In this document: positions 1 to 64,000 of the stretch, one piece after another
How the letters are laid out: the number at the start of each line of letters is the position of its first letter
Numbering within the stretch: position 1 is the first letter of the stretch
Source of the DNA: a phage
Assembly (NCBI GenBank): GCA_011939005.1
Contig: GCA_011939005.1_4858.1
Strand: one strand, 5' to 3'
DNA length: 64,000 nt
Position numbers and translations under genes: made by a program
Notes under the pieces: generated by a model
What the model was told of the DNA's origin: nothing
Databases searched by the model: none
Seen by the model: only the letters and a program-made list of their open reading frames with translations

Positions 1-891
1 GGTTTATCATACCTCACGCAGAATCTGTAAATTTTAATCAGCCAGGTACTGGCGTTTCACAACGGGAGTACCCACCCCTCTCGTCTGTTCCGAGCCGTCA
101 AGATCCGATCACCCCACTTTGGAGTTATCCCCCAAGTCTGCGGTTCTACACGCAGACCCCTTTTCGACGCAACGCCGAATTCGAATCAGTTTTGGCCCGA
201 CGCCAGAGCGGAATCAGCGATAACTATCGGAGGTAAGTTCAACGACGTCTCTCCGCTGCCCAGTCCTCTGGCGCTGCCACGGTCAACTCGGATTTTGTCA
301 TGGGTGCGCAGTCGACTTTCTCGACACTCTCGCAAACCGAACTACGCCCGACGTAGCACCGTCGGCAGGTCGGTTATTTACCGAGTACCTGAATGGGTGG
401 TGATTGTCGGAATCCCCGCCGACGCTCACCGGTTCTGTTCCACGGCGAAAGTTTTCCAGAACATAATAAATCACGCAGTGTTAGATTGCGCTTTGTCGAA
501 GACACCACGGTAGGTATTTTCGAAAAAGCGTCCTGGGTATCAGTCCCAGGACTTGGAGCCCTAGTGTGCAGGGTTTAAAAAGTGATTGGACCATTGGCGC
601 GGTCAATCGCTATTCGCATATAACAACAAACTCACGTAATCAAAAAATTACCGGCTCGAGGCGTAGGCGTCCAGGAGCCGGTGAGTCACACAGCAGTGAG
701 TCCCTCTGCGGGGATTTTCGTGGAGCTTGTCGTTGGAATAAAAATCCGTCCCCGGACGGGTTGGTGTTGTGGGTCGACTTGTCAGAGTCTACCTACCAGG
801 GAGGCGACCACCAAAGCTATGGGTTTTTGGACATCGAGTGGTGGTCTGAACACACGATAGGGAAACCACGTAAAAAATACACAGGGTACCC

Positions 892-1135
892 GATCTCGGT
901 CTTCCGTCCGATCACGATCTCTTAATAAGGATCACGCGCGCGCCCGCACGCGTTTTAAGATCTTAATATATTAATATATTTATTTATATAAATAATTATA
1001 ATAATTAAATATAATACCTAAAGGTATTATTATATTTAATATTATTATATATTTTAAAAGATCCTGGAGGATACGGGTGCGCGCACGCGCACGCGTATAA
1101 GGAAAGGGTCTTCGACCCGATCCACAGGATCGATC
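892..1135. promoter_or_regulatory. Candidate cis-acting element (replication-origin-like): A+T core 953-1059 with central palindrome 1011-1030, flanked by alternating Pu/Py GC tracts 933-952 and 1077-1096, 9 GATC sites
   Basis: Direct reading: GATC at 892, 910, 916, 930, 959, 1060, 1119, 1128, 1132; core has only 6 G/C in 107 nt; function is inference. Confidence 0.3.
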
Positions 1136-1686
1136 TAAAAAACAATCTAAGTGATTGTTTTAAAAAGAAATTTTGAGAATTAGATTAAATTATCCCCTAA
1201 GGGGGATTTTAGAGTGAGTTAAACAACCCAAAGAACTCGTAAGTAACCGACAGTGTGTGTCGGTTACAGAACGATCCAGTTTTCACCCAGACATGGCACG
1301 AAGTGCTACCCAACGTGTGATCGTCGCGGCGACCGGCGACCGTCGTCCCGGAACCGAAACGGGAATGGCTCTCTCGCGCTCTCAGCGGCCCGCTGGCGCG
1401 ATTTTCCGGTAGGGGGAACCCAAGTGTACTGGGTCAGTTATAAATCTCGTTCTAGCGCTTTCTAGAGCGTTTTTAATAACCGGTTAAAAAACATACAATC
1501 CTGAATCCCCATTCCCCGTATTTCCTCGCCCCGACAAAAATAAATTCACCGACTCGATGCAAGACCCCCTCTAAAACGCACGTAATTGACCCTAGAAAAC
1601 GATAAACTATCAAAAATGAGCTACCCTACATCCAGACCACTTAATCGTTTTCTGGTGTTTCCTAGACCTCTTTAATCGGATGGTTA

Positions 1687-1734
1687 AAAAAACAAAAAAA
1701 ATAAGATTGGCGTACTCCCCGAAGAGAGTACGCC
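1687..1734 (-). terminator. Intrinsic terminator (stem 1709-1717/1726-1734, UUCG-type loop on minus RNA, U-tract from plus A-run 1686-1704)
   Basis: 9-bp GC-rich stem directly 3' of minus-strand gene ending at 1742, followed on minus strand by long U-run. Confidence 0.7.
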
Positions 1735-1741
1735 TAGTGAC

Positions 1742-2251
1742 TTAACACTTGATGGTGTAGCCATCAAGGCCAAGGTGTACTGGTTTTATCCATAACCCTG
1801 GCTCCCCGAAAATATTCAGGTCGTAAGTTTGGTAATGCATGATCTTTGCAGGAACATGCACACCCATGCGTTGCAGAAATTCCCAGACGGCGACGTAGCG
1901 TTCACGAGTGATGAACATTAGCCCGGAGTCGAACCCGGAACCGATGTCTAGGAAATTACCAAGAGAACTGTCAAAACTTGACACCCCATCTTGAGTAAGT
2001 GCGACCAACCCTTTAGTTAAATCTCTGTGGTTGTCAATGAAGTTACAGAGATCTACGATGGTTATTTGACCGTAAATACGACGGAGGACGGCAGCAACAG
2101 CCAAAATCTCGCTGGTATTTCCGTAGTCACCTAAAGGGTTATGGTCCATCATCGCAGTAATTATGCTTGTGTCGCAGAGGTCGATTAACCGCTGGTCGTG
2201 TACCACCAGGTTAAGACCTTGCTCCACCTGCACGGTTGGCGCAGTAAACAT
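1742..2251 (-). CDS. Hypothetical protein (about 169 aa; ORF extends to 2296 but internal ATG at 2251 follows SD ggag and avoids overlap)
   Basis: Six-frame ORF; SD ggagcctcct immediately before ATG at 2251 and just after stop of upstream gene. Confidence 0.5.
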   Translation of the reverse strand: MFTAPTVQVEQGLNLVVHDQRLIDLCDTSIITAMMDHNPLGDYGNTSEILAVAAVLRRIYGQITIVDLCNFIDNHRDLTKGLVALTQDGVSSFDSSLGNFLDIGSGFDSGLMFITRERYVAVWEFLQRMGVHVPAKIMHYQTYDLNIFGEPGLWIKPVHLGLDGYTIKC

Positions 2252-2261
2252 AGGAGGCTCC

Positions 2262-3395
2262 TTACGTTTTGACTGACTGTGAAGGTAATCTGGCATCGTA
2301 CATTAAAAAGATTTCCAGCAGGTTCATACCCGTCGCGTAAAAGATTTGGTCTGTGATGACACTCACTAACGCATCTGGGTCAATCGCATCTACTGCGAAA
2401 TCGCTGTCGAACTGCCAGAACTCGACGTCATCCCCCTTTTCAAACGTCGCGGCATACAATCCAGGTTTCACACCACGCCGGAACGAAAAGAGTTTTGCGT
2501 CAGACTCAGTGTCCTTACCATAAATTTCCCCGTCGGTCAGTGTGATCGCTGCGCGTTTACACCGAGTTACCGTAAGGAGCGCACGGTTTGCAGATGCTTG
2601 CGATTTAAACGGATAGGGGCCATCGTATGTCGGGACATTCTGGTCGCCTAAGGCATCAAGTGCCTTACTCCGATAGACTACCGGAGACTTAAAATTACAC
2701 AGTCGATTCCCTTCGGTAAACATTGTGTATTCGACCTTAACGTCGGTACCGACGAGGTCAGCAGGGGACACTTTGTAGTGTGCTAACTGTCCCTGCACGC
2801 GGCGAGAGAGCATCGATGCCAGGAACGTGTGGTTGCCCTGTGTACGCAAGACATACCCAAACTCTGTGCAGTCGACGATACGAGCGTCCATACGCCGTAC
2901 AGGCTCCAGCCGGTAAGTCACATCATTCGCTTCGATAAGAAACTGACTGATGCTAACATCGCGAGATCGATGTTTGATTGCTTCAAACACTTCACCCGCT
3001 TCCAGAATAGCTGGTTCAATTACATTGACCTGGAATGGGAGGGGTTTCGTCGGCCGTTGACCCATTGTTGTCACTGTCATCGAACGTAGCCACGGGTCGT
3101 CCTCGCTAGGGTCATTGGAGAGCCAATGCGTTAACCAGCGAGAAAGATTCTGGGGAATCGTTGCGGTTGAATATAAAATCACGGTACCCATTATGCCTGC
3201 ATCGGCCAGCAAGCGCGCGAGTACCGTGTTCATCGAATCGTATTTGCCATTTCGAAGAATAGGTAATCCCCCGACCTGGACCATTTCGCAGATGACGCCG
3301 TGCGGCAGCACCCACATCTTCACTTGTTGGGCAGAATGTATCTGCCCCGTGCGTAGCTTTTCTTGCCACGCGTGCTTACGTTCATAGTTCATCAT
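2262..3395 (-). CDS. Hypothetical protein, 377 aa
   Basis: Long ORF, SD aggag upstream, followed by terminator at 1709-1734 after next gene. Confidence 0.6.
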   Translation of the reverse strand: MMNYERKHAWQEKLRTGQIHSAQQVKMWVLPHGVICEMVQVGGLPILRNGKYDSMNTVLARLLADAGIMGTVILYSTATIPQNLSRWLTHWLSNDPSEDDPWLRSMTVTTMGQRPTKPLPFQVNVIEPAILEAGEVFEAIKHRSRDVSISQFLIEANDVTYRLEPVRRMDARIVDCTEFGYVLRTQGNHTFLASMLSRRVQGQLAHYKVSPADLVGTDVKVEYTMFTEGNRLCNFKSPVVYRSKALDALGDQNVPTYDGPYPFKSQASANRALLTVTRCKRAAITLTDGEIYGKDTESDAKLFSFRRGVKPGLYAATFEKGDDVEFWQFDSDFAVDAIDPDALVSVITDQIFYATGMNLLEIFLMYDARLPSQSVKT

Positions 3396-3467
3396 TGGGT
3401 AAAATCTCCTTCAGGTATACTCTCAGTATGATAACATATATCCGTAAATTTTTAGAGGTTTAGCGCC

Positions 3468-4844
3468 ATGTCTGAATTGGTTTATGATTTCAGTGCCGGT
3501 TGTTATCGTGATACCGGAGTGAAGGTTGCCGTCGAATCATTCGGACGTGACCCATTCTTCGACGATGACACGTATTCTACGGGCTTGTATTACGACTACG
3601 GTTTTGGCGGCTACGTTCCGATGGGACTGGTGGTTGCTGCAGAAGCCATGAAGAATGACCGATTACGTAAAGTGTTTGACGAATGTTTTAAACATGTCGT
3701 TATCGATCGTCGTTTTGCAAAGCAAATTCAACTTCACGTGGATAACATTCTTAAACGTGAAGGCAATGTGGAGTGGCTAGGGTCTAATCTATTAGGCGTC
3801 CACACCATTCGTTTCTACGATTCTGACCGTAACCGCTTTTTTGAAGATGTCTTGAAAGTGGATGAAGATTATCTGTTCGAGATGATTAAAGAATCGGGTA
3901 CGATTAACACCGACTGGGCAGTGGCGGGTGATCCGTATAACCTCTCTACGGTGTATACTCTACATCGAATGATGTCGAAATTCGCCGATCGTGAAATCCA
4001 CGCCGCGGCGGTATCGTTAGTAACGCTTCTGCAATTCAAATTCTACTCCAGTATATATTATCACTTCTTCCCCAAGCCGGTCGACATGGCCGCTGCCGAC
4101 GCCGCATACTCGATGTTGTCGTTAAAGTTCGATATCCGTCGTTTAGGCAACTGGGGTCTGCACATGCAGGAGCGTTCAGAATACTTCTGTTCTCCGGAGT
4201 ACCCAAACTACGACGCGGTTAAACGTTTTGATACGCCAGACCTGGTATTGCGTTTTATCACCGACCTGAACACCCGTACCAAACAAACTGTGAAGGACTA
4301 TTACGCGGTATTGGACAAAGTGCGTCGTGATAACAGTCGTGTAATTACGCAGTCAACCCGAATTGAGTTAGACGGTGAATCGATTATCCGTGACAAAGTG
4401 GGTGCGCTGGATATCGCTAAGCAGAATTTGTTCGATGCGTCTTACGACATCAACAATCTCTACAAAGAGCAATTGGCAAAAGTGGTATTGGAGCTAGTAC
4501 CCAAAGCATCTCCCGCGGCACTGAAAACTTTGCTGGCGTATATTGCAAGTCTACCGCTTGGCAAAAAGCGCGATGAGATTAACGCTATCATGGAGGACAC
4601 GCTATCGCACGCGTTCGACGAAATTGTTACCTCTCGTCTGAACTTTAACGATGCGAGCACGGTTCTACTGCGTATGCGTTCGTTGTACCAGGCTTCGAAG
4701 TCCCCTAACCCATACGTGTTATCGTTGCGTGAACGGATTGAGAAACTGGCCGCACGGGAAACACACATCCGCCATGAAGCCGCGTTGGCCGCTTTGCGTA
4801 ATGCGTTACTGTTGTACTTCTTGATCCGCTCTTTGCAGAAATAA
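3468..4844 (+). CDS. Hypothetical protein, 458 aa
   Basis: Long ORF with SD gagg upstream and strong terminator downstream. Confidence 0.7.
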   Translation: MSELVYDFSAGCYRDTGVKVAVESFGRDPFFDDDTYSTGLYYDYGFGGYVPMGLVVAAEAMKNDRLRKVFDECFKHVVIDRRFAKQIQLHVDNILKREGNVEWLGSNLLGVHTIRFYDSDRNRFFEDVLKVDEDYLFEMIKESGTINTDWAVAGDPYNLSTVYTLHRMMSKFADREIHAAAVSLVTLLQFKFYSSIYYHFFPKPVDMAAADAAYSMLSLKFDIRRLGNWGLHMQERSEYFCSPEYPNYDAVKRFDTPDLVLRFITDLNTRTKQTVKDYYAVLDKVRRDNSRVITQSTRIELDGESIIRDKVGALDIAKQNLFDASYDINNLYKEQLAKVVLELVPKASPAALKTLLAYIASLPLGKKRDEINAIMEDTLSHAFDEIVTSRLNFNDASTVLLRMRSLYQASKSPNPYVLSLRERIEKLAARETHIRHEAALAALRNALLLYFLIRSLQK

Positions 4845-4895
4845 AATAAAATGCCACCTCTCCAGTTTCGGAGAGGTGGCTACGTCGTATTTTTT
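4841..4895. terminator. Bidirectional intrinsic terminator between convergent genes (hairpin 4853-4880, 11-bp stem)
   Basis: Perfect 11-bp stem gccacctctcc/ggagaggtggc, T-run 4889-4895 on plus, A-run 4841-4850 giving U-run for minus. Confidence 0.75.
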
Positions 4896-4910
4896 CGAGT
4901 TAAAGTTGAT

Positions 4911-5153
4911 TCAGGCGAGTGCTCCCGATACGGCAACTTGATGTAGGGTATACACAACGTGTAGCCCCGCGGTCGATAGTCCACCGATAAGCAATACGCC
5001 AAAGCTACAGATAATCTGTCCGAGCCGCATTGTGCGTGTGCAGACATCGTGGCTTTGTGCGTGTATGCGTATTACTTCGATGGTGTGGCGTAAGCCAAAG
5101 TACAGGCAAATCCACATTACCAGCACGATTGCATAGTAGAGTTGAGTCATCAC
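4911..5153 (-). CDS. Small membrane protein with two predicted TM helices (holin-like candidate)
   Basis: 80 aa, two hydrophobic stretches (LYYAIVLVMWICLYFGL and IICSFGVLLIGGLSTAGLHVV); start overlaps terminase stop by 4 nt. Confidence 0.45.
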   Translation of the reverse strand: MMTQLYYAIVLVMWICLYFGLRHTIEVIRIHAQSHDVCTRTMRLGQIICSFGVLLIGGLSTAGLHVVYTLHQVAVSGALA

Positions 5154-7261
5154 TTCATCCTCTGTCGTTGGATTAGCTCTTTCAAGCTTTCCATCGATGC
5201 GACGTTACGAACGTCAGTGTTGAGTTGAGAGACGAGCGCTTGAATACGATTCTTGTACATGAGCTGTTGTACCGGGTCGGCTACAACTTGACTCTGTCTA
5301 ATCATCGTTTCAATTTGCCCCATCAGTTGTTGTTGCTTTTCTTCTTCCTCGACTGCAGCCTCTTCATCGAATTCACCTGCCATGCCCCCAAGCATATTGC
5401 GGTTGCGCATCATCAGTCGGCTGTTACTTATACCGTAGTGGCCTAAGTTGTTGCCGAACAGAAGTAACCACATTGCCAGAAGCCAGGATATTACCAGGTC
5501 ATCGTGACCGGATGCACGGTGGTCTATGCGCCCGTTTCGTTCGACGAGACCGAGGATTTGGTCGATCAATTCGCCTGACCGCAGTAAGTCCGCAGAAAGA
5601 CGCAACGCCGTGGTAAATACTTCACCATACAACTTACGGCGTTTATCCTGGTCGGTTGAGAAACCGATGTATTTACGGAATTTGTCCCAGAAGCGCTCTG
5701 GACTGCCCACAGGGCCACGATGGAACTCTTTGTAAAGTTCATCGTTCCTTGAGTAATCCTGGGTCACTTTCACGTACAAACGACGATGCAAATCGCGAAC
5801 CTTAGATTGCAGCTGCAGTATAATGGCATCTGCTACCGAGGAGCCGGTAGACCGTCGTTCCAGAATGAGTACCGTGTTCGGATATTCGATCATGAAGTCT
5901 GCTAAGTGAATCGCAAACCCGATGACGTTTGTTTCGTTCACGGTGAGCTTGCCGGCATATTCGGCAGTGACAGAGTTGACGATTGACATGGCAATGGCGT
6001 CACGTCCAACGGCTTCGGAAGTATCCAAACCGATGATGTGGCGGTCTTGCATTTTAACCAGCATCTGCTCTTCAGTGTAATACCAATCCGTTACGTAGTT
6101 GGATGCAGAGATAATTTTCTGCGCCGCACGAACACGCGAGTCGTTCATACGTCTTGCATCATCGCCTGAGAACGGTTTGTTGTAACCACCGGTTGTCCAT
6201 TCACCACCGAAGTCACGGCGGATTTGGTCTAGTGTACCTGGGGCGTTCGCAATCATATCTGCGAGTTCTTCGTCCGTGGTACCGAGTTGGCGGTGGTTGT
6301 ATTTCACGTAGAACATGATACGTGGAATCTTCGCAGTAGAGCCTTTGCGAATCATGTCAATCAGTTGTGCACGAGTCGGAATGTCGATATACCGTTCATC
6401 CCACGAAATCCCCGACGTCATCAGGCTGTACATGTACTCGCCTTCTTCTGTCGCCAAATCCCCAGGCGTTGTTGCGAAGACGTTGCCGTATGGAACACCT
6501 TCGGCTTCGTTAATACGACGCGCCGCGGTACCCGATGCTAGTGCAGCAGGGAGGATATGGTGGATGTTGTTGGTAAACGGTCCTTCATCCGAGAACAGGC
6601 GTCCGGCTGTGAGTCCACGGCCTACCCCGTTCGCAGCTTCCTTATCGTTTTGACCGATGCCGGTGATAAGTTTGTTACCCTGTGCTAGACAAGCAAATGT
6701 CTCACGGTTATCAGGATCGTCCGGATGATGAGGCCAGAGATAATCCGGTAACGCGTTACGCAGTTGTTTCATTTTGTTGATAGTTTCTTCACGCAGGGCA
6801 GGACCCTTCGTGATAAGAATCGTACGTGAGTTCTCCAGGAAGCGCATCAGCCACAATAGCAATGCGGACATCCCGACGGTCTTACCATGCTGACGGAGAA
6901 ACTCGATAGCGGCGTCGATGTTGTTGAAGAAAATCCAATACATCGAAAAGTTACCGCGGTCTAGACGAAACGGCATCCCGTTCTTTACACCATCCGCAGG
7001 GACCCGGACACACTCACGGAAGAAGTACCATGGGTTTTCCGCACACTCCGTAACAATCATCGCTTTTTGTTCGAGTGTTAAATCCGGGCTAAACGGATCA
7101 ACACCACGGAGTTCGGGATTGTGTAATGCCAGGTGGACGTACCAATGCTGGACACCTAATCCTTGTAGTGTTGTGGCGAATTGAAGGAAGTGCACGTTTG
7201 GTGTGACATCGTCAACAATCGCCCCCGGATAGTGTCGCCAATCGTTTTTTCGCAGTATCAT
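5150..7261 (-). CDS. terL: Terminase large subunit (T4 gp17-like)
   Basis: 703 aa; LRQHGKTVGMSALL resembles T4 gp17 Walker A SRQLGKTTVVAIF; C-terminal GHDDLVISWLLAMWLL resembles gp17 nuclease motif GYHDDLVMSLVIFGWL (both from memory); SD ggag. Confidence 0.9.
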   Translation of the reverse strand: MILRKNDWRHYPGAIVDDVTPNVHFLQFATTLQGLGVQHWYVHLALHNPELRGVDPFSPDLTLEQKAMIVTECAENPWYFFRECVRVPADGVKNGMPFRLDRGNFSMYWIFFNNIDAAIEFLRQHGKTVGMSALLLWLMRFLENSRTILITKGPALREETINKMKQLRNALPDYLWPHHPDDPDNRETFACLAQGNKLITGIGQNDKEAANGVGRGLTAGRLFSDEGPFTNNIHHILPAALASGTAARRINEAEGVPYGNVFATTPGDLATEEGEYMYSLMTSGISWDERYIDIPTRAQLIDMIRKGSTAKIPRIMFYVKYNHRQLGTTDEELADMIANAPGTLDQIRRDFGGEWTTGGYNKPFSGDDARRMNDSRVRAAQKIISASNYVTDWYYTEEQMLVKMQDRHIIGLDTSEAVGRDAIAMSIVNSVTAEYAGKLTVNETNVIGFAIHLADFMIEYPNTVLILERRSTGSSVADAIILQLQSKVRDLHRRLYVKVTQDYSRNDELYKEFHRGPVGSPERFWDKFRKYIGFSTDQDKRRKLYGEVFTTALRLSADLLRSGELIDQILGLVERNGRIDHRASGHDDLVISWLLAMWLLLFGNNLGHYGISNSRLMMRNRNMLGGMAGEFDEEAAVEEEEKQQQLMGQIETMIRQSQVVADPVQQLMYKNRIQALVSQLNTDVRNVASMESLKELIQRQRMK

Positions 7262-7305
7262 ACAATCTCCATACCTCCACCCCCGAAGGGGTGGAGGAAG
7301 GTTTG

Positions 7306-8949
7306 TTACTCGATGTGGTGCGCCAGCATTGGCGTAGCCGCGAGGTTAAGCGTATCCGTAGGAGTGCGACGAATCCAGCGAATAACTAACGAATCGTCCA
7401 GAGCGATACGATAATCTACCGTTTGCTCATTTAACCACTCATCGATGCTGTGGGTGTAAACCTTACCACCGACATGCACCTCAAAGTGTGTAGGCTCGGG
7501 AGCCTCAGATTCATTACGACGATCGTAGAGCGGATAAATCGGCTCGTACAACGCTTTAAGCCACTCGGCTTTAGAGGCACAACCACAACGAAGGTTCAGC
7601 GTGGAGTAGTTGACATTGGAGTATTTGAACTCTGCCCAAATTTCATTACCGTAGACCAGCCCATCAGGCAGGTATTCGATAAGGAAGTTGGTATTCAACT
7701 CGTTACCTGGGTTCACTAACGTGATGGCGAAAGACTGCGCCTGGATGAATGCGCGGAATTGTGGATTTACTTTGCTGATATCCACCTGCACGTTCAGACG
7801 CTGTTTCACACCCATCAATAGTGGGTCGAATGTAGTCCCTGTGGTGTACTGGATGTTTGCGGTCGCGTCGTAGACTTGGCCGCGTGTCAGGTTGTACAGC
7901 AGGAACGACAGACGATAGCCACGGTTCGCATCCAACCAACGCGGAACCACAAACAGCTTCATGGAATAAGCACCATCGACTGTTTCGGTTACAGCGGTGT
8001 AGTCTTTGACAATTGTATCTTTAACAATGTCAGTACCACCGTAGGTTTCACCGCGAGCCAACTGATAGCTTAACTGGCAAGGTAACTCATTACCGGCGTT
8101 TGAAGCGATGTAAAACGTGTCATGTGCACCAGAGTTACGCAGACCGTTAAACTTCACACGCGAACCATCGATAGGTAGGCGTTTGGTTCCGTCGCTGTAC
8201 TGGATGTCACACCACAGCGGAATAGATTCCAGCGGGATGTTAATCGGCAGCGTCAGCGTAGTACCATTGTCGTCTACCAGGAACGGTGAAACCAGTTTAA
8301 TACCTAGCACAGTGCGAGACGGAGTCTCTTGCGCCATCACCAGATTGGTCTTGATGATGTGACCGTGGGCGATCTGAACAACGTTACCGGTGTCAGAGTA
8401 AACCAGGAAAGTACACTCTTCACCGTTACTGACTTCAGCCAGACAGCTCCCAGGAATCGCTTGTTTCACCACAGTTTCTGCGTCAGCCGCACTGATAGTC
8501 TGCACCGGCAGATAGTTCTTTTTCAGAACCCCGTCTTTGTAATACCCAGACAGGATTTCTGCAGCATCGTTTACAGATGAGCCACGCAGGATACGCACAC
8601 CATCGATATCAGGACCGTTGAAAGTGACGGCATCATCGATAACCATCGTCGGTGGAAGTTTGGTGCTGTCCACGTAGACGCGATATCTGTCAGAGCGTAG
8701 TGGGTAGTGACCATTAAGACGCCCGTCTTGGTTTGCCACACCAACGCCACCGAACGGTTCTGTTTCCCACGACGGTACCGAATAGTTTACGCTAACCACG
8801 CGGTCAAAGCCGGAGGTCATGTCGTTCACGATAAGGTCACGTGGGTTAGGTACGTAACCTGTTGGTTTGTTTGGTTCGTACAATTCACTCGGGTCCCAGA
8901 CTTCGAACCCGCGATCCTTGTCGATTAATTTGGACGCAATCTTCGCCAT
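7306..8949 (-). CDS. Hypothetical protein, 547 aa (probable virion/structural by context)
   Basis: Long ORF in terminase operon; function not recognisable. Confidence 0.6.
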   Translation of the reverse strand: MAKIASKLIDKDRGFEVWDPSELYEPNKPTGYVPNPRDLIVNDMTSGFDRVVSVNYSVPSWETEPFGGVGVANQDGRLNGHYPLRSDRYRVYVDSTKLPPTMVIDDAVTFNGPDIDGVRILRGSSVNDAAEILSGYYKDGVLKKNYLPVQTISAADAETVVKQAIPGSCLAEVSNGEECTFLVYSDTGNVVQIAHGHIIKTNLVMAQETPSRTVLGIKLVSPFLVDDNGTTLTLPINIPLESIPLWCDIQYSDGTKRLPIDGSRVKFNGLRNSGAHDTFYIASNAGNELPCQLSYQLARGETYGGTDIVKDTIVKDYTAVTETVDGAYSMKLFVVPRWLDANRGYRLSFLLYNLTRGQVYDATANIQYTTGTTFDPLLMGVKQRLNVQVDISKVNPQFRAFIQAQSFAITLVNPGNELNTNFLIEYLPDGLVYGNEIWAEFKYSNVNYSTLNLRCGCASKAEWLKALYEPIYPLYDRRNESEAPEPTHFEVHVGGKVYTHSIDEWLNEQTVDYRIALDDSLVIRWIRRTPTDTLNLAATPMLAHHIE

Positions 8950-8951
8950 GA

Positions 8952-11465
8952 TTAACCCTTGATTATCAGATACTGATTAAGCTGCACTTCGCCATTCAGA
9001 TAACGTTCATTGACGCGGTCTAAGAAAGCAAAGCCAAGTTCGTTGATTTCTACCGTTTCGTACTTCACATGCGGATGCAGTTTCACAAACGCTTTATCGT
9101 AACCGATATAGGCCGGGTCAAACGGCAGGAGGTCTTTATAACGCTCCATGATGTCATCCAGCTGTGACGTCGAGATACGATACTCCGGATCGTCTTCCCG
9201 CAGAATCAGAATACCTTGCAAGTAGTCCCACAAGATTTTGTTCAGGGTTGGCGAATAGAGGTGATACAGATACGGCAACGGTACCGGGTTAACCGGCGGA
9301 GGTGTCGGGAACCAGTTAGACAGGTAAGCCTCGACGCGTGTGTCCAAATCACGGGCAGTGTCGCGCAAGTCGTACGTATCGCCGCTTACCAACGTCCGCA
9401 ACGGAATAGTTGGATCGTCGACCGAGTATGGGAACCCGTCTTGTACGATGTCGACACCTACAGTGTTGTCTTCACGGAACACGACTTCGTCACGCAATAG
9501 CAGTGAACCACCACCCACGACACGAATCACTTTGTCGTCACGGCAATCAAACTGGCTGTTATTAGACAGCAGTCCGTTTGACACGAAACCATGTTTAGGA
9601 ATACGGAGTTCACCGGTCACGCCACGACAACGCACTGAGACTTTATTTGTATCCCCGTCCGCCATCCACGCTTTACAAACCACCACAATTTCCGGCCAGC
9701 GGGTGTGGTAATCGATACCGTGCACCAGTGGGTGGTTGTTCAACCACACTTCGACCGTTTCCATTGGTAACCACAGCGTGCGCTGCTGCCCGTCTTGGTT
9801 GCGTGCTACAATCGGAATACGTATCTGACCTTCCGACACCTTAACATCCACTTCGAAGAACAGATGGAAGTCGTCGTAAATCACTGTCGGGTGACGTCGT
9901 GTCCGATCTACGGTCCAGGTGATTTTATTTCCGTCGCGAGTATAATCCGTTCCTTCCTCGGCTTTGTAGTAGTCGTTGGTTGGAACTTCCCCGATGACCA
10001 TTCGAATCCACAACCCAACGTTTGAACCTGGCTCAATTTCAAAGTCGGGAGCGTTGTCAACAATCTTCACCGCATCCGAGACTTCACCCGCAATAGCCTC
10101 GATGATTCGTGCTTCTGGATTGCGAGGGATGTAAACATCGTAGCCTGCATTACGGTGATGTTCTAACAGCAACCCATCGGCATCGTACTCGTATACAGTT
10201 GACAGCGTTGCCAGTAAGTCGGGCAAAGTACCGCGATAGCCACCGGATGTAAGTTCCAGACGCTGTGGAGTGTCGGCACTGTAACGTGCGGCGGCATTGT
10301 AGCCGTACGCATCAGTGCAGAGATCGCGTGTGATGTTCCGGAGTTTGGCTGCCGCTAACCGATTCGCTGCCGATTCCTCGAGCGCTGCTGCGGTCCACTC
10401 TGGTACGTTGGAGTTTGCCCCCACCATCGCACCGATGATCTGCTCGTCACTAAGACGATAGAGGTCGTGCGTGTGGGTGGAGTTATACAGTGGCTTCAGG
10501 TCAAGGAAATCGTCACGTATCAATAAACGAATCGTTAGTTCGTCGATATCATTCATTGGGTTAGTGAAAGCGGTGCGGTATTTCGAAATCCGCATCGACG
10601 GAATCGATAGATCGTTCCACGTCAATTGTCGTACGGCCATATGGCGGTGACGATGGTAGTAACGTCCCTCACCTTTCCACAACAACTGAATTTCACAGTC
10701 GTTGTTGAAAATCCAAATGCCGTCCCCTTTTGGAATGTGCAGCAGGTATTTTCGTGTTTGATCAAGCGTTGAGTAGAACGTTTGCAAATCCCCACAACGG
10801 TATTCAATCACACGACGAATACGTCCATCGACACGAATTTCAACATCATCCCATGCTTTGATATCCGCGGGCTTAGGATTAGCAATCATCTTTCCGTTTA
10901 CCCAGAAATCGACATAGCCGATTTTCTGGCCTTTCAACAGATTATAACGGTCTAAGACGATCTGGATCTGTTGTGGGTTCGGCGGATTATACGGTTCGAT
11001 GAATGTCGGTTTAACAACAGGAGCGTTTTCGCCGCCATCATTACCAGCATAAATGCGTAGATAACATGGTGTGTCGTCTAACCACTTGTAGCGTTCCGTT
11101 TGTGGAATCGCCATGTAAATCTGACCAGAGAGTGTCCGCCAGAAATACACAGAGTTCGACGGGATAATTGTCCCATCTTCGTTGTACACCTGCATCCACG
11201 CATGGAAGTTATTTACACACGTAGTAAGTTTCTTCCAGCGCTCAGGAGGGATACTCAAGTTGCCGTAGTTGAGGTGGAGCTTGTCAATTACAAACGCGTG
11301 CCACCACCCCTCGCCCGGTAAAGGAATCGGATTACGCCCGTGCTTGAAAAACCCGATCGCTCCGGTCTTTTCAGTTAATCGAAAAGGCGCAATGTTCAAC
11401 ACCCCATCGAGGTACGGACGCTGCCACGCATTTTTAACGGCGTGAGCGACCAGCCAGTTCTCCAT
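8952..11465 (-). CDS. Hypothetical protein, 837 aa (probable virion/structural by context)
   Basis: Long ORF, SD aagagg 6 nt upstream. Confidence 0.6.
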   Translation of the reverse strand: MENWLVAHAVKNAWQRPYLDGVLNIAPFRLTEKTGAIGFFKHGRNPIPLPGEGWWHAFVIDKLHLNYGNLSIPPERWKKLTTCVNNFHAWMQVYNEDGTIIPSNSVYFWRTLSGQIYMAIPQTERYKWLDDTPCYLRIYAGNDGGENAPVVKPTFIEPYNPPNPQQIQIVLDRYNLLKGQKIGYVDFWVNGKMIANPKPADIKAWDDVEIRVDGRIRRVIEYRCGDLQTFYSTLDQTRKYLLHIPKGDGIWIFNNDCEIQLLWKGEGRYYHRHRHMAVRQLTWNDLSIPSMRISKYRTAFTNPMNDIDELTIRLLIRDDFLDLKPLYNSTHTHDLYRLSDEQIIGAMVGANSNVPEWTAAALEESAANRLAAAKLRNITRDLCTDAYGYNAAARYSADTPQRLELTSGGYRGTLPDLLATLSTVYEYDADGLLLEHHRNAGYDVYIPRNPEARIIEAIAGEVSDAVKIVDNAPDFEIEPGSNVGLWIRMVIGEVPTNDYYKAEEGTDYTRDGNKITWTVDRTRRHPTVIYDDFHLFFEVDVKVSEGQIRIPIVARNQDGQQRTLWLPMETVEVWLNNHPLVHGIDYHTRWPEIVVVCKAWMADGDTNKVSVRCRGVTGELRIPKHGFVSNGLLSNNSQFDCRDDKVIRVVGGGSLLLRDEVVFREDNTVGVDIVQDGFPYSVDDPTIPLRTLVSGDTYDLRDTARDLDTRVEAYLSNWFPTPPPVNPVPLPYLYHLYSPTLNKILWDYLQGILILREDDPEYRISTSQLDDIMERYKDLLPFDPAYIGYDKAFVKLHPHVKYETVEINELGFAFLDRVNERYLNGEVQLNQYLIIKG

Positions 11466-11475
11466 AGTGGGCCTC

Positions 11476-12381
11476 TTACTTGATGTTCAGTGGTTTGGTG
11501 TTTTGATTCATCAGAAGGTTGTATGTGAATTCAAACTTATCGCGTTTCTTAGCGGTGTCTGACTTCTTCACAATCCCACCTAACCGACTGCGGTTAAACA
11601 TGTTATTATCCAGACAAGCCTTAATCATAACGAAGAGACTAGGCGGATATTCGATGGCGCTGGTAGCGAGTTGTTTTTCATAACTCACCCCGAAGAAGCT
11701 GGTATTCAACATCTGCTGCAGAGACAGAATGCTCAGGTCACGCACCCGCGGAGTGATATCTGCAGCCTGCACCATTTCGACGAATTCTGCGATATTACGC
11801 GGGAAAAGATATTCTGTGTGGCCTGTCACTGATTCAAACAGTTCCGCAGGTAAGCCTAATTGTTGCTCCAGCATCTGCTGCAAACGTAAAGCTTTCACAT
11901 CATCTTCGACGTGATTATAGAACTGTCCCACAGAGAACAATGCAGCCAACGCTTTGATTTGCCCACTTTGATATGGAGCAAGTGCAAACGTGTGGGTAAT
12001 CGCATCCGACACCCATTTGCTGAAAATCTCATGGTGGTAGGGCATCTGTGCCATCAGTGCAGCAAGCTTACCATTACTCCGTTTCCACACCAATTCCCAG
12101 CGAGCCTGGTCGAGACGCAATGCGTGTTCGACTGGGTTTCGTATTTTTAGCTCGTTGGTCTTATCCAGCGTGGTAAACGTGGCTGCGTATACATAAACGT
12201 CGTCGCCGATAACAATCGGCAAAGGAAACGGTTTTACATCAGCGGTCTCAACAACGTAATGAACTTCATCGGACTGTGAGACAGTTTGGTTAAGTTTACG
12301 GGCTAATTCCAGGTCTGCCTTGGTGCGAGTAAGGTCAAGTGCATTAAAGGGATTACCGCTGTAAGCGTTTTCGAGTGCCAT
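11476..12381 (-). CDS. Hypothetical protein (about 301 aa; start taken at ATG 12381 rather than 12543)
   Basis: ATG at 12381 preceded by SD taagga; the longer ORF to 12543 would overlap the divergent gene by 105 nt and has a non-protein-like N-terminus. Confidence 0.5.
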   Translation of the reverse strand: MALENAYSGNPFNALDLTRTKADLELARKLNQTVSQSDEVHYVVETADVKPFPLPIVIGDDVYVYAATFTTLDKTNELKIRNPVEHALRLDQARWELVWKRSNGKLAALMAQMPYHHEIFSKWVSDAITHTFALAPYQSGQIKALAALFSVGQFYNHVEDDVKALRLQQMLEQQLGLPAELFESVTGHTEYLFPRNIAEFVEMVQAADITPRVRDLSILSLQQMLNTSFFGVSYEKQLATSAIEYPPSLFVMIKACLDNNMFNRSRLGGIVKKSDTAKKRDKFEFTYNLLMNQNTKPLNIK

Positions 12382-12438
12382 GAGTATGATCCTTAGTATG
12401 ACCATCAGGTCTTTAAGACGAATATATGGAGACGTTCC

Positions 12439-14484
12439 ATGACTTTTATTCCACGAAACGGCGCGCCGTTGAATAACAAGCAAGGTTGGCAGGATAACTC
12501 TGTCCCCGAGCTTGTGCGTACCCCTACGGGTGACGCAATTCATAAGCCGCTGATCTTCACCTTTGCCGCGCGCGGGGTAGACAACGAGGCGTTCCCGTTA
12601 ACCGGGGATAATGCACTGTCTCTGCTTGGTCGCAATGTCTTTGACTTGCGAGGCCCCTACGCGACGTTCAACACGCCCTATCAGGCGATGTTCAACGCTA
12701 ACGCAAACGAGTGTATGTATCAGCGCTTGATCCCTGAAGATGCGAAAACCGCAAGTGTTCGCGTATTCGCCGACGTACTCGAAACGAAAGTTCCGTCCTA
12801 CGAACGCGACAGCAACGGGATCGTTCAGTACGACAACTCGGGCAAGCCCAAGATCAAAGAACAAGTTGACGGTTTGGTAATCGTCTTCCGTTCTGTCGTA
12901 ATCGACGAAACTACCCCGGCCATCGGCGCAGGTGTGGTTATCGAGGGGACGATGACTGGCGAAGGCGGCACGAAATCGAAGCTGTATCCGTTGTTCGATA
13001 TCGCAGGCCCGTATGCGGGTGCTGACGTCAACGGTTTCGGTTTCAAACTGATCCCACTCAGCGAGAAATCCAGCCCGGCTCTGACCTCCTCCTATCAAAA
13101 TGAAGTCGGTGGTCGTGTTTACACCCTGCAATGGTTCGAAACCCTGGCAGGTGTGACTTCTCCGGTAGTGTGGAAAACTCTCACTGGCATGAGTAGCATC
13201 AATTTTAGCTTTAAGCCCGATGCATACTATCAGCCGATGAGAACGCAACTCGACTTCGAAGTTGTTGTTGCGGATGCATATCGTCAGACGATGCCTGACA
13301 TTGGCGAGCTGCCAGATTATGGTCCTTTCGAGCAGTTCTATCTGTATCGCGAGAACCTGGAAACTGTACTGGGCTTGGCTCAGGCCGCTATCACAACTGA
13401 TGCGCCTGCTGACCCGTATATGGTTGACATCTTTGGCGGCTATGATTTACTGGGCCAGCCTTACGATGGTCTTCAGGTAAACCCGGCTACTGAAACCGGT
13501 AAAGTTGTGTTCTCCGCATCCAACATCCACTACCTGCAAGGTGGTAGCGATGGTACCATGAACAACGACGTTTACGACGAACTCGTTCGCCGTGAAATGC
13601 TGCTGTTCCCGGATGGCGGTAAAGTCCGTTACGACAACGAGCTGAAATACTCGCTGGGTTGTTTCTGGGACTCTGGCTTTAGCTTCGATACTAAAGCTGC
13701 GCTCGTGAACTTCATCGGTCGTTCACGTAACACCTTCTTGACGCTGGCGACTCACGTTTACAGCCAAGGCCGTAACGATGAGCAGACAGAAGAAAGTGCA
13801 AAAATCGCCCTGATCGAATTGATCACAGCGGTACCGGAATCTGCCTATTACGGCACTCCGGCTGCACGTGGTATGGTCACCGGCCAATCGGCGTTCATCA
13901 AGAACTCTTCCTACAAGAAGCCTGTTCCGATGAACTACTCCCTGGCGAACTTCTTCTCGAAGTACCTGGGTGCAGGCGACGGTCGTGCAAAACCGGCTTA
14001 TCGTTTCAGCCGTGGCGAACTGACGATTATCGAAGATCTGACTGACCTGAGTATGCCGTGGAAAGGCAACGAAGTGTATGCGTCTGACTGGGATGTGTCG
14101 CTGATCACTGCCCGTTCCTACGACTACTATCGCTTGTTCATTCCGGCGATTCAGTCAATCTACAGCGAAGATCGTTCTGTACTGAACAACGCCCTGTTCA
14201 ACTTCATGATGACCTACGTCTATCGTGTTTCCGACCGTGTATGGGCGGACATGTCTGGCGAAGCGGCCATGACAGATGATGAACGTGCGAAGATGATTGA
14301 GAACAAAATTATCGAACGTCTGGAAGGCCGTCTCGATAACGTTGCTGTCGTCACTCCGAAGGCGTACTTCACTGCAGACGATAAATCCAATGGTTACTCT
14401 GTGACGCTGGACCTGATCGCTGAAGGCGGTGTGCTGCTCACCCAGTTCAACACCACTATCAAAGTTTACCGTCGGGAGAGCTAA
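12439..14484 (+). CDS. Major virion protein, tail sheath-like candidate (681 aa)
   Basis: Strong SD ggaga; size and pairing with a following ~32-kDa gene match the sheath/tube arrangement of phiKZ-type myophages (size analogy only). Confidence 0.4.
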   Translation: MTFIPRNGAPLNNKQGWQDNSVPELVRTPTGDAIHKPLIFTFAARGVDNEAFPLTGDNALSLLGRNVFDLRGPYATFNTPYQAMFNANANECMYQRLIPEDAKTASVRVFADVLETKVPSYERDSNGIVQYDNSGKPKIKEQVDGLVIVFRSVVIDETTPAIGAGVVIEGTMTGEGGTKSKLYPLFDIAGPYAGADVNGFGFKLIPLSEKSSPALTSSYQNEVGGRVYTLQWFETLAGVTSPVVWKTLTGMSSINFSFKPDAYYQPMRTQLDFEVVVADAYRQTMPDIGELPDYGPFEQFYLYRENLETVLGLAQAAITTDAPADPYMVDIFGGYDLLGQPYDGLQVNPATETGKVVFSASNIHYLQGGSDGTMNNDVYDELVRREMLLFPDGGKVRYDNELKYSLGCFWDSGFSFDTKAALVNFIGRSRNTFLTLATHVYSQGRNDEQTEESAKIALIELITAVPESAYYGTPAARGMVTGQSAFIKNSSYKKPVPMNYSLANFFSKYLGAGDGRAKPAYRFSRGELTIIEDLTDLSMPWKGNEVYASDWDVSLITARSYDYYRLFIPAIQSIYSEDRSVLNNALFNFMMTYVYRVSDRVWADMSGEAAMTDDERAKMIENKIIERLEGRLDNVAVVTPKAYFTADDKSNGYSVTLDLIAEGGVLLTQFNTTIKVYRRES

Positions 14485-14487
14485 TAG

Positions 14488-15363
14488 ATGGCAATCAAAG
14501 ATCGTCTCATTTTGCCTGATCAGGGTCTGCACGTCGACGGCGGCCAGTACGATATGGTCAACGCGTTCTCCTCGGGCCAAAACGGCCCGGTTGGACAGGT
14601 TGGCAAGTTCGTTACTAACGCCTCTCGTCTGCGTCGTAACGTCATTGCGCGCGTCATGGAATTCCCTCGTTGGGTGGATTACATGCCGAACCCACAGATG
14701 TGGCGTCAGGCTATCAAGTCCTTTATCGAGGTTCACTCCGAGATTACTGGCCTGGATAAAACCCTGAGCCATGCGGCTGTTGAAACTCAGCAGGGTCGTA
14801 ACAACCGTACCCAGTATGAAGCTGGTCTGGTAACGGAAGCACTGTCCTCTGTTACCTTCACCACCCCGGATAAACTCGGGAAGGTGTACCAAAACATGCT
14901 GTGGGCGTGGCTGGTTTACGGTGTTTGTGATCCCCAGACTGGTCACCCGGGCCTGGCCGCAATCAACCCGAACGTTCCTGACCACCTGCCGGATATGTAC
15001 AGCATGACCGTGCTGTTCATCGAGCCAGATGCGTATCAGCGTAAACCGCAGAATGCGTGGTGGTTAACGAACATGATTCCGGAAACCGCTGGCCAGGATA
15101 TCGGTGAGCGTGAAACCAACACCGGTCCGCAGATTAACGAACTGTCAATCGCCTTTACCTCCCAGCAATGGACAGGTTGGGGTCCGATGCAGGCCGCTGC
15201 GAAAGAGCTGGATCGTATGAAGCTGTACGGTCTGCGTCCTTACGAACGCAAACTGTGGCTTACTCCGTCTCAGCAGACCGACGGTATCAACCCGGACGTC
15301 AACGCAACCCCAGGTGGTTACAACTCTGTCTCCGACGAGCAGATGGCCAACCAGATGCGCTAA
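14488..15363 (+). CDS. Tail tube-like candidate (291 aa)
   Basis: Strong SD gggagag, 3 nt after upstream stop, followed by strong terminator; identity by size/context only. Confidence 0.35.
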   Translation: MAIKDRLILPDQGLHVDGGQYDMVNAFSSGQNGPVGQVGKFVTNASRLRRNVIARVMEFPRWVDYMPNPQMWRQAIKSFIEVHSEITGLDKTLSHAAVETQQGRNNRTQYEAGLVTEALSSVTFTTPDKLGKVYQNMLWAWLVYGVCDPQTGHPGLAAINPNVPDHLPDMYSMTVLFIEPDAYQRKPQNAWWLTNMIPETAGQDIGERETNTGPQINELSIAFTSQQWTGWGPMQAAAKELDRMKLYGLRPYERKLWLTPSQQTDGINPDVNATPGGYNSVSDEQMANQMR

Positions 15364-15365
15364 GA

Positions 15366-15421
15366 CAAAAAAAAACAAGCGTTACCTCTCTCCATTTGGA
15401 GAGAGGTACGTTTTATTTTTT
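15366..15421. terminator. Bidirectional intrinsic terminator (hairpin 15380-15410) after sheath/tube-like gene pair
   Basis: 13-bp stem with one bulge, A9 run upstream and T-rich run 15411-15421 downstream. Confidence 0.75.
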
Positions 15422-15955
15422 CGGTTGGCTAGCATCAATTTCACGCTGCGCATTAGCACGAATTAATAGGTTCTTAATTTGCAGCAGTAACAGATAAGTT
15501 ACGAGCACATCGAACTCAGACGGTGGTTGAACGTCACCTAGGTCAGGATGGGCAATCTTCCAGAGAGACATCCCGTCTTTATAACCTTGCCCCGATTCGG
15601 CCGCGAGAATGTCGTTGGCAGACATGCTAATGAGTTCGTGTTCCAGCCGACGGAGTACCTCGTCACCCAGCTCTACTTGCAACAAGCACTTAAAGCGGAT
15701 GATAAAGCCCGCGATAATACGCCCGCTACTACCTTTGGTGATCGTGTCGAGAAAACGCTGGTAGCCGTTGATGGTGTGCGGAATAATCTCAACCGGATAT
15801 TCGGCAATGGTTTCGAATGCGTCTTCCAGTATAGCTTTCATGGACAACGTAAACACGTCACCGATTTGATTGATGTGTCGAATGATGTCTTCACGTTTCA
15901 TATCAGACGGGATCGGTTTGATATCGTCCTGACCGAGAGTATTGAGTTGTTTCAT
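15413..15955 (-). CDS. Hypothetical protein, 180 aa
   Basis: ORF with SD ggag 5 nt upstream. Confidence 0.6.
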   Translation of the reverse strand: MKQLNTLGQDDIKPIPSDMKREDIIRHINQIGDVFTLSMKAILEDAFETIAEYPVEIIPHTINGYQRFLDTITKGSSGRIIAGFIIRFKCLLQVELGDEVLRRLEHELISMSANDILAAESGQGYKDGMSLWKIAHPDLGDVQPPSEFDVLVTYLLLLQIKNLLIRANAQREIDASQPKK

Positions 15956-15970
15956 TGTAGCTCCAAAATC

Positions 15971-16003
15971 AAAAAAAATAGGGCAGTCATAAGACCACCC
16001 TAA
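15971..16003 (-). terminator. Weak terminator-like hairpin plus U-tract immediately upstream of SD of gene 15413-15955
   Basis: Imperfect stem taggg..cccta with A8 run on plus strand; weak. Confidence 0.3.
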
Positions 16004-16011
16004 TGTTTTCT

Positions 16012-16374
16012 TTAGAGGAAGCCTTTTTCTTTCAAGGCTTCTTCAATGATTTCTGCAATGTGCGCAGCACGTGTTTCACCGCCGTCGGCATCAGGCCCGA
16101 ACTCTTCCGGGTCAAAATCCTGCAAGGCGTCTACGATAACTTGTTTCGCGTTTTCTGACTGTGACATGGTGTATTCCTCTCGATAAAATTTAGGATTAGC
16201 AGCAAGCGCAATAGGCGCAGGCATAGGTTTAGGGAAGGTGACGGTGAGACCGATTTCCTCGTGTGACGCAATGGTGCCATCCCAACGTAACCCAGTAGCA
16301 GGATTCACATTAGGATGGCATTCCACTTTAGCCCCGAGTAGCTCAGCGAGTTCCTTTGGGCTGGACGGAATCAT
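16012..16374 (-). CDS. Hypothetical protein, 120 aa
   Basis: ORF in operon context. Confidence 0.5.
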   Translation of the reverse strand: MIPSSPKELAELLGAKVECHPNVNPATGLRWDGTIASHEEIGLTVTFPKPMPAPIALAANPKFYREEYTMSQSENAKQVIVDALQDFDPEEFGPDADGGETRAAHIAEIIEEALKEKGFL

Positions 16375-16862
16375 TATTCGTCGTCTTCGTCTTCTTCATC
16401 AGTTGCCATCATGGACTTGGCAAACTCTTTACGCAGCTTGCCTTCCAACGCTTTAGACTTCGGAGAACCGAAACCGTAAGAGATGGACGCTGCCCATTCT
16501 TTCTGAGTTGGGTTTTCAGTAACCGGGCGAGAGAACACGGTAGAGAATGCTGCGTTACCGATATCCAGCGTTAAGTCCAGTGCACCGATATCGCTATCCG
16601 CTTTCGCACGGTCAGCAATCAGACCACCGGCAATGCCACCGAACAGTTCAGTGAAGTTTGCGTCGTGCTGTCGCAGAGCGTCCGCGTCTTCCAGTGTGAA
16701 GCGATAGTCCACATCCCCAACTTTCGTTACGGGGAGTGTTTCTTCGTAAATCTTAACCAGCGGGTCGGCGTTCAGCGCCAGGTCTTCGGACAGGGTTGCT
16801 GCCGGCGTGTCCAGTTCAGCGATCAGTTTGTGCAGTGCTTTCATTGAAGTTACTTCAGCCAT
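16374..16862 (-). CDS. Hypothetical acidic protein, 162 aa (C-terminal DEEDEDDE tail)
   Basis: ORF; acidic tail. Confidence 0.55.
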   Translation of the reverse strand: MAEVTSMKALHKLIAELDTPAATLSEDLALNADPLVKIYEETLPVTKVGDVDYRFTLEDADALRQHDANFTELFGGIAGGLIADRAKADSDIGALDLTLDIGNAAFSTVFSRPVTENPTQKEWAASISYGFGSPKSKALEGKLRKEFAKSMMATDEEDEDDE

Positions 16863-16888
16863 CTTAATATTCCTTAAGGTCAGTGTGA

Positions 16889-17560
16889 TTAATCGTGTGA
16901 AAGACGAGCTTCGAGGTCGTCGATAATGGTATCTGTGAAATAGCTAATATCTAGCTGCTCCACGAAATCCCTGCGTTCCAGAATGCGCTCTGCGAAGAGC
17001 GTACCGTACCAACTAGGGATATTACTAATACCGTTGCGTCCGAACTTCTGTTGGACGTGACCAACGGCATGGAATTTTGCATCGCCTTTACTTTTACCCT
17101 GTTCACGGGCAAACAGATAAGAACGGTGCATGTAATTGCTCACGTCATCTACAGACGGTATACCACGGTCAGCTGCGGCAACTATCTCAGAGACAATCCC
17201 GTTGTAGTTCCCTTTGTGAGAACTGCGGTGTTCTAAGACTGCATGGGCAATCGTCAAACATTCATCATCGGTAAGTTTATACTTACGTTTGAGCACTGGC
17301 TTGTTATCCAGTATCCAGCTATACCCTTTGATGTGGTGCGACGCACGGTCTTCTTTGGTAGAGAAGATATCGTGAGCTGCCACCGCAATCAGTATCAGCT
17401 TCAGGTGTTCGGTTTGCCCAAGCATATACGCGATACGAATCGCATTTGATTTAACTGAGTTGATGTGATCCATGCGATGCGCACTATCGGTATAACGATA
17501 GAAGTCGCGGAATTGACGAACCAGTTTTTCCCAAAGTTTGTTGAGTTCAGTGCCCTGCAT
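16889..17560 (-). CDS. HD-domain phosphohydrolase
   Basis: Ordered motifs H (AHRMDH), HD (AVAAHDIF), H (HHIKG), H (EHRSSHKG), D (AAADRG). Confidence 0.7.
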   Translation of the reverse strand: MQGTELNKLWEKLVRQFRDFYRYTDSAHRMDHINSVKSNAIRIAYMLGQTEHLKLILIAVAAHDIFSTKEDRASHHIKGYSWILDNKPVLKRKYKLTDDECLTIAHAVLEHRSSHKGNYNGIVSEIVAAADRGIPSVDDVSNYMHRSYLFAREQGKSKGDAKFHAVGHVQQKFGRNGISNIPSWYGTLFAERILERRDFVEQLDISYFTDTIIDDLEARLSHD

Positions 17561-17594
17561 GTAAATATTCCTTACGGTAATGGTCGATTAACTA

Positions 17595-17984
17595 CTAAGA
17601 AAATGTGTGGTAACAACGTGTCAGTGTAACCTTCACGTTATCAGAATGGTCTTCGTTGGTATACAACACCGGCCAGATAATGTTATCAGACGAAAGCGCC
17701 TTTGATAACCCTTCAATCAATTCCTTCATTGAGGTTCCCTTCAGCCGATGGGTCGTACGCCACCTGTGTGACGTCATACGGCTATAAACCACCATATCTG
17801 GTGTAAGGGTACTACTTTCCTCTTTAATCTCCTCTAAACGCTTCTCCTCGCTTTCTACGAAGCTTAGTAAAGCATCTGGATTTCGAACAAACTCACCGAA
17901 ACGATCGTCTCGGCGCAAGCCACAAAGAACCCACAGCGTGAATGGGTCTCTGCACGCATCTACTAACCCTTCTGCGATTTTCAT
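17595..17984 (-). CDS. Hypothetical protein, 129 aa
   Basis: ORF in operon context. Confidence 0.5.
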   Translation of the reverse strand: MKIAEGLVDACRDPFTLWVLCGLRRDDRFGEFVRNPDALLSFVESEEKRLEEIKEESSTLTPDMVVYSRMTSHRWRTTHRLKGTSMKELIEGLSKALSSDNIIWPVLYTNEDHSDNVKVTLTRCYHTFS

Positions 17985-18038
17985 TTTATTCCTTCCTACA
18001 CAGTCAAAGGATTTGTACGATTCGTGATTTTTGAGAGA

Positions 18039-18437
18039 TCAGATTAGCTGCTCAGCGCGCAAACGTCGCAAAGTGTTCGTTGCTGTAACCAGAACGTCCT
18101 GCAGCTCTTGCATCGCTTCACCAGTAAAGAACGCTTTAAGGTGCTGGTCGCTAGTGATGAGTCCGCCGTATTTGTACGGTAGGTCTGTAATATCACAGAC
18201 GATGGGATTTTTTGCTCGCCACGTTTCATCAGCAACAAGAATAAGAAACTTCCAGGCGTCTTGATTGCCGAGCGATTCACCGGTTTCTGGCTTGTAGAGT
18301 TCTTTTAAACGTTTATCGCGCTCGGAGATAAGGTATTCGTCATCAGTCAACAGACGAATTAAATCGGCTTCATTGCTCTCGGCTTTAGCACAAAGCATCA
18401 TGGCAACAAACGGGTCTTGGCGTAGTTGGTTAGTCAT
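18039..18437 (-). CDS. Hypothetical protein, 132 aa
   Basis: ORF with SD aaggag. Confidence 0.55.
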   Translation of the reverse strand: MTNQLRQDPFVAMMLCAKAESNEADLIRLLTDDEYLISERDKRLKELYKPETGESLGNQDAWKFLILVADETWRAKNPIVCDITDLPYKYGGLITSDQHLKAFFTGEAMQELQDVLVTATNTLRRLRAEQLI

Positions 18438-18530
18438 TGTAAATACTCCTTCTGGGTAATAGTCGATTAAAGCGTTAACGTGTAACGCTCACCTAAGTAA
18501 TATATATCTCAGTTCTTTTTGAATGCAATT

Positions 18531-18574
18531 AATAAAATAAAAAGGCTCACCCGTATCCGAAGATAGGATGAGCC
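18531..18574 (-). terminator. Intrinsic terminator (imperfect hairpin 18544-18574 with UUCG loop on minus RNA)
   Basis: Stem with internal bulge, loop cgaa on plus = UUCG on minus RNA, A-rich run 18531-18543 on plus. Confidence 0.55.
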
Positions 18575-18583
18575 TAGTGGAGC

Positions 18584-19132
18584 TTAGACTTGCAGTAGTG
18601 TCCCCGAGTGAGTAATCGGGTCATTGTAGAACGCTTCACACTGGAGGCAAATGCCATCAATGTTCGGTTCTTCAGTTCGCGACCATATTGCCGCGCCACC
18701 TTGCAAAATCCATTCTCGACAGTTACGACCATAATCGTCGACAAGCAAATTACCTCGCGAGGCGTAAGCTTTCTTCTGCCCTGAACTTTCGGTGACGATG
18801 ACTTTGTCAGCTGGCACCCCAAAGTGCTTCATGAACCATCGTTGTTTTGAATCCACAACCAATTGGTGGTCGTAGTGATCTTCTGACCCAGAGGTGAGTA
18901 TTGCCCAACTGTCGCAAAGTCTATCTACCGTTTCCAGGATTCGCTCTACACCCTCAATTGGTTCGAGTTTGTAAAACAAGTCAGGATCGTTCTGATACAT
19001 CGAACGAACCAAACTACGACGGCGGAGTTCAGGTAATGCGTTAAACTCTTTAATCGTCATTCCGGGAAAATGTGTGGATAAAACGTATTTACGCCAGCGT
19101 GCAAAAACGCCATCGCTATCCAGATAAAACAT
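18584..19132 (-). CDS. HAD-superfamily 5'(3')-deoxyribonucleotidase-like protein (start at ATG 19132)
   Basis: N-terminal MFYLDSDGV (DxDGV motif I) and LLVDDYGRN (motif IV DD); SD aagga before ATG 19132; ORF-track start 19177 lacks SD. Confidence 0.55.
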   Translation of the reverse strand: MFYLDSDGVFARWRKYVLSTHFPGMTIKEFNALPELRRRSLVRSMYQNDPDLFYKLEPIEGVERILETVDRLCDSWAILTSGSEDHYDHQLVVDSKQRWFMKHFGVPADKVIVTESSGQKKAYASRGNLLVDDYGRNCREWILQGGAAIWSRTEEPNIDGICLQCEAFYNDPITHSGTLLQV

Positions 19133-19185
19133 CTTCTTGTCCTTATTTTGTTCCCCAACACATGAAACCAACGTCATGTAAAAAA

Positions 19186-19485
19186 TTACATCTGCTTTAT
19201 TGCCATATTCGAACGATACGGCTCAGTGAGTAGAAAGTAAGTACGGCGATAGTCGATTGTCACTCCAGCCTCTTTAATGTCGCAATAGAGTGCCATGATA
19301 TCTAGCGACGCGATTCCGGAGATGATGTTATTAATCTTGCGTTTTGTATCAAAACGTTCCGATAAGATTTCGGCAAGCACTTCTTTACCAGCCTTTCCTT
19401 GGATAGCGTAGATCGCTAACGCTTTCAGTTCTTCCGGCGTCAAACAACGAAGGGTCGGAGGTATTGCGATGTTAACGACCTTCAT
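19186..19485 (-). CDS. Hypothetical protein (about 100 aa; ATG 19485 preferred over GTG 19530)
   Basis: SD aggggg before ATG 19485. Confidence 0.45.
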   Translation of the reverse strand: MKVVNIAIPPTLRCLTPEELKALAIYAIQGKAGKEVLAEILSERFDTKRKINNIISGIASLDIMALYCDIKEAGVTIDYRRTYFLLTEPYRSNMAIKQM

Positions 19486-19540
19486 GCGTCCCCCTACTGT
19501 AGTGGTTTTTAGTTGTGATTTGCAGACCACGAACTAGGCA

Positions 19541-20170
19541 CTACGGTGAAACGACGTATTCGTTCAGTGCGTTATCAAAAGCAGTACGCGCAGTGGCGAC
19601 CGCCTCCGAGACCTTAACTTCACTGCGCTCCCAGTTGACGCTGATAATCAGTCGATAAAATTCGCCGGCTTTCAGCAGTTGACTGGTAGACAGGCGTACA
19701 TCTTGTCCGAAACTTAAGTGATAGACAAAAACATGGCCGCCGTTGCGAAGTTCTGACAACCGCATCTCGCCCAGGTAAATCGGTTTGATATCCCAGTTCG
19801 ACATGCGGTGTGGTACAATCCATACTTCACCCGCCCGATTCGGTTCCTGTGTCAGGTTGACCGAAGGCTGCGCTACATCACGTTCATCAAAACCGTAAAG
19901 ATACAATCGTGTGGGTATTTCGATTGCAGAGAAGTTGTGACGTGCACCCTTAATCGCTCGCTCTAAATCTACCGAGCAGCAAATCCTGGGCACGGTCTTG
20001 TCTTCATCTGGCGCGCACGAAAGTGGGATACGCGGCGAAAACGTCGGTATCTTACACTTGCTTAAATGCAGCGGCTGTTCAGTCAGTTTACGCAACGTCA
20101 ACTTTTTGGCGACGTGCGGCATCTGGCGTTCACACCACCGCTCTAATGACGGGTCGACATGTTCTGCCAT
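19541..20170 (-). CDS. Hypothetical protein, 209 aa
   Basis: ORF in operon context. Confidence 0.55.
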   Translation of the reverse strand: MAEHVDPSLERWCERQMPHVAKKLTLRKLTEQPLHLSKCKIPTFSPRIPLSCAPDEDKTVPRICCSVDLERAIKGARHNFSAIEIPTRLYLYGFDERDVAQPSVNLTQEPNRAGEVWIVPHRMSNWDIKPIYLGEMRLSELRNGGHVFVYHLSFGQDVRLSTSQLLKAGEFYRLIISVNWERSEVKVSEAVATARTAFDNALNEYVVSP

Positions 20171-20172
20171 TT

Positions 20173-20976
20173 TTACCAGCTCCTTACACCCATGCCCATT
20201 ACCCGCAGATTGGACACTTTCGGAGCCAGCTGCAGGTATTCCTGCGCGAGTTGCTGGAGAGCACCACGACGGGACTCAGTGGCAACAGCGCTGGTCGTTG
20301 TCGGATTGTACAGAATGTCTTCCAACACTTGACGACTGATAGGGCGGTCGACGTAAGTGCGAGTAGATTCCTGTGCCACTTTACTACCGCGTTGAATCGC
20401 AGAGTATTTGTTACAGATTTGCAGGCCATCTTCAATAACCCAGTCAAAGGTGACCAGTTTATCGATGCGGCGTACGATAGTCGTACCCAGACGACCTTCA
20501 CGAACGATAGCACGCAGTGAGAAACACACGTTCTGATGTGGGTTCTCTAGTGCTTCCGCTAGAAGCGGACCACGTTCACGGTTAGGTTTAATCCAACCCC
20601 AGATTTCCATTACCGGCAGACCGTTACACATCTGGTCGGTCGGCTTCACTTCTACTTCGCGGATGTGCATACACACGTTACGCGTTTCGATCCATTCGTT
20701 ACGTTCGATCCACTGGGCTTCGCTCATGCCTTGTTCGTATTGCGGATGGTCTTCTTCACCGAAGAGATTCCCCGCCAAAACTTTACGCATGAAAACGTTA
20801 GAGCGCTCGAAGACATGTTTTGACTCGTTATAGGCGTAGTAAATATTCTCAGAGTTGAAAATATTCAGTGCACCTAACAGGACGTAGTAATATCCGTCCG
20901 CATCTTTCTTTAGCGTTGCCCCTTTATTGACCCCAGCGAGTGCCACGCAGTTATAACGTAGTGACAAGTTTTCCAT
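20173..20976 (-). CDS. Hypothetical protein, 267 aa (position consistent with a prohead-protease slot in phiKZ-like gene order; not supported by motifs)
   Basis: ORF; synteny inference only. Confidence 0.5.
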   Translation of the reverse strand: MENLSLRYNCVALAGVNKGATLKKDADGYYYVLLGALNIFNSENIYYAYNESKHVFERSNVFMRKVLAGNLFGEEDHPQYEQGMSEAQWIERNEWIETRNVCMHIREVEVKPTDQMCNGLPVMEIWGWIKPNRERGPLLAEALENPHQNVCFSLRAIVREGRLGTTIVRRIDKLVTFDWVIEDGLQICNKYSAIQRGSKVAQESTRTYVDRPISRQVLEDILYNPTTTSAVATESRRGALQQLAQEYLQLAPKVSNLRVMGMGVRSW

Positions 20977-21038
20977 TGGTTTCCCCAGTTGTTATTACCG
21001 AAGCGGGTTATTGGGGACGTACAATAACCCTACCTCAG

Positions 21039-21767
21039 TTACCTCATATACAAATCCTCGAGTGGCTCTGCACGTACCGGATCGACCTGGAGTGCAGAAC
21101 GGATACCCTGTTTCAGTTCCACATCTGCAATCTTGGCCAACCGGGAAGTTTTGTTCAATGAACCTGAACGCAGCGGAATAAACTGCACCCGATTCATCAA
21201 ATCGCTGTCTTTTTTCAGGGTGTAGCGGAAATACGTCCGCGGGTCGCCAACCTTACGCTGTGTGTGGGCAGCATAACAGTCAGCGGTGATCTGGTCGTTA
21301 AAGACCGTAAAGCCGTTCCACGTCTTAGTGTCAGACAATAGCTCAGCGTCATCTACTGCGGTGTACCAGAAAGGCCGGTTTCCGAAGTCGTAGATGTACG
21401 AAGCGATGTTGTAGACTGGCGAGGAGAGCACTTGCAGCATTCGGTTGGGGAACACCACCGTGCCGGGGTCAAAACGGAACTCGTAATACGGCACACCCTG
21501 AACGTCAATTTCCTCAAACGCCGACGGGGTAATTTCAATGAACGTCGTGACGTTCGATACCCCGTAGGTTTTGCGGTCAGTGGAGATAGCGAAAATACCG
21601 ACGATTTCGACTTGCGAAGAAATTACCGCCAGCTCTTTAGCCACGAAGCCAACAGGGATGTAAATGTAACATCCCCCTTTGGTGATGGTGGCCGTGCCTT
21701 GGTCCACTAAATCTGCATGAATTTTCGTCGCGTCACGACGTGCTGTTTCAATGGCGCTCACGACCAC
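21039..21767 (-). CDS. Hypothetical protein, 242 aa
   Basis: ORF in operon context. Confidence 0.55.
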   Translation of the reverse strand: MVVSAIETARRDATKIHADLVDQGTATITKGGCYIYIPVGFVAKELAVISSQVEIVGIFAISTDRKTYGVSNVTTFIEITPSAFEEIDVQGVPYYEFRFDPGTVVFPNRMLQVLSSPVYNIASYIYDFGNRPFWYTAVDDAELLSDTKTWNGFTVFNDQITADCYAAHTQRKVGDPRTYFRYTLKKDSDLMNRVQFIPLRSGSLNKTSRLAKIADVELKQGIRSALQVDPVRAEPLEDLYMR

Positions 21768-21776
21768 CTCTCTTTA

Positions 21777-23252
21777 TTAAACTTTGCTCGGTACAGAAAT
21801 AACCACACCGCCACAAATCCAATCCAGGACGTAGTTAATCATCCAGTCGGTTGCCACCTCGTCAGGTTGACGGTTAGCAATCATACCACGATGAATATCC
21901 AGCATCAGCTTGGACAGTTCGTATTCGCCGAAGACCTCAGTCGCGGAGACTTTGATAACGAACTCAGTGATGTCTGTGGTGTCGGTTGTGAAGAACGAAT
22001 CGATGAAGCTTGCCGTTGATTTCTTAACGAACTCCGGCGTTGCTACCTGACCGTCCTGTCCACGCCAGAACAGTTCAGGATCGGTCGCATCGATAGCCAC
22101 GTTAAACGCTTGTTTCAGTGACTGGCGATTACGTGTTACCCAATTGCTGTCGAGTTTAGCACGCTGAATCGCAGAACGGTGCCCCCAGGCAGCGATGTAG
22201 TCTTTCTGTTTTTCCAACAATGAAGCTACACGCGTGGAGACATTGGTGTCACCTTCGTCCAGCTGGTAAATAGCACCCAGTAACGCTTCAACGCTACCGC
22301 CTTTTTCCAGATAGTCGTCCATCACTTCCTGACAGATATACACTTTCTTCTCAACGTTGTCGTATCCGAAGACAATGTTACCGGTCTTGATGCGGGTAAC
22401 GATGTTCTGGGTGTAGGCGTAAACCCAACCGATATAGCTGTAATGTAATGGCAGCATCTGTGCTTTCCACTGCCCGCTATTCAGACCAGAGTCTTTCCAC
22501 GGCATTTCCAGGTAGTAGCCAGAAAGCAGCATAAACAGAATGTTGCGTTTCAGGTTGTGTGGTGCCTGGTCGCTTACCGGAGAGAGCATGTTCCCTTCGA
22601 GCATGTTGCGAACGGCTTCGTTGATATTCCAACCCAGCGCATTCAACAGTTCTTTAACCAGATCGTCGTATGCTTTGCTGCCGGTTTCTGGCAGTTCGAT
22701 ATCGGCAGGGACGTTAGCTTTAACCGCAGGGTGTGTGGTACCGTTACCCAGCGGGTTTTCTACCGAATCAATTAATGCCTGTACCACCGGGGAGTTCAGC
22801 GCCGGGTCCATACCTGCAGGCACAAGTGCCCATTCTTCGCTAACTGCCTGGTTTTCAATACCCTGGTTGTTTTGGATAACCAGCTGAACAAACGGCTGAA
22901 TAACGTTACGAGCAAAGTCAAGCATACCCTGACAACGCTGGATAGCCATACGCTTCAGTTCAAACAGCGTTGGTTCGTGGTCTTCGACGTTCAGCGTTTC
23001 TGGACCCGCTGCCGTGTCCGCGATTACGGACGCTTCGCCTGTACCGGCCTGCGGCGTTTTCAGTGCAGTGATATCCGGCAGAGACTGGAAGAACTCTTCG
23101 TCGGTTATCTGCGTATCGAAAACGCTCTGCTGCGTAGTCGCTTTTGTCAGTAGACCAACAGGACTGTCAACGTCAGCTTCCAAACGAACCTGGTGTTGTT
23201 TCGCCAGTTTCATTGCGTTGGTGACAGCATTAAGTGAATATAAGTTGATCAT
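21777..23252 (-). CDS. Hypothetical protein, 491 aa
   Basis: Long ORF. Confidence 0.6.
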   Translation of the reverse strand: MINLYSLNAVTNAMKLAKQHQVRLEADVDSPVGLLTKATTQQSVFDTQITDEEFFQSLPDITALKTPQAGTGEASVIADTAAGPETLNVEDHEPTLFELKRMAIQRCQGMLDFARNVIQPFVQLVIQNNQGIENQAVSEEWALVPAGMDPALNSPVVQALIDSVENPLGNGTTHPAVKANVPADIELPETGSKAYDDLVKELLNALGWNINEAVRNMLEGNMLSPVSDQAPHNLKRNILFMLLSGYYLEMPWKDSGLNSGQWKAQMLPLHYSYIGWVYAYTQNIVTRIKTGNIVFGYDNVEKKVYICQEVMDDYLEKGGSVEALLGAIYQLDEGDTNVSTRVASLLEKQKDYIAAWGHRSAIQRAKLDSNWVTRNRQSLKQAFNVAIDATDPELFWRGQDGQVATPEFVKKSTASFIDSFFTTDTTDITEFVIKVSATEVFGEYELSKLMLDIHRGMIANRQPDEVATDWMINYVLDWICGGVVISVPSKV

Positions 23253-23542
23253 GCCTGACCCCCGTTTTTGGTGCTGATGGAATCCTGGATGCGACCAGTA
23301 ATACGCGCACCCACCATATCAGCGATGTCTCGTTTCAGCAAACGCTGATCGCCCATGCGGTCAGACAGGCCATTGCTGCCCTTCAGCAGTCCGTGAATAA
23401 TTTCGGTGGCCAATTCAACCGCATTGCCCAGAACAACAAAGTTCATGCGTTGCTGTGGGGAATAACCTTCCGTTTCCGGATTCGTGCTATTACGGCCCAC
23501 CGGAATCCCATGCTGCTGCTTGAGCGTATCTAAAATTCCCAT
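23249..23542 (-). CDS. Hypothetical protein, 97 aa
   Basis: ORF with SD ggag 7 nt upstream; GC hairpin 23567-23585 just upstream. Confidence 0.5.
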   Translation of the reverse strand: MGILDTLKQQHGIPVGRNSTNPETEGYSPQQRMNFVVLGNAVELATEIIHGLLKGSNGLSDRMGDQRLLKRDIADMVGARITGRIQDSISTKNGGQA

Positions 23543-23589
23543 TATTAACTCCGGAGTTTATTTACCGGGCGGGAGCGACCCGCCCTACA

Positions 23590-26500
23590 TTAGTTGATTT
23601 TAGCCGGCAAGGCTGGGACGTCTTCACCATCTAAGATGCGTCCGATATTCTCCCCACCACGATACCCGACAGCGTTGGTGGTTCCGATGCGCATGATAGA
23701 ACCTACGATACGTGCGTCGACGGAATCACGACCAAAGATAATGTCGAGTTCCTGCCCGTCTTCCGTTTTGTTGGTTCCATACATCACTTCCTGAACCGTC
23801 GTTTTCAGCTGGTTAGCAATAACCATCTTATCCGCTGCTGCCATCTCTACCCGGTGTGTGATGTAGAATCGGACACACAGGCTATTGTACGCTAACGGCA
23901 CCCCCTCAACACGAAAATCACCGTTGACTCGACCGTCCTTCGGCTCGTCACGTTTGAGAGCCAGCGCAGTCTTCCGACGTATACGGTCGTATTTACGAAC
24001 CATCTCCGCCAAAGACGGGGTCATATCTTCCACCTCGCCGTGGTAAACCACTTCGATTTTGTCGATAAACCCACGAACACCAGAGCGTGGTGCAAAGGAG
24101 CTTAACTCACGCAGCGTTTCCGCTGCTTCTTTACTGAACCCGCTCATATCGCCGGTCAGGTTGTCGGTGAAGGTGCATAGAATTGAATCCACGTCTACGT
24201 GGTCCCCTTCTTTTACCATCTCCAACAGGTTCTGGGTAAACGTCATTGTGACTTCTTTGAGTTTGGTAACATCGGCTTCAGCCTTAGCAGCGAACCGCTC
24301 ACTAATGGCGTTGGAGTCCTCAATTACTTCTTCCCCTTCAATCAAAGCGACAGTTGCCAGTATCCCGTTTTTAAAACTGACCTGCGTTGGATCGTAGATG
24401 TCTGGTTCAAAGTGTTGTTCGTTGTACGTGATAACGGCACCGGCAGGGAGTTTATCTCCGCGCTTCCATTTCGTTACCAGGGTGTGTGGGTAGTAAGTCC
24501 CTTCGTGTGGACCGAACCAACGGCCCAGTGGGAAAGCTTCTTCCTCTCCGTCGTCGTATTTGATTTTAACGTGGTCGTTAAGAACCTCCACAATCTTGCC
24601 TGGTTTATCGATTACGCGTGCGTGCTTCACAGAAGTACGGTGTGCCACGAACTTTTCTTGCTCGGTACGATACGGTGTGGTGGTTGCGCCAACACAACTG
24701 GTCGCAGAACCGAATTGAATCCCAACGAAGTTCTGACGCTTAGCATCGTCCATCAGGGTATCCGGCACCAAGCCATCAATAAATGACAGTGCCTCACCTG
24801 GCTTCAGTTTATCGAGGTCCTTTTTAAAGGTCGTGCCGTCCACGGTGTCGTAACGCGGATTGTTTGTTGCAAAGGCGGTGATACCTACGTCGCCGTTATC
24901 GACCGTGTTACCGGAGATAATCCCCAGGTCGCTCGGTTGGAATTCACGGGTACTGTATACCATGGTTTTGCGGTTACGACCACCTGTACCGCCCATGGTA
25001 ACGACATCTTTTTCTTTGATGTTCTGTACCGGGTTTGCGCCAGGAGCCAGCAGAACAGACGGGTCGGAGTTAATTGCACCCCACACCATGTCCTGCGTCA
25101 ACTCAAACTTACGATTTGAGTTAGGCGCGTTGTTGTAGTTACGCATCGCCCGCACCATCGCGGTGTAGATGTGATACGAAATACGTTGGTTCCCGATGAA
25201 CATCATTTCGTCACCGTTAATTTCCGGTAACGTGTGGTCCGTCTGCAGCAGTTCGTTAGAACGCTCCAGTAAGCCGATAAAGGTTTCCGGCTCGCCCATT
25301 TTCCTGAGGATACGCGCGTGCATGTCATCAACAAATGCGGTCCGCATCAGTTTCAGCTCTTTGATGTAGCGTGGTGTTAGCCCATCTGCATCGCGTAACA
25401 GGTTCAGATAAATGTCTTCCCGGTCAACTTCCGACTCGGTATACGTGGTAAAGTGTTTGATGTAACGGTCTAAGCCGTTGACAATCATCCTCTGTTGATC
25501 GTTCTCGCAGACAATTGCAATTTTCGCATCCTGGAGACGAATAATGGAGTCGAACTGACCTTTATCGATACGTTGTCCGACAGAGAGAACCTCGTAACTG
25601 ATACCAAAGTGTTTCAACATCCCGGTTAACCCGAGATAGTACGAAAACACAAAGCCCAGCGAGATTGATTTGCCCATCAGTGACAGTTCGGTCATTTCTC
25701 GTGGAGCCTTAGAGGTGTCCACGCCAAAGACCTCGGCGAGTGTACCCAGTGGTTCGGTCTTATCCTTATCCACTCGATAAAGCTGGGAGTTTTTATCCAT
25801 ACCGACGATGACATGACTCCGCGGTTTCTTCGCCACAGGTACCAGCTCGACACGGTCCGCGTCTGCCAGTTGCCCTTCGTTAAAGAATGCCGCTTTCTGT
25901 TTAATGTCAAAGTTCCATTGGTACCCAATTGCGTTGAACGCTGCTACACGACGTGCCACCTCGGTGTACTGACGCGGCAGTTTAGACAGCGGATCGAACA
26001 CATTCGCCAGTTTTGCATCAGTGATTTCGGTGTTCTTTGGATCGACCGCGCGAGTAATAATCGCATTAGTGAGCCAACGTCCGTAATCATTGACGACTTT
26101 ATCACTGCGACGGACAAAGTTCTTCCCGTAGGCAGTGGTTAACGCTACAGTATCGTGGGACACTTTACGGATAGGAAGATCAACGCGCTGACGACGCATT
26201 GTATATTCTACACCATTCGCAACCCAAGTACCGTCTTCGGTTAATGCAGGAATTGAGAAACGTACCGTGGTTGGTTCTCCGCCAATCGGCTGAATACGCA
26301 ACGTGTGGTGTTCGATATTCCCGGTAACGGAAATCTCTTTCTCGACAGTGTGATTGTGAATCGCTAAACCAAGACGTTGGGATGACGCTACTGCCCCCAG
26401 AATATCTTTCGGGAAGATTTCCTGGTTGTACTGACGAATGATTTGGTCGGTGGTATTTTCCGCCCAGGCTTCATCCGTAACTAAGCGTTCAATCTTCTTA

Positions 26501-27795
26501 GGCTCGGCTTTAACTTCGAGTTTCTTAGGATCGATGGTCAGACCTTCGCCGTACGTCTCTTTAGGATTGTACGGGTTGGGTAAGTTTACGAAACGTTTAG
26601 AAGATTCGTTCAGGAACTGATACGCTTTGGCGGTGACGCGGCCCGCTTCTGCCAGGCGCTCAACTTCCTGTTTAATCACAGCATCGTGTGGGATGGTGCG
26701 TTCTACGACGATGGTGGTTGGTTTGACATCTTCTTTCGGCGCTTCGATGACCAGATCTTCTTTCTCATCGAACTCATGATCGTTCAATATATCGTCAACG
26801 TTGTCGCTTTGTGTTGCTTCATCGTCGACGATATCGAGGGTTTCTTCCGGTTTACTGGCAACGGCTTCAACAACATCGTCGTCCTCTCCCAGATGTACGC
26901 GTTCGTCCCCTTCCGGTGTAACGAACTCGTCATCTTCGTAGTCGGTAGACGGCGGTGTGGTCATCACAGTAGTCAGTGTACGGTAGAACATTCTGCCCAT
27001 CTGCACGTCAGTCAAACGACCGCCGGCAGACTTACGCATTCTTTCAATTACACCCATGTTCATGGATGTAAAACCACCGTTGTGCGTGAAGATAAAGTTC
27101 ACACGTGACAGCTGGTTCATGTCCATACCGTCAAACAGGGTTGCTTGCTGATCGCCGTAAGCCCAACCGAACAGTTCCAGTAACCACAGCAGGTTAAAGT
27201 CCTTAAAGCGCTCCAGTTTGGTTTTAACACGATCGTTATACGTCATTTTAAAACGATCGAAAGAAGGCAGTACGTTACCCAGTTCGATGATGTAGTAGTT
27301 CTGACGCATGTACTCACGTGAGTCAGTTTTCATCTGGTTAGTTATCAGCAGCTGAATGTTGTGCAGACGTTCGTACCAGGACATCAGAGTATCAGGGTAG
27401 AAATAATGCGGCAGCATCGGGGTGTAGTTTTCGATGAGCAGCACTTTCGGATCTGAACGCACCACACCATCTTCAATCATGCGACGAATACGACGGTTGT
27501 TACGATGGTACTGGAAGATTTGACGTTCTTGGCCAACAACAGGTTTCTTACGCGGATGGCCAATAATGCCGTCTTCAGGTAGCTGGAAGTGATGGCGAAT
27601 CATCGCCGGTTTTTCCAGCTGGCCAAAACACGGTGTAGTTAACGGCGGCGCTAAAACCACCTGGTCTAAATCGATGGTGTGGTAGATAGAACCACGTGGG
27701 AGCTGGAGCTTCTCCAGCGGGATAATACGCGGACGACCGAACTCATCGGTCTTGCGCACGGTAAAGCGCTGGTTAAACTGTTTCAGAAAAATCAT
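23590..27795 (-). CDS. Multisubunit RNA polymerase beta-like subunit (N-terminal portion through flap/NFEDS-like region), 1401 aa
   Basis: By-eye similarity to E. coli RpoB recalled from memory: N-terminus TVRKTDEFGRPRIIPLEKLQL vs RKDFGKRPQVLDVPYLL; GGTGGRNRK vs GPGGLTRER; WKRGDKLPAGAVI vs VERGDVLADG; EDSNAISERF vs EDSILVSERV. C-terminal RpoB motifs absent. Confidence 0.65.
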   Translation of the reverse strand: MIFLKQFNQRFTVRKTDEFGRPRIIPLEKLQLPRGSIYHTIDLDQVVLAPPLTTPCFGQLEKPAMIRHHFQLPEDGIIGHPRKKPVVGQERQIFQYHRNNRRIRRMIEDGVVRSDPKVLLIENYTPMLPHYFYPDTLMSWYERLHNIQLLITNQMKTDSREYMRQNYYIIELGNVLPSFDRFKMTYNDRVKTKLERFKDFNLLWLLELFGWAYGDQQATLFDGMDMNQLSRVNFIFTHNGGFTSMNMGVIERMRKSAGGRLTDVQMGRMFYRTLTTVMTTPPSTDYEDDEFVTPEGDERVHLGEDDDVVEAVASKPEETLDIVDDEATQSDNVDDILNDHEFDEKEDLVIEAPKEDVKPTTIVVERTIPHDAVIKQEVERLAEAGRVTAKAYQFLNESSKRFVNLPNPYNPKETYGEGLTIDPKKLEVKAEPKKIERLVTDEAWAENTTDQIIRQYNQEIFPKDILGAVASSQRLGLAIHNHTVEKEISVTGNIEHHTLRIQPIGGEPTTVRFSIPALTEDGTWVANGVEYTMRRQRVDLPIRKVSHDTVALTTAYGKNFVRRSDKVVNDYGRWLTNAIITRAVDPKNTEITDAKLANVFDPLSKLPRQYTEVARRVAAFNAIGYQWNFDIKQKAAFFNEGQLADADRVELVPVAKKPRSHVIVGMDKNSQLYRVDKDKTEPLGTLAEVFGVDTSKAPREMTELSLMGKSISLGFVFSYYLGLTGMLKHFGISYEVLSVGQRIDKGQFDSIIRLQDAKIAIVCENDQQRMIVNGLDRYIKHFTTYTESEVDREDIYLNLLRDADGLTPRYIKELKLMRTAFVDDMHARILRKMGEPETFIGLLERSNELLQTDHTLPEINGDEMMFIGNQRISYHIYTAMVRAMRNYNNAPNSNRKFELTQDMVWGAINSDPSVLLAPGANPVQNIKEKDVVTMGGTGGRNRKTMVYSTREFQPSDLGIISGNTVDNGDVGITAFATNNPRYDTVDGTTFKKDLDKLKPGEALSFIDGLVPDTLMDDAKRQNFVGIQFGSATSCVGATTTPYRTEQEKFVAHRTSVKHARVIDKPGKIVEVLNDHVKIKYDDGEEEAFPLGRWFGPHEGTYYPHTLVTKWKRGDKLPAGAVITYNEQHFEPDIYDPTQVSFKNGILATVALIEGEEVIEDSNAISERFAAKAEADVTKLKEVTMTFTQNLLEMVKEGDHVDVDSILCTFTDNLTGDMSGFSKEAAETLRELSSFAPRSGVRGFIDKIEVVYHGEVEDMTPSLAEMVRKYDRIRRKTALALKRDEPKDGRVNGDFRVEGVPLAYNSLCVRFYITHRVEMAAADKMVIANQLKTTVQEVMYGTNKTEDGQELDIIFGRDSVDARIVGSIMRIGTTNAVGYRGGENIGRILDGEDVPALPAKIN

Positions 27796-27813
27796 ACATG
27801 TGCCTTATGGGTA

Positions 27814-29427
27814 TCATTTCAACAGCGCAGCAGTCGTTCTTTTAATCACGTTGTTAACCGGATTGATTTTGAAACTGCCGTCTGTTGCAAACCAGTAGTT
27901 TTTCGAACTGACCCACTTCCGATTTTCCTCGAGCGCTTCGGTTGACATCGGGCAGTTTGCTGAGCCGGTGTCACCATCGTAGTCACCACCCAATCCACCT
28001 AATCGGGATGGATGTGGTGCCATGGATTCCACAAAGGTTTTCACGGTACGGTCAGGGAAACTAATTGCACCCTTCTCTTTTAACGTGACCCAATCGTCTT
28101 CCAGTTCATGCAAATAGAGGGAAGAAGTGGTGGTCTCCAATCTTATGGTCGAGGAGTAAGTCGAACCGCGTCCCGTAACCGGATAACGCGTGATGAACGA
28201 GAAGTAGTCATTCCAAATATCGTAACCTGACAAATAGAGGAGTTCTGCTAAGCTCAGTCCGCGGACAAGCTTACGGTCACGTCCTTCCGGCAGGTCTTCA
28301 ATATCGTAAAAGATTTTGAAGCTGCGTTTGTCTTGGTAGATTAATGCCACGTAATGGTCCGGATCAATCATCAGCGGTTTATGTCGAAGCTCGCGCGCTT
28401 CCATTCTGTTGATGAGTGTTTCGATGCCATCGTCGGTAGTGAAAAGGTCATACACCCGCCCGGAGACTTCCAGGAACTCACGCTTGAGTGTTTTGGTGTT
28501 AACGCCGTATAAGTTGCCGTCCCCTGCCCGGATGTTACTGAGGTAACGTTCACGGATGTGGTATTGCGCCACAGGCAGTAATGCCTTCAGGGTTTGGTAC
28601 AAACCGATACGGGTATCCGTTGGACGAATCGCATCTTCGCGACCCATGACCTTGGAACCGGTTGAGAATGAAGACAGCACGTTACGCGTACCGTTCATTA
28701 ATTTACGTGACGTCACTTTACGACGTGCAAAACCACCTTTACCGTCTTGGATGTTGAAGAAGTACATCCAGATGTCATTAAAGGTTTGTTGGAGCTTCCA
28801 GCGAACCGGGTCAGTCAGTTCCGTTCGCGTACTGCGGTCGGGGATTGCACGTGCCAGAGAAATCAGACGGCGGTAGAGTCCGCCAATCTCTTCTTCTTGG
28901 TCGCGGCCATCCTGACGAATGACCAAATCACGTAATCCTGCAGGCAGAACCAGCACATAGCGGCTGAGACTGACCGGACGGAACTTATTGAAGAAATCGA
29001 CTGTCTCGTCGCGACGCATCGACTCGTTGCGTCCCGGAGTCAGTTGTTCGTAGTAGCGTAGGAAGAAGTTGAAGCCGGTGTCTGCACCTTTATCACTGGG
29101 CAGAGCCGGCTCGAAATCTTTTTCTTTCTCATTCCAGATAGCGAATCGCTTCCCGGAACAGATTTCTTCGTACAGCTGTTTCAGCTGGAACAGTGCCAAA
29201 CAAACGGTCGGCGAAATGATATCCAGTTTGATATCAATGTACGAGAACGTTGAGTCTCGTGCCTCGCTCCCTGTGAGGCCAAATATTTCGGTTGAATACA
29301 GTCCTTCAGGGTGAAAGTTTTTCGTCAGTCCCTGAAAGGTGTCTGTTGTTGTAACTGGTTTTAAATGCGACACCAGGGACTTGTTGACGTTTAACAAGTA
29401 AAAGTCAACCCAGTTTAGCTTTCTCAC
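27814..29427 (-). CDS. Multisubunit RNA polymerase beta-prime-like subunit, N-terminal fragment (537 aa), GTG start
   Basis: RYVLVLPAGLRDLV vs RpoC ILTVLPVLPPDLRPLV; GGFARRKVTSRKLMNGTRNVLSSFSTGSKV vs [21 protein letters not shown]; catalytic-site variant GGDYDGD (nt 27969-27986) vs NADFDGD; ORF ends about 55 aa after it; SD aggag before GTG. Confidence 0.8.
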   Translation of the reverse strand: MRKLNWVDFYLLNVNKSLVSHLKPVTTTDTFQGLTKNFHPEGLYSTEIFGLTGSEARDSTFSYIDIKLDIISPTVCLALFQLKQLYEEICSGKRFAIWNEKEKDFEPALPSDKGADTGFNFFLRYYEQLTPGRNESMRRDETVDFFNKFRPVSLSRYVLVLPAGLRDLVIRQDGRDQEEEIGGLYRRLISLARAIPDRSTRTELTDPVRWKLQQTFNDIWMYFFNIQDGKGGFARRKVTSRKLMNGTRNVLSSFSTGSKVMGREDAIRPTDTRIGLYQTLKALLPVAQYHIRERYLSNIRAGDGNLYGVNTKTLKREFLEVSGRVYDLFTTDDGIETLINRMEARELRHKPLMIDPDHYVALIYQDKRSFKIFYDIEDLPEGRDRKLVRGLSLAELLYLSGYDIWNDYFSFITRYPVTGRGSTYSSTIRLETTTSSLYLHELEDDWVTLKEKGAISFPDRTVKTFVESMAPHPSRLGGLGGDYDGDTGSANCPMSTEALEENRKWVSSKNYWFATDGSFKINPVNNVIKRTTAALLK

Positions 29428-29456
29428 TTTTAAGCTCCTGAATTGGAAGAAACATT

Positions 29457-32400
29457 ATGGCAAAAAGAGGCAAAGACGGTTTCGATGATATCGATTTAGA
29501 TAGACTCGACGACTGGGATGATTTCGGTGAACCACCCCGTCCCAAAGACGAGAAAAAACGAAGCCCGATACTCAGTACCCTGAATGTTGCCAGGAAGTCG
29601 GCGTTGTCAACTATCTGGCCAGAAGGGAAACGCGACCAAGTTATCCTCAAGGGGATGCCTAAGCCGGCAGCTGATGCATACGAGGGTTATCAGTCAGCGG
29701 CAGCTGCAGCAAAGGACATTTACGCCCATACGAAAGGGGAGCTTGAGAAGACCGAGCGCACGCTGAAGATGCAAGCGCGCCAACTCGGTCCGACGATGAA
29801 GAAATACTTGCCGGATGCAGTTACTAAGCGCTTCGACAAGTGGTCAAAATCTGACCAGTTAGATTACCAGAACTACGATCCGAATCAGGCATTGATGGAT
29901 CGTGAACTGGGCGACGTATTCTCAGGTGTGCCAAAGGACGCCGACGAACAACGTCAGCTGCAGGACCGCATGGTAGAGGATAAGCTCCGCGACAGCATCA
30001 AAGAGATGCGCGCGGATGCAATGCACCAAACCATGATTGGAATGGCGAAGGACATTAACCTGTTAACCGGGTTAAGCCGTGGGGTATTCTTAAACATCGA
30101 GCGTAAGAAACTCGAATTGCAATACCGTACCCTGTTCGCCATTCAAGACATCGTGAAGATGAAGCAGTCGGAGTTCGATCGTAACACGCCTGCTTTAGAA
30201 GCCATCGTGAAGAACACGGCGCTGCCAGACTACGCGAAGGAAGATTTCTCAGAAGTCCGTTGGGCAAACGTTAAACGCCAGGCTGCGGAATGGATGAACC
30301 CATTGCGTTATGCTGACGGGTTTATGGACATGATTCGCGAAAATACCAAGAAGAAAATTTCTGGTATATTTGGCGAAGGTCGTGGTTTGTTAGAGTCTGT
30401 TCTCGGCATGGGTGTTGAAGACGATTTCGGCATGAGCGATAGCTCTTCGTTGACTGCCGAACGTCGCAAAACAAATGCTCGAGATAAAGCAACTGCATGG
30501 GGTAGCGGATTCCTTGCGAAGAAACTACTCGGCCCACAAATCGAGAAACTCCAGAAATGGACTCGTGAGGAGATGGAGAAAAATCCAGAGGTCATGAAAC
30601 GCCTGCAGAAGGGCGCGTTCACCTTTGGTAATCTTTCCTCTATCTCGAACTCAGCTATCGCAGGCGAAACGCAAGGACCGTTGGCGGATTTGTTCCGGGT
30701 ATTGAATGAACTCGGTATTGTCCAACCGTTAAACCGTGAGAAAGCCTTCCTTGACGAACGTAATGGCGAAACGTTAAGCCGTTCGGCGAAATTTGACCGT
30801 AAAGCATATCTTAGCCTGGTTGAAGTTATTCCTGCCTGGCTGGCAGAGATTAACAAATCTGTTCGTCGGGGTTATGGCGAACATGCCGACCTGGAATACG
30901 ACATCACTAGTCGTGGGTTCGTAGACCGTAAAGTGGTCGGTAACCGCGTACGCAAGGCGGTTGCAAACGATGAACAACGCCTGCGTCTCCAAAATTCCAT
31001 TAACAGCACTGTGGATTTTGTTGACCGCGGCAAAACGCTCTCGCAGAAGGATCGACAGCATCTCGCCGACTATATCGAGTCGCGAGCCTCGCAGGGCCGC
31101 GCATTCGACGTAGAAGCGATTCTGAAAGACCCGATGCATCTTCATCGGTATATGCCAGGAAACGCCGCAGAACGCATTAAGGAAGCGTTACAGGGGCATT
31201 CTGATAGCTTGGTCGGCGGTAGCAACGAATTAAGTAACGAGCTGGCCCGCAAAATCTCCACAGTGCAGTCATCTATCACCCAACGTCAGGCAATTATCGA
31301 CGAGGCGGTGAATATTTACGGTGAGCGAGCATTGCGCGATGCGGGTATCTTTAACTACGACGCGAAGAGTGACACTTTCGGCGTGGATAAAGACCTGTCC
31401 GATCCCTATACCTTGTTTAATGACTTGGCGATGGGCAAGACACGCAGCGGGCGTGCATTGACTCGTGACCAGGAGATTCAACGTAAGCTGCAAAATGGTT
31501 CGGCGTTAGGCGACTATCTGCGCCGAATGAACCAAGGGGCAAGTGGTGGTGCCGATGACACGTCGTTGCCGCCGGCTTTACGTGGCGGTGGTAAAGGCCG
31601 CGGAATGTCGCCTCGGCAGTTAGCCGCAGTTCTCTACGGTGAAACCTCGACTAACTTTGTTGAATTGTTGAGTCAACGTAACCGTGGCGAAGAAGCACCA
31701 CGGAATAACTTTGACGGTATCATCGAAGCGATTCGGGGTAATAACAACAGTGACACCCTCCAGAAAATTCTGGAACACGTCAGAAGTATGGACGAAGAAG
31801 GGGTTCTCCTGGCTTCGTTAGCAGGGGGTGCTGGTTCTGGTGACGAAGAGATGGGACCACCTCGTCCTGGTGGTGGTAGCGGTGGCGGTAAACGCCGCCG
31901 TATTATCATCGGTGAGGATGGGCTTATTCGTCGTTGGGGCGGTGTGTTGTTCGACACTGCAGCAGGAATCGGTGGCTTTGCAAAACGTGGTGTTAAAGGT
32001 GCCTGGAATAAACTGAATCAGTTCGGTGGCTGGGCGCGCGGTAAAATCGCGGGGATGGGCGGCGGAGAAGGTCCTGGTTTCTTAACCCGGATGCGTGGCC
32101 TTATCAGCGGTAGTGTCCGTGGGGGCTTTGAAGCGGTAAGCTCTTTCGGTAAAGGATTGCTGGGTATCCGCGACGTTTACGATGACCACGGTAATGTTGT
32201 ACTGCAAGGTGCACGTCTGGAAGCTGGAGAATACTATCAGGTCATTGATGGTAAAATGGTTCAGCTGAAAACGCTGGACGACATCAAACTGGGGAGTGAT
32301 ATTGTTGACTCCGCAGGTAATCTGGTATTAGCAGCCGCTGACTTAGCCGCTGCGGGTAAACTCCGCTACTATAAAGGCGGGAAAATCCAAGCACTGACCC

Positions 32401-35400
32401 AAGGTCTGGCCAGTAAGATTGGCTTAGGCTTTAATAAGGTGGCTAAGCTACCGAAACGGTTCCTGGATTTCCTGTCACCGAAAGCGGGCAGCATCGTTGG
32501 TAAGATTAAGGACTGGCTGAACGAGATTCCGGAAGGCGAAGAAAAGACACGTCTCCAGAAAGCGTTCAACCGCGTAACGAGCTTACCGGGTAAAGTGCTC
32601 GGTTTTGCGAAACGTGGTGTCGACCGTCTGAAAGACATGATTACCGACAACCCACTGACGCGTTGGTGGAAAGGCCGTAAAGATGGTGGGGGTGGTGGTT
32701 TCAGTCTCTTCTCATCAACCGGCAAGAAAACCAACCACATCCTTATCCGTATCTATAAACTGTTGAACCAACGTTTACCGGGCGATCCGGAAGACGAAAG
32801 TTGGACAGAAGAAATGGAGAAGGGTGTCGGTGGCGGTGGTAGTACGATCGGCCGTGCAGTTCGCGGGGCGTATAATCGTGCGAAATCGTCGTTGTCTGAA
32901 CGTTTTGGTGGACGTTGGTCAAGAACAAAAGCGTTCTTTGGTCGTGGACGTGACCGCCTGCGTGGTTGGTTCAGTGGTTTCCGAGGCCGGGCTGGGGATA
33001 TGCTCGATGGATATCGTGGAGCACGACACGACATTGCTACACGTTACGAAGTTGAACGTCGGTTGGCTGGACGCGATGACGATGTTGCTGAGTTTTATCG
33101 CAGCCATTTGAACGCGAAAGGTGGTCTTTCTGGCCGTAAAGTCTACGGTGACGCGAAGGACGACCTTGAGACCGCGCGCGATGCAGCAGGTCGGGTTATC
33201 AACAAAGGGAAGAATGCTGCCAAGTCTGCAGGTGCAAGGTTATTCGAACGCTTGGACCGAATGATCGGCTTGCAAGAGATGTCATGGTTTAACACCATGC
33301 GCGAATCAGTATCCCGTGCAGGTGGTGACGATGGCATTATTCGTACCATGTTTGCGAAGTTCGGTAAACGTAACAAGCCACCTGAAAGTGATGAAAAACG
33401 CGACTACCTTAACTTCTTCAAACGTTGGCGTGAGAAACGTAAGGAGAAGAAAGAGAAAGCGCAGGGCTCCAAAGGGAAATCTGGCGGTCTGTGGGATATG
33501 GTGAAAGGCTTACCTATCATCGGTCCCATCGTCAGTATCTTGGGAACTGTGGGTAATATACTCGGTTCTATCACGAAATGGGGTGTGTTAAAACCAGTAG
33601 GTCTTTTAGGTAAGGCTGCGTGGAATGTCGGTAAGTTCGCAGTAACCCGTTTGGCGGCACCCGCGGTGTCCGCTGTGGCAACTGCGGCATCTGCCGTCGT
33701 GACAGCAGTGGGCTGGCCGGCAATTCTTATCGGTGGTGCGATCGCCGCGGCTGGTTACGCCGCGTACAGGATTGCAACGACTACCTATACCCAGTACCTG
33801 GATAAGATGCGTTTAGCTCAGTACGGTTTCCGTGATTACGATAAGTGGTCGTCGGACGACGGGGCGAAAGCGCGTTACTTAGAAGACGCATTGCGTGAGT
33901 ATGTGTCTTACGCGGAAGATGGCCAAGCCAGTCTCCGTGGGCTAAGTGGAAAAGACGTTCAGAAGTTAGCTGAAGGGTTCGGTATTAACGTTGAGGAAAA
34001 AGGCGAGATGTTGGCCTTCCAAGCGTTTATGCTTCAGCGCTTTATTCCGATTTATCTCCGCTGGATTACGGCACTGAAGTCAATGCCGAACAGTATCCAG
34101 TTGGCTGACGTCGGCGATGCGAAGAAAGTATCGAAAGAGGACATGCTGACTCTCTTCAACAAAATGAAGATGACTAAGGATGCAAAAGCGTTCTCTTCGT
34201 TAACAGACCCACGCAAAGTCAACCAAGGTTTCTTCTCGAAAGCTTGGGACGTTGTAACCTTTACACCGAAGGAGTTCTTGAGCGGTGAAGAGGTTATGGA
34301 AGTGCAGAATGAAGTCGAGCGTGCAATCAAGTCCAGAATGGACGATAAGAAAGCACGTAAGTACGGAATGGCACCGGCCGTGGAGGGGATTAAGTCCGCG
34401 GGCGTTGATGAAGCTATCAACAAACTTGGACAGTTGGATAACGAACGTAATAAAAATCTGGCGAAGGTAGAAGGTTGGGAAGACGGAACAGAGCAGGTTC
34501 AGATTCAGGTAGACTGGAATGCGGTGCTCGACCAGAAAGACATGAATGCGATGGAATCGGTGCGTTGGAAGACTTACGGCTTTACCACCATCGATAACGC
34601 CACCCGCACTTTGATCACGGTATTCGAGAAGAACGTCATCAAAGACATTGACGTGAAAACCGCAAGCTACAAAGGAGATTGGAAGAAAGCCATCGCCACG
34701 ATGGTTCCAGACGCTATCGGTACACCGAAAGAAGATCGTTTGAAACGGTGGTTCTTTGACCGTTTCTTACCGGTATTCATGACGTATTTGGTTGGGGTGA
34801 AGCGTTACCTGCCAACAGCCGATCCGCTGAACTTGAAACTGACCGGCGGCTACCTGTACGAAATCAGTCTGATGATGTCAACTGCCTACAGCCTGAAAGG
34901 TGGTATAAGACAGTCGGTGTGGGAAGTGAATATCAACCCATTAGGGGGTGAGGCTAACACGAACCCATCATCCATCAAAGCCGAACTGGAAACGCTGAAG
35001 CTGCTGTCAAAAGAAGCTGACCTTGCCGTGCGTAACATGATTAAAGCCATTAGAAATAATGGCAAGCGTGCGCGCTGGAAGGATCGTAACAAGAACCGCA
35101 GTTCTCTGGAAGTTACCGGTGAGGATGAAGAAGACTCGAACATCAGTTCGGGAGATTCTTTGTCATCTGACGGTGCTCGCGCCTCAGGCTACATTCCATC
35201 GGGTACGAGTGGTGGTGTGCCGGGTAACTTGGGTCAAGTCGTCGATGCGGTTGGTGGTGTGCGGAACTACGCTGCAATGACCACTGGTTCGTCTTCGATT
35301 AACCTGAGTGATGTGAAAGACGGTGATTATAAGTCACTGGCTGAAAAATACCCGATAGAAATGTTGGGTAGAAAGGGTGCGTTGAACGTTCCGAATATCA

Positions 35401-36578
35401 AAGCATTGATTACCGATGCGGCGAACATGATGGGCGTGCCACCTGCAGTGGCGTTAGCAATGGCTAAGGCGGAGTCCGGATTTAACTACACCGCTAAAAA
35501 CCCGTATGCTTCGGCGTCTGGGCTGTTCCAGTTCATTGACGGCACGTGGAACGGGATGATGAAGGGGTATTCGCGGAAGTTTGGTATTCCGCGTGTTAAC
35601 CAAATGGACCCGTGGGCGAATGCTATATTGGGTGTACAGTTCATTCGTGACAACATCCAACAAGCACAGCGTGACCTGGGTGGTAAAGCACCACCTCCAG
35701 CCGTGGCTTATCTGTACCACTTCTTGGGTGCAGGCGGCGGTAAGAAGTTCTTGGAAGCATGGAAGCGTAATCCGAATATGGCGGCATCGAGTGCTCCTGG
35801 GATTACATCTGCAATACTGAGAGGGAATGCCAACGTCTTCTACAGCAACGGTCGTATACGTAGCGTAGACGGGGTTATTCAGGAACTGAACCGCCGTATG
35901 GGCGCAATTTCCGCCAACGAAGTCGCTGCCGATCCGAGTAAGACGAAGGATATGGTTGCAGGCTTGTCGCCTAATTCACCAACCAACCCGGCAGCAGCAA
36001 TGGGTGCACCGGCCGCTAATGATCCGAGTCTGTCGCCAGCAGATAACCTGCCAGCAGATAATGCTAATCGTCGTGATGACGCATTGACGCAGAAAGGGGC
36101 CATGGCGGCACAAGATGCAATGGCTACCGCCGCAGGTAATGTAGGACCAGCAGCACCTACACCAACCACAGGCGGTACCGGAACATCCGATGCCTCAACA
36201 ACGGCCGAAACCGTAGCGTCGCAAGCTGCAGCAGAAGGATTGTCTGCGACGGATGTTGCTAAAGTGAAAGCAGGCGCGGAAGCGCAGGTTAACGCAGCAG
36301 CTCGTCCAGTTGCCGCTCCAACTTCTGATGCTACAGCATCGACGCCAACGCTGAATGGTGACCCGATGGATGTTCAGCAGCTCAAGGTACTGATTCAGTC
36401 TCGCGATTACTTGAAAGAGATTCGTGATATTTTGAAATCAAATCCGAGAGCAGCAAACGACACGCGTGGTGGTAGTATCCAGCAAGCGGCAAATGTGGCT
36501 CCTCCGGGCTCAGCTGCACGTAGGCAGGAAATAACCCAACCGACACCGTCGTTAAACGTAAGTCGGAAAGCAAGCTAA
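29457..36578 (+). CDS. Giant virion protein (2373 aa) with C-terminal lytic transglycosylase (SLT) domain; tape-measure/ejection-protein candidate
   Basis: Uninterrupted 7.1-kb ORF; SLT motifs AMAKAESGFN (catalytic ES), SASGLFQF, AYLYHFLGAGG at about nt 35430-35770; Gly-rich repeats; long hydrophobic segment (PIIGPIVSILGTVGNILGSI ... AILIGGAIAAAGYAAY). Confidence 0.85.
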   Translation: MAKRGKDGFDDIDLDRLDDWDDFGEPPRPKDEKKRSPILSTLNVARKSALSTIWPEGKRDQVILKGMPKPAADAYEGYQSAAAAAKDIYAHTKGELEKTERTLKMQARQLGPTMKKYLPDAVTKRFDKWSKSDQLDYQNYDPNQALMDRELGDVFSGVPKDADEQRQLQDRMVEDKLRDSIKEMRADAMHQTMIGMAKDINLLTGLSRGVFLNIERKKLELQYRTLFAIQDIVKMKQSEFDRNTPALEAIVKNTALPDYAKEDFSEVRWANVKRQAAEWMNPLRYADGFMDMIRENTKKKISGIFGEGRGLLESVLGMGVEDDFGMSDSSSLTAERRKTNARDKATAWGSGFLAKKLLGPQIEKLQKWTREEMEKNPEVMKRLQKGAFTFGNLSSISNSAIAGETQGPLADLFRVLNELGIVQPLNREKAFLDERNGETLSRSAKFDRKAYLSLVEVIPAWLAEINKSVRRGYGEHADLEYDITSRGFVDRKVVGNRVRKAVANDEQRLRLQNSINSTVDFVDRGKTLSQKDRQHLADYIESRASQGRAFDVEAILKDPMHLHRYMPGNAAERIKEALQGHSDSLVGGSNELSNELARKISTVQSSITQRQAIIDEAVNIYGERALRDAGIFNYDAKSDTFGVDKDLSDPYTLFNDLAMGKTRSGRALTRDQEIQRKLQNGSALGDYLRRMNQGASGGADDTSLPPALRGGGKGRGMSPRQLAAVLYGETSTNFVELLSQRNRGEEAPRNNFDGIIEAIRGNNNSDTLQKILEHVRSMDEEGVLLASLAGGAGSGDEEMGPPRPGGGSGGGKRRRIIIGEDGLIRRWGGVLFDTAAGIGGFAKRGVKGAWNKLNQFGGWARGKIAGMGGGEGPGFLTRMRGLISGSVRGGFEAVSSFGKGLLGIRDVYDDHGNVVLQGARLEAGEYYQVIDGKMVQLKTLDDIKLGSDIVDSAGNLVLAAADLAAAGKLRYYKGGKIQALTQGLASKIGLGFNKVAKLPKRFLDFLSPKAGSIVGKIKDWLNEIPEGEEKTRLQKAFNRVTSLPGKVLGFAKRGVDRLKDMITDNPLTRWWKGRKDGGGGGFSLFSSTGKKTNHILIRIYKLLNQRLPGDPEDESWTEEMEKGVGGGGSTIGRAVRGAYNRAKSSLSERFGGRWSRTKAFFGRGRDRLRGWFSGFRGRAGDMLDGYRGARHDIATRYEVERRLAGRDDDVAEFYRSHLNAKGGLSGRKVYGDAKDDLETARDAAGRVINKGKNAAKSAGARLFERLDRMIGLQEMSWFNTMRESVSRAGGDDGIIRTMFAKFGKRNKPPESDEKRDYLNFFKRWREKRKEKKEKAQGSKGKSGGLWDMVKGLPIIGPIVSILGTVGNILGSITKWGVLKPVGLLGKAAWNVGKFAVTRLAAPAVSAVATAASAVVTAVGWPAILIGGAIAAAGYAAYRIATTTYTQYLDKMRLAQYGFRDYDKWSSDDGAKARYLEDALREYVSYAEDGQASLRGLSGKDVQKLAEGFGINVEEKGEMLAFQAFMLQRFIPIYLRWITALKSMPNSIQLADVGDAKKVSKEDMLTLFNKMKMTKDAKAFSSLTDPRKVNQGFFSKAWDVVTFTPKEFLSGEEVMEVQNEVERAIKSRMDDKKARKYGMAPAVEGIKSAGVDEAINKLGQLDNERNKNLAKVEGWEDGTEQVQIQVDWNAVLDQKDMNAMESVRWKTYGFTTIDNATRTLITVFEKNVIKDIDVKTASYKGDWKKAIATMVPDAIGTPKEDRLKRWFFDRFLPVFMTYLVGVKRYLPTADPLNLKLTGGYLYEISLMMSTAYSLKGGIRQSVWEVNINPLGGEANTNPSSIKAELETLKLLSKEADLAVRNMIKAIRNNGKRARWKDRNKNRSSLEVTGEDEEDSNISSGDSLSSDGARASGYIPSGTSGGVPGNLGQVVDAVGGVRNYAAMTTGSSSINLSDVKDGDYKSLAEKYPIEMLGRKGALNVPNIKALITDAANMMGVPPAVALAMAKAESGFNYTAKNPYASASGLFQFIDGTWNGMMKGYSRKFGIPRVNQMDPWANAILGVQFIRDNIQQAQRDLGGKAPPPAVAYLYHFLGAGGGKKFLEAWKRNPNMAASSAPGITSAILRGNANVFYSNGRIRSVDGVIQELNRRMGAISANEVAADPSKTKDMVAGLSPNSPTNPAAAMGAPAANDPSLSPADNLPADNANRRDDALTQKGAMAAQDAMATAAGNVGPAAPTPTTGGTGTSDASTTAETVASQAAAEGLSATDVAKVKAGAEAQVNAAARPVAAPTSDATASTPTLNGDPMDVQQLKVLIQSRDYLKEIRDILKSNPRAANDTRGGSIQQAANVAPPGSAARRQEITQPTPSLNVSRKAS

Positions 36579-36626
36579 TCGTAGGGGGTGGCAACACCCC
36601 CTAATCATCTTACAGAGAGGTTTTAC

Positions 36627-38849
36627 GTGGAAGCAAGACAACTAAAAGATTCAGGATGGGTAACCGGCCTGTTTGGCGGTACAACCGCACAGCGCGATGA
36701 GCGCTTCCTGGGTTTGCGTCGTTACTCTAACGCGATGCTCTCGTTTGAAGATACCACGATGGGTGGTTCGCAAGCGTTAAATGCGCCGCCGCAGTTTACG
36801 ATGTTTGCTGATCCGAGTTCAACAGGTGCTTTTGCACAACCTGATGCAGGTCGTGGCTCGTACTCAAAGTACGTTAAAGGTCAAGACCAACGTGGTTCCT
36901 ATCGTTTAGGGACTTTCTATTACGAAGCTATTAACCAAAACAGTTTTTATCTTCATTGTCGTTTCGGTAAACCTCGATATATCGGGGTAGCTGCATTCTT
37001 CGCGAATATGTACGATTCCAACCTAGCGTATCTGGCACGCACAGGTGACTACCCAGGTATGTTACGTGCGATGGGGACGTATGTTGCCGCCGCAGCAATA
37101 TGGGCCGCAGTAGGTACGGTTGCCTTTGCGGTTATTCTAATTACACCACGTATGTTGAAGATGGTGCTGAACAAGCAGACTTCTCGCTACTACTACGTGA
37201 AACCGACAATGCACTTGTATCTGCGCGCTGTGCAGAATATGGTCAACACCCAGTTAGTTTATCGCCGATTGGTACCAACGGGTGTGTTAGGGACTTTCCA
37301 GCTTGCTAATGCTGTAGATGGGTCTGAGAAAGGCGGTACTGCTAATAAGTACAACGGCGACCGTAAAGAGTGGTACTCCATGCTGCCAGAAATCTGGACA
37401 GCTGATGGTGAGTTCGATATCTATCGAATGATTAACCGCTACCAAACATTAGCCAACTACCAGGCGAAAACCATCGATAAAATTCGTAAAGAGTCGAGTA
37501 ACGAAGAGGACATGGCTCGTCGTTTGCGAAACTTCTATCTGGAAGCGACGTACTCAACAACCCATTTGGAGAAAGCTGCGCAGTACGAGGTTTCTTTACG
37601 TAACCTTGAACATGTAGCCAAAGCTGGTAAAGGGTACGATGCTGGTTTTGAAAACGTCGACAACAAAGAAGACGAACTGGTAGCAGGGATGAACGGCAGC
37701 ATTCAGGATGCTCAGTCACAAGGGGGTAAGGCTGAAAACTTCGAAAACGAAGGTGATGCGCAACGTAAAGAGCTTGCCGAGCGTATGGCACAGGTTGAAA
37801 AGAACCAGGCACAGGTTGCTAAAAGTCAGACCGAAGCAAACTCAATGGATGAGAATAATCTCGACATTGGGAAGATTGAAAACTGGATGGACCAAGGCCA
37901 GAAAGAATCTGTCGGTAGCGTCTTCAAAGACTATATCGATATTTTAGAAGGCGCTATGGATGGGTTAACTTCGAACATCGCTTCGGAGATACGCAATGGT
38001 TCGCAGTGGATTACTTGGCGTGTTGATGGACGTGATACCGTAGGGCGTTCGTTCTCCAACACCACCAAAGAACCTGAAATCTCTGGCACGGTTAACTCCG
38101 CCACACAGAAAGCACGTTCTTTGGAAGTAAACCTCTCTGGTGGTAAGACTGGTTTCGACGCAGTCGATGGTCTCATTACTGGGTTGAAGTCCGCCTTTAC
38201 AGGCGCACTCGATTTCTTACATTTATCAGGGATTATGTCACTGTACAACTCGTCGGTGATTGACTTCCCGGAAGTGTGGGACTCCTCAGACACCTCAGGT
38301 GACGATATCTCGCTAAGTATTCCCCTTCGCTGTTGGTCGGGTAATGACTTAGATGTGTTTCAGGATCTGATTGTCCCGTTGTCGTTCTGGTTAGCGGCAG
38401 TTTGTCCGTTAGCAACCGGTAAACAATCGTTTACACACCCGTTCTATCTGGAGTGCTATTCTCGCGGTCGTTATTCCATGCGTAATGCCATGGTAACTAA
38501 CTTGAGTCTCCAGTTTGGTACAGGTGGGTTAGGGTGGCGTGCTGACGGTCTGCCGTTGTCGTGTGATATACAGGTAACTATTCGTGACCTGTCACGCGTT
38601 ATGTACATGCCGATTGTAACCGATATTGGTGTGTTTGATGATGATAACAAGTTCAGTGAATTTATGTCTGTGTTGGGTGCTGCCACGCTTTACGAGCGTA
38701 CCAACGGTATCGCGCAGGCTAAAATCAACGCGTCTATCTGGGCGCAGAACTGGGCAAGTGCCTGGTCACAGGGCAGCATCGTCAACGCCGCATTAGATAT
38801 CATACCGGCACGACAAATCGCGAACATTTTCCTACCACAAGCGCGATAG
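36627..38849 (+). CDS. Hypothetical protein (about 740 aa), probable structural; GTG start at 36627 preferred over 36588
   Basis: SD agagagg 6 nt before GTG 36627; the listed start at 36588 is a GTG inside a hairpin right after the upstream stop. Confidence 0.6.
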   Translation: MEARQLKDSGWVTGLFGGTTAQRDERFLGLRRYSNAMLSFEDTTMGGSQALNAPPQFTMFADPSSTGAFAQPDAGRGSYSKYVKGQDQRGSYRLGTFYYEAINQNSFYLHCRFGKPRYIGVAAFFANMYDSNLAYLARTGDYPGMLRAMGTYVAAAAIWAAVGTVAFAVILITPRMLKMVLNKQTSRYYYVKPTMHLYLRAVQNMVNTQLVYRRLVPTGVLGTFQLANAVDGSEKGGTANKYNGDRKEWYSMLPEIWTADGEFDIYRMINRYQTLANYQAKTIDKIRKESSNEEDMARRLRNFYLEATYSTTHLEKAAQYEVSLRNLEHVAKAGKGYDAGFENVDNKEDELVAGMNGSIQDAQSQGGKAENFENEGDAQRKELAERMAQVEKNQAQVAKSQTEANSMDENNLDIGKIENWMDQGQKESVGSVFKDYIDILEGAMDGLTSNIASEIRNGSQWITWRVDGRDTVGRSFSNTTKEPEISGTVNSATQKARSLEVNLSGGKTGFDAVDGLITGLKSAFTGALDFLHLSGIMSLYNSSVIDFPEVWDSSDTSGDDISLSIPLRCWSGNDLDVFQDLIVPLSFWLAAVCPLATGKQSFTHPFYLECYSRGRYSMRNAMVTNLSLQFGTGGLGWRADGLPLSCDIQVTIRDLSRVMYMPIVTDIGVFDDDNKFSEFMSVLGAATLYERTNGIAQAKINASIWAQNWASAWSQGSIVNAALDIIPARQIANIFLPQAR

Positions 38850-38871
38850 TACACCACAGAGGTAGCGCATT

Positions 38872-39411
38872 ATGAGTTTATTTGGAAAGACCGCAAAAGA
38901 GTTGGTTTACGATCTTATCGTGTCCCAGAATCCCGGACTGGCTGGTAAGGGCGTGACCATCGATAAATTGTCGTTCGGTAACCCGTCGCACATCACCGCA
39001 GCCGATCCTGACCCAGAACAGTACACCAGACTGAACACCAGTCTCGATGTTTCTGGTATCGTTGAGAAAGGTACGTTTGGTAAGATGGGTCTTACTTACC
39101 GTCGACTGGACGTAGCCCACCTGTTTGAAAACGTGGTGCTGTCTGTAGATGGTAGTAGCGCATCCACTGCTGCTGATCTTGTCCCGTTATTGCAGGCTAA
39201 GTATAACTGGATGATTGACACATCGGAGATCTATGCAAACGAGTCAATGACATCTTCCACGAAACACAATTTGCGTTTCAATGGCAAGTCTTTGGCTTGG
39301 ACTGGCACGGTTGAAGTTTATCTAACCGAAGTTCCAAGTGATGGCGTCGATATCAGTAAACTGATCACTGTTACTGAGCTGAATGGCTTGGTTTATGAAG
39401 TCTCGATATGA
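38872..39411 (+). CDS. Hypothetical protein, 179 aa
   Basis: SD gaggt; followed by bidirectional terminator. Confidence 0.6.
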   Translation: MSLFGKTAKELVYDLIVSQNPGLAGKGVTIDKLSFGNPSHITAADPDPEQYTRLNTSLDVSGIVEKGTFGKMGLTYRRLDVAHLFENVVLSVDGSSASTAADLVPLLQAKYNWMIDTSEIYANESMTSSTKHNLRFNGKSLAWTGTVEVYLTEVPSDGVDISKLITVTELNGLVYEVSI

Positions 39412-39420
39412 CGCAGGCGT

Positions 39421-39476
39421 AACAAAAAATAAGTATTACGAGTACCCCGTCGGGGTACTCGTTTGCTTTATTTTTT
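39421..39476. terminator. Bidirectional intrinsic terminator (hairpin 39439-39461)
   Basis: 10-bp stem cgagtacccc/ggggtactcg; A-run before and T-run after; lies between convergent genes ending 39411 and 39475. Confidence 0.75.
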
Positions 39477-39912
39477 AGCGTTCAATAATCACTCTTACGA
39501 TATCTTCTACCGGAGGGTAATACCACAGAACCACGCTGTTTCGTCCCAAGTCTTTTGGAAACGTTTGACAGTACGCAATGTCGGTGCCGAAGCGCTCAGA
39601 GAGCTTTAAAACGTTCTCTGGGAATTGACAGCCTCCTCGCCAATCATGCGTATAGAGTACCTGCTGTAGTAACTTCACATTAGCATCGAAGAAGTACAGA
39701 TTTTCCACTGGCGCAATATGTGGTACCGGAATTGGCGTGTCTGTAAGTACGAACTCCAAACCACCACATTGTTCTGAACGCTCCGCTAGGAGTTTCAGAT
39801 GCCATGGCATTAGACCGTGGTCTTCCCAGACGATATTGTTGACCAGTAAACGATCAACGTATTCATCGTAATCAACCGTGAACAGTTTCTTCGCCATCGG
39901 TAAACGCCTCAT
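39475..39912 (-). CDS. Hypothetical protein, 145 aa
   Basis: ORF; start region overlaps upstream gene. Confidence 0.5.
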   Translation of the reverse strand: MRRLPMAKKLFTVDYDEYVDRLLVNNIVWEDHGLMPWHLKLLAERSEQCGGLEFVLTDTPIPVPHIAPVENLYFFDANVKLLQQVLYTHDWRGGCQFPENVLKLSERFGTDIAYCQTFPKDLGRNSVVLWYYPPVEDIVRVIIER

Positions 39913-40813
39913 CTTTTACAGTAAGGGAACCGTTTACTTCGATTTCAGCGGCGGTCATGTCTGCTTCTTTAACGAATATACCGTCCGCGTTCAGGAAACC
40001 CTTACGGTCTTTGATTTCATCCCACGCCAGAGAGAAACACTGTTCCAGAGTCATATCGTACGCATTAGCCAGCGCATTGGCGTATTCGACCATCTGCGCG
40101 AAGTGACATTCGATCATTACCGCGTCGCTGTTCTCGAAGTGTTTATATTCGAGTTGCTTAGCTGAGTCGATGCCGGCTTGATCCCAGATGTAATCAACAG
40201 CTGCTGTGAGATGGAAACGCATTTTGTGGAACAAGTAATGACTGTTCCCGGCGTGTGGTTTCTTTGAACGTGCGTCGTTGACGTATGTGCTGATATCGGT
40301 TGAGTCAAACTTAATGAGTTCCATCAAGTTAACCAACACGACCAGAGCATCACCGATACCGTCCATGATGTAACGACGTTTGTTTTTACTGATACCGGTT
40401 GCCGCTTCACCGTCTTCTTCGTAGAGTTTGGTGGCTTGGCTATACCAGACGCCGTTATCCAGAATACCACGCGCTTTAGACCAACCCATAACGTTAGTAA
40501 TACATTGTGGGATGGTGTACAAAGGTACGTAACGCGGACGATCAACCGTACCACGATACTCGACACCTTCCAACGTCCACGGCATTTCGAAATCATTTAT
40601 TTCCAAACGATGGTCGCCTGTGAAGACTTTACCTTCGACGTAAGTGTGACCGGTTTCACTGTTCACGCACAGGGTGTACAGTTTCTCAAAGGACCACGGT
40701 TTAACAAACTGACGTTGGCAGAATCCAGCCAGAAGCTCATTAATCTGTGCCAGGTACTGGTTAGGTTCAACAATAACGTTATACGGAATCTGGATAGTGA
40801 AACGATCGCCCAT
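39872..40813 (-). CDS. Hypothetical protein, 313 aa (C-terminal half weakly reminiscent of all-alpha NTP pyrophosphohydrolase; unverified)
   Basis: Strong SD aaggag; functional guess is low confidence. Confidence 0.55.
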   Translation of the reverse strand: MGDRFTIQIPYNVIVEPNQYLAQINELLAGFCQRQFVKPWSFEKLYTLCVNSETGHTYVEGKVFTGDHRLEINDFEMPWTLEGVEYRGTVDRPRYVPLYTIPQCITNVMGWSKARGILDNGVWYSQATKLYEEDGEAATGISKNKRRYIMDGIGDALVVLVNLMELIKFDSTDISTYVNDARSKKPHAGNSHYLFHKMRFHLTAAVDYIWDQAGIDSAKQLEYKHFENSDAVMIECHFAQMVEYANALANAYDMTLEQCFSLAWDEIKDRKGFLNADGIFVKEADMTAAEIEVNGSLTVKDEAFTDGEETVHG

Positions 40814-40825
40814 TTTGATAGCTCC

Positions 40826-40866
40826 TTAAACAAAAAAATAACTAGGGTGTCCATATGGACACCCTA
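40826..40866 (-). terminator. Terminator-like hairpin 40843-40866 with U-tract abutting SD of gene 39872-40813
   Basis: 10-bp stem tagggtgtcc/ggacacccta; plus A-run 40831-40839; SD aaggag immediately downstream on minus strand. Confidence 0.55.
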
Positions 40867-40875
40867 ATACGTATT

Positions 40876-41064
40876 TTAAATCTTGCACGCACCACCGGTG
40901 CAGTTGTCGTCGTCTTTCGACGGGTCAACGCCACCTTCCACACCTGCATCCGGGTCAAGTCCAGGGATAACCATCTCGTCATCCGGAGACATGTTTACAT
41001 CCGCACTTAACCCATCACGATACATGAACGTTGTGGCTTGCCCACGACCGAGTTCTCCAGCCAT
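40876..41064 (-). CDS. Small acidic hypothetical protein, 62 aa
   Basis: SD gagg 5 nt upstream; fits between flanking genes. Confidence 0.35.
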   Translation of the reverse strand: MAGELGRGQATTFMYRDGLSADVNMSPDDEMVIPGLDPDAGVEGGVDPSKDDDNCTGGACKI

Positions 41065-41076
41065 ATTTTCCTCTAC

Positions 41077-41556
41077 TTAATTAATCAGGTGTATCACAAC
41101 GTCTGTCGTTACTACGTCGACCAGACTGCGATAGATTTTATCGTAACTGAACTTGTTGAAGAAGAAACCCGCTTCGTCGACAATAACCAAGCCGAATTTC
41201 TCGTAGCCGGATATACCAGCACCCGTCGCGCGTTTCCAACCCTCGGGCAAGTAGTTACAGTGTACGGTCAACCAACCGTTCCCGGCAGCCTTTTCATGGA
41301 ACTTCTCCACTACTTCGTTTCGTAACGATTCATTGTGGACCAGATACAGAACGCTGCCGTGGAACTTTGCTGACATATCAACGGCGTGTGTTGTAACGCC
41401 CTTCTGACGACCGGCACCGTAACGGATGGTACGGAACTCACTCAGTGCAATATGCGGTAAAAAGCCACAGCTGCGGGCTTCATCGGAGTCCAGTTCGATA
41501 AGACCTTTGGACAGTTCTTTTACCACGGCACGATAATCGATCCGAGTTATAGACAT
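41077..41556 (-). CDS. Hypothetical protein, 159 aa
   Basis: ORF in operon. Confidence 0.5.
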   Translation of the reverse strand: MSITRIDYRAVVKELSKGLIELDSDEARSCGFLPHIALSEFRTIRYGAGRQKGVTTHAVDMSAKFHGSVLYLVHNESLRNEVVEKFHEKAAGNGWLTVHCNYLPEGWKRATGAGISGYEKFGLVIVDEAGFFFNKFSYDKIYRSLVDVVTTDVVIHLIN

Positions 41557-41567
41557 CTGTTTTCACC

Positions 41568-42335
41568 TTATTTGTAGTTAACCATATACGGCGCGCCCTG
41601 CTTAGTAAAGCCAACCGTCAGCTTGCTCGCCTCTTCTTTTACCCATGCGGGTAATTCTTCACGGAATGCCGGATTCAGGAACCAAATCTGCTCATAGCGC
41701 CCGTCAATCTTTTCAACAACACGTTCCCAACCTTCGACGTACGTCAACGAGAACCATTTAGAACGCGCCTGGCGTGCCCAGTAGTGGTATTCGATGGTTC
41801 GACCGACGTGAGTCAAGACATCAATCAGAACTTGGTAGAAGCTCGGCTTTCCGATGACATGGCTATACTCGAAGATAACAGACTCTTCGCCAGGGACGAA
41901 GTTATCTTCAAAATTCTTCTCCCCTGTTAACGGTACCATTATCGTGTCGTCGTTGATACATAACAACCAGTGCTTATTCGAAAATGTCGGCGTGTCGCCT
42001 GAGAAACGAGCCCAGCGATAATTTTCAATCGCGACGCCAATCTGTGGCCGTAGTGTATCGACCACCTTCGCTATCGCTGCAGGGTCTATCGGCTCATAAA
42101 CCAGACAAATCGCTTGCGCTTGCTCTCTTTCCTGCTCAGGTTCCGCAGGTCGTGGTCGCCGCCCCAGCATCAAAATACCACTAAGATTAGTTTCCCCAAT
42201 CTCAATGATTTCTATTTCGCTAGTGGGAAGCTGCCGTTTAGCGTCCTCCATGTCGACGGCCCCTAATAACCCGTATTCGTAGTCGTCAAATTCCACTGTG
42301 TAGAATTCATCGGAGAACGCAAAGAGTTTCATCAT
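41568..42335 (-). CDS. Hypothetical protein, 255 aa
   Basis: ORF in operon. Confidence 0.55.
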   Translation of the reverse strand: MMKLFAFSDEFYTVEFDDYEYGLLGAVDMEDAKRQLPTSEIEIIEIGETNLSGILMLGRRPRPAEPEQEREQAQAICLVYEPIDPAAIAKVVDTLRPQIGVAIENYRWARFSGDTPTFSNKHWLLCINDDTIMVPLTGEKNFEDNFVPGEESVIFEYSHVIGKPSFYQVLIDVLTHVGRTIEYHYWARQARSKWFSLTYVEGWERVVEKIDGRYEQIWFLNPAFREELPAWVKEEASKLTVGFTKQGAPYMVNYK

Positions 42336-42336
42336 C

Positions 42337-42600
42337 TTATTTCTCCATTGTTTTAAAGAGAACGTCTACGCTGTTACGGAGCATATTCAATTCTTCTTCT
42401 TTCTTACGCAGCAGCATTTCAGGAGCGTTCTTTGCAAACTCTTTCAATGCCATTTGGACGACATGCGAATCGGTTTCGTCCGGGAACAGGGCCTTTAATG
42501 CAACCCATTCTTCCGCCGTGAAAACATCGCCTTTGCGAACATTACGCTGTTGTGGTAGTCGAATTGTTTTACTGAGTCGGTCAGTCATAGCTCCACCCAA
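42337..42600 (-). CDS. Hypothetical protein, 87 aa
   Basis: ORF in operon. Confidence 0.45.
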   Translation of the reverse strand: MGGAMTDRLSKTIRLPQQRNVRKGDVFTAEEWVALKALFPDETDSHVVQMALKEFAKNAPEMLLRKKEEELNMLRNSVDVLFKTMEK

Positions 42601-43121
42601 ATCAGTTTAAAGGTATCACCTTCTAAGCCAGTCGGATGAATAATCATCGCTTCGGTATAGATAGGCTCTTCTTCTGCAATGCGGTGTTCAGCTGCTAAGC
42701 CTGAAAGGTGCATGTAGAGGTCTTCATCCATATCCCCGTTAAAAGATGAGGTCAGGATGAAAGGTGTGGATTCTGCGATTTGCAAAAGCGTTTCTTTGCT
42801 AATCTGCATCTCCATTGTCCGACGTCGTTCCATCCAACTGCCTTGTTCGTGGATATACGGGTCGGTATTAATGCGAACGACAGGTTCCGTAGACACACCC
42901 AGACCACGCGACATCATCTGGATAGCCAGAAGCGTCCACCATTCTTGTTCAGCTATCGGGAAACCGATAGCTTTCATCGTCCCGTCCGGTTGTGGAACGT
43001 GCAGTTGTCCACGATGTTCGTCTGGAAATTCGATGATCTTCTGACCATTGACAGGAATAAACGGCGGTTCGTCCGTAGCAACCACCACTTTAGGTTTGAA
43101 TGGAACGACGTTGTCAACCAT
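42585..43121 (-). CDS. Hypothetical protein, 178 aa
   Basis: ORF in operon. Confidence 0.5.
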   Translation of the reverse strand: MVDNVVPFKPKVVVATDEPPFIPVNGQKIIEFPDEHRGQLHVPQPDGTMKAIGFPIAEQEWWTLLAIQMMSRGLGVSTEPVVRINTDPYIHEQGSWMERRRTMEMQISKETLLQIAESTPFILTSSFNGDMDEDLYMHLSGLAAEHRIAEEEPIYTEAMIIHPTGLEGDTFKLIWVEL

Positions 43122-43133
43122 AAACGCTCCTAA

Positions 43134-44171
43134 TTAGATAGCGACAGGCGCAGATATTTTTTCATGGGACTGATACCCGACGATTTCGAAATCTTCGAAC
43201 TTATAATCGAAGATAGAATCCGGTTTACGCTTGATGACCAGTTTCGGTAAAGGTAAAGGTTCGCGCGTCAGCTGCAATTTAGCCTGTTCCAGATGGTTGG
43301 AGTACAGATGTACGTCACCACCACTCCAAACGAAATCGCCTGGAACCATGTTAACTTGCTGAGCTACCATGTGTACGAGTAATGCGTAAGACGCGATGTT
43401 GAACGGTGTTCCCAGGAAGAAGTCTTGGGAACGTGCATACAGCTGACATGAAAGAATGCGGCGAGGTATTTCAAGTGCGTCCATCTCAACGTGGAACACT
43501 GCGTCGTCTGCAACAGCTTCATTACTAAAGCGGGAATCGTTAAATTGATCTGGAAGGTTCTTTTCAAACCAATCAAGACGCTCGTCGATAGACAGCTCAC
43601 GAGTGTAGAACTGAAAGAACGCATGACACGGAGCTAACGCCATTTGATCCAACTCACCCACATTCCATGCGCTGACAATAATACGGCGACTGTCAGGATC
43701 GTTACGCAGTTGGTCAATCACCTTAGAGATTTGGTCGTGTAGTTTCAGAAGTACACGCGCATCGAACATTTGTGAACCGTCGTCCGCGTCGCCATAATCC
43801 ACGTATCCTGCATCTTGCAGTTTCTCGAGTAAAGCTGCATTTTTCTTAGGCACCAGTTTCACATCTTTCCAACGTCTCCACTGTTCCCCATACAGGGGGC
43901 CAAGGTTCCCATTTTCATCTTGCCACTCCCGCCAAATGGTAACGCCGTTATCTTCCAGATATTTGGTGTTGGTATCGCCACTAAGGAACCACAGCAGTTC
44001 GTGAATAATAGAACGCAGGTGGAGTTTTTTAGTCGTGACTAGTGGGAAACCTTTGCGCAAATCAAAACGCATTTGGCGACCAAAGACGGAGAGCGTCCCT
44101 GTTCCAGTACGGTCGCCTTTAACATGCCCTTCATCCAGAATATTCTGCATCGTTTCAAGGTATTGCTTCAT
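43134..44171 (-). CDS. thyA: Thymidylate synthase (ThyA family) with two in-frame insertions
   Basis: Near-colinear match to E. coli ThyA recalled from memory: [125 protein letters not shown]; catalytic Cys in PCH present. Confidence 0.95.
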
Positions 44172-45031
44172 TAGATACTATCCCTCTTTAAGCTTTCAAA
44201 TAAGTAAAGTAGATCATCATTCATCACCACATTCACACCGCCATCTGTGTAGGCTGCGGTTATTTCAGGTACACGTTCGAACAGGATACGATTCCAGCGC
44301 ACTGAGTCACGAACATATTTGTCCAGCAGTTCGTTTAACGTAGTTGCGAGTGCAGCATTGATTGTCGGCAACTCGTCGCGTTTAAACGGCCGGTGGCAAT
44401 AGGGCGCAAGGTGCGTAGCGACACAACTGTCCAGGACAGTCTGGAACATCAGACAGATGGCTGGCCCAGCCATCTGTCTAGAACCAGGCAATTTATCGCC
44501 AGTAAAATCATCAGACGCGGGAACAAACAACCCGATGCCGTTCATTTCACCTTTCGTGTTGATTAGCACACGATGTCCGTTGTATATTACACGGCCGAAT
44601 TCCAGGCCGCAGATACGCGCCAACATTCGGTATTGTCGCGCCAAACTATGCAGCTCGGTAACGTAGCTGTGGGGCTCGTGCTCATCTTGCAATATGAGTC
44701 CAACCACTTCGGTGGCAACAACAAAAAGGTTATGAAGACGGAACTCTTTGGTGTTTCCCGTGGTGCGGTCTTTTATAGCTGCATCCAGTGGAATAACGAA
44801 ATCTCCCACGTTCGTGTGCTTGCCGAAGTGCAACAGACCAACGAACGCCCAAAGAGAGCGACCCATGGCCGCCGCCACTTTCAAGTTGTCCATCTTCTGC
44901 ACACCTTCAGCGACGTCGCCTAATGTGCGATAGAACTTGGCTAGCTGCTGCTCGCGTGTCCCGTATTGGTAAATCTTCGCTTGCCGGTACCAATCATCAA
45001 CCGCCTGAGTCTGCTGAATAATACTAAGCAT
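44171..45031 (-). CDS. Hypothetical protein (about 286 aa; start at ATG 45031)
   Basis: SD aggagg 7 nt before ATG 45031; longer ORF to 45097 would overlap upstream gene. Confidence 0.55.
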
Positions 45032-45443
45032 ACTCTTCCTCCTGATACGCGTAGCAGATTGCAAAGTTAAGCTGGCCGGTTGCGCGAGAAACGACAACGG
45101 CGATAGTCTGGTCTTCTACACCCGACATCGGTGTGCCCTGGTTAACCATTTGACCTGCGGCTTTACTTACCGGACCCAGCAAACGCCAGCTGTACAGACG
45201 GCTACGTAACGCGGCGTTTTGTAAGAAAGCGGAGCCGCAATCATAGTCGATGTTAAACGCCGCAAACATTGGACCACAGTTTGCCATCGTGCCGTTTAAC
45301 GGCAGCTCGCTCGTTACCACAATCTTCACAGGCTTGTCTTTGAGACGTTGTGCTAACGCTTCCCAGTTAGCGTTATTAGTGCCAGCGACGATGGTGTTGT
45401 TCAGAAGTAAGCCAACGCCTTTTTCAAACGCGATATTGTTCAT
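45024..45443 (-). CDS. Hypothetical protein, 139 aa
   Basis: SD aggaga. Confidence 0.5.
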   Translation of the reverse strand: MNNIAFEKGVGLLLNNTIVAGTNNANWEALAQRLKDKPVKIVVTSELPLNGTMANCGPMFAAFNIDYDCGSAFLQNAALRSRLYSWRLLGPVSKAAGQMVNQGTPMSGVEDQTIAVVVSRATGQLNFAICYAYQEEEYA

Positions 45444-45491
45444 TATAGTTCTCCTTGAGGTCTTTTACATACGTACAGCCGTGGCCGTAAA

Positions 45492-45854
45492 TTATCGAAG
45501 AATAAGAATTTGACTACTGTCGTGCACATTGTACGTATTCATCCTGGGCTTGCTAGGCGGGTTGAATCCCATCAATAATTCGCACAATACACGACCAGGC
45601 TGCCCACTGAAGATAACCAGATGCGTGGTGTCTTCGCCGTCTCCAAGTCGGGAGAAAGCCACGCGTGGTGATGCAGCTTGCGTGTAGAGCTGCAGCAGTT
45701 GAAACTTACCTTCTGCGAAGGGAGCAAGTTTCTCTTTCCACTCGACCATAGATGATTCGTCGAGTTCTAACGTGCGTACACGTCTCCCGGCGCTATCCGC
45801 AACTCCACAAACAAACACGATTCCGTGACGATTAAAGAAGAAGCCGATTTGCAT
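45492..45854 (-). CDS. Hypothetical protein, 120 aa
   Basis: SD aaggag immediately after terminator U-tract. Confidence 0.5.
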   Translation of the reverse strand: MQIGFFFNRHGIVFVCGVADSAGRRVRTLELDESSMVEWKEKLAPFAEGKFQLLQLYTQAASPRVAFSRLGDGEDTTHLVIFSGQPGRVLCELLMGFNPPSKPRMNTYNVHDSSQILILR

Positions 45855-45869
45855 TTACATACTCCTTAA

Positions 45870-45908
45870 GATAAAAAATGAAGATACCCTCTCCCGAAGG
45901 AGAGGGTA
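45870..45908 (-). terminator. Intrinsic terminator (hairpin 45885-45908, C(UUCG)G loop) abutting SD of gene 45492-45854
   Basis: 10-bp stem taccctctcc/ggagagggta, loop cgaa on plus; A-run 45872-45877 on plus. Confidence 0.7.
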
Positions 45909-45912
45909 CGAC

Positions 45913-46575
45913 TTAGATGCGGGTTTCATTATCCCAGTAGTTCCGAATGACTTCCTGGGCTTCAGCATCCGACGGGTTGCCTGGAATAGCGTCTTCTACT
46001 GCAAACGGCAATACGTCCTTGATAGACGTCAGCTCAAATCGCTCAACTTCCAGTTCGACTTTTACCCACTCGCCGAATGTCGTGGAGTCGCGCAGTTCGT
46101 TGACAAGGTCTTCGAAACCTGCCTGCGATTCGATAACTGGGTGACCTGCCAGTTTAAAGAACAAGTCGATATCCCAATGCTTCGCACCTTGCTCTGCCAG
46201 TTCACCTGGTTCGAGTTTGATACGACGCACGAGATGTGCAAGATTGCCATCTTCGTAGAAGGTCAGACCCGAAGCAAACCCGATATCCGAGTTCTCTTCG
46301 ATACGACCATCAGATGCTTGTCGTTTTAACGTTAAGACTGCGGTTTTATCGGTGGACAACCGCACGCGACGTTTGCCGTTAACGACCGGCATAATGACAT
46401 CCAGGAACGTTTCACCTGTCTGACCAAACAGCCATTGCCAACCTTCTTCAGTGGGTTTAACCCACATGCAATACTCACGTTCCTTCTCCGTAGAGATGGA
46501 CTCACGCGCAACAGTAATGACTTCTTTTTCCTGCTGCTCGTCTAAGTTTTTGAGAATATCAAATAGTCCCATCAT
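45913..46575 (-). CDS. Hypothetical protein, 220 aa
   Basis: ORF followed by strong terminator. Confidence 0.55.
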   Translation of the reverse strand: MMGLFDILKNLDEQQEKEVITVARESISTEKEREYCMWVKPTEEGWQWLFGQTGETFLDVIMPVVNGKRRVRLSTDKTAVLTLKRQASDGRIEENSDIGFASGLTFYEDGNLAHLVRRIKLEPGELAEQGAKHWDIDLFFKLAGHPVIESQAGFEDLVNELRDSTTFGEWVKVELEVERFELTSIKDVLPFAVEDAIPGNPSDAEAQEVIRNYWDNETRI

Positions 46576-47410
46576 CGATTCCTAGTTTCTTCAAAAGTTC
46601 GGTTCGATCAAACGTACTGTCCTCAGGATCGATATGTTCAGCTATCATCTCAATCAGATTTGGTAGCCAGTCCCAGTGTGCTGGGAATATCTTACGCCCT
46701 TGCATCATGTAATAATGCTTAAGCGGGATACGTGCTCGCAGAATCTCTGCAAATACATTACCTAACGATGTCCCGTCGACCGACAGTATAAAGAGTTTAT
46801 TTACCAGCGCATGGATAAAACGGCTTTCTGTAACCGGGGTAAATGAACCGGGCTTATAGCTGGTTCCTCCGTAGATTTCCGCTTTCAGATTACGACCTAA
46901 CCGGATACAGTCGGTGCCATCCAGTGCACGCAACTTCTCAATATCAGGCCAGGTGTTCACTGCCTGTCGCATGATATCAAATTCCATCACCAAAGTGCGG
47001 TTATCAATTTCACGCATTAAGTAATCCAGAATACGCAGGTAATGATAATAACCTTCGAGCGTCCGGAAAGGTCCGTGGGGGGTAACAAAATACTCACCAG
47101 GGCGAGCATAGAAGTTACTCGCCATCCGACCTATCTCAGTTCGCCCCTGCGAATAGATGTTGAAGTGATTCAGACCGTCTGTAGACGGCGTGATATCCAC
47201 CAAGGTACTCTGGTAACCCATACGCAGTAAATAGCGTACAAAGGCTTCCTTTTCTTCTGGTGGTAGGATGGGACGTAAAACAGGATATGTGGCTTCTACC
47301 GAGGCGGGCAACGTAAACCCAAAAGCAGCCGCCAAAGCATCCACCGATGCACCATCGACACGTAGACGTTCCAACGCACTACGCAAAAACTTACCTTCAT
47401 CTTTCGACAT
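46559..47410 (-). CDS. Hypothetical protein, 283 aa
   Basis: ORF in operon. Confidence 0.55.
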   Translation of the reverse strand: MSKDEGKFLRSALERLRVDGASVDALAAAFGFTLPASVEATYPVLRPILPPEEKEAFVRYLLRMGYQSTLVDITPSTDGLNHFNIYSQGRTEIGRMASNFYARPGEYFVTPHGPFRTLEGYYHYLRILDYLMREIDNRTLVMEFDIMRQAVNTWPDIEKLRALDGTDCIRLGRNLKAEIYGGTSYKPGSFTPVTESRFIHALVNKLFILSVDGTSLGNVFAEILRARIPLKHYYMMQGRKIFPAHWDWLPNLIEMIAEHIDPEDSTFDRTELLKKLGIDDGTI

Positions 47411-47419
47411 AGAGGTACC

Positions 47420-48694
47420 TTACAAGGCGAAATAGCTCTGCACCAGCGTACTGGCAGACTGATATTGGACACTACCACCGGCGATAACGTACGGACGTTT
47501 CTCGGTGGTCAGGAGTGCTTGAATCGCATTACTGTTGGCGTAAGTGTAAAGTTTAAGCTCAACCATTCCAGGATTCGTTTTAGAGATATCCCAGTTTGGA
47601 TTAAGCGCATTAAACAACGTCAACAGTCGCTGACCGTAGGTGCTGTAACCCACACCCGGCTCAACGTTAAGGTTCATCAGAAGATTCTGAATAACAGTAT
47701 CTGCAATCTCAGCACCTTGACCTGGCTGTAGTTTAGGCAAGTAATACTCAACAGAATTGAGATTGCCCGCAGCCGCAGCCTGTATCATCAGTTCGCCGTA
47801 CAACGCTTGTTGTGCAATAGGATCGGTGATAGCCTGAATCATCGGATCGATGCGATTCGGCAGACCGTATTGATTGAGCTTCGTGGACATACCGTATATC
47901 AACGCGGACGAGGTGTTGATATCCAGCGAGGAGAAATTCCCACTCCCGCCCGTAAAGCTATCAATGATCCCGTCGATAGACAAGAAGTCGTCCAGGTCCT
48001 TAAAGCTATCAAACGTGTGCGTAACGTCGTCAATCAGTGCGGTGACTTGCCACTTGGCGCTATTGGCCATATCGACGTAGTTACCGATTTCACGCTGTAC
48101 CTCACCAGGCAGTTTGGCAAGCTGTCCCGCGATGTTCATCGTGGACTCCAGGCGAGCTTTCACTGACGCATAATCTGTCCCGACCGCGCTTAAAGCGCTA
48201 TCGCGAAGATCAGTCAGTGTATCCCATCCCTTACTTAACAGACTACCTGCGCCGCCCGGTGAGAGATAGCTCAGTGCAGTTTTCCCTTCCTGGTTTACCT
48301 TCTGAAAGGGTTCGGACACATCGCGCTTCTGTGGATCGATAACTGGCAGCGCTTCTTTCGTGTTGGAAGCAAAAGTAGGCACACGTTGTGGCGGCGATAC
48401 TCCGGAAGCCGCTGAACCTGCTGCCTTTTTACCACCTACCGTGACTTGGTCGCCACCCCCGAACACGTTACCAAATTTTTCACTTATCGTGTTGCCAATG
48501 TTGGAGATCTTGTCGAAAGTTTCCCCTGCTTTGGCGGTTACGTTATTGTACAAATTTTGAGCACTTTCAATACCGCGCTCGGCATTACCGATCGTTGACT
48601 GGACACGGTTTTGAACATCGTTAACTTTGTTCTCTATTGCGCCCGTTGTGTTGCTTATCTGGTTGGTAATCCCATCAAGGTTGTTCAGTTTCAT
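47420..48694 (-). CDS. Hypothetical protein, 424 aa (N-terminal coiled-coil-like, Gly/Ser-rich linker)
   Basis: ORF; SD ggag. Confidence 0.55.
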   Translation of the reverse strand: MKLNNLDGITNQISNTTGAIENKVNDVQNRVQSTIGNAERGIESAQNLYNNVTAKAGETFDKISNIGNTISEKFGNVFGGGDQVTVGGKKAAGSAASGVSPPQRVPTFASNTKEALPVIDPQKRDVSEPFQKVNQEGKTALSYLSPGGAGSLLSKGWDTLTDLRDSALSAVGTDYASVKARLESTMNIAGQLAKLPGEVQREIGNYVDMANSAKWQVTALIDDVTHTFDSFKDLDDFLSIDGIIDSFTGGSGNFSSLDINTSSALIYGMSTKLNQYGLPNRIDPMIQAITDPIAQQALYGELMIQAAAAGNLNSVEYYLPKLQPGQGAEIADTVIQNLLMNLNVEPGVGYSTYGQRLLTLFNALNPNWDISKTNPGMVELKLYTYANSNAIQALLTTEKRPYVIAGGSVQYQSASTLVQSYFAL

Positions 48695-49553
48695 TGGAAC
48701 TCCAGAATCTATACGTCGCTAACGGAACGTTGTCGCTGACCTCATATTCTCTACCACTACGATGGCGAACTTTGAAAGTGATTTCGAACTCACGTACGTC
48801 CAGCGCTTGTAAGATTATTAGAAACCAACGCCAGGTGATTGCCTCGGTGTGACGCATCGCCTGTTTCATGTTGTTTCGTCTGTCCCCACGTTTGGATGAT
48901 GTGCCTGGGCACAACTTAGGGTTGTTGACGTAGTTCGTCGTCCACCGTTCCAGTTTATCACCATCGATTTTATACCCACGAATAATTTTGTAGATTAAAC
49001 GCAGGAGAATATGCTTCATCACATGTTCGATGGTGTGATCGATGTTCGCGATATACTCGTTAACGTCGTGAGATGCAGGATGCTCGAAACGCTCTTTACG
49101 TTTCTTCCTGTTCTCATTACGTAAGTTCTTAATGAAGTCCTCACGCACAAACGTACTGTCGAATACAAAACACTTCGTGTCAAAGCTTCCCCGCTTAGTC
49201 AGCATGGTGACTGTTAGCGTTTGCATCTCCAGGATAACTAATCCCTCGATGAAACGTTTCCACGTAAAATCGACTGTCAGGTTACGTACCGAACCACCCG
49301 TAAGTGAGGTGTTCAGCCGGTTAACGCGGTCGGTCATCGTGGTCAGTTTGCTGTCACGAAACTGTTTCAGATACTCCGGGTCGTTGACATGTTGACGGAT
49401 AAGGTCTTTCCATATCCCGTCGCTAATACCCATCAACTTAACCAGATTCCAATAAGCATTCCTTAACGGGTAGCTGGAATCCGACGCTGGTGGCGTACCG
49501 TGCCAAATTTGCTCGCGTGTGCTATTCAGCGGCGGCTTTTTCTCATCATCCAT
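48675..49553 (-). CDS. Hypothetical protein, 292 aa
   Basis: ORF in operon. Confidence 0.55.
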   Translation of the reverse strand: MDDEKKPPLNSTREQIWHGTPPASDSSYPLRNAYWNLVKLMGISDGIWKDLIRQHVNDPEYLKQFRDSKLTTMTDRVNRLNTSLTGGSVRNLTVDFTWKRFIEGLVILEMQTLTVTMLTKRGSFDTKCFVFDSTFVREDFIKNLRNENRKKRKERFEHPASHDVNEYIANIDHTIEHVMKHILLRLIYKIIRGYKIDGDKLERWTTNYVNNPKLCPGTSSKRGDRRNNMKQAMRHTEAITWRWFLIILQALDVREFEITFKVRHRSGREYEVSDNVPLATYRFWSSNETEQP

Positions 49554-49586
49554 ACATCACCTTGTTACAAGGGAATAGATTAAAAG

Positions 49587-50117
49587 TTAGAGATAGTGTT
49601 CCACTATCACTTCTAACTCGCGGAAGATATGTGCGGTTTGATTAAACAGCGTATCCTGTTCGGGTGTTTGTTTATCAAATGCACGCTGATACAGTTCTAA
49701 CATAGCGAAGACTGTGCGCAGTTTATCACGCGCGACTTCAGGATCGGATGCACCGAAATAATGATCAAGCCATCGTGGTTCTGAACTCTCTCCTTTTCTA
49801 TCGATTGCCTCAGGCAACTCTAACCAACGCTGATTGGGAATGTTGCTACTGGATACACGGTTATACTCAGAAATGAAGAATTCCAATCGCTCCACCAACG
49901 TGTCAAAATCTCGAATACGTAATTCGAGTTGTCCACGCAATGAAAAAGGAAGGTATTCTTTCCCATTATATTCCAGAGGCTCTGTAATGAGTTCTAAGCC
50001 CACCATCACTCTGTGCAGGGTGTTATGGGTATTCTTATGAAACTCAGCCTCCAAAGAGCGTCTGCGAGCTTCTACAGCCTTACGACGCAGGAGTGTTGAA
50101 AGCCATTTAAAAAGCAT
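49587..50117 (-). CDS. Hypothetical protein, 176 aa
   Basis: ORF. Confidence 0.5.
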   Translation of the reverse strand: MLFKWLSTLLRRKAVEARRRSLEAEFHKNTHNTLHRVMVGLELITEPLEYNGKEYLPFSLRGQLELRIRDFDTLVERLEFFISEYNRVSSSNIPNQRWLELPEAIDRKGESSEPRWLDHYFGASDPEVARDKLRTVFAMLELYQRAFDKQTPEQDTLFNQTAHIFRELEVIVEHYL

Positions 50118-50193
50118 AGGTGTTATCCTATTATGAGATGTTGTCTCGGATAGATAATATCTGTCTGAGTTCTTTTTGAGATGAGGTTATCCC

Positions 50194-50664
50194 ATGAGCG
50201 AAGAAGTGAAATACCAAGCGTTCGACGGAGATGTGGACAACGAAGATTCGCTTCTCCGCCAAACACAACAGCTACGCGTTAAGCTCGTCACAGATATGGT
50301 GAACGACGGTGAAGTACACAAAGACTTAAAAGCCGTCGACCGAATCGAACGCCTAATCAACGGCATCGACAAACAGGTCATGACGAAGCGGAAAATTAAA
50401 GCTGCTGAGAAAGGCGCTGAGGCGACTCAAGATTTGGCCAACAGTTTAAACGGCTTCTTAATGACCCGTGCTGGCGTTGGTATCAAACGTCACGACGATG
50501 AAGAAGATTTAAATAACGGATACCAACCCACCGTCCCACAGATTGCCGCAGTACGGCCTCCGAAAGAAGGTGAGTTGGCACCAGTAGGCGAAAAGATTGA
50601 CGTTGACCAGATCATGGCGTCTGCGTTTGCGAGTCGTCGTCCTGCTGATGACGACGAAGACTAA
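50194..50664 (+). CDS. Acidic hypothetical protein, 156 aa, plus-strand gene inside a minus-strand block
   Basis: SD gaggt 8 nt upstream; Asp/Glu-rich with DDDED C-terminus. Confidence 0.55.
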   Translation: MSEEVKYQAFDGDVDNEDSLLRQTQQLRVKLVTDMVNDGEVHKDLKAVDRIERLINGIDKQVMTKRKIKAAEKGAEATQDLANSLNGFLMTRAGVGIKRHDDEEDLNNGYQPTVPQIAAVRPPKEGELAPVGEKIDVDQIMASAFASRRPADDDED

Positions 50665-51340
50665 ACAGCGCAGTGTCCTTTACGTCAGTACCGACGTATT
50701 GAGCAAGAAAACGGGTGGACTCCTTAAAGGGGTTCACCTTATCTCTTTTTATTTGCGCGATTGCTTCTTCCGTTAATTCGCTGGTCAGCATACTCGGTCG
50801 GGTAATCGTAAAATCCGGAATCGGTTTCTGGAAATGGCTCGCGTGTTGTTCTATCCACGGATACCAATCGTACATTATCCAACCATCCCATGCAGAAGCA
50901 AGTCGTCCTGGTGTAAGATCGCTGTGAGGAATAACAACGACGTCTACTTGCACTTCGTTGTAGTAGTAGCGCAGTTCTTCCAAAAACGCATGACGTTCTT
51001 CATCATCGAGATCAGCGTATGGCCACAGGTTAAACGTTAAGACAGGTCGCTCGATAGGAGCGTGCATCTGTATCGTCATTAACATTGCCTGTACTTCGTT
51101 CTTTAGCGTAAGCAACATTTCTGTTGGCTGCGCGTTCTGCAACGCGCGTTTATCACGCTCCGCGAACTTTTTATTCCAGTCCTGAATTCCTACCACTTCG
51201 GCCCACGCATCCGTGAACCGCATCCGATACACTTCTAAATCAAGCTTCTCTAATACATCAGGCTGCAACACTTTCGCCCAACCAATTCGTGTATCGAAGA
51301 TTGTGTCGATATCGACTAAGAAACGGCGTCCTAATCTCAT
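50612..51340 (-). CDS. Hypothetical protein, 242 aa
   Basis: ORF; 3' end overlaps convergent gene. Confidence 0.5.
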   Translation of the reverse strand: MRLGRRFLVDIDTIFDTRIGWAKVLQPDVLEKLDLEVYRMRFTDAWAEVVGIQDWNKKFAERDKRALQNAQPTEMLLTLKNEVQAMLMTIQMHAPIERPVLTFNLWPYADLDDEERHAFLEELRYYYNEVQVDVVVIPHSDLTPGRLASAWDGWIMYDWYPWIEQHASHFQKPIPDFTITRPSMLTSELTEEAIAQIKRDKVNPFKESTRFLAQYVGTDVKDTALFSLRRHQQDDDSQTQTP

Positions 51341-52005
51341 TCCGGGCGTCCTAAGTTGTTACCGATGTGCATTGCTTTAAAGTACGAAGACCATGTACGC
51401 GGCGCTTTTGAACTGGTACGCTCAGCCCCTTCCAGGTTGATGCGACCTTTACCGGTTTGCCGTAGCGATTGATAGAACGCACGTTGTAACGTATCGTTAC
51501 CACCACGCGCCCACAGGAACTCCTGGAGCGTTGAGTCGTGTCCATCCGAGTACATGATGTACGCTTCTGGAAACGAAACACCCGAAGCTTTGGAAGGCCC
51601 TACTACCTGACCTGAGAGTTTATCGCGGACTTTATCGTTCTTCGCCACCGCCATTTTCTTCTCATGCATCTGCGTCTGGCGACGTGCAGGCAGGCGGAAG
51701 ACTAAATGGGGGTAACGGGTACGCTGTAGGATACCGGTTTTCGGTTCCGTGAGCCACAGGCGCTGACACAAGCTCAGTCCCATCGCTTCGCAAATTTTAA
51801 TATTGCGCATATGGTCAATTTTGACCTTGCCACCAGTTGGGTTGTAAACAGGCAACCCTTCGCGCAGACGATTGAACTCTTCGTCAGACATTCGCGAGAA
51901 AGCGCGCTTGGCAGCTTCCGCGTTAATCCCGGTCGGGTCAACTAAGTTCAGTAACTGTAAAGCATAAGCTTCTGCTTTTTTTCGCCGTGCCGGGTCTAAT
52001 CTCAT
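51337..52005 (-). CDS. Hypothetical protein, 222 aa
   Basis: ORF. Confidence 0.5.
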   Translation of the reverse strand: MRLDPARRKKAEAYALQLLNLVDPTGINAEAAKRAFSRMSDEEFNRLREGLPVYNPTGGKVKIDHMRNIKICEAMGLSLCQRLWLTEPKTGILQRTRYPHLVFRLPARRQTQMHEKKMAVAKNDKVRDKLSGQVVGPSKASGVSFPEAYIMYSDGHDSTLQEFLWARGGNDTLQRAFYQSLRQTGKGRINLEGAERTSSKAPRTWSSYFKAMHIGNNLGRPE

Positions 52006-52277
52006 TTTTTCATCCTCTCGCGGAGCACTGGAAGAACCACACGTTCCAGGTCTTCAATCCAGTACGGGATATCTTCATTGTGTTCAGGCACACCGACCGC
52101 ATCAACCTTCGGTTTATCATTAATCAGGTTGCCGTAATGGGCATTTACCTGATGACTAAATTCAGACAGTGCATGTCGCGGTGCTGAGAACTCGTTATGG
52201 AACGCGGTGCTAAGTTCCTGGCTAATACCAGCGAGACCCAGACACAGACGCTCTACAATATCTTTCTGATAACGCAT
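52002..52277 (-). CDS. Hypothetical protein, 91 aa
   Basis: ORF. Confidence 0.4.
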   Translation of the reverse strand: MRYQKDIVERLCLGLAGISQELSTAFHNEFSAPRHALSEFSHQVNAHYGNLINDKPKVDAVGVPEHNEDIPYWIEDLERVVLPVLRERMKK

Positions 52278-52322
52278 CGCTAATCCTCAGGGGGGAAAAC
52301 AGGCGGGTTGCCCCGCCCATGC

Positions 52323-53816
52323 TTATTTCTTCTTAGTCAAGAACTTAGGTTCCAGACCATCCACGGCCATCGCCAGTAATGACATTGCTGTTAAGCAACG
52401 CTTACCACCTTTGACTTCCTGATCCTTGAACATCCAGTATTCCACTGTATTGTCCAGAATTTCATTCCAGTCCCACTTTTCGTCGATAACTTTATAAAGC
52501 TCCGCCGGTGAGAGATGGTACTTCATTTCCAGTCGGTGGTAGTTATTCTGCATGTACGCTAATGCGGCGGTGATTTCCAACGCACGGCGCAAACGCGGGT
52601 TGCTGTCACACATGTCGCGAATCGTGGTACGCATGAAAGATGTACCAGGTAGCAAATCGAGGGTATAGTTAGCACCACTACGTTTGTAGCCCCATTCATC
52701 TTTCAGTGTGTCGCTCAGGTAATGCCACAGAGAGAGGTGATAAAGCAGACCCATCTCCTGCGAGAAGACCATTTTGAACTTAACGCCTGTGTGACCACCC
52801 TTCGCACGGTACTGCGTGAAAACAATTTCTTTCAGGTCGTTCACCGAAGCATTCATTGCTTTCGAACGCGCAGTCGGGTATTTCTCTTCGTTTACACCGG
52901 TCTTCGCGTTGTAAGTCTGATCCTGCTTCAACTCACCAGACTTGGTTGCAACCAGCAGGGAGTTAGTTAAGAACGACAACTGACGGCGCGGGATACCCGC
53001 AAACTTCAGATCATCGCCTGCATCGTCCAACAGTTTACCGTTCGCCTTCGGTCCACCACGGCCACCTGCCGCCATTGCTTTACCCGCATCGTCGGCCAAC
53101 TGAGCAACGAAGCCCATATAGAAACCACCACGCGCAAACGCAGACGGCCAACGGCTCATCATATTCGATTTCTGCAGGGCATCGTGGGCGTTCAGGATGT
53201 TCTGTTCAGAATCACCGACTTCCGATTTGGCATGTTTCTCTTCCAGAGAAGAGGTGTGCCATTCGGACAGGGAGTCAATCGAGTACAACCACGGGTCGAG
53301 AATCTTTTTCGCAGAGCGACGGATTGGGTCAGGGAATGGTGTTTCGCGTGCCTTACCAGCCATATACTCTTTGAAACGTTTTTCGACTTCGTCACGGATA
53401 TAAGCAGAGTAATACTCCTCACCCGCCATGATATCCGAGCCAACCATGTTGTAACGACCTTCGTGGATCAGGTCCAGCACGCCGCCCGTTGGTGATACTT
53501 CTAATCCGTTTGCTTTCGCTGCGGAAATGTACCCCGTTTCCAGACGACTTAATGCTGCCGTAACTTCGGTATCGTATTTCGATCCCCAGGCTGCATTATA
53601 ACGTTGCAGAATCATGAAAATGCAGAAGTCTAATAAGGTAGACTTAAAGGTGTTCCCACGACCTGCGAAGCCCATGATGTGGGCAAAACCACCGTTGAGG
53701 TAGTACAAACCATCTTCCCCGCGCTCGTAGTTACCGAGAGCGTGGTCCATGATGGTATATACGTTAAAACGAGGGCGAATTACTTCACCCATGACTTGTT
53801 TAGCTGGACCTGCCAT
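52323..53816 (-). CDS. UvsX/RecA-family recombinase-like ATPase candidate (497 aa)
   Basis: MGFAGRGNTFKSTLL resembles the atypical T4 UvsX Walker A LAGPSKSFKSNFGL (F-K-S in place of G-K-T), recalled from memory; rest of protein not verified. Confidence 0.4.
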   Translation of the reverse strand: MAGPAKQVMGEVIRPRFNVYTIMDHALGNYERGEDGLYYLNGGFAHIMGFAGRGNTFKSTLLDFCIFMILQRYNAAWGSKYDTEVTAALSRLETGYISAAKANGLEVSPTGGVLDLIHEGRYNMVGSDIMAGEEYYSAYIRDEVEKRFKEYMAGKARETPFPDPIRRSAKKILDPWLYSIDSLSEWHTSSLEEKHAKSEVGDSEQNILNAHDALQKSNMMSRWPSAFARGGFYMGFVAQLADDAGKAMAAGGRGGPKANGKLLDDAGDDLKFAGIPRRQLSFLTNSLLVATKSGELKQDQTYNAKTGVNEEKYPTARSKAMNASVNDLKEIVFTQYRAKGGHTGVKFKMVFSQEMGLLYHLSLWHYLSDTLKDEWGYKRSGANYTLDLLPGTSFMRTTIRDMCDSNPRLRRALEITAALAYMQNNYHRLEMKYHLSPAELYKVIDEKWDWNEILDNTVEYWMFKDQEVKGGKRCLTAMSLLAMAVDGLEPKFLTKKK

Positions 53817-53831
53817 TTAGCGCTCCGTCAA

Positions 53832-54131
53832 TTAGCGTTTTTTCAGTGGGAGTAACAGACGACGTTTATGCCAAACTTCGAAATGCATTTCTGCCCACTC
53901 GGTGACTTGACTGTCATCTTTAGGGTTGATATTAGAAATGCCCTTGAAGCGGTTACGGTTACGTTCGTCGATTTCGATTTCCAGAACGCGCTGACCATCA
54001 GCACGAGTGGTCACGTTCAGGATTTTACCAACCACGATCGGACTACCATCGGTATTCTTCTTCGTCGGGGTGGTGTAAATCTCAGGTTCGATACGAGAGG
54101 TTAAAGCGCGAGTCAGTAATTTGATTCTCAT
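53832..54131 (-). CDS. Hypothetical protein, 99 aa
   Basis: ORF. Confidence 0.45.
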   Translation of the reverse strand: MRIKLLTRALTSRIEPEIYTTPTKKNTDGSPIVVGKILNVTTRADGQRVLEIEIDERNRNRFKGISNINPKDDSQVTEWAEMHFEVWHKRRLLLPLKKR

Positions 54132-54229
54132 CAGGTGTTACCTTTTTGCAGTTCTCGTACATAAGGTTTGGGTGATACGTAAAAGACTTACTATGTAGCC
54201 CAATCCCTTATATATTCGAGGTTGATAGA

Positions 54230-54985
54230 ATGAATGTTAATCCACTTGCAGCGTTGTCGGGCTTTGTTGCCAAAGCATCCACGATTCTGCCTAAAGCCTT
54301 TAGCGGCTCTCAACAGGAACTCGCGCTGACCACCTATGACGACATGTCTGATGTGTCCAAGTGGATGCAGCAAGAGAAGTTTTTAAACTTTACCGGAATG
54401 CTTGTACCCGTACCTCCGGGCTTCAACACGTATGTGATGGACCACATAGAACGGTTGGAATCTGTATGGGCTGTGCTCCAGAAGATTCAGGAAGGGGTTT
54501 TAACACCCATCGACAAACGTTTCGGTGCGATGACCCACGACCTGGGCATGTTAACTCTGCCGATTGGGTTTAAGTTCAAAGACCTGAACTACCCACTGAA
54601 AAACATTAACCCGAAAGACCTGGTTGAGAAACTGGCGAAGTCGTACACCAACAATGTGATCGACCAGCGTGCGATTGAAAAGACCTACCACAGTGCAGGT
54701 GAGATTGACGTTGCGTTTAATCGTGCCAAAGCGCTGAACCTGGAAGTGACTAAGAAACTTCAGAAAGGTATTGATCGTACAGTTGAAAGCATCAATGTCT
54801 CTGTAGACATTATCTCTAATTCACAAGTCCATCCTAATGTGGCGGCAGAGTTAGTGAAAATGGCTGACATGGGTGCTGACTGGGTTGAGCTGTTCGGACT
54901 GTTTATGAAACAGATTAATGAACTGACAGAATGCCTGAACGTAACCGGTGATCGCCTCAAGACCCTGAAAGCAAACAAAAAATAA
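54230..54985 (+). CDS. Hypothetical protein, 251 aa, monocistronic plus-strand gene
   Basis: SD gagg; own terminator directly downstream. Confidence 0.6.
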   Translation: MNVNPLAALSGFVAKASTILPKAFSGSQQELALTTYDDMSDVSKWMQQEKFLNFTGMLVPVPPGFNTYVMDHIERLESVWAVLQKIQEGVLTPIDKRFGAMTHDLGMLTLPIGFKFKDLNYPLKNINPKDLVEKLAKSYTNNVIDQRAIEKTYHSAGEIDVAFNRAKALNLEVTKKLQKGIDRTVESINVSVDIISNSQVHPNVAAELVKMADMGADWVELFGLFMKQINELTECLNVTGDRLKTLKANKK

Positions 54986-55039
54986 AAAGTAAGCAGTACC
55001 CACTCCCCTTACGGGAGTGGGTAGGCTTTATTTTATTTG
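54975..55039. terminator. Bidirectional intrinsic terminator between convergent genes (hairpin 54997-55023)
   Basis: 11-bp stem tacccactccc/gggagtgggta, T-rich run 55027-55037, A-rich run 54975-54988. Confidence 0.75.
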
Positions 55040-55956
55040 CATTTAGAACCGTTGACAAATGTCGGCGGTATCCATTTCAAAATCTTTGTCCGATTCCCGT
55101 CACGTGGACCGAGCCAGTAAGTACACCAGTGTGCACGACGCATATGCGCACATCTGCTACCTTGTGTTCTTTTCTCCGTATCAGTATCAAATTCTTCAAG
55201 ATACTCGCTTTGTGCTTTTACGGTGGAGAGGACAGTCGGTTTAGATTTTGGTTCAATGTGGTAATTGGCGATACGTTTCTTTCCAGTTAATTGTCTCAGT
55301 TTGACGGGTGTAGGGTTGTGCGGGATCAGTGAGAATGTAAACATGGTAGCGCCGACAATGCGTAACGTTTTCTCATTGGCCGGCGTACCAGTTTCCGCCA
55401 CACGCAAGGATACAAAGCCGTCACCCACGTCCACGATTTCAAAGGTTTCCCCCTCGATACGTTTTCCAAAAATCATCATTGTTAAACAATCTTTCCCTTT
55501 AAACATTCGCCGACCGAAAACGTAAGTCTTTTCTTGGATACCGATATCTTTAGCGCGATAGCACACTGAAAAGGAGACGGCCCAACCGGGAATCTTGTCT
55601 ATCCAGCTGCGTGGTATCTCAGTGAGAACGTCGCCAAGTAGAACTTGTTCAAAAATATTAAGATCAAATTCCATTTGGATACCCCCGTATCGCCAGCCGT
55701 AGGCAAGAGACAGGAAGTCTGCGGTGCATTCTTCGGCGAAGCAGTTCTTTAGGAACGCCTCAATCGGTATAAAGTGCTGGCCTATCTCGCCACAATGGGC
55801 TATTGCGTATTGCTCGATGATGGCGGGATCTCCACTTCTGGATTTCACACGTTCGTCGATTTTAGTAAGACCGTTTAAGAAATTACTCGGGGATTCGCGC
55901 ATACCGATTACATCTACATTTACCGATTCTGCCAAATCAAAAAGAAAGCTGTCCAT
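55033..55956 (-). CDS. Hypothetical protein, 307 aa, monocistronic (terminators on both sides)
   Basis: SD aaggag 7 nt upstream; C-terminal Cys/His cluster RCAHMRRAHWC. Confidence 0.6.
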   Translation of the reverse strand: MDSFLFDLAESVNVDVIGMRESPSNFLNGLTKIDERVKSRSGDPAIIEQYAIAHCGEIGQHFIPIEAFLKNCFAEECTADFLSLAYGWRYGGIQMEFDLNIFEQVLLGDVLTEIPRSWIDKIPGWAVSFSVCYRAKDIGIQEKTYVFGRRMFKGKDCLTMMIFGKRIEGETFEIVDVGDGFVSLRVAETGTPANEKTLRIVGATMFTFSLIPHNPTPVKLRQLTGKKRIANYHIEPKSKPTVLSTVKAQSEYLEEFDTDTEKRTQGSRCAHMRRAHWCTYWLGPRDGNRTKILKWIPPTFVNGSKCK

Positions 55957-55983
55957 TTAATACTCCTTTAGATTAATGGTCGA

Positions 55984-56019
55984 TTAAAATAAAACTACGG
56001 ACACCCCGAAGAGTGTCCG
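55984..56019 (-). terminator. Intrinsic terminator (hairpin 55998-56019, UUCG loop on minus RNA)
   Basis: 7-bp stem cggacac/gtgtccg directly after stop at 56025, A-rich plus run upstream. Confidence 0.6.
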
Positions 56020-56024
56020 TTTAA

Positions 56025-56567
56025 CTAGAAATTGCCAATAGTGATGGGCTGCGTTGGCTCGACCACAATCAGTATTTCTTTCAGACGTGAAACGATATGC
56101 TCCCAGATCTGTGCTTCGAGGTGACGTAGCATAGTGGTGAACTCCTCCATATACATCTTTTTATACTCGTCGCGGTTGAGATGTTCCCACGCTTCTTTCA
56201 ATGGGCCTGCTTCCGGTCCAGACATCTTAATCATCATTTCGATGTCCTTCATTTCATCAAACGCTTTACCGACCTTATCAATAACCTCATCGGTCTTGAG
56301 TTCGAGTGAGAAGCGACCCATCTTAGACTGCAGGAAGCCGTCTTCAATGTCTTCGTCGTTGTATTCGAAACACGCAATACGTTGCGCGAGTTGATGAACT
56401 TCATTTACCGCGATATTGACGTACGCCGCAGAGATAAGTCCAGCGAGGTGTTGACGATCGATATTCTTCGGTATCAGATAGTCTTCACACTTACGCTTAA
56501 ACTCGAACAACGCCGCTGGAAATATTTCACGAAATTCGTCATCGAGTAAATCAATGAATATTTTCAT
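56025..56567 (-). CDS. Hypothetical protein, 180 aa (tandem paralog of next gene)
   Basis: ORF; shares N-terminal M-x-I-x-IDxx and internal RF-x-L...TD...DKVG segment with 56564-57103. Confidence 0.55.
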   Translation of the reverse strand: MKIFIDLLDDEFREIFPAALFEFKRKCEDYLIPKNIDRQHLAGLISAAYVNIAVNEVHQLAQRIACFEYNDEDIEDGFLQSKMGRFSLELKTDEVIDKVGKAFDEMKDIEMMIKMSGPEAGPLKEAWEHLNRDEYKKMYMEEFTTMLRHLEAQIWEHIVSRLKEILIVVEPTQPITIGNF

Positions 56568-57103
56568 TCAACAGGTTTCCCATATTTCTCGCCGAGATAC
56601 AGCAGTTCGCGACGACAGATAGCCAGCACCTTCATCTCCGCCTCACGATACAGCTTGGTGATTTTGTCAATGATTGGCTGGTCAACGATATCGGACCATG
56701 TTACCGTATCCGTAACGTTCGACGTTTGCCCGTTAATGACCACAGCAACATATGTCTCGCCCAGGTTCTCTTGATGTAACCCCGCCAGAGATTCACCAAC
56801 CTTATCAAAGGCTTCACTCAATAAGTCGGTGATTTGGTCCGTCCCTTCTACCAGTTCAAAACGATGGGGATAGTTCAGAATGTTACGCAGCCGCGTGAAC
56901 ATACGCTCAATAAGCTGATTTACCATATCCCCAGTGTCACAGATAGTCACATCTACACCCGAACCTATTTCGTCAGACAAACGATTTTCGTGGACGGCCA
57001 ACGCATCGTGAAGTTCAAATTCCACGTCACGTTTTAATCCTAACAGAATTTCATCTAGCTGACGTCTCGACTCCGACAGAGCGAAGTCAATTACGATTTG
57101 CAT
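56564..57103 (-). CDS. Hypothetical protein, 179 aa (tandem paralog)
   Basis: ORF; see previous. Confidence 0.55.
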   Translation of the reverse strand: MQIVIDFALSESRRQLDEILLGLKRDVEFELHDALAVHENRLSDEIGSGVDVTICDTGDMVNQLIERMFTRLRNILNYPHRFELVEGTDQITDLLSEAFDKVGESLAGLHQENLGETYVAVVINGQTSNVTDTVTWSDIVDQPIIDKITKLYREAEMKVLAICRRELLYLGEKYGKPVE

Positions 57104-57113
57104 CTAATGCTCC

Positions 57114-57521
57114 TTAAAAGTTACTTAACTCGGGCTGCGTATACCAGTATCTGCACGCTACGAGATCCACAACGTTATATTTCAGTTGTCCACCGTGCTG
57201 TGACGTGTCTGCCAATTCATGCGCAAGCTTGTACGCCAAGTCTTCACGGTTGTCGAGGATAAGCAACACAACACGCTGCACCTCATTAAAGATATCCGGT
57301 TCACGTAAACAACTGTAGCGCTCGCTAAGATGCTTAATAACGCCTTTATAAACATCTTCTGGTACAGCAGTGCCATTTTCTGCTACGTGGAATGAAACAA
57401 GCACGATTTTAATTAAAATCTCGACAACCATGGAGTATATCATTCCACGGTTGCCGTTAATTTCCACATGCTTTAGATACTCTTGCAAGTCCATCAATGA
57501 CTCGCTATACACCTTTAACAT
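57114..57521 (-). CDS. Hypothetical protein (about 136 aa; start at ATG 57521)
   Basis: SD agaggtgg before ATG 57521, 11 nt after upstream stop. Confidence 0.45.
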   Translation of the reverse strand: MLKVYSESLMDLQEYLKHVEINGNRGMIYSMVVEILIKIVLVSFHVAENGTAVPEDVYKGVIKHLSERYSCLREPDIFNEVQRVVLLILDNREDLAYKLAHELADTSQHGGQLKYNVVDLVACRYWYTQPELSNF

Positions 57522-57532
57522 AGCGACCACCT

Positions 57533-57904
57533 CTAGTTGGTTGCCGGCCACACCCCTGGCGATGGGATTGCATCGTATCCACGCCATTTCTTAATGGCAA
57601 CAAGGCTAGTGCCTGGGGAGCCGTCTAAATCGAAACCGACGGTTGCAACCACATCAACTTCGGTTTCTAAGTTAGAGTGGCCGATCGGAGAGAGGTGGGA
57701 GAAGCTGACGACTTTACCGCCCTGGATGGCGGTATCTCGAACTATACGAGCCATCTGTCTTATTTCTTGAGAAACTGGGCCGCGTAGGGTGGTTACCCGC
57801 GACGATAACGTCAACCAGTTTTCGCTCTCGGGTGCGACTATGTACAGAATAGTCCCTTCTTTAAAGTATTGTTTAACCAGTGTTTCAAATTCGTCTTGCG
57901 TCAT
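57533..57904 (-). CDS. Hypothetical protein, 123 aa
   Basis: ORF. Confidence 0.45.
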   Translation of the reverse strand: MTQDEFETLVKQYFKEGTILYIVAPESENWLTLSSRVTTLRGPVSQEIRQMARIVRDTAIQGGKVVSFSHLSPIGHSNLETEVDVVATVGFDLDGSPGTSLVAIKKWRGYDAIPSPGVWPATN

Positions 57905-57917
57905 GTTAAATACTCCT

Positions 57918-58652
57918 TCAGTAGTTTAGTTTCTCAGCGACTTCTTTACGGATGCGACACATCACCACCATCGCACCATTCGGAATTTGGCTCACGCAGT
58001 TATCCGTGTAAAACTTACCTTCACAGAGATAAAAGTCCAGACACATGGCATCGGTCAGTTCGTGCCACAGTGTGCCGAAACCATACTGCCAAGGGCCGGA
58101 ATGAACGACATCGTAATCGCCATCAGTTATGCCAAATGCGGCAGTAGCGGAAGACCACAGTGTTGAGGAGGTGGTATAAGTGTCATACCAGTAACCGAGC
58201 AGTCGATGGTTACGACGTATCTCAGCTAACCGCTCGTACATTGGGATGAATACGTCCTCCACTTGCGTGACAAAATCAGCCAGCATCAACTTTTCCGTGA
58301 ACCACTCGATCCACGCAAAGATTTGTTCTTCAACGTCTTGTTGGCTTAACCCCGTGGCAGTAATGCCTTCTTCGTAGGTGTAACCTTCGTAGACGTCAAC
58401 AACATTAATCTCTACATGCTCTAGCGTGAACAACCGTTCGGTGTTGATGCAGTCGTACATCTCTTGTAACCACGCAGTGAAGACTTCTATACAGACGTTG
58501 ATGGCTGTATACTTGAATTCATCGCGCAGAGGATACCACTGTGGGTTATCCTTTAGTTCGTTCTTCGCGAACGCGGGCCAATGCTTTTCGAACAACGCTT
58601 CAAAGAACTGGGGCGTGAGGTTTAAAAGCACCGGCACTTCGACTTTAAGCAT
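57918..58652 (-). CDS. Hypothetical protein, 244 aa
   Basis: ORF. Confidence 0.55.
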   Translation of the reverse strand: MLKVEVPVLLNLTPQFFEALFEKHWPAFAKNELKDNPQWYPLRDEFKYTAINVCIEVFTAWLQEMYDCINTERLFTLEHVEINVVDVYEGYTYEEGITATGLSQQDVEEQIFAWIEWFTEKLMLADFVTQVEDVFIPMYERLAEIRRNHRLLGYWYDTYTTSSTLWSSATAAFGITDGDYDVVHSGPWQYGFGTLWHELTDAMCLDFYLCEGKFYTDNCVSQIPNGAMVVMCRIRKEVAEKLNY

Positions 58653-58705
58653 CGTGAATAAATTCTCCTTAAGGTTACGTCCCTGTAGATAATATCTATC
58701 TCAGA

Positions 58706-59446
58706 TTACTTTAAGAGATGCAAGAAGCGTGCTGCCTGTTCTGTAAAGTGAAAATACTCGATGGTATCAGGTTCGTCCGAGTGAATGTCGTCCGGGTCCA
58801 GCAGGTAGCCCGAGATATCATCCGTTAAAACCCAAGCGTCCCCTTGCAGGAAAATACCCATCGGTTTTTCTACCACGGGCATCACTAAGTCCGAATAAGA
58901 GTTACCTTCTGCTACCCTTACAATGTCTTCGCACGGGTCAACAATATACAGGTTGCAGAGACTGCGATCTTTAAGACTGCGATGAAACATCGCTCGATCG
59001 TACCAAATAACCTGAGAACAATTATCTTCGTCACCCGCCACATCGACCAACTCTGTCCAGAAACGATGTAAGAACCAGTTCAACGCACCGGTTATTAGCT
59101 CGTTCGGTTTCAGCATTCTAACGTGTTCGTCGTACAACTCTTCCATTGTCCAGATTCGACATTGCTCACGATCGATTGTCGGTAGCGGAGGTATTTGCGG
59201 CGGGACTTGTTTAGGCATCGGCTCATCACATCTTGCATTGTAACGCGCAATTGTTTCGGTAACCAGCTCTGCCACAACATCACAAGCCGCTTCAAATCCC
59301 CACTTGTACAACACGTCGTAATCTTCCATGGGCGCAGCACCGAACTCACGGTTCGTTGCCATCCACGACATCCATCCGTATTGCTCCACACAGTTAATCA
59401 GACTTTGTGTGTGGAGCGTGAGCGATTCACTCACGACTCGCAACAT
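58706..59446 (-). CDS. Hypothetical protein (about 247 aa; start at ATG 59446)
   Basis: SD gaggtg; ATG overlaps stop of upstream gene (ATG at 59444-59446, TAA at 59448-59450). Confidence 0.5.
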   Translation of the reverse strand: MLRVVSESLTLHTQSLINCVEQYGWMSWMATNREFGAAPMEDYDVLYKWGFEAACDVVAELVTETIARYNARCDEPMPKQVPPQIPPLPTIDREQCRIWTMEELYDEHVRMLKPNELITGALNWFLHRFWTELVDVAGDEDNCSQVIWYDRAMFHRSLKDRSLCNLYIVDPCEDIVRVAEGNSYSDLVMPVVEKPMGIFLQGDAWVLTDDISGYLLDPDDIHSDEPDTIEYFHFTEQAARFLHLLK

Positions 59447-59447
59447 G

Positions 59448-60962
59448 TTACACCTCTTCTTCTCGCAGTATGCGACGGTTTGCGTAATACGCACACCACA
59501 ACCCATGATACTCTTTACCGATATAGATTAAGAAGTAACGGATGTAGTATTTTTCAGGACGACACACCGCGATGTAATAACGGCCTTCCGGTTCTTTAAT
59601 ACGGTTGATTTCCGTACGCGATGGAATATCGATACCGCGAGTCAAAATAACCGAGACAGGTCGTTTACCCATCGGAAAGTCGATCTTTAACGTTATTGAC
59701 TTATCGACGCTACGGTAGTATTCCTTGACAGGTTTACCTTTGTCGTCGAATAGCAAGTCGGTAATGTCGTTTAAGACATAACCCTTTTCCTGATGCAGAA
59801 CATCTCTCAACGTTGTAGCGAGTTCGTCACGAATATCCAGCGCACGGTACGACAATAAGGGCGGGCGAAGCATTCTGGAGATGGCCAGGTCTTCAAAGAA
59901 CCAGACATTAGAATCCTCCCCACTGAAATGCATCTTGTCTGCCGGCAATCCGTCGCCTGCCACATCAACGAATTTCTTACGCTTAACGAACTCATTGTTA
60001 ACAACGCCAATTGGATCATACTGCCGCATCTTCGGTGTATCTTTCCATGCCAGGGCGGCGTGGTTGTTTACAATCGTGTAGATGTTATCCCACGGTTGTT
60101 TAGTGAACATTACGGAAAAGTGTGCATCGGGAATCATTTTCCCAATAAACACCAAGTCGTCCTTGTTCTTTGCATGGTTGCCACCAAACATGTAATAGAA
60201 AGTTTCATCTTTCACTTTTACAGTAGGATGGTCTTCGTTCACCAACGGATAGCAATATTTAACCGTACAAATCGGCGGATATGCCGCAAGGTTCATCCCA
60301 GCGGCGATGGGCTCGGGTTCCGCGGATGCAGGCAACTCATCCTTCGACCAGTACGGCTGATATGGAACACCGTCGTTGGTCGCGGTGATAGCTGAACCTT
60401 TTCTAGCCAATTCGTCCGCCCGGTCGTTACCGTAGTGGCCGGAGTGTCCTTTGATTTTGATAACCTTAACACCCCGTCCTTCTTTTTTCATCTGCTGTTT
60501 GATTTCCCAGATACGAACAATAAGTTCTTTGTTCGCCAGCGGAGTACCATCAGCACGAACCCAACCACGTTTATGCCAGCCGTCTATCCACTCGTTAAAA
60601 GTGTTTACAACGTAACTGGCATCCACGTAGATGATATAGTTCTTCGCACGGAATGGCGCATTCTCAAACAACGTGATGAAGGCGATTAACTCGCCCACAT
60701 CTGAGTAGAACTCTTTCGGAACGGGAATAACGGCGTCGACAAATTGAACGGTGTCCGGCAACTCCGGACACTTCACATCCTGCGGCACTTTTTTGTATCC
60801 AACAGTGGTAATCCGTTCTGAAACACCCGGATGGCTATAAGCCTGACTGTCTTCCAAATCTCCGTTGTTGAATAAATAACCATGAATACCAGCCCCCGAA
60901 CCTTTCGGGGACTCAGTATGACTACCATCGGTATAAATAACCGCTACGTCGACGTCTTTCAT
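59448..60962 (-). CDS. RNase HI-domain protein with about 300-aa C-terminal extension of unknown function
   Basis: N-terminal domain matches E. coli RNase HI at all five catalytic positions: VAVIYTDGS (D10), GELIAF (E48), YVDASY (D70), KGHSGH (H124), NDRADELA (D134). Confidence 0.85.
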   Translation of the reverse strand: MKDVDVAVIYTDGSHTESPKGSGAGIHGYLFNNGDLEDSQAYSHPGVSERITTVGYKKVPQDVKCPELPDTVQFVDAVIPVPKEFYSDVGELIAFITLFENAPFRAKNYIIYVDASYVVNTFNEWIDGWHKRGWVRADGTPLANKELIVRIWEIKQQMKKEGRGVKVIKIKGHSGHYGNDRADELARKGSAITATNDGVPYQPYWSKDELPASAEPEPIAAGMNLAAYPPICTVKYCYPLVNEDHPTVKVKDETFYYMFGGNHAKNKDDLVFIGKMIPDAHFSVMFTKQPWDNIYTIVNNHAALAWKDTPKMRQYDPIGVVNNEFVKRKKFVDVAGDGLPADKMHFSGEDSNVWFFEDLAISRMLRPPLLSYRALDIRDELATTLRDVLHQEKGYVLNDITDLLFDDKGKPVKEYYRSVDKSITLKIDFPMGKRPVSVILTRGIDIPSRTEINRIKEPEGRYYIAVCRPEKYYIRYFLIYIGKEYHGLWCAYYANRRILREEEV

Positions 60963-61681
60963 TATTCTCCTCGCAACTGCGGTGGAATGTATTCACCTGT
61001 GCACATTTCGCGGTGAGCTTCTAACATGCGTTCGAAGCCGTACGTACGCGCGACCAGGGCCAAATGATAGATGCGTGCCGTAGAATACGCTTCCTTCGCA
61101 GCATCAAAGTTAGCGTTATGCTCGTACGCTTCTTTGCCGCGGGTCCAATGGTGCGCTTCTGCGTGCCAGTTCGGTTCCAGGCCAAACGCATATGCAATAC
61201 GTTCTGCAGTCCGGTCAGAGTCCAATATAGAAAACTTGCGGTACTTGCCCGGCGGGATATCGCACTGCGCGAATGCGTTCATCAGAATTGGAGCATCGAA
61301 ATCGGGACCACGCATGGTGATAACCATTTTCACGTTGCCCAGATCATCCAACCATTTTTTGGCCGCCCACAGCGCTTCTGGCAGTGGAGTGGTCCCAGAA
61401 AACGCTTCAATACGTGCTTTCTCGCTCGGTGCGTATTCGGGGTCGCCTTTACCTTCCCAATAACCGACCGTTTGTGGATCGATGTAGAAGATTTCTTTTG
61501 CTTTTGCATCATTGGGGTCGATTTTGTGGTAACATGAACCGATCATTTTCATTGTCGGAACATCGAATGCCACGTTTGCCAACGTTAAGATGTAGGCATC
61601 TGGACGTAAAGCCAGGGTCTCTAAGTCCGTCCCAACAACAACGGTGGGCGTTAAAACAGGCAGAATTTTAGGATATGTCAT
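60962..61681 (-). CDS. DEDDh-family 3'-5' exonuclease
   Basis: Exo I GTDLET, Exo II PDFDAPIL, Exo III HNANFD in order. Confidence 0.6.
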   Translation of the reverse strand: MTYPKILPVLTPTVVVGTDLETLALRPDAYILTLANVAFDVPTMKMIGSCYHKIDPNDAKAKEIFYIDPQTVGYWEGKGDPEYAPSEKARIEAFSGTTPLPEALWAAKKWLDDLGNVKMVITMRGPDFDAPILMNAFAQCDIPPGKYRKFSILDSDRTAERIAYAFGLEPNWHAEAHHWTRGKEAYEHNANFDAAKEAYSTARIYHLALVARTYGFERMLEAHREMCTGEYIPPQLRGE

Positions 61682-61725
61682 TTCAACTCTCCACGAGATT
61701 ATATATCACACTATTGACTATTAAC

Positions 61726-61764
61726 GTAAAAAAGGAAATCCCCTCTTACCCGAAGGTAAGAGGG
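61726..61764 (-). terminator. Intrinsic terminator (hairpin 61741-61764, C(UUCG)G loop)
   Basis: 10-bp stem ccctcttacc/ggtaagaggg, loop cgaa on plus, A6 run 61728-61733. Confidence 0.7.
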
Positions 61765-61769
61765 AGTTT

Positions 61770-62249
61770 TCATTGCACAAGGCAACTACTTTTGTGCCGT
61801 TCGTAGGCACGATTAAAAGACTCTCTGTCTTCGCGATAGCCGCGAATGAGAGACTTAATCTGTCGTGACAAATCACGACTAATGTCTTGAGGGCTACGAG
61901 AACCAGGGTCGAGATATATCCCGGAGGGTATACCATGAAGAGTGGGGCGAATAAACTCTTCACAAAGCGGTGCGGTCATCGGGGTGTGCCACCCTTTAGC
62001 TTCTGCATAGTTGTTTACTGACTTAGCGTACAGATAAACGTAATAAGCATAAGCGTTCACATCCGCAACAAACATTTTCCCTGCCAGCTTTTTCGCCTCA
62101 GGACTGTTCCCACCGTTATATACTGGTGGGTGTTCTAAAGGACGAAAAGGCCAATCTCCGGTTGAGGAGTAATCTGGGTCTACGTGACGGATGACCCCAG
62201 GGCATCCTGTCAACAATAGCACCAGTATCGCCACCAAAAATAACTTCAT
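61770..62249 (-). CDS. Lipoprotein (o-spanin-like candidate)
   Basis: Signal peptide with lipobox MKLFLVAILVLLLTGC; directly downstream of a type-II membrane protein gene. Confidence 0.5.
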   Translation of the reverse strand: MKLFLVAILVLLLTGCPGVIRHVDPDYSSTGDWPFRPLEHPPVYNGGNSPEAKKLAGKMFVADVNAYAYYVYLYAKSVNNYAEAKGWHTPMTAPLCEEFIRPTLHGIPSGIYLDPGSRSPQDISRDLSRQIKSLIRGYREDRESFNRAYERHKSSCLVQ

Positions 62250-62258
62250 GTATGCTCC

Positions 62259-62768
62259 TCATGGATTATTAAGCGTCTTGATAATCTCCTGTCGGAAATC
62301 GTTTGCCGCCTGCGACCCCACTGGGCGAGAAGCCGCCTGGTGTTTCTTGGCAGGCGGGCTAGACGGATTTAACGGTGCCTGTGGTGTTACCGGCTTGAGT
62401 TCTTCAGGCGGAACCGCGGCCCCAGTGCCTGTCCCTGTTGGAGATTTGGTACCATCATATGGCGATCGAGAACCCAGGCATGTGAAGAGACGATCGTACA
62501 GCTTATTGTTCTCCACTTCGCCATGATCGGACTTCTCTTTTAGCTCCTTATAGGATATCTCCAGATACTGAGTACGCGATTGGACGCTAACCAGTGTGTG
62601 GTATTGAACAATATAGGCATATGAGACAAATGCAGAGAACGCGACCAGTGCCACTATCACTAGTGTCACTATCTTCCCGGCTCGTGTTACTTTCTCCCCC
62701 TCGCCCGGTTTAAATGCTTCCCACAGCATCTGTAAGAATGGAAGCAGTTTGAAAACTGATGCTATCAT
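62259..62768 (-). CDS. Membrane protein with single N-proximal TM helix and Pro-rich C-terminal region (i-spanin-like candidate); ATG at 62768
   Basis: TM segment IVTLVIVALVAFSAFVSYAYIV; SD gaggtg 4-5 nt before ATG 62768 (ORF track begins at GTG 62774). Confidence 0.45.
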   Translation of the reverse strand: MIASVFKLLPFLQMLWEAFKPGEGEKVTRAGKIVTLVIVALVAFSAFVSYAYIVQYHTLVSVQSRTQYLEISYKELKEKSDHGEVENNKLYDRLFTCLGSRSPYDGTKSPTGTGTGAAVPPEELKPVTPQAPLNPSSPPAKKHQAASRPVGSQAANDFRQEIIKTLNNP

Positions 62769-62792
62769 GCTCACCTCGGAGAGTTTTTAATT

Positions 62793-64000
62793 ATGTATGA
62801 TTTACAAGGCTTTATTCAAATAGCGGCTCTGATTGATAATGGCCCTGGCAACACCGCTCCGGTAGGTGAGTTGTCTGAGCTGTCATATTCGTTCGCTAAA
62901 AGCAAGCAGTATTTTACTAAAGAAAATCTGCAGGTGGAACTGGTTGCTTTTACTTCTAAACGTGACGAGTTGCCTATTAAGACCCCGGCCGTCTTTAGCG
63001 ACCACGTTCTTACTGTTTCCCAATGGATCTACCAACAGTCTATCCTGGGCAACTTAAGAAACGACGAAGTTGAATTCCAGCGTTTGCTGTTGGGGCAATT
63101 TAATAGTGTCATCAGCGGTGTTCAGTCTGGCGCGATGATTCAGACTAACAGTAACTGGTTCCCACGTTGGGTCAGTTGGAAACTTGAAACCACAGCAGAT
63201 AAAGTCGAAGACCCATCTGATGTGAATAACCAGATTATTCTCTGGTTTGCTGATGAAGATTTCAATCAGGACTATACCGGATTTGAAATTGAAGTCCAAA
63301 TGCCGATATTACCGGTTGATACTTTCTTGGCTGTGAAATCTGTAGTCGAAAAGGCAATGGAAGGGTTCAACCTTCCGGATCACCATAATAAGATTAACGA
63401 ATTAGCTGACGGTTATCCGTACACTAGCCTGATTACTAACATCTATACTTGGCACGACCAGGAAGACTTTGATTCCACCTTACCGATACCGATGTCGGTT
63501 ATCATCTACGGCCGCGCAGGTCGTAACCCGAGCAGGATTAAACAAGCGTTACGTGATTACATTTTGGCAAACTCCAGTTTTACTGTGGCGTTGGGTGTCA
63601 AGGTGTTCCCAGAAATCTTTACGACCACCAAGTTCACAATTGTTCCCGGTTGGTCAATTCGTGGGATTCCAAATGAGGAAGATGTTGCGGCATTATACTC
63701 GCCGATTCTCCCATATGATTTCTGGGTCAAAGCAATCTCCCGATTTGGGGAGTGGACTGTTCAAACCATTACGGAAAAAAATAGTGGAGCGATCTCGATT
63801 CCAACTACCGATGTAACGGATTTACCGTCCATCTATAAATCGTTGAACGCCGTGGTTATCGCTGGCCCTGAAAACGATTCACGCAAAACGACCCTGCATG
63901 ACACAATTCCTGACTACGCATTAATCGGCACTAATAATGCGGATATTGCGAGAATGTCGAAGAAAACCACCGAGTGGTTGGATCTGTTCTTCCAGGCGTT
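62793..64000 (+). CDS. Hypothetical protein, 3'-truncated at window end (at least 402 aa)
   Basis: Frame open from ATG 62793 to the end of the window (my own translation; absent from the ORF track because no stop is reached); SD ggagag. Confidence 0.6.
   Translation, partial: MYDLQGFIQIAALIDNGPGNTAPVGELSELSYSFAKSKQYFTKENLQVELVAFTSKRDELPIKTPAVFSDHVLTVSQWIYQQSILGNLRNDEVEFQRLLLGQFNSVISGVQSGAMIQTNSNWFPRWVSWKLETTADKVEDPSDVNNQIILWFADEDFNQDYTGFEIEVQMPILPVDTFLAVKSVVEKAMEGFNLPDHHNKINELADGYPYTSLITNIYTWHDQEDFDSTLPIPMSVIIYGRAGRNPSRIKQALRDYILANSSFTVALGVKVFPEIFTTTKFTIVPGWSIRGIPNEEDVAALYSPILPYDFWVKAISRFGEWTVQTITEKNSGAISIPTTDVTDLPSIYKSLNAVVIAGPENDSRKTTLHDTIPDYALIGTNNADIARMSKKTTEWLDLFFQA

Follow-up and report, generated by a model that had tools for sequence, protein, structure and literature searches.

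The 64-kb stretch of DNA analysed here (hereafter the window) is Seoulvirus DNA, and the genus is placed in the Chimalliviridae, the nucleus-forming jumbo phages. An ATG-initiated open reading frame (ORF) of 345 amino acids (aa) at positions 43134..44171, with its stop codon at 43134-43136, encodes a thyA-class thymidylate synthase (TS). The initial annotation had placed the gene correctly; we add that it lies on the minus strand, as do all features given below, and the plus-strand translation of the same region is interrupted by stops throughout. The start codon of the TS gene (44169-44171) overlaps the TAA stop codon of the upstream gene by a single nucleotide (TAATG), and a Shine-Dalgarno-like sequence, AAGAGGGA, can be read upstream of the ATG at 44181..44188. 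The upstream gene (44171..45097; 308 aa) bears a weak similarity to MazG-like proteins (phrog_10269 and phrog_7855, E = 8.4e-6), and found no match in the Pfam scan. When the neighbours of the TS gene were scanned against Pfam and PHROG, we failed to find any partner protein or modification pathway, and the flanking genes gave no recognisable domains. At the DNA level, the TS gene is 98% identical to its counterpart in Salmonella phage JN03 and 92% identical to that in SPN3US, in which the gene is already known and annotated as thymidylate synthase.

The 345-aa protein matched PF00303 with E = 4e-112 (374 bits against a cut-off of 24.3), and its scores exceeded the cut-offs of the NCBIfam equivalogs NF002499 (434.5 vs 405 bits), NF002497 (407 vs 327 bits) and TIGR03284 (355 vs 108 bits). 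The best match in the Protein Data Bank (PDB) was the E. coli TS, both by sequence (phmmer) and by structure (Foldseek, E = 2e-45, TM-score 0.96 normalised to the target), and the identity amounted to 56% over the full 345-column structural alignment. The positions invariant in 72 bacterial ThyAs were kept in the phage TS with one exception (84 of 85), and 28 of the 29 named catalytic, dUMP-binding or folate-binding residues were identical to those of E. coli ThyA, including Cys146, Glu58, Tyr94, Asn177, Asp169, His207 and Tyr209 (E. coli numbering). The catalytic set with the PCH motif comprises C182, H183, E58, Y94 and D250, corresponding to Cys146, His147, Glu58, Tyr94 and Asp169, respectively. 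The four-arginine site for the dUMP phosphate is complete (R21, R247, R162 and R163, corresponding to R21, R166 and R126'/R127' of E. coli), the last two arginines of the site being supplied by the partner subunit. Asn177, which selects dUMP over dCMP in ThyA and is replaced by Asp in dCMP hydroxymethylases, is retained as N258. The folate-site residues I79, W80, W83, L179, L253, G254 and F257 are as in E. coli, and so is the C-terminal segment APVAI, which is needed for the closure of ThyA (V343-A344-I345 are identical in the two proteins). The sole change among the 29 named residues, Gln165 (E. coli numbering) to Ala, appears to be a minor difference in the shell of the active site. Judging from family, fold and these residues, the phage gene almost certainly encodes a conventional, catalytically intact ThyA-class enzyme converting dUMP to dTMP.

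In the phmmer search against PDB sequences, E. coli ThyA (264 aa) matched the phage TS in exactly three blocks (E of about 1e-122), by which the boundaries of two inserts are defined. Core block 1 (aa 1-102 = E. coli 1-102; 43866..44171) is identical at 76 of 102 positions and contains helix A, R21 of the phosphate loop, E58, W80, W83 and Y94. It is followed by insert 1 (aa 103-145; 43737..43865), in which 43 aa stand in place of seven (E. coli 103-109; net +36). Core block 2 (aa 146-191 = E. coli 110-155; 43599..43736) carries R162/R163 and the catalytic Cys182 in PCH (codon 43626-43628). Insert 2 (aa 192-239; 43455..43598) puts 48 aa in place of three (E. coli 156-158; net +45), and core block 3 (aa 240-345 = E. 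coli 159-264; 43137..43454) holds the interface strand LSCQLY, R247, S248, D250, N258, H288, Y290 and the C-terminal APVAI. The two net gains, 36 and 45, add up to 81, precisely the difference between 345 and 264, and the core as a whole is 76% identical to E. coli ThyA (193/254). The Pfam match and the three-block alignment thus bear out the initial annotation, which had described a ThyA that resembles the E. coli enzyme closely in every conserved block and carries two in-frame insertions, and had quoted the inserted peptides essentially correctly; its estimate of about 37 extra residues holds for the first insert, and that of about 40 was slightly too low for the second. Both inserts share their GC and GC3 contents with the core, and neither a second copy nor a template or donor of the inserts was found in the 64-kb window at the DNA or protein level. 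No Rfam intron or other RNA match overlapped the inserts, and none was found at E <= 1 within the TS gene. The reading frame is continuous, and the gene is therefore not of the group I intron-bearing td/thyA type.

Structure prediction with AlphaFold modelled both inserts as folded units, as the initial annotation had proposed to check. The alignment of 22 closely related sequences gave a poor core (pLDDT 54) and was replaced by one of 96 sequences, with which the model reached a pLDDT of 96.8 and a pTM of 0.93. Insert 1 is predicted to form a small beta-alpha-beta-beta unit (strand 101-108, helix 112-120, strands 124-130 and 137-145) and occupies the loop preceding helix H, where eukaryotic TSs vary as well. 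In the model, insert 2 lengthens both strands (183-192 and 238-250) of the hairpin following the catalytic-Cys strand, and caps the hairpin with four short helices (195-205, 207-212, 217-221 and 223-232). The segment LSCQLYQR, of which the strand after insert 2 is made, has been described as part of the monomer-monomer interface of TS (PMC8041318), so that insert 2 emerges from the sheet of the interface. The TSs in the PDB explain approximately 73% of the model, the query-normalised TM-score (TMq) being at most 0.74 for every PDB match; the two predicted folded modules are absent from every solved TS. In contrast, the BFVD model of the TS of Pseudomonas phage 201phi2-1 (B3FJL1; 457 aa), which was the best viral structural match, spans both inserts and superposes with a TMq of 0.91, compared with 0.73 for insert-less TSs.

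The inserts carry recognisable patterns of their own. Insert 1 contains KDVKLV...AGYVDYG...VLLKLHDQI (aa 103-145, between W101 and D-Q-I), an instance of a motif recurrent among the relatives, including the PhiKZ-like TS (W-x-D-[TV]-[KR]-[IV]-V...G-[YF]...[KR]-x-x-DQI). Insert 2 falls into three parts, namely an N-terminal anchor ELSIDER (aa 192-198; 43578..43598), an acidic, helical and hypervariable middle (aa 199-234; 43470..43577) and a C-terminal anchor IPRRI (aa 235-239; 43455..43469). Among 100 diverse cluster representatives, of which the mean identity in the insert-2 segment was as low as 34%, E197 was conserved in 71% and R198 in 90% at the N-terminal side, and the C-terminal side was marked by I/V235, P236 (95%) and R238 (58%, with Tyr in another 16%). 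The middle varied from 31 to 93 aa and was net negative in 78% of the members. On this basis we define, for the present analysis, a large, phage-associated two-insert TS subfamily made up of chimalliviruses and related uncultured contigs, which is characterised by an insertion of at least 30 aa between FQFY and LSCQLY with E-R and [IV]-P-x-R anchors and by an insertion of the insert-1 motif type between W101 and D-Q-I. The TS studied here has both, its anchor residues being E197, R198, I235, P236 and R238.

Comparisons with close relatives revealed that the TS gene recombines within the genus and is mosaic. Relative to phage Lh1B, the gene is 97-100% identical in DNA except over codons ~199-239, where the identity falls to 33-44% and a two-codon indel is present; the middle of insert 2 has thus been exchanged as a cassette in Lh1B, of which the allele resembles the CR5-type insert 2. 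Relatives whose cores are 82-100% identical carry at least three insert-1 alleles and at least five insert-2 alleles in varied combinations, and the sequence is well kept inside each allele type. Relative to SPN3US, codons ~51-243 differ by 1-5% and both flanks by 12-20%; here, too, the breakpoint on the right coincides with the end of insert 2. The low dS of the inserts, seen in the dN/dS comparison between the window and SPN3US, was discarded as an insert-specific signal, because the mosaic block of codons ~51-243 also covers core segments. Positive selection has been reported for TS codons 89 and 92 among SPFM and SPN3US phages (PMC6614189); both codons fall in the core, just before insert 1.

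Both inserts occupy the same two sites in every Seoulvirus TS, in Goslar, CR5, phiEaH2, Asesino and Machina, in PhiKZ-like Pseudomonas phages and in many uncultured contigs, and all close homologs of the phage TS carry them. Full-length matches among 50,697 phage records (59-99% identity) came only from enterobacterial chimalliviruses, that is, Seoulvirus, Goslar, CR5, phiEaH2, Asesino, Machina, Wellington, Derbicus and others, in which the protein is annotated merely as thymidylate synthase or hypothetical protein. Many contigs of 220-245 kb labelled Salmonella, Shigella, E. coli or 'plasmid' bear the same gene in an SPN3US-like synteny. The PhiKZ-like TS of phage 30-1 (488 aa) has both inserts at the same sites plus an insertion of ~110 aa at a third site, and at least one chimallivirus TS in BFVD, that of RisingSun (286 aa), seemingly lacks the long form. 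The inserts were absent from the best 80 loci of a scan of bacterial and archaeal genomes (one genome per species, 185,579 species), in which all genes measured 783-831 nt. The three-block alignment shows the extra segments to be genuine relative to E. coli ThyA, and ordinary bacterial ThyA does not carry them, which disposes of the two refuting possibilities named in the initial annotation. The top match of the long-TS profile, P0277, resides in a bacterial thyA-folA-dxr-glmS context and was rejected as a cellular insert-bearing TS, since its 'insert' turned out to be a 61-aa tandem duplication of the core. We also searched exhaustively over 1.84 billion cluster representatives and took the top 150, 141 of which were parsable; approximately three quarters of the 141 were longer by 15 or more residues at the insert-2 site, and insertions at three other TS loops varied independently in the same representatives. 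The best cultured relatives of the distant representatives were enterobacterial chimalliviruses, with at most 52% identity, and the 120 best matches of a profile search aimed at distant carriers were all proteins of enterobacterial chimalliviruses. One distant representative was located on a 194-kb contig of ORFans. The two-insert form is a lineage feature of related phages, not a peculiarity of one phage.

What, then, are the inserts for? The best explanation, and in our judgement a probable one, is that the gene encodes a conventional phage TS bearing two folded surface modules that act as structural or contact surfaces and leave the chemistry unchanged. The enzyme would supply dTMP for Seoulvirus DNA synthesis, with insert 1 as a small beta-alpha-beta-beta unit on the E. 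coli-like core and insert 2 as a usually acidic helical bundle, capping the lengthened hairpin after the catalytic-Cys strand. The bundle may be held by its anchors (E-R at the start and [IV]-P-x-R at the end), leaving the middle free to vary, and neither module would be expected to alter TS chemistry. Taken separately, the proposition that the inserts serve as structural or protein-contact surfaces is more tentative and falls a little short of an even chance; the most likely function of the inserts is presumably protein interaction or a contribution to the dimer interface. The interaction surfaces that the initial annotation had proposed are thus a plausible reading. For insert 2, we regard either an extension or specialisation of the homodimer interface or the docking of a phage or host partner, e.g., a nucleotide-synthesis complex, as the likeliest role, because the insert grows from the dimer-interface sheet.

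A serious rival, albeit on balance an unlikely one, holds that the inserts are neutral decorations, which drifted into tolerant loops and are kept by anchors entangled with the core. The loops in question accept much: in other TSs, the insertion sites that we label A, 1 and 3 are filled by many unrelated segments of 10 to 270 aa, domains of 200-270 aa among them, and part of the insert pattern could therefore be explained by insertion tolerance alone. The hypervariability of the insert-2 middle in both length and sequence would also be expected under drift, and carriers and non-carriers are interspersed in the core tree. Nevertheless, the anchors are 90-95% conserved in a family of 34% mean identity, both inserts are modelled as folded with high confidence and match the 201phi2-1 model in superposition, both have been kept from Phikzvirus to Seoulvirus, and the sequence is well preserved within allele types, all of which speak against drift.

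It is tempting, if rather doubtful, to go one step further and regard the inserts, insert 2 foremost, as a recognition surface, which would either tether the TS to a nucleotide-synthesis assembly or the nuclear shell, or be a target in host-phage conflict. The TS of nucleus-forming phages remains cytoplasmic, and a tethered enzyme would deliver thymidylate to the compartment where phage DNA replicates. A variable conflict surface, the further option, would be analogous to the insert in the dUTPases of staphylococcal phages, and a recognition or conflict role would account for the occurrence of the insert-2 middle as discrete alleles swapped between genes that are otherwise nearly identical. 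In Pseudomonas chimalliviruses, thymidylate synthase-GFP was excluded from the phage nucleus (PMC9067925), and knock-down of the PhiKZ TS weakly lowers plaquing (PMC12571901); these results have no direct bearing on the inserts.

Somewhat less probable still is that insert 2, perhaps together with insert 1, ensures the formation of phage homodimers and thereby avoids poisoning or dilution by heterodimers with the host ThyA. TS is obligately dimeric, its active sites being shared between the subunits, and a core 76% identical to that of E. coli makes mixing with the host enzyme conceivable. The position of insert 2 fits this proposal, as the insert lengthens the hairpin of the interface sheet and is followed by the LSCQLYQR interface strand (PMC8041318). 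On the other hand, the PhiKZ-like TS has the same inserts, and heterodimers should be a lesser concern for that enzyme, because its core is only ~55% identical to any bacterial ThyA. The tip of the hairpin may furthermore fall outside the contact area.

As for the origin of the gene, the initial annotation took the near-host core as a sign of recent acquisition from an enterobacterium, and a recent capture of the host thyA followed by the insertion of the two segments appears improbable on our data. It is true that the nearest cellular enzymes are Enterobacterales ThyAs (the best 80 loci of the scan), and that the point-estimate neighbour-joining (NJ) tree of the cores sets the clade of enterobacterial chimalliviruses beside gamma-proteobacterial ThyA. 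The bootstrap support for this placement is poor, however; elsewhere in the tree, insert-bearing and insert-less TSs are interspersed, and the inserts may either have arisen once and later been lost or have spread laterally between TS genes. The phage cores are only 74-84% identical to every Enterobacterales ThyA, compared with 84-98% among those bacteria themselves. They are marginally closest to Pantoea and Mixta regardless of the phage host, and no phage TS is closest to the enzyme of its own host. The insert-bearing phage TSs are 69-97% identical among themselves in a clade covering many genera. Homologous inserts occur also in TSs whose cores are 50-65% identical, as well as in Phikzvirus, the PhiKZ-like core being ~55% identical to everything compared. 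Finally, among the best 80 loci we found neither a bacterial thyA core more than 90% identical nor nucleotide tracts shared with a host. Several phage cores, namely those of CR5, P0035 and P0283, resemble E. coli ThyA more than they resemble the protein encoded in the window.

The suggestion of the initial annotation that the inserts might change the specificity, for example in a dUMP-modifying variant, finds still less favour with us. Other phages do have TS-fold enzymes that produce 5-hm-dUMP or 5-hm-dCMP (PMC7824862), and MazG-like genes lie nearby. We consider a dUMP hydroxymethylase or another base-modifying enzyme very unlikely here, because 84 of the 85 invariant ThyA positions (including Asn177, Cys146, Glu58, Tyr94, the four arginines and APVAI) and 28 of the 29 named residues are kept and hydroxymethylase models are remote (TMq 0.52 and 12% identity for dCMP hydroxymethylase models); both inserts, moreover, are attached to surface loops of the core that lie between its conserved blocks. 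The least credible of all the explanations is that the inserts are remnants of mobile elements (a mini-intein, a homing endonuclease or intron read-through) or a region diversified by a retroelement: some distant TS relatives do have large endonuclease-like domains at the same loops, and T-even td genes carry an intron (seen as split matches), but at 43 and 48 aa the inserts are far under the size of inteins or endonucleases (more than about 130 aa), as the initial annotation had already remarked, PF00303 is the sole Pfam match and Rfam reports no intron, the 64-kb window holds no template or second copy, the composition is that of the core, and the Lh1B difference is a wholesale replacement with an indel and no adenine-specific pattern.

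The literature that we searched on SPN3US, Goslar, chimallin and the phage nucleus in combination with thymidylate synthase does not mention the inserts. What is new, at least relative to that literature, is the recognition that the TSs of chimalliviruses and many uncultured relatives constitute a two-insert variant with conserved anchors and exchangeable middles. TS is among the best-studied enzymes, yet these modules are structurally undescribed, and they mark the TS of the Chimalliviridae, a family that attracts intense study because of its nucleus-like compartment. Should the modules serve to bind partners, to specialise the dimer or in conflict, they would tie a housekeeping enzyme to the way in which jumbo-phage infection is organised in space or to its arms race. 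Even if neutral, they provide a clear case, made by nature, of sites in TS that tolerate insertions, which is useful for engineering. For annotation, the message is that the gene encodes a normal dTMP synthase and is evidence of neither modified DNA nor recent capture of a host gene.

Compared with the ThyAs of E. coli and other Enterobacterales (EC 2.1.1.45; e.g., PDB 2TSC and 1TYS), the phage TS has the same fold and shares the catalytic and ligand-binding residues except Gln165, and differs in the 81 extra residues arranged in two folded modules. T4 Td is 51% identical in the core and has no insertion at the insert-1 or insert-2 site; the T4 td gene carries a group I intron, unlike the phage gene described here. 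The surface insertions that T4 Td has relative to E. coli TS were reportedly proposed by Finer-Moore and colleagues in 1994 to mediate contacts in the dNTP-synthesising complex. Human TS is longer by 8 aa in the loop of insert 1 and has no addition at the hairpin of insert 2. The TSs of L. casei and E. faecalis possess an insert of ~50 aa in the 'small domain' at W83-G88. The phage TS has no extra residues between these positions and is therefore not a small-domain TS of the Firmicute type. The insert of the E. faecalis enzyme (3UWL) is at another site, as its alignment needs 396 columns (345 + 51), and it overlies neither of the phage inserts. The Firmicute insertion and the two eukaryotic ones nevertheless provide a precedent for lineage-specific insertions in the small-domain region of TS; at the insert-2 hairpin, none is known to us from the TSs of either group.

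The TS-fold dCMP/dUMP hydroxymethylases (T4 gp42 and SPO1 gp29 types) share the superfamily fold with the phage TS, but the identity is ~12-15% and the TMq ~0.5, and the phage TS keeps the ThyA-specific residues. It has Asn, not the Asp of dCMP hydroxymethylases, at the position of Asn177, and is nearer to ThyA than to enzymes of the gp42 type. To our knowledge there is no residue signature specific to dUMP hydroxymethylases, and that sub-case was judged by overall similarity. In the trimeric dUTPases of staphylococcal phages, a variable 'motif VI' insert mediates a protein-protein (moonlighting) interaction, as between Stl and dUTPase. The likeness is an analogy only: in both cases the core is kept and a phage-specific insert varies, and the enzymes and folds differ. 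The closest comparison is with the TSs of other Chimalliviridae, which have both inserts and their predicted three-dimensional arrangement in common with the phage TS (TMq 0.91 for 201phi2-1). Within this family, PhiKZ-type TSs differ by the extra ~110-aa insertion at the third site and by a core that is ~55% identical, and the protein encoded in the window represents one combination of insert alleles among several.

The thymidylate synthase (TS) gene (43134-44171, minus strand), compared with its counterpart in SPN3US and with a second relative, L002, proved to be a recombination mosaic inside Seoulvirus. Relative to SPN3US, identity is 95-99% over codons ~51-243, and the sequence on either side differs by 12-20%. 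Insert 2 ends at codon ~240, and two independent breakpoints map there. Codon 246 (43434-43436), the equivalent of Gln165 in E. coli, encodes Ala; this position is occupied by Gln in at least 95% of the 72 bacterial ThyAs compared and in 76% of the insert-bearing representatives. The TS of SPN3US (NC_027402, 6001-7037) is annotated as a 339-aa protein with an internal ATG as its start. This start is probably too short, as the conserved N-terminal helix (VKQYLEMM...) opens at a GTG codon lying six codons 5' of the annotated ATG.

Immediately upstream of the TS gene lies a gene for a 308-aa protein (44171-45097, minus strand), which matches phrog_10269, a family of unknown function, and, weakly, a MazG-like PHROG (E=8.4e-6); a Pfam search of this protein returned no match. 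The TAA of the upstream gene overlaps the ATG of the TS gene (TAATG), and this arrangement suggests translational coupling of the two genes. A second MazG homologue is found at 39872-40813 on the minus strand.

Synteny with SPN3US around thyA extends to a 222-kb, non-mobilizable 'plasmid unnamed1' of Enterobacter ludwigii (NZ_CP134650) as well as to many contigs of 220-245 kb that bear a Salmonella, Shigella or E. coli label. These records look like jumbo-phage genomes submitted as bacterial replicons, possibly originating from a carrier state or contamination. Megablast alignments to several SPFM phages (LR535901-LR535917) break the 1-kb TS gene into 13-14 pieces with identities of about 98%, which points to indel-rich and probably error-laden assemblies for some of these genomes. 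A bacterial ThyA, P0277 (JGI Ga0194118_10008773, 1548-2525; thyA-folA-dxr-glmS context), passes for an insert-bearing TS in length-based screens. We rejected it, as its extra length comes from 61 aa of the core that are repeated in tandem within the protein, with LSCQLYQRS...HLYLNHLDQAKLQ occurring twice; the cause is probably either a recent duplication or an artefact of assembly.

The Erwinia phage RisingSun, also in Chimalliviridae, has a TS of 286 aa (BFVD A0A223LGY3), and its short model covers about half of the window TS (TMq 0.54); the two-insert form may be absent from some chimalliviruses, or the RisingSun gene may be split or mis-called. The PhiKZ-like TS of Pseudomonas phage 30-1 (LC727696, 601-2067; 488 aa), annotated as 'hypothetical protein', carries both inserts and, between W83 and G88, a further insertion of ~110 aa. 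The insert-1 site holds 180-270 extra residues in ~20 of the 141 parsable cluster representatives among the top 150. Two metagenomic relatives, P0122 (554 aa) and P0126 (560 aa), possess in-frame domains of ~200-250 aa, located either in the loop of insert 1 or in that of W83-G88. Judging from their motif, W..M..RC.N.....Y..YGG.G..V...W, these look like endonuclease-associated DNA-binding domains.

Follow-up and report, generated by a model that had tools for sequence, protein, structure and literature searches.

We suggest, with a probability of roughly 85%, that the gene product analyzed here is a UvsX/RecA-family ATP-dependent strand-exchange recombinase of the Chimalliviridae type, which would enter the phage nucleus by import and act there in DNA repair and recombination-primed replication. 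Its gene lies in a window of 64,000 nucleotides of phage DNA (contig GCA_011939005.1_4858.1), to which all coordinates given below refer:

52323..53816, minus strand: complete coding sequence of the UvsX/RecA-like recombinase; 497 amino acids plus stop, ATG start; identical to SPN3US gp216 (AEP84049.1)

The listing of open reading frames contains one single long frame with exactly these boundaries, in agreement with the original prediction, which had noticed the motif AGRGNTFKS in a 497-amino-acid protein at this location and had left the strand (minus) unstated. The start is sound because a TAA stop codon stands in frame directly ahead of the ATG and a GGAG sequence is present a few bases upstream. 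At the DNA level the reading frame is 99% identical to the gene for gp216 of the Salmonella phage SPN3US, and at the protein level the identity is 100%. SPN3US is a member of the genus Seoulvirus within the Chimalliviridae, the nucleus-forming jumbo phages. Its gp216 is labeled as a hypothetical protein, and the corresponding proteins of several near-identical or related phages are labeled "UvsX-like recombinase" or "putative UvsX protein". As a discovery gp216 matters little, since SPN3US is a model jumbo phage whose genome has been sequenced, and its gp216 was named a diverged UvsX homolog as early as 2017 (PMC5694885); the family as such is already known, and relatives routinely serve as phage-nucleus markers and import cargos. 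Many GenBank records, that of SPN3US included, still read "hypothetical", and explicit evidence now confirms the UvsX-like identity. In three records of Salmonella phages (SPFM5/14/15; LR535903, LR535912 and LR535913), the gp216 gene is matched in about 25 separate pieces, and it is cut into two to three "hypothetical protein" coding sequences there and in the proteins P0030-32, P0042 and P0045; indel errors seem to be frequent throughout these three assemblies.

The earlier remark that the protein is, apart from its P-loop, unrecognizable by eye was a fair one. A BLASTP comparison of gp216 with T4 UvsX yields no significant match (E=0.82), no match was obtained in Pfam (RecA PF00154 included, even at E up to 10) or in NCBIfam (TIGR02012 recA included, even at E up to 1), and a phmmer search of the PDB with the single gp216 sequence returned nothing relevant. 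Hence, curated libraries that work on sequence alone cannot classify gp216; even T4 UvsX scores no more than 56 bits with TIGR02012, for which the cut-off is 325. In contrast to its invisibility in the pairwise BLAST search, the relationship to T4 UvsX (3io5), likewise a PHROG 97 protein, emerges from profile comparisons. gp216 is a member of PHROG 97 ("UvsX-like recombinase"), which it matches with E=2.8e-55 over profile positions 39-347; the values for T4 UvsX are E=9.4e-105 and positions 20-355, and phiKZ gp152 matches with E=1.3e-55. We collected 105 homologs, of which 82, with identities to gp216 down to 24%, were aligned (alignment A1). The best match of the resulting family HMM among PDB sequences is T4 UvsX 3io5, with a marginal E=0.022, followed only by archaeal RadA proteins. 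When the family was compared by hhalign with an alignment of ten T4-type UvsX sequences (alignment A2), a match with 91.7% probability (E=7.9e-7) was found between gp216 residues 43-238 and UvsX residues 47-204, which pairs GRGNTFKS with GPSKSFKS, YDTE with YDSE and IDSLSE with IDSLGN. The match with the T4 UvsX sequence taken singly covers only 52 columns, and that with the single E. coli RecA sequence is not significant (E=0.49) and was excluded as evidence. In greedy mode (mact 0-0.05), the UvsX alignment reaches full length, with low confidence past residue 240 except for the last helix of the C-terminal domain.

The motifs of the ATPase site are conserved throughout the gp216 family:

53640..53663, minus strand: Walker A motif (P-loop) GRGNTFKS, residues 52-59; Phe replaces the canonical second Gly, compare GPSKSFKS of T4 UvsX
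53565..53576, minus strand: YDTE, residues 81-84; D82 and E84 invariant; aligns to T4 UvsX YDSE (E92)
53262..53279, minus strand: Walker B motif IDSLSE, residues 180-185; D181 invariant; aligns to UvsX IDSLGN

The nonapeptide AGRGNTFKS corresponds to residues 51-59 (window positions 53640-53666), and its proposed counterpart AGPSKSFKS is indeed present at residues 58-66 of T4 UvsX, as translated from uvsX in NC_000866. The resemblance exceeds chance. In alignment A1, G52, N55, K58 and S/T59 are found in all 82 sequences; F57 is present in 73 of them (Tyr in 7, Gly in 2), so that Phe at the position of the second Walker A Gly is a signature of the family. The position of E92 in T4 UvsX and of the Glu in the gp216 YDTE motif is the one occupied by the catalytic Glu (E96) of RecA. 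Invariant across the 82 homologs are furthermore D82, E84, D181, N206, K216, R337 and K339. The invariance of K58, E84 and D181, together with their alignment to the UvsX motifs, is in keeping with membership of the RecA/Rad51/UvsX family, and the preservation of K58, E84, D181, R337 and K339 despite sequence identities as low as 24% points to selection on catalysis. The P-loop of phiKZ gp152 (Nlp1; L015 15753-17192) reads SRPNNFKT. The first Walker A Gly, invariant in the 82-sequence alignment and kept by gp216, is thus a Ser in the phiKZ protein; both canonical P-loop Gly residues are gone from Nlp1, and yet it has a clear in vivo phenotype.

An AlphaFold2 model built on alignment A1 has a mean pLDDT of 90.4 and a pTM of 0.91, and falls below a pLDDT of 50 only at residues 244-264. 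In this predicted model gp216 possesses the RecA-type α/β ATPase core fold. All of the top 50 Foldseek matches in the PDB are bacterial RecA proteins (E 4e-12 to 2e-9). The original prediction of a diverged UvsX/RecA-like recombinase was to stand or fall with a RecA fold; both the model and the structural matches give RecA, and with the UvsX homology and the conserved ATPase motifs the interpretation is supported. The structural match extends over almost the whole of RecA and hence takes in its C-terminal domain, which is a mark of recombinases as opposed to helicases of the RecA superfamily.

Beyond the ATPase motifs, the core contains the following elements:

53169..53216, minus strand: candidate L1 loop and following helix, residues 201-216 (GDSEQNILNAHDALQK); N206 and K216 invariant
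53100..53102, minus strand: Q239, last residue of the core strand that leads into candidate L2; the position is His in 72 of the 82 family members and Gln in the other 10
52989..53099, minus strand: candidate L2 DNA-binding loop, residues 240-276; Gly/Lys-rich; residues 244-264 are the sole segment with pLDDT <50
52836..52931, minus strand: family-specific insertion between core strands, residues 296-327
52800..52808, minus strand: R337-A-K339 at the end of the long core strand E328-338; both basic residues invariant

The gp216 segment GDSEQNILNAHDALQK resembles IGDSHMGLAARMMSQ of RecA, in an alignment that is by itself not significant. The disordered loop formed by residues 244-264 sits where L2 is expected, in a region past residue 240 for which the alignment is of low confidence. 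Between positions 238 and 282, gp216 contains 45 residues, compared with a family median of 37, and it differs from its Chimalliviridae orthologs by this longer Gly/Lys-rich L2 region and by Gln239, where most of them have His; the ten sequences with Gln represent the SPN3US clade. The same two alternatives occur at the equivalent site of UvsX, which has His (INH), and of RecA, which has Gln (INQ). These His and Gln residues of UvsX and RecA serve as the γ-phosphate sensor, and position 239 would have the same role in gp216. The Gly-Gly pair that follows L2, invariant in T4-type UvsX proteins (G210/G211, alignment A2), is in contrast not conserved in the gp216 family (G274 in 48/82). In RecA K248/K250 and in UvsX K246/R248 reach the ATP of the neighboring protomer, and the UvsX pair is invariant in alignment A2. 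By the order of structural elements, rather than by a confident residue alignment, R337 and K339 are candidate equivalents of these residues.

gp216 departs from RecA and UvsX at its N-terminus and through a number of additions; the region ahead of Walker B and the C-terminal part are mapped as follows:

53292..53519, minus strand: enlarged region between the strand of the catalytic-position Glu and Walker B, residues 100-175; extra helices and a β-hairpin (E156-163/E168-173) in the model
52542..52754, minus strand: RecA/UvsX-like C-terminal domain, residues 355-425; last helix NPRLRRALEITAALAYM aligns to UvsX HQPFRDAIKRAYQLGAI
52326..52541, minus strand: C-terminal extension ending in a basic tail, residues 426-497; conserved and helical, its fold modeled with high confidence

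RecA and UvsX polymerize via an N-terminal helix. No such helix is present in the AlphaFold2 model of gp216, in which residues 1-16 form a coil. Across the family a median of 24 residues precedes the position of D24, and the match to PHROG 97 starts about 19 profile positions later in gp216 than in T4 UvsX. A miscalled start codon as the source of the short N-terminus is ruled out by the in-frame stop directly before the ATG. Four metagenome homologs (P0023, P0024, P0026 and P0027) are 635-636 amino acids long and carry about 143 extra N-terminal residues; an internal Met (MAGPAK) of these proteins aligns with Met1 of gp216. Rather than a new domain, the extra residues probably reflect fusion to an upstream reading frame or a gene call that wrongly ran across it; an intein-like insertion is ruled out, as the extra 143 residues of the 635-amino-acid homologs are N-terminal, ahead of the internal Met.

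With 497 residues, gp216 is longer than T4 UvsX (391 residues; NC_000866), as had been noted at the outset, and its 106 additional residues stem from insertions and a folded C-terminal module, while the N-terminal helix of T4 UvsX is missing. The stretch from E84 to D181 comprises 98 residues, compared with 51 from E92 to D143 in T4 UvsX. The equivalence of the last helices of the C-terminal domains, NPRLRRALEITAALAYM and HQPFRDAIKRAYQLGAI, is of moderate confidence in the greedy hhalign alignment. The tail of gp216 is basic, with a net charge of +5 over the last 30 residues, whereas that of T4 UvsX, which lies outside the crystallized core, is acidic. Bacterial RecA proteins (E. coli 3cmu; S. 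pneumoniae 8amd) are 12-15% identical to gp216, which differs from them by its non-canonical P-loop, the lack of the N-terminal helix and of an acidic C-terminal tail, and about 190 extra residues; RecA has no counterpart of gp216 residues 426-497. A likeness over the full length is found elsewhere: the "UvsX" proteins of Aeromonas phages D6/D3 and of the Vibrio pTD1 group match gp216 structurally from end to end (TM 0.81-0.87, 24-26% identity), as in the BFVD match to the Aeromonas phage D6 protein, whereas ordinary phage RecA/UvsX proteins match in the core only (TM ~0.45-0.6). In tblastn searches, a second group of jumbo phages, of 230-260 kb and with Aeromonas phages D3/PS2 and Vibrio phages pTD1/VP4B among them, matches gp216 residues 313-497 only, the N-terminal two thirds of the D6/D3 and pTD1 group proteins being too diverged for tblastn. 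The full-length structural match of the D6 type and the C-terminal tblastn match together indicate that the enlarged architecture is common beyond the phiKZ-like phages, and conservation of this recombinase type across jumbo-phage groups is highest in the C-terminal third.

It is conceivable, though we regard it as rather doubtful, that the UvsX clade of the jumbo phages/Chimalliviridae is a structurally distinct recombinase subtype that dispenses with the N-terminal helix and carries conserved additions, namely the insertion of about 50 residues before Walker B, the 296-327 insertion and the folded C-terminal module of about 70 residues with its basic tail. Such a subtype might use a different filament interface, or the additions might offer a recognition surface for import into the nucleus. 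At the level of residues, the ATPase motifs, the His/Gln switch and R337/K339 are conserved, and the departures are the absent N-terminal helix, the insertions and the C-terminal module; these differences from RecA and UvsX are natural targets for studies on how a recombinase works, and how its import is recognized, inside the phage nucleus.

gp216 aligns end to end with phiKZ gp152 (30% identity, E=2e-54 by BLASTP) and is therefore its ortholog. This orthology, the conserved gene context and the affiliation of Seoulvirus with the Chimalliviridae place gp216 in the UvsX (Nlp1) group of the Chimalliviridae core genome. The two proteins share PHROG 97, their gene neighborhood, a short N-terminus and the C-terminal extension. 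phiKZ gp152 has been named Nlp1, a "UvsX/RecA homolog" whose import requires Imp1 and Imp2 and whose fusion partners are taken into the phage nucleus with it (10.1101/2024.03.27.586873). Because Imp2, the Nlp1-specific import factor, is reported to be conserved only in Pseudomonas phages (10.1101/2024.03.27.586873), SPN3US may use another route of import. phiKZ mutants lacking nlp1 replicate more slowly, form small plaques, have a competitive index of 0.05 and are sensitive to the CBASS nuclease NucC (PMC12676376). PhiPA3 gp175, whose gene lies directly under a tblastn match of gp216, is the nucleus-localized "RecA" used in proximity labeling (PMC10643120). Further characterized orthologs are Goslar gp193, RAY gp150 (counted in the literature among the core genes of phages that encode chimallin) and PCH45 gp72 (described as nuclear and non-essential); the 201phi2-1 protein is annotated as "hypothetical uvsX". 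Since the PCH45 ortholog is non-essential, replication is not strictly dependent on the recombinase. Our literature search found selective nuclear import reported for orthologs and no such report for SPN3US gp216, nor any ATPase, filament or strand-exchange biochemistry for members of its clade.

By analogy with the orthologs, for which others have demonstrated nuclear localization, dedicated import and deletion phenotypes that affect fitness, replication and NucC sensitivity, gp216 would be translated in the host cytoplasm and then cross into the phage nucleus by import. Inside, it would bind ATP via its variant P-loop G-x-x-N-x-F-K-S, coat phage single-stranded DNA as a filament through L1 and L2, and catalyze homology search and strand invasion. 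This activity would lead to the repair of broken phage DNA and to recombination-primed replication.

Against the recombinase reading count the failed searches in Pfam, NCBIfam and BLASTP, the missing N-terminal helix, the lost Gly-Gly pair, the phiKZ P-loop SRPNNFKT, the non-essential PCH45 ortholog and the lack of clade biochemistry in the literature. To these is added the neighborhood: among ten neighboring reading frames, Pfam and PHROGs reveal no UvsY, UvsW or DprA partner. A DprA gene lies near RAY gp150, and UvsY/UvsW are, according to PMC7824862, confined to jumbo phages of the T4-like kind. One could envision that a protein with a RecA fold is no strand-exchange recombinase and instead another ATPase of the RecA superfamily acting on nuclear phage DNA, be it DnaB-like, Sak4-like, a KaiC-like ring or an annealing or loader protein. 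We consider this improbable, as the ranking of the structural matches, the inclusion of RecA's C-terminal domain in them, the catalytic invariance and a deletion phenotype resembling that of T4 uvsX fit it poorly. They fit just as poorly with a degenerate, catalytically impaired RecA-like protein that is no ATP-driven enzyme and is retained mainly for a role of structure, DNA binding or import in the phage nucleus, a highly improbable notion that draws on the non-canonical P-loop (Phe for Gly in gp216, with the first Gly also missing in phiKZ) and on orthologs that have become known mostly for their efficient import into the nucleus, but that has to contend with the same Phe-Lys-Ser P-loop in T4 UvsX, annotated in GenBank as a DNA-dependent ATPase, and with a Walker A Lys, a catalytic-position Glu, a Walker B Asp and R337/K339 that are invariant in 82/82 sequences.

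The recombinase gene resides in a context that is shared with phiKZ. The order of PHROGs in the window is phrog_4682 (opposite strand), phrog_10750, phrog_97 (gp216), phrog_6181, phrog_3233 and phrog_3328, that around phiKZ gp152 is 4682 | 97 - 2450 - 6181 - 3233 - 16245 - 3328, and the order 4682 | 97 - 6181 - 3233 - 3328 is thus common to both. The neighbors of interest are:

53832-54131, minus strand: SPN3US gp215, phrog_10750, 99 amino acids; separated from the recombinase gene by 15 bp, on its upstream side
52002-52277, minus strand: SPN3US gp217, phrog_6181, 91 amino acids; directly downstream of the recombinase gene
51337-52005, minus strand: reading frame of 222 amino acids, phrog_3233 "RNA polymerase beta subunit"; "virion structural protein 22" in SPN3US
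59448-60962, minus strand: RNase H-like protein of 504 amino acids, SPN3US gp207, phrog_3265/phrog_531; at the position of phiKZ gp155

In phiKZ, the corresponding site yielded no phrog_10750 gene. The phrog_6181 gene of phiKZ (gp150) is likewise located between the UvsX-like gene and a virion RNA polymerase beta fragment, and gp217, as a conserved small neighbor, could be an accessory or mediator protein. The phrog_3233 reading frame, two genes downstream of gp216, encodes one piece of the split virion RNA polymerase that phiKZ-like phages typically have. phiKZ gp155, whose position gp207 occupies, is Nlp2, another nucleus-imported protein (10.1101/2024.03.27.586873).

Follow-up and report, generated by a model that had tools for sequence, protein, structure and literature searches.

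Convergent genes of an SPN3US-like giant phage: a conserved head-protein gene beside a probably exchangeable gene of the AcrVA2/FinQ family

Introduction

AcrVA2 of Moraxella bovoculi (323 residues; PDB 7CI1/7CI2), the founding member of its family, silences a chosen target by destroying the target's mRNA during translation. Down-regulation of the mRNA requires residues H286, R288 and H291 (bioRxiv 10.1101/2022.11.29.518452), and mutation of W79 or D89 leads to a partial loss of function. Homologs of AcrVA2 have already been reported on megaphages, mostly in hosts without Cas12a, and nascent-peptide-triggered, translation-dependent mRNA destruction has been shown for AcrVA2 only, a dead mutant of which trapped its target in co-immunoprecipitation. 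FinQ, a plasmid-borne protein of the same family, itself acts on another element, reducing the mRNA of particular genes there.

In the PeSL-type cassettes of T4-like phages, and in morons, an accessory ORF lies between a stem-loop and a conserved regulatory leader. In phage phiKZ, PHIKZ153 forms an experimentally mapped one-gene transcription unit, TU118, with its own TSS and TTS, and the authors proposed that it was 'acquired individually' (PMC10914365). The SPN3US protein gp214 is essential, virion-associated and located in the head, and is conserved across phiKZ-like phages (PMC5105663, PMC5694885). Here, we analyze a convergent gene pair of an SPN3US-like phage, for which the original prediction was a single moron-like cassette. 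We find instead that the two genes differ in history and are unrelated in origin.

Results

Two convergent genes and their terminators

The window, a 64,000-nt stretch of DNA, belongs to a giant phage of the nucleus-forming, SPN3US-like type, a Seoulvirus. Two convergent ORFs, encoding proteins of 251 and 307 aa, lie at 54230-54985 (+) and 55033-55956 (-), and the 251-aa gene is the sole plus-strand gene inside a minus-strand block (Table 1). Both ORFs were correctly predicted from the outset, as were the terminators that bound them, which are borne out by their stems, T-runs and fold z-scores of about -5. The two hairpins are the top two terminator-like sites across 52-58 kb. Folded alone, the one between the genes reaches -25.4 kcal/mol on the plus strand and -26.1 on the opposite strand (z = -5.5 and -5.0), and the one upstream of the 307-aa gene reaches -17.2 kcal/mol (z = -5.4); none of the 200 shuffles used as a control folded equally well. 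Because a T-run is present on both strands, the first hairpin is truly bidirectional, as predicted. The T-runs contain TTAT after each hairpin and resemble experimentally mapped phiKZ terminators (PMC10914365). A hairpin with a T-run occupies the equivalent position in seven related phages, with differing stem sequences. An Rfam scan of 53-57 kb gave no match, and a sigma-70 promoter scan found fewer sites than in shuffled controls, a result that is irrelevant here since the phage relies on its own RNA polymerases.

Table 1. Features of the convergent locus, in window coordinates
Feature	Position	Strand	Remarks
Divergent intergenic region, 98 nt	54132..54229		Between gp215-like gene (-) and gp214-like gene (+)
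gp214 ortholog, head protein	54230..54985	+	99% identity to SPN3US ACQ60_gp052
Terminator hairpin	54997..55023	both	11-bp stem, common to both convergent genes
AcrVA2-like (PF26125)/FinQ-family protein, 307 aa	55033..55956	-	
Variable segment	55039..56022		Carries 307-aa ORF, leader and upstream hairpin; from junction mapping
Putative C-terminal effector motif, residues 268-301	55054..55155	-	R-x-A-H271-M-R273-R-A-H276-W...W-x-G-P-R...W-I-P-P-T-F-V
Leader of 307-aa gene	55957..55996	-	T-tract of upstream terminator, TTAATCGACCATTA (55974-55987), ATCTA, AAGGAG, TATTAA, then ATG
Terminator hairpin	55997..56020	-	10-bp stem; closes upstream operon (58652 to 56025); within variable segment
AT-rich early-promoter-like motif GATAGATATTATCT	58687..58700	-	Heads minus-strand operon that ends at 56020-55997 hairpin

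A conserved head-protein gene on the opposite strand

The 251-aa protein resembles SPN3US gp214 in length, in its neighbors and in being encoded by an opposite-strand single-gene unit with a downstream hairpin. The lethal amber mutant am21 of SPN3US gp214 is Q228am (PMC5105663, PMC5694885); its position, 186856, is c.682 of ACQ60_gp052, and Q228 is present in the 251-aa protein. Identity to counterparts is 79% in Asesino, 52% in ChrisDB and 47% in CR5, and profile comparison extends to phiKZ gp153 (hhalign probability 94.5%, E 7.5e-8), which differs in being 304 aa long and in undergoing cleavage by the prohead protease; SPN3US gp214 remains uncleaved (PMC5694885). The family profile also matches Goslar gp192 in PDB 11fg/36za (E 6e-10), a protein of the inner-capsid vertex-binding complex; in our reading, gp214 belongs to this protein complex, found on the inner side of the capsid vertices. 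For the 251-aa and the 307-aa protein alike, scans of Pfam and NCBIfam gave no match, and PHROGs returned only families of unknown function.

The opposite-strand placement of the gp214/gp153 gene is kept from phiKZ to SPN3US, and its neighbors in phiKZ and in the window are alike, with a UvsX-like gene on one side, an RNase H block on the other and a vRNAP subunit gene also among them. The gene was found in 73/73 related records. Its GC content (0.464 vs 0.489 for the window) goes with a typical codon usage (z = +0.53 among 47 genes). Judged from sequence and distribution, the 251-aa gene is a core, ancient and essential capsid gene and not an acquired one. The original description of both genes as acquired accessory genes is thus untenable for this one, for which we find universal conservation, typical codon usage and an essential head function.

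The ribosome-binding site of the 251-aa gene, GAGG at 54218-54221, lies 8 nt before the ATG and is only moderate, not strong as first predicted. A TATG at 54192-54195, 35 nt ahead of the ATG, qualifies as the candidate core of a late promoter. In phiKZ, T(-3)ATG(+1) is the defining element of late promoters (PMC7598289), and the phiKZ gp153 gene likewise has a TATG, 40 nt before its ATG. Since a 4-mer carries no statistical weight, the TATG can be no firmer than a candidate. We infer that gp214, which runs opposite to its early/middle neighbors, would be transcribed from its own late promoter and end at the bidirectional hairpin. With a late promoter and a hairpin stop of its own, which is most likely, the insulation of gp214 would reflect timing and not foreign origin.

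An optional gene in a variable slot

The 307-aa gene lies in a segment of about 980 bp that is present in the window, JN03, Lh1B and EC001. SPN3US carries 10 nt (CGGACCGATT) in its place, and most Seoulvirus genomes also lack it; the locus spans about 1024 bp vs 2001 bp in matching records. With its boundary at 55039, the segment includes neither the 251-aa gene nor that gene's terminator, and where SPN3US, Stratton and Machina are 'empty', the 54997-55023 hairpin stands alone. The SPN3US filler (CGGAC...CG.TT) could tentatively be viewed as a hairpin remnant, and is too short to count as evidence.

The 307-aa gene itself was found in three of 40 matching phage records; a fourth, SaP7, has in its place an allele 41% identical to the 307-aa protein, between flanking proteins that are 96-100% identical. 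The hairpin and leader are about 90% identical between the window and SaP7, and divergence starts right after the ATG. Farther afield, Asesino, ChrisDB and one metagenomic contig have a gene in the slot beside gp214, Stratton and Machina have none, and the state of the slot varies in two Erwinia-phage genera. In the adjoining 180-aa gene, substitutions are clustered in the last ~10 codons next to the junction, and the protein ends in ...ITIGNF in filled-slot phages and in ...LSISKF in SPN3US. The presence/absence comparison thus separates the two genes: the 307-aa gene varies among near-identical phages, whereas the 251-aa gene does not. Composition does not: the 307-aa gene (GC 0.458 vs 0.489 for the window; codon-usage z = -1.10 among 47 genes) is not foreign, and tests of GC, GC3, skew and codon usage placed both genes within the range of other genes, so that neither shows the deviation suggested for an acquired cassette.

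These comparisons mark the 307-aa gene as accessory, both optional and exchangeable. For it, the predicted accessory character held up: it is bracketed by terminators, patchily present and of a mobile-element family. Its slot is probably a recombination-prone site between the end of a predicted early operon and the gp214 terminator. As in PeSL-type cassettes and morons, the breakpoints of allele exchange lie in conserved hairpin and leader flanks; unlike them, the segment has no recognizable promoter and no compositional deviation. Moreover, because the carrier phage is lytic, a role in lysogenic conversion, as in morons, does not apply.

A new member of the AcrVA2/FinQ family

PF26125 is precomputed for P0001, a protein 99% identical to the 307-aa protein and in the same 90% cluster, and for 7/7 other homologs; our Pfam copy was evidently scanned without PF26125, since hmmscan missed even P0003. 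FinQ aligns with the 307-aa protein over 200 columns (hhalign probability 97.3%, E 1.9e-11), and the two have in common an H-x-R-R-x-H-W...W-x-P-P motif. On this sequence evidence, the 307-aa protein is a new member of the known AcrVA2/FinQ family.

The C-terminal string RCAHMRRAHWC, originally described as a Cys/His cluster, is present in the sequence, but it is the H-x-R-x-x-H-W motif of the AcrVA2 family and not a metal site. As a zinc or nuclease site it was rejected, C267 being replaced by K and C278 by R/Q in every homolog; the residues conserved in homologs are H, R, H and W. H271, R273 and H276 align with AcrVA2 H286/R288/H291 and are invariant in nine close and 12 distant members, and H.R..HW is found in 139 of 154 family representatives. 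In the N-terminal part, G-W88-R-Y...F-D98 aligns with G-T-W-R-Y...F-D of AcrVA2-type representatives at an equal 10-residue spacing, and it is via these intermediates that W88 and D98 map to AcrVA2 W79 and D89. Together, these are counterparts of the five positions at which mutations reduce or eliminate the activity of AcrVA2. A search for a second AcrVA2-like motif within the window found none.

Identity to AcrVA2 is about 16%, both overall and outside the C-terminus, and similarity is significant only in the last ~55 residues. Alleles, too, agree best in their C-terminal 45 residues (51-58% identical) and least in the N-terminal and central parts (9-33%), a pattern that fits an effector that stays constant next to a recognition part that varies. 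The predicted fold of the 307-aa protein matches the AcrVA2 crystal structure, which is the only strong structural match to the model. The model is weak at the putative catalytic motif (pLDDT <50 at residues 264-272), and a Foldseek search of the PDB with it did not recover AcrVA2.

The 307-aa protein is thus like AcrVA2 in its size, its C-terminal H/R/H motif and N-terminal W/D pair, and its mobile or viral carrier. It differs in that this carrier is a jumbo phage of enterobacteria, nucleus-forming and strictly lytic, and in having no companion acrVA1 or aca gene. FinQ differs in turn: it is annotated as a 260-aa form without the N-terminal ~95 residues, and it targets the F tra operon, which has no relevance for a phage.

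Leader and expression of the 307-aa gene

A strong ribosome-binding site, AAGGAG at 55963-55968, lies 6 nt before the ATG of the 307-aa gene, in keeping with the prediction. Upstream of it, TTAATCGACCATTA has three exact copies in the window, each 17-20 nt upstream of an ATG; a conserved copy occurs in SaP7 and degenerate ones in Asesino and ChrisDB, and in SPN3US the motif usually lies downstream of an AT-rich early-promoter-like motif. We considered this leader motif as a cassette marker and rejected it, as the other two TTAATCGACYATTA copies precede genes kept in all Seoulvirus genomes. No recognizable or early-type promoter lies within the mere 36 nt that separate the upstream hairpin from the ATG. 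The monocistronic status first predicted for the 307-aa gene is therefore no more than putative, and its expression may depend on terminator read-through. A possible source of read-through transcription is the motif at 58687..58700, which follows the published description of AT-rich early promoters (PMC7598289). Motifs of the GATAGATATTATCT type have seven matches in the window vs 1.6 expected, and about 19 same-strand copies of the early-promoter-like motif precede SPN3US genes, including one at the orthologous site (184048).

Discussion

This giant phage of the SPN3US type has a gene for an essential head protein tail-to-tail with a gene that comes and goes among its relatives. We consider it probable that the 251-aa gene is this essential head-protein gene and the 307-aa gene an exchangeable member of the AcrVA2/FinQ family whose product would destroy mRNA. 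By analogy with AcrVA2, the 307-aa protein likely acts by nascent-peptide-triggered destruction of an mRNA other than that of Cas12a. Recognition would fall to its N-terminal and central domains, which vary and would attach to a short peptide from one specific protein as that protein leaves the ribosome, and binding would cause the invariant H271/R273/H276 motif to trigger destruction of the bound protein's mRNA. The target is probably not Cas12a; a host defense protein or a protein of a competing mobile element, made in the cytoplasm, appears more likely. Divergent alleles in the slot probably aim at different targets. For a strictly lytic phage, blocking the synthesis of new target would bring little benefit, except against a target that is induced or short-lived.

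A bolder possibility, which we hold only tentatively and think somewhat improbable, is that in SPN3US-like nucleus-forming phages the slot beside gp214 is a dedicated exchange site, in which AcrVA2-like 'specificity cartridges' are swapped by recombination via the conserved terminator-plus-leader, each allele being tuned to the mRNA of a different host-defense or rival-element protein, which it destroys co-translationally in the cytoplasm. If true, the slot would represent a counter-defense layer for phages whose DNA is shielded but which pass through an exposed cytoplasmic phase.

Among other explanations, the one that survives best, though we judge it unlikely, is that the 307-aa protein is a weapon of the FinQ kind, directed at conjugative plasmids, prophages or co-infecting phages, and not an anti-defense protein. 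FinQ, encoded on IncI-type plasmids, inhibits transfer of the F plasmid and reduces tra mRNA levels, the profile alignment to FinQ is strong over 200 columns, and 119 of 142 plasmid matches are on conjugative plasmids. However, blocking conjugation would be of little profit to a short-cycle lytic phage. The mechanism would be common to this and the anti-defense reading, and the data do not discriminate between them.

A genuine anti-CRISPR role against Cas12a, like that of AcrVA2, seems very improbable for the 307-aa protein, even though family, fold and the essential C-terminal residues are common to the two proteins. Type V-A (Cas12a) systems are not known from E. coli or Salmonella, and most family members occur where Cas12a is absent. 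The recognition-side domains are, moreover, only ~16% identical to those of AcrVA2, and nucleus-forming phages already enjoy protection from DNA-targeting CRISPR (PMC7162821).

Harder still to credit is the idea that the 307-aa gene is purely selfish, as a free-standing homing endonuclease or an insertion of another kind. The presence/absence polymorphism at an exact intergenic site and the junction-side substitutions in the last ~10 codons of the 180-aa gene would suit such an element, but the latter are equally explained by homologous recombination through the conserved leader and terminators. In addition, the protein matches no nuclease family in Pfam, NCBIfam or PHROGs, its sole strong structural match is AcrVA2, and the slot holds divergent alleles in four lineages.

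Least probable of all is a single horizontally acquired moron-like cassette comprising both genes, which would accord with the terminators flanking each gene, the lone plus-strand gene in a minus-strand block and the individual acquisition proposed for TU118 (PMC10914365), but which conflicts with an essential, structural gp214 present in all relatives with constant orientation and neighbors from phiKZ to SPN3US, with a variable segment that starts at 55039 and excludes the 251-aa gene and terminator, and with the typical composition of both genes.

The inference from opposite strand and terminators to acquisition is thus wrong for the gp214/gp153 family, including the printed suggestion for PHIKZ153; the layout most likely represents instead the ancient isolation of a late structural gene within an early/middle block. 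For the 307-aa gene, the conceptual gain is modest, because AcrVA2 homologs on megaphages in hosts without Cas12a have already been reported. Near-isogenic phages nonetheless carry an empty slot (SPN3US), allele A (the window, JN03, Lh1B and EC001) or allele B (SaP7), and can be cultivated on E. coli or Salmonella, providing a natural experiment for the poorly understood mechanism of the AcrVA2/FinQ family. If the slot does exchange specificities as proposed, its alleles would be natural variants with which to map how AcrVA2-like proteins read nascent peptides.

Results

An ORF check recovered both members of the convergent gene pair, which the original prediction had read as one moron-like cassette; that reading holds for the 307-aa gene, an AcrVA2/FinQ family member in a polymorphic slot, but not for the 251-aa gene, a characterised core head gene. 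AAGGAG lies 6 nt 5' of the 307-aa gene's ATG and GAGG 8 nt 5' of the 251-aa gene's. The predicted flanking terminators are borne out: the two hairpins are the top two terminator-like sites in 52-58 kb, and both fold much better than shuffled sequences (z about -5; 0/200 shuffles as good). The hairpin between the genes has T-runs on both strands and is retained at the same spot in related phages with different stem sequences. In phiKZ, experiments have mapped hairpin-plus-TTAT terminators of the phage-encoded polymerases, some of them bidirectional and lying between convergent genes (PMC10914365).

Coordinates of features in the window and in related phages
Feature	Genome	Position	Strand	Remark
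251-aa gene (gp214)	window	54230-54985	plus	
Bidirectional hairpin	window	54997-55023	both	
307-aa gene	window	55033-55956	minus	
Leader of 307-aa gene	window	55957-55996	minus	
Upstream hairpin	window	56020-55997	minus	
Variable segment	window	55039-56022		
Divergent end of 180-aa gene	window	56025-56055	minus	candidate recombination junction
Small-gene block	window	56025-58652		
AT-rich motif	window	58687-58700	minus	before start of the operon ending at the upstream hairpin
AT-rich motif	window	50152-50165, 18495-18508, 3429-3442	minus	before operon starts
TTAATCGACYATTA	window	17578-17591, 18457-18470, 55974-55987	minus	
TTAATCGACYATTA	SPN3US	23831, 65453, 94278, 114028, 167590, 223316, 224195		
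Slot ORF	CR5 (locus L009)	about 3300-3754	minus	unannotated

The 251-aa protein is 99% identical to SPN3US ACQ60_gp052, and its gene is gp214 because the UvsX-like neighbour is SPN3US gp216 (PMC5694885). The published lethal amber mutation am21 (SPN3US position 186856, c.682C>T, Q228am; PMC5105663, PMC5694885) maps exactly into this ORF, and Q228 is present in the window. The 28.1-kDa gp214 is essential, found in virions and head-associated, and is a homolog of phiKZ ORF153 (PMC5105663, PMC5694885). The gp214 family profile matches phiKZ gp153 (hhalign probability 94.5%, E 7.5e-8) and, in the PDB, Goslar gp192 (E 6e-10), a protein located, in a study of the Goslar virion, to the five-fold 'vertex binding complex' at the inner capsid surface. 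AlphaFold predicts a helical bundle (pLDDT 81); a Foldseek search with it returned nothing beyond a weak resemblance to a phiKZ capsid chain. The gene has typical codon usage (z = +0.53), and tblastn found homologs of its product in 73 phage records (79% identity in Asesino, 52% in ChrisDB, 47% in CR5); the 251-aa gene is an ordinary core head gene. PDB chains 36za_5 and 11fg_Z have identical aligned sequence under the labels 'Tail Tube gp217' and 'PVC Protein gp192'; since the 55 chains of 36za fit 11 vertices x 5, consistent with a vertex-binding protein, the 'tail tube' label is probably a naming slip.

Positions 54100-56100 are 96-99% identical to genomes of Seoulvirus, the SPN3US-like giant phages that infect Salmonella and E. 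coli, with full-length matches only in JN03, Lh1B and EC001; in most other matching records, the 2001-base query span corresponds to ~1024 genome bases. Gene order was confirmed in the annotated SPN3US and JN03 regions. Identity to SPN3US continues to 55038 and restarts near 56023, leaving ~984 nt in the window versus 10 nt in SPN3US; this segment holds the 307-aa ORF with its leader and upstream hairpin, and the bidirectional hairpin lies outside it, in the conserved backbone. SaP7, classed in the SPN3US species, has a same-size ORF in this slot with just 41% identity to the 307-aa protein, although its five flanking proteins are 96-100% identical. Homologs also occupy the slot in Asesino (Erskinevirus), ChrisDB (Machinavirus) and a 194-kb metagenomic contig, whereas in Stratton and Machina, which belong to these two genera, the slot is empty, with a single hairpin. 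The Cronobacter phage CR5 instead carries an ORF of ~150 codons, unrelated to AcrVA2 and without a match in a Pfam scan. With no stop before the terminator hairpin, its reading frame stays open into the antisense strand of gp214. The slot therefore seems able to take different cargo.

Between the window and SaP7, the upstream hairpin and leader are nearly base-for-base alike, with divergence directly after the ATG. The last ~10 codons of the 180-aa gene, whose 3' end borders the slot, differ as a cluster between filled-slot and empty-slot genomes (...PTQPITIGNF in the window, JN03 and SaP7; ...PMQPLSISKF in SPN3US; 96% identity overall), which appears to mark a recombination junction inside this gene. 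Together, these patterns suggest that homologous recombination between conserved flanks exchanges the slot contents. The 307-aa gene, originally taken for a typical acquisition, falls within the range of other genes in GC, GC3 and codon usage, so any donors would be similar phages. Separately, the small genes that fill the stretch from RNase H to the slot (homologs of SPN3US gp212 and gp213) share just 17-30% identity across genera, versus 52-88% for gp214 and UvsX, and phiKZ has one small gene at this position; the block appears to be fast-evolving and expandable.

A database search returned just 8 close clusters for the 307-aa protein, all with PF26125 ('AcrVA2-like') in precomputed tables. 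Local hmmscan returned nothing, but the local Pfam copy apparently lacks PF26125, making this negative uninformative. AcrVA2 was the sole PDB match, at the C-terminus (E 0.004 with the single sequence, 1.1e-4 with a profile), and the family profile matches plasmid FinQ (hhalign probability 97.3%). An exhaustive profile search collected 1772 AcrVA2/FinQ family representatives, comparable to the roughly 1,800 AcrVA2 orthologs reported (bioRxiv 10.1101/2022.11.29.518452). The C-terminal RCAHMRRAHWC, first seen as a Cys/His cluster, is instead the family motif, in which neither cysteine is conserved. H271, R273 and H276 correspond to AcrVA2 H286, R288 and H291, residues at which substitution abolishes activity (bioRxiv 10.1101/2022.11.29.518452), with W88 and D98 as the counterparts of W79 and D89. 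Slot alleles share 51-58% identity over the C-terminal 45 residues and 9-33% over the N-terminal and central parts. These comparisons place the 307-aa protein in the known AcrVA2/FinQ family as a new member. A more distant relative within its subfamily (P0008, 34% identity; metagenomic contigs L016/L017) is encoded between thymidylate-synthase-like genes, on the strand that its neighbours use, a different context indicating that the family is not confined to the gp214 slot.

An AT-rich motif, (C/G)AGATA(G/T)ATATTA(T/C)C, also written GA(T/C)A(G/T)ATATTA(T/C)CT, precedes many same-strand genes in the window (7 copies versus 1.6 expected) and SPN3US (~19, main coding strand). It agrees with the type of early promoter reported for such phages (PMC7598289), and in this group it probably serves as the early promoter, read by the virion RNA polymerase. 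The 307-aa gene lacks this motif; its leader reads TTAATCGACCATTA then ATCTAAAGGAGTATT. The 14-nt TTAATCGACYATTA recurs 17-20 nt before start codons, usually followed by ATCTAAAGGAGTATT. In five SPN3US leaders the AT-rich motif lies 10-30 nt upstream of it, frequently separated from it by a small hairpin, and in one other leader it follows a hairpin; it looks like a 5'-leader element common to predicted early genes. With the leader motif present and the AT-rich motif absent, the 307-aa gene has a resident-type leader without a recognisable promoter, and may be expressed from read-through or an unrecognised promoter.

Discussion

In phiKZ, too, the gp214 ortholog is the only gene on the opposite strand, with UvsX-like gp152 on one side and the RNase H block on the other. 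Transcript mapping showed PHIKZ153 to form a one-gene unit, TU118, and its individual acquisition was suggested (PMC10914365). Given its conservation and essentiality, we favour instead a long-standing layout that keeps a late structural gene apart from its early/middle neighbours. TATG, the phiKZ late-promoter core (PMC7598289), occurs 35 nt before the 251-aa gene's ATG and 40 nt before the ATG in phiKZ, a motif too short to carry weight.

AcrVA2 binds the Cas12a N-terminal peptide and causes translation-dependent loss of Cas12a mRNA; its C-terminal H/R/H residues are needed for mRNA loss and dispensable for binding. AcrVA2 homologs, FinQ included, occur on plasmids and megaphages, mostly in settings that lack Cas12a. 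If it works analogously, the 307-aa protein would recognise the nascent peptide of some non-Cas12a target, whose mRNA it would then eliminate. Such a cytoplasmic, ribosome-coupled activity would plausibly fit a phage that keeps its DNA inside a protein nucleus.

Follow-up and report, generated by a model that had tools for sequence, protein, structure and literature searches.

The question raised by this locus is whether two small adjacent genes encode the proteins with which a nucleus-forming jumbo phage of the SPN3US type opens the outer membrane of its host at the end of lysis. Both genes lie on the minus strand of a 64,000-nucleotide stretch of phage DNA (NCBI GenBank assembly GCA_011939005.1, contig GCA_011939005.1_4858.1; hereafter the window), which belongs to an SPN3US-like (Seoulvirus) nucleus-forming jumbo phage, and the pair corresponds to SPN3US gp204 (membrane protein) and gp205 (lipoprotein). 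So far phiKZ is the only nucleus-forming jumbo phage whose lysis has been dissected, and SPN3US serves as the genetic model of the enterobacterial branch; a literature search on SPN3US gp204/gp205 or PHIKZ156 returned nothing relevant. An earlier note on this DNA had proposed a candidate lysis module. The pair is judged here to be an atypical two-component spanin-like envelope bridge, and we give about an even chance that it works as a spanin in SPN3US-type phages.

The membrane-protein gene (62259..62768, minus strand; RefSeq ACQ60_gp062 in SPN3US) runs from an ATG at 62768 to a stop at 62259-62261 and encodes 169 aa. An alternative in-frame GTG is present at 62774; the ATG was favoured because a Shine-Dalgarno sequence (SD), GAGGT, lies 4 nt upstream of it (62773-62777), an arrangement kept in relatives. 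Using sequence, hydrophobicity, charges and hydrophobic moment, the product was assigned as a type II (N-in) inner-membrane protein: a single hydrophobic segment was found at residues ~32-54, and the five basic residues on its N-side (K7, K20, K26, R29 and K32) imply the N-in topology. The conserved cytoplasmic N-terminus (~30 residues) is unusually long for an i-spanin, and residues 3-20 form a conserved hydrophobic/amphipathic segment. On the periplasmic side only residues ~57-98 look helical by sequence, a short helical/coiled-coil stretch with one Cys (C97), followed by a Pro-rich linker at residues 100-152 and a conserved, amphipathic C-terminal peptide, ANDFRQEIIKTLNNP. The N-proximal transmembrane domain (TMD) and the Pro-rich periplasmic part described in the earlier note were thereby confirmed. 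In the family alignment the N-terminus, the TMD and the C-terminal peptide are conserved and the linker is variable, with indels, the pattern expected if a tether carries a binding motif at its end. Relatives were found in 73 phage records, and the protein was assigned to phrog_8719, for which the function is listed as unknown.

The TMD near the N-terminus and the Pro-rich spacer behind it in the periplasm, with 11 Pro in 53 residues, also recall TonB, as had been remarked before, and the protein could on these grounds be read as a TonB/TolA-like energy transducer. This is very improbable, and the reading was rejected since the C-terminal TonB domain is absent and no ExbB/ExbD-like genes lie nearby; neither TonB_C nor TolA was matched, nor anything else in Pfam or NCBIfam, only ~20 residues extend beyond the spacer, and the length of the linker varies, with part of it deleted in close relatives.

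The second gene (61770..62249, minus strand; RefSeq ACQ60_gp061 in SPN3US) starts with the ATG at 62249, 5 nt after an AGGAG SD, ends with the stop at 61770 and encodes a predicted outer-membrane lipoprotein of 159 aa, assigned from its lipobox, an alignment and AlphaFold2. The N-terminus, MKLFLVAILVLLLTG followed by C, carries the lipobox LLTG directly before C16, with Pro, not Asp, at +2; within the family the lipobox is strict in 34 of 41 sequences, and none of the 41 has Asp at +2. On the basis of the lipobox and the non-Asp +2 residue, the protein is predicted to be sorted to the outer membrane. No other ORF in the 64-kb window has an SD together with a credible lipoprotein signal. Behind a flexible tether (residues 17-30) comes a domain folded as a hairpin of two helices (50-84 and 120-154), and C96 and C156 are invariant in the alignment of 41 sequences, with which the AlphaFold2 model reached a pLDDT of 89.6, versus 58.7 with a 7-sequence alignment. 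With 143 mature residues the lipoprotein is indeed longer than a typical Rz1. Among 1.84 billion representatives 38 relatives were found; a word-indexed protein search gave close relatives only, searches of PDB sequences gave no match, and the assigned family, phrog_8165, is listed with unknown function.

A phage-encoded (predicted) outer-membrane lipoprotein could also serve in superinfection exclusion or receptor masking, as the lipoproteins T5 Llp and Cor do, shielding the infected cell or the released virions, and one family member weakly matches the Cor PHROG (E 0.053). We consider this quite unlikely for the pair: the Cor match is single and marginal, and the lipoprotein domain is kept in a fixed core-genome slot across hosts with unrelated receptors (Pseudomonas, Ralstonia, Vibrio and enterobacteria), whereas exclusion lipoproteins are typically accessory genes that are host- and receptor-specific.

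The two genes are separated by a 9-bp gap, a 'separated' spanin-type arrangement; their junction (62250..62261, minus strand) consists of the TGA stop and the AGGAG ribosome-binding site (RBS) 5 nt before the ATG (CGCTTAATAATCCATGAGGAGCATAC followed by ATG). Directly after the lipoprotein stop an intrinsic-terminator-like hairpin was predicted on the minus strand (61740..61765; 11-bp stem with 6 GC pairs, TTCG loop, T-rich tail), so the two genes would be transcribed as a bicistronic unit of their own, apart from the exonuclease gene that follows and starts at 61681. A hairpin is predicted at 61740-61765 on the plus strand as well.

On the other side, the ATG of the membrane protein (62768) and that of a plus-strand gene (62793) are 24 bp apart, exactly as noted earlier. 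The divergent intergenic region (62769..62792, GCTCACCTCGGAGAGTTTTTAATT) holds two SDs back to back, GAGGT (complement of 62773-62777) for the membrane protein and GGAGAG (62778-62783) for the plus-strand structural gene; in three relatives the gap measures 24, 24 and 20 bp. The divergent gene (62793..64000, plus strand, running off the window end) encodes a virion structural protein, the homologue of phiKZ gp157 and SPN3US gp203 (phrog_3293, E 3e-159), with 288 phage records including phiKZ gp157; it serves as synteny anchor of the slot described below and stands outside the module proper. It is a reasonable inference that both promoters lie within coding sequence. This is unremarkable here, since phiKZ-type late promoters consist of TATG at the start site (PMC4666361). 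A scan for sigma-70-type promoters gave 6 against 3.6 ± 2.1 expected, not above chance, and is probably irrelevant because the phage has its own RNA polymerases; an ATAYATAAT motif occurs in 3 copies in the window, too few for a call.

Spanin class was judged by the criteria of Summer 2007 and Kongari 2018. As in an i-spanin, the membrane protein is of type II with a single N-terminal TMD; as in an o-spanin, the lipoprotein has, on sequence prediction, a lipobox without Asp at +2, and its gene follows on the same strand after 9 bp, with its own SD and a shared terminator. The two-component spanin order that had been read from this locus, a type II protein followed on the same strand by a lipoprotein with lipobox LLTGC, is therefore formally that of separated spanins. 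In a scan of the whole SPN3US genome three credible lipoproteins were found, only gp205 having an adjacent type II membrane partner. A unimolecular spanin was also considered and rejected, as none of the three has a C-terminal TMD. By these predictions, gp204/gp205 is the only candidate in an SPN3US-type phage for the final outer-membrane step of lysis. The model of a spanin has as its computed basis topology and lipoprotein signals, gene architecture, conservation of the pair, a confident predicted fold and the finding of no other spanin-shaped pair.

Anatomy and family comparisons weaken the spanin reading. The periplasmic part of the membrane protein has ~40 helical residues and then a Pro-rich linker, not two coiled coils, and the lipoprotein is large and folded, not short and disordered; both are atypical. 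No spanin family profile in Pfam or NCBIfam matched either protein. Rz-like PHROGs were touched by 4 of the 41 family lipoproteins at E ~0.002, with no spanin-family match above noise. Profile comparison to T4/KVP40-type o-spanins gave no match; with hhalign the lipoprotein aligned to the family of the phiKZ o-spanin gp141.1 over the signal peptide only, and the comparison of the membrane protein with gp141 was not significant.

Candidate endolysin or holin genes in the neighbourhood, which the earlier note had suggested looking for, were found 4-5 kb away but not adjacent. An SLT transglycosylase (endolysin-type) with an N-terminal signal/SAR-like sequence, homologous to the catalytic domain of the phiKZ endolysin (E 6e-13), is encoded ~4.7 kb from the pair, beyond the window end, beside a small 2-TMD protein, and two structural genes on the opposite strand separate both from the pair. 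A GH108 endolysin and a gp142-like holin of SPN3US are located far from it. In SPN3US the homologues of phiKZ gp139 and gp140 are directly followed by the holin-like (gp142-like) protein, so the position taken in phiKZ by the spanins gp141/gp141.1 is empty. Both this gap and the SLT enzyme with its 2-TMD neighbour count in favour of the spanin reading. No hits were obtained by tblastn of phiKZ gp141, gp142 and gp143 against SPN3US, and SPN3US gp067 showed no similarity to the phiKZ lysis regulator gp143.

With its N-in topology and conserved cytoplasmic N-terminal helix, the membrane protein fits the gross outline of a class III holin, and it could be a holin-like or lysis-timing protein with the lipoprotein as its periplasmic regulator; it is more widely conserved than the lipoprotein, in several chimalliviruses (e.g. 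Moabite) no holin was identified, and lysis inhibition in phiKZ has been proposed by Manohar et al. (PMC12894885). We nevertheless regard this as unlikely. gp142 is already the proven holin of phiKZ, SPN3US encodes a gp142-like protein in the corresponding place as well as the 2-TMD protein beside the SLT enzyme, and the membrane protein is unrelated in sequence to any holin family. We know of no holin with an outer-membrane lipoprotein partner.

The position of the pair is conserved. Adjacent genes for both proteins were found in ~70 phage records, which speaks against a chance pairing, and the order RNase H gene, pair, divergent gp157 homologue is kept across chimalliviruses: it was seen in the window, SPN3US, phiKZ, pVa-21, Ralstonia phage FLC4-11C, PhiEaH1, Moabite, OBP, Aphrodite1, PCH45 and 20 IMG/VR loci. 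The slot is conserved in phages of Pseudomonas, Ralstonia, Vibrio, Erwinia, Serratia and Salmonella and in metagenomic contigs. The search for related loci was run on gp157 homologues with a three-sequence alignment, an eight-genome alignment being too divergent; an IMG/VR search with the phiKZ endolysin gave near-identical contigs only. Pairs in the slot fall into PHROGs 14813/37076 and 15897/8165 (phiKZ gp156.1/gp156 type). By profile comparison and position the window pair is the counterpart of phiKZ gp156.1/gp156, with homologous lipoproteins and membrane proteins of only marginal sequence similarity, and not of the proven spanins gp141/gp141.1. The lipoprotein matched the gp156 family in hhalign with 93.3% probability (E 2.7e-7, 66 columns), an iterative HMM built from it recruited all gp156-type proteins with no false positives, and gp156 itself matches phrog_8165 at E 1.8e-6; a direct BLASTP comparison of both window proteins with phiKZ gp156.1/gp156 found no match, the lipoprotein homology being visible only with profiles.

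These phiKZ genes bear directly on function. The spanins of phiKZ are gp141/141.1, proven in experiments that included a lambda Rz/Rz1 complementation assay, and a cassette of five genes, gp141-gp144, is enough for lysis (PMC12894885). Phages of the phiKZ type and FLC4-11C carry both the slot pair and a gp141/141.1-type pair, so the slot pair persists where the spanin function is already provided, and the idea that the slot lipoprotein occurs only where no other spanin exists is weakened by the Ralstonia phage. Some clades keep the slot membrane protein without the lipoprotein, which implies a role of its own; in favour of the spanin reading, clades lacking the slot lipoprotein have canonical spanins elsewhere, namely PCH45 (an embedded pair), Moabite, OBP, EL and Ea35-70, the last three in the census of Kongari et al. 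2018 (PMC6139136). In a phiKZ Tn-seq data set no insertions were tolerated in gp156, gp156.1 or gp141/141.1. This speaks against the two pairs being simply redundant, even if polar effects may contribute.

The main alternative that follows is a chimallivirus-wide envelope-bridging module with a role other than outer-membrane disruption, for example tethering or stabilisation of the envelope during the long jumbo cycle or transperiplasmic sensing; in that case SPN3US-type phages would have no conventional spanins or use an unrecognised route. We hold this to be a serious rival, though less probable than a spanin. It would account for the constant location of the slot, flanked by the RNase H gene and the gp157 homologue, in phages of many host genera, for the presence of the pair in phiKZ-like and Ralstonia phages that have proven or canonical spanins as well, for a phiKZ lysis cassette that suffices without gp156/156.1, for the insertion intolerance of both genes and for the membrane protein standing alone in clades with other spanins. 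Across clades, conservation of the membrane protein is moreover highest in its cytoplasmic N-terminal motif (LWPFLK..IFG / KLLPFLQMLWEAFKPG), which is dispensable for a spanin. Positive evidence for any specific alternative role is nil, however; the Tn-seq signal may be polar, as the neighbouring orf157 is insertion-free yet deletable, and the SPN3US-type and phiKZ-type membrane proteins share only marginal sequence similarity. Most phages of Gram-negative hosts have a spanin, and the SPN3US and CR5 lineages are without another candidate. In its specific form, to which we assign a similarly minor likelihood, the pair would be the SPN3US-clade member of an unrecognised family-wide envelope module (gp156.1/gp156 type) that spans from inner to outer membrane and has an important function distinct from canonical spanins, and SPN3US-type phages would lyse their hosts without classical spanins or would have recruited the module after losing gp141/141.1-type genes. 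For the lysis module proposed earlier, the architecture holds, and the pair is the sole spanin-shaped one in SPN3US; membership in a known spanin family does not hold, and the homologous phiKZ pair coexists with proven spanins.

For a spanin, the following mechanism is proposed, which as a whole may equally well prove right or wrong. The two genes would constitute one small operon for an inner-membrane protein with a long periplasmic arm and an outer-membrane lipoprotein. The C-terminal amphipathic peptide, carried on the variable Pro-rich arm, would bind the helical-hairpin domain of the lipoprotein, which is probably stapled by a disulfide. The complex would reach from the inner membrane through the peptidoglycan mesh to the outer membrane, where the lipoprotein is expected to reside, and in SPN3US-type phages this bridge may act as a two-component spanin: with the peptidoglycan gone through the action of holin and endolysin, it would disrupt or fuse the outer membrane and finish lysis.

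If gp204/gp205 are spanins, their design is atypical, in that the inner-membrane partner bears the Pro-rich arm and the outer one is a folded helical hairpin stapled by a disulfide, and would test current models in which spanins act by coiled-coil collapse. If they are not, a family-conserved module of membrane protein and lipoprotein, insertion-intolerant in phiKZ, has gone unnoticed beside a proven lysis cassette. The practical bearing on therapy with SPN3US-like phages is modest.

Among known systems, lambda Rz/Rz1 and T4 PseT.3/PseT.2 are likewise made up of a type II protein in the inner membrane and a lipoprotein in the outer membrane, with C-termini that are believed to interact, and the T4 genes have the same 'separated' arrangement as the window pair. 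Lambda Rz contains a pair of long coiled coils, and its partner Rz1 is a small peptide rich in Pro; in the window the Pro-rich stretch belongs instead to the membrane protein, and the lipoprotein forms a folded hairpin of helices.

In phiKZ, a member of the same virus family, the experimentally validated spanins gp141/gp141.1 (Manohar et al. 2026, PMC12894885) follow the same general plan, with a type II protein of ~168 aa and a long two-Cys lipoprotein of 120 aa as o-spanin, but share no detectable homology with the window pair beyond the signal peptide; their genes overlap and lie inside a holin-endolysin cassette, whereas those of the window are separated and located elsewhere. The uncharacterised phiKZ gp156.1/gp156 (PHIKZ_p47 / PHIKZ156) occupy the same slot and share the homologous C-terminal domain of the lipoprotein, and gp156.1 resembles the window protein in its amphipathic N-terminal motif, its single TMD and its basic/amphipathic helix at the C-terminus. 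Unlike it, gp156.1 has only 96 aa (~38 periplasmic residues), the long tether lies in the Ser/Thr-rich lipoprotein gp156, and the phiKZ pair is accompanied by proven spanins.

The closest precedent is Cronobacter phage CR5, whose CR5_183/CR5_184 are true homologues of the window pair (~33% and ~30% identity) and were listed by Kongari et al. 2018 (BMC Bioinformatics 19:326; PMC6139136) as separated i-/o-spanin 'best candidates' in 'Singleton' families. SPN3US-type phages are absent from that census, a work of the Young laboratory. The CR5 assignment is purely bioinformatic and carries the curators' doubts ('Too long N-terminus?', 'very long individually', 'Too long?'), and the CR5 homologue of the membrane protein is given there with 30% helix and one coiled coil (PMC6139136). 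The spanin reading is in this sense plausible and not new, the CR5 homologues having been tentatively listed already. Both pairs have the same gene order, a gap of ~10 bp, a GAGGT RBS and an endolysin a few genes away, and their proteins share the KLLP.L..L.E.FK N-terminus, the Pro-rich linker and the two conserved Cys of the lipoprotein.

Across 61500–64000 the sequence shares 99.6% identity with Escherichia phage vB_EcoM_EC001 and 97–99% with the Seoulvirus group, Salmonella phage SPN3US and its relatives; on this nucleotide identity the window phage was placed with Seoulvirus, among the phiKZ-related jumbo phages. In the SPN3US RefSeq record the gene pair is ACQ60_gp062 and gp061, each labelled 'hypothetical'. 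RefSeq presumably reversed the SPN3US gene order (original = 266 minus RefSeq number, which we inferred and which holds for gp75, the major head protein, and gp245, the protease), so the pair corresponds to SPN3US gp204 and gp205. Near-identical copies of the membrane protein (P0011, P0014, P0015) are filed under Salmonella enterica assemblies on contigs of ~240 kb, so some bacterial isolate assemblies contain an entire SPN3US-like phage genome, through a carrier state or contamination. Several records of the SPFM series (LR535901–LR535917) matched both genes only as 2–4 broken pieces, which suggests frameshift-type sequencing errors in the deposits, not true gene decay.

The membrane-protein gene runs on the minus strand from the ATG at 62768 to the stop codon at 62259–62261 and encodes 169 aa. 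This ATG was favoured over an in-frame GTG (62774) and the internal RefSeq ATG because of its GAGGT Shine-Dalgarno (SD) sequence 4 nt upstream, which is kept in relatives, and the conserved first 13 residues of its product. Annotated starts vary (window 62730–62768; 12756–13265 in the SPN3US locus L001; 3531–3950 in L005, a locus of a relative): SPN3US RefSeq uses the internal ATG without SD (156 aa), the pVa-21 GenBank entry gives 99 aa, and PhiEaH1 RefSeq has yet another start. SD-backed starts yield a conserved N-terminal amphipathic motif in the membrane proteins encoded at this genomic position. A single hydrophobic segment (~residues 32–54) is preceded by five Lys/Arg, hence an N-in topology is predicted, and is followed by ~40 residues of helical character with one Cys, a 53-residue linker with 11 Pro and, at the C-terminus, a conserved peptide that is amphipathic (hydrophobic moment 0.44). 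In the alignment the N-terminus, the TMD region, the Cys segment and the final ~20 residues are conserved, and the Pro-rich linker is variable and indel-bearing, a pattern that would fit a tether with a binding motif at its tip. The likeness to TonB seen in the earlier note was essentially rejected, as the C-terminal domain is missing and no ExbBD partners are encoded nearby.

After an intergenic distance of 9 bp follows the lipoprotein gene (62249 to 61770, minus strand) with AGGAG 5 nt ahead of its start; the 159-aa product begins MKLFLVAILVLLLTG/C and has Pro at +2. The order described in the earlier note, a protein with N-proximal TMD and Pro-rich part followed by a lipoprotein with lipobox LLTGC, was thus confirmed from the sequence. 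Within the 64-kb window this is the sole ORF with a credible lipoprotein signal and SD. A profile search retrieved only 38 relatives from 1.84 billion representative proteins, nearly all with a lipobox and none with Asp at +2; C96 and C156 are invariant among them, and most end in Cys-x-Tyr. The AlphaFold2 model from the family alignment was confident (pLDDT 89.6); in it the lipid anchor leads into a flexible tether and an extended conserved stretch, and an ordered loop connects two long helices (50–84, 120–154). One of the invariant Cys is placed in this loop, the other at the C-terminus, which may be compatible with a stapling disulfide. Comparison of the fold with PDB and BFVD gave no informative neighbours, family members aside.

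Both genes occur side by side in ~70 phage records (Seoulvirus, many Erwinia jumbo phages and Cronobacter phage CR5). Directly after the lipoprotein stop and before the exonuclease gene lies a strong terminator-like hairpin (61740–61765), predicted on both strands; since it ends the lipoprotein gene, the two genes were regarded as a unit of their own, separate from the exonuclease and RNase H genes that follow. On the minus strand the hairpin is followed by GATATATAATC, ~17 nt before the exonuclease ATG (61681). At the other end, exactly 24 bp separate the pair from the ATG (62793) of the divergent structural gene, as had been noted earlier, and these hold both ribosome-binding sites, back to back; the spacing measures 24, 24 and 20 bp in close relatives and 50–180 bp in more distant ones. 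As 24 bp leaves conventional promoters no room, transcription would start within adjacent coding sequence or farther upstream. Such compact junctions are unsurprising in the chimallivirus family, since in phiKZ little more than a TATG at the start site makes up the late promoter that the phage's own RNA polymerase recognises (Yakunina et al. 2015, PMC4666361). A sigma-70-like match (TTGAAT-18-CATAAT, 62819–62790, minus strand) belongs to a class not found above chance, and its −10 hexamer includes the reverse complement of the plus-strand gene's ATG. The motif ATAYATAAT occurs at 62790–62819, upstream of the exonuclease gene and at 1044–1052 (3 copies vs 0.6 expected).

The earlier note had proposed the pair as a candidate spanin module. 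Its architecture is formally that of a separated two-component spanin, and its predicted design (inner-membrane anchor, long arm with conserved tip, outer-membrane-anchored folded partner) would suit a periplasm-spanning complex. A whole-genome scan of SPN3US gave three credible lipoproteins, of which only this one adjoins a type II membrane partner and none has a C-terminal TMD of the unimolecular-spanin type. The other two (NC_027402 137623–138114 and 165783–167095, RefSeq gp107 and gp086) lack a spanin-type membrane partner; gp086 clusters with two more signal-peptide proteins (gp085, gp084). Kongari et al. 2018 (PMC6139136) list the homologous CR5_183/184 in their supplementary tables as an i-/o-spanin pair of the separated type, each protein assigned to a 'Singleton' family, so that by homology the spanin idea coincides with a published, tentative assignment.

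An SLT transglycosylase encoded just past the window end has an N-terminal signal/SAR-like sequence and is a homologue of the phiKZ endolysin gp144 catalytic domain (E 6e-13); in SPN3US this set (L001 16555–18185) continues with a 197-aa cytoplasmic protein and one of 86 aa that has two hydrophobic segments, enzyme and 86-aa protein possibly forming a secreted-endolysin/pinholin arrangement. The holin-like protein linked to gp139/gp140 lies far from the pair. The phiKZ order is gp139, gp140, gp141 (i-spanin), gp141.1 (o-spanin), gp142 (holin), gp143, gp144, whereas in SPN3US (NC_027402 83438–86286; locus L012 34438–37286) the gp139 and gp140 homologues are directly followed by a holin-like 190-aa protein resembling gp142 in layout (~100-residue cytoplasmic domain, two TMDs) and then by a 212-aa cytoplasmic protein, and phiKZ-type spanin genes are missing from this syntenic place. 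A holin or lysis-timing role of the pair itself was given little weight.

The position held by the pair (the slot), from the RNase H gene to a divergent phiKZ gp157 homologue, is conserved across chimalliviruses and is occupied in phiKZ by gp156.1 and gp156. The latter is a lipoprotein with lipobox LISG/C, a Ser/Thr-rich tether and a two-Cys C-terminal domain. The window lipoprotein matched the gp156 family by hhalign over the C-terminal 66 columns (93.3% probability, E 2.7e-7), an iterative HMM search seeded with it recovered all gp156-type proteins and nothing else (2321 ORFs), and gp156 matched its PHROG (E 1.8e-6); on these profile comparisons the two lipoproteins are homologous. Sequence similarity of the membrane proteins is marginal, but the window protein and gp156.1 (96 aa; N-terminal LWPFLK..IFG helix, one TMD, short periplasmic helix) agree in position and topology, in the N-terminal motif and in having an amphipathic/basic helix at the C-terminus. 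To the phiKZ gp141/gp141.1 families, hhalign gave no relation of the window proteins beyond the signal peptide.

These phiKZ proteins, gp141/141.1, are experimentally proven spanins, and the cassette gp141–gp144 can by itself lyse E. coli and Pseudomonas (Manohar et al. 2026, PMC12894885). The gp141/141.1 family and the gp156.1 family were each found in 69 Pseudomonas phage records. Both systems are likewise present in Ralstonia phage FLC4-11C: its slot holds a long membrane protein and a lipoprotein (gp59/gp58), and an unannotated phiKZ-type cassette (LC819006 90926–92633) comprises gp96 (RuvC-like), gp95 (type II membrane protein, C-terminal Cys pair), gp94 (lipoprotein, lipobox LSGC) and gp93 (one TMD, cytoplasmic N-domain), with gp95 matching the gp141 family and gp94 the gp141.1 family at 41% probability and E 2.8e-4 each (hhalign). 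The slot contains the membrane protein alone in PhiEaH1, Moabite, PCH45, OBP, Aphrodite1 and a metagenomic group; several phages with a lipoprotein-less slot have canonical spanins elsewhere (PCH45, embedded pair; OBP, EL and Ea35-70, called pairs; Moabite, a pair). In Serratia phage PCH45 (locus L045) a type II membrane coiled-coil protein (15186–15722) and an embedded, unannotated +1-frame lipoprotein ORF (15215–15535; lipobox LVGC, Pro-rich) are a classical Rz/Rz1-type spanin pair, the GenBank record having only 'hypothetical protein'.

In phiKZ Tn-seq, orf156 and orf156.1 had zero insertions after trimming, as did orf141/141.1 (Chan et al. 2025, Table S2), in a region prone to polar artefacts, since orf157 is deletable yet without insertions. 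Tables S2/S3 show insertions absent from the contiguous block orf153 to orf157 after trimming; for orf156.1 the raw table lists 6 insertions (4631 reads), which presumably fall in its masked terminal 10%.

The pair is ancient in the virus family and retained in genomes already with working spanins; because of this persistence, its presence in SPN3US alone is no proof of spanin function. Coexistence favours a distinct conserved envelope role, which we consider less likely than spanin function but a serious rival, and superinfection exclusion received small weight. Conversely, gp141/141.1-type genes have been lost in the SPN3US and CR5 lineages, where no other spanin candidate exists, and most phages of Gram-negative hosts have spanins. 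With formal architecture, the lone SPN3US candidacy and the CR5 listing set against coexistence, the chances that the pair is the spanin of the window phage appear even. In the searchable literature, descriptions were found neither of the family-wide conservation of the module, nor of the homology to phiKZ gp156.1/gp156 and coexistence with proven spanins, nor of the empty spanin position of the SPN3US cassette, and these three features make the function of the pair a directly testable question. Viewed as a putative spanin, the pair adds a member with atypical anatomy to the family catalogued from CR5.
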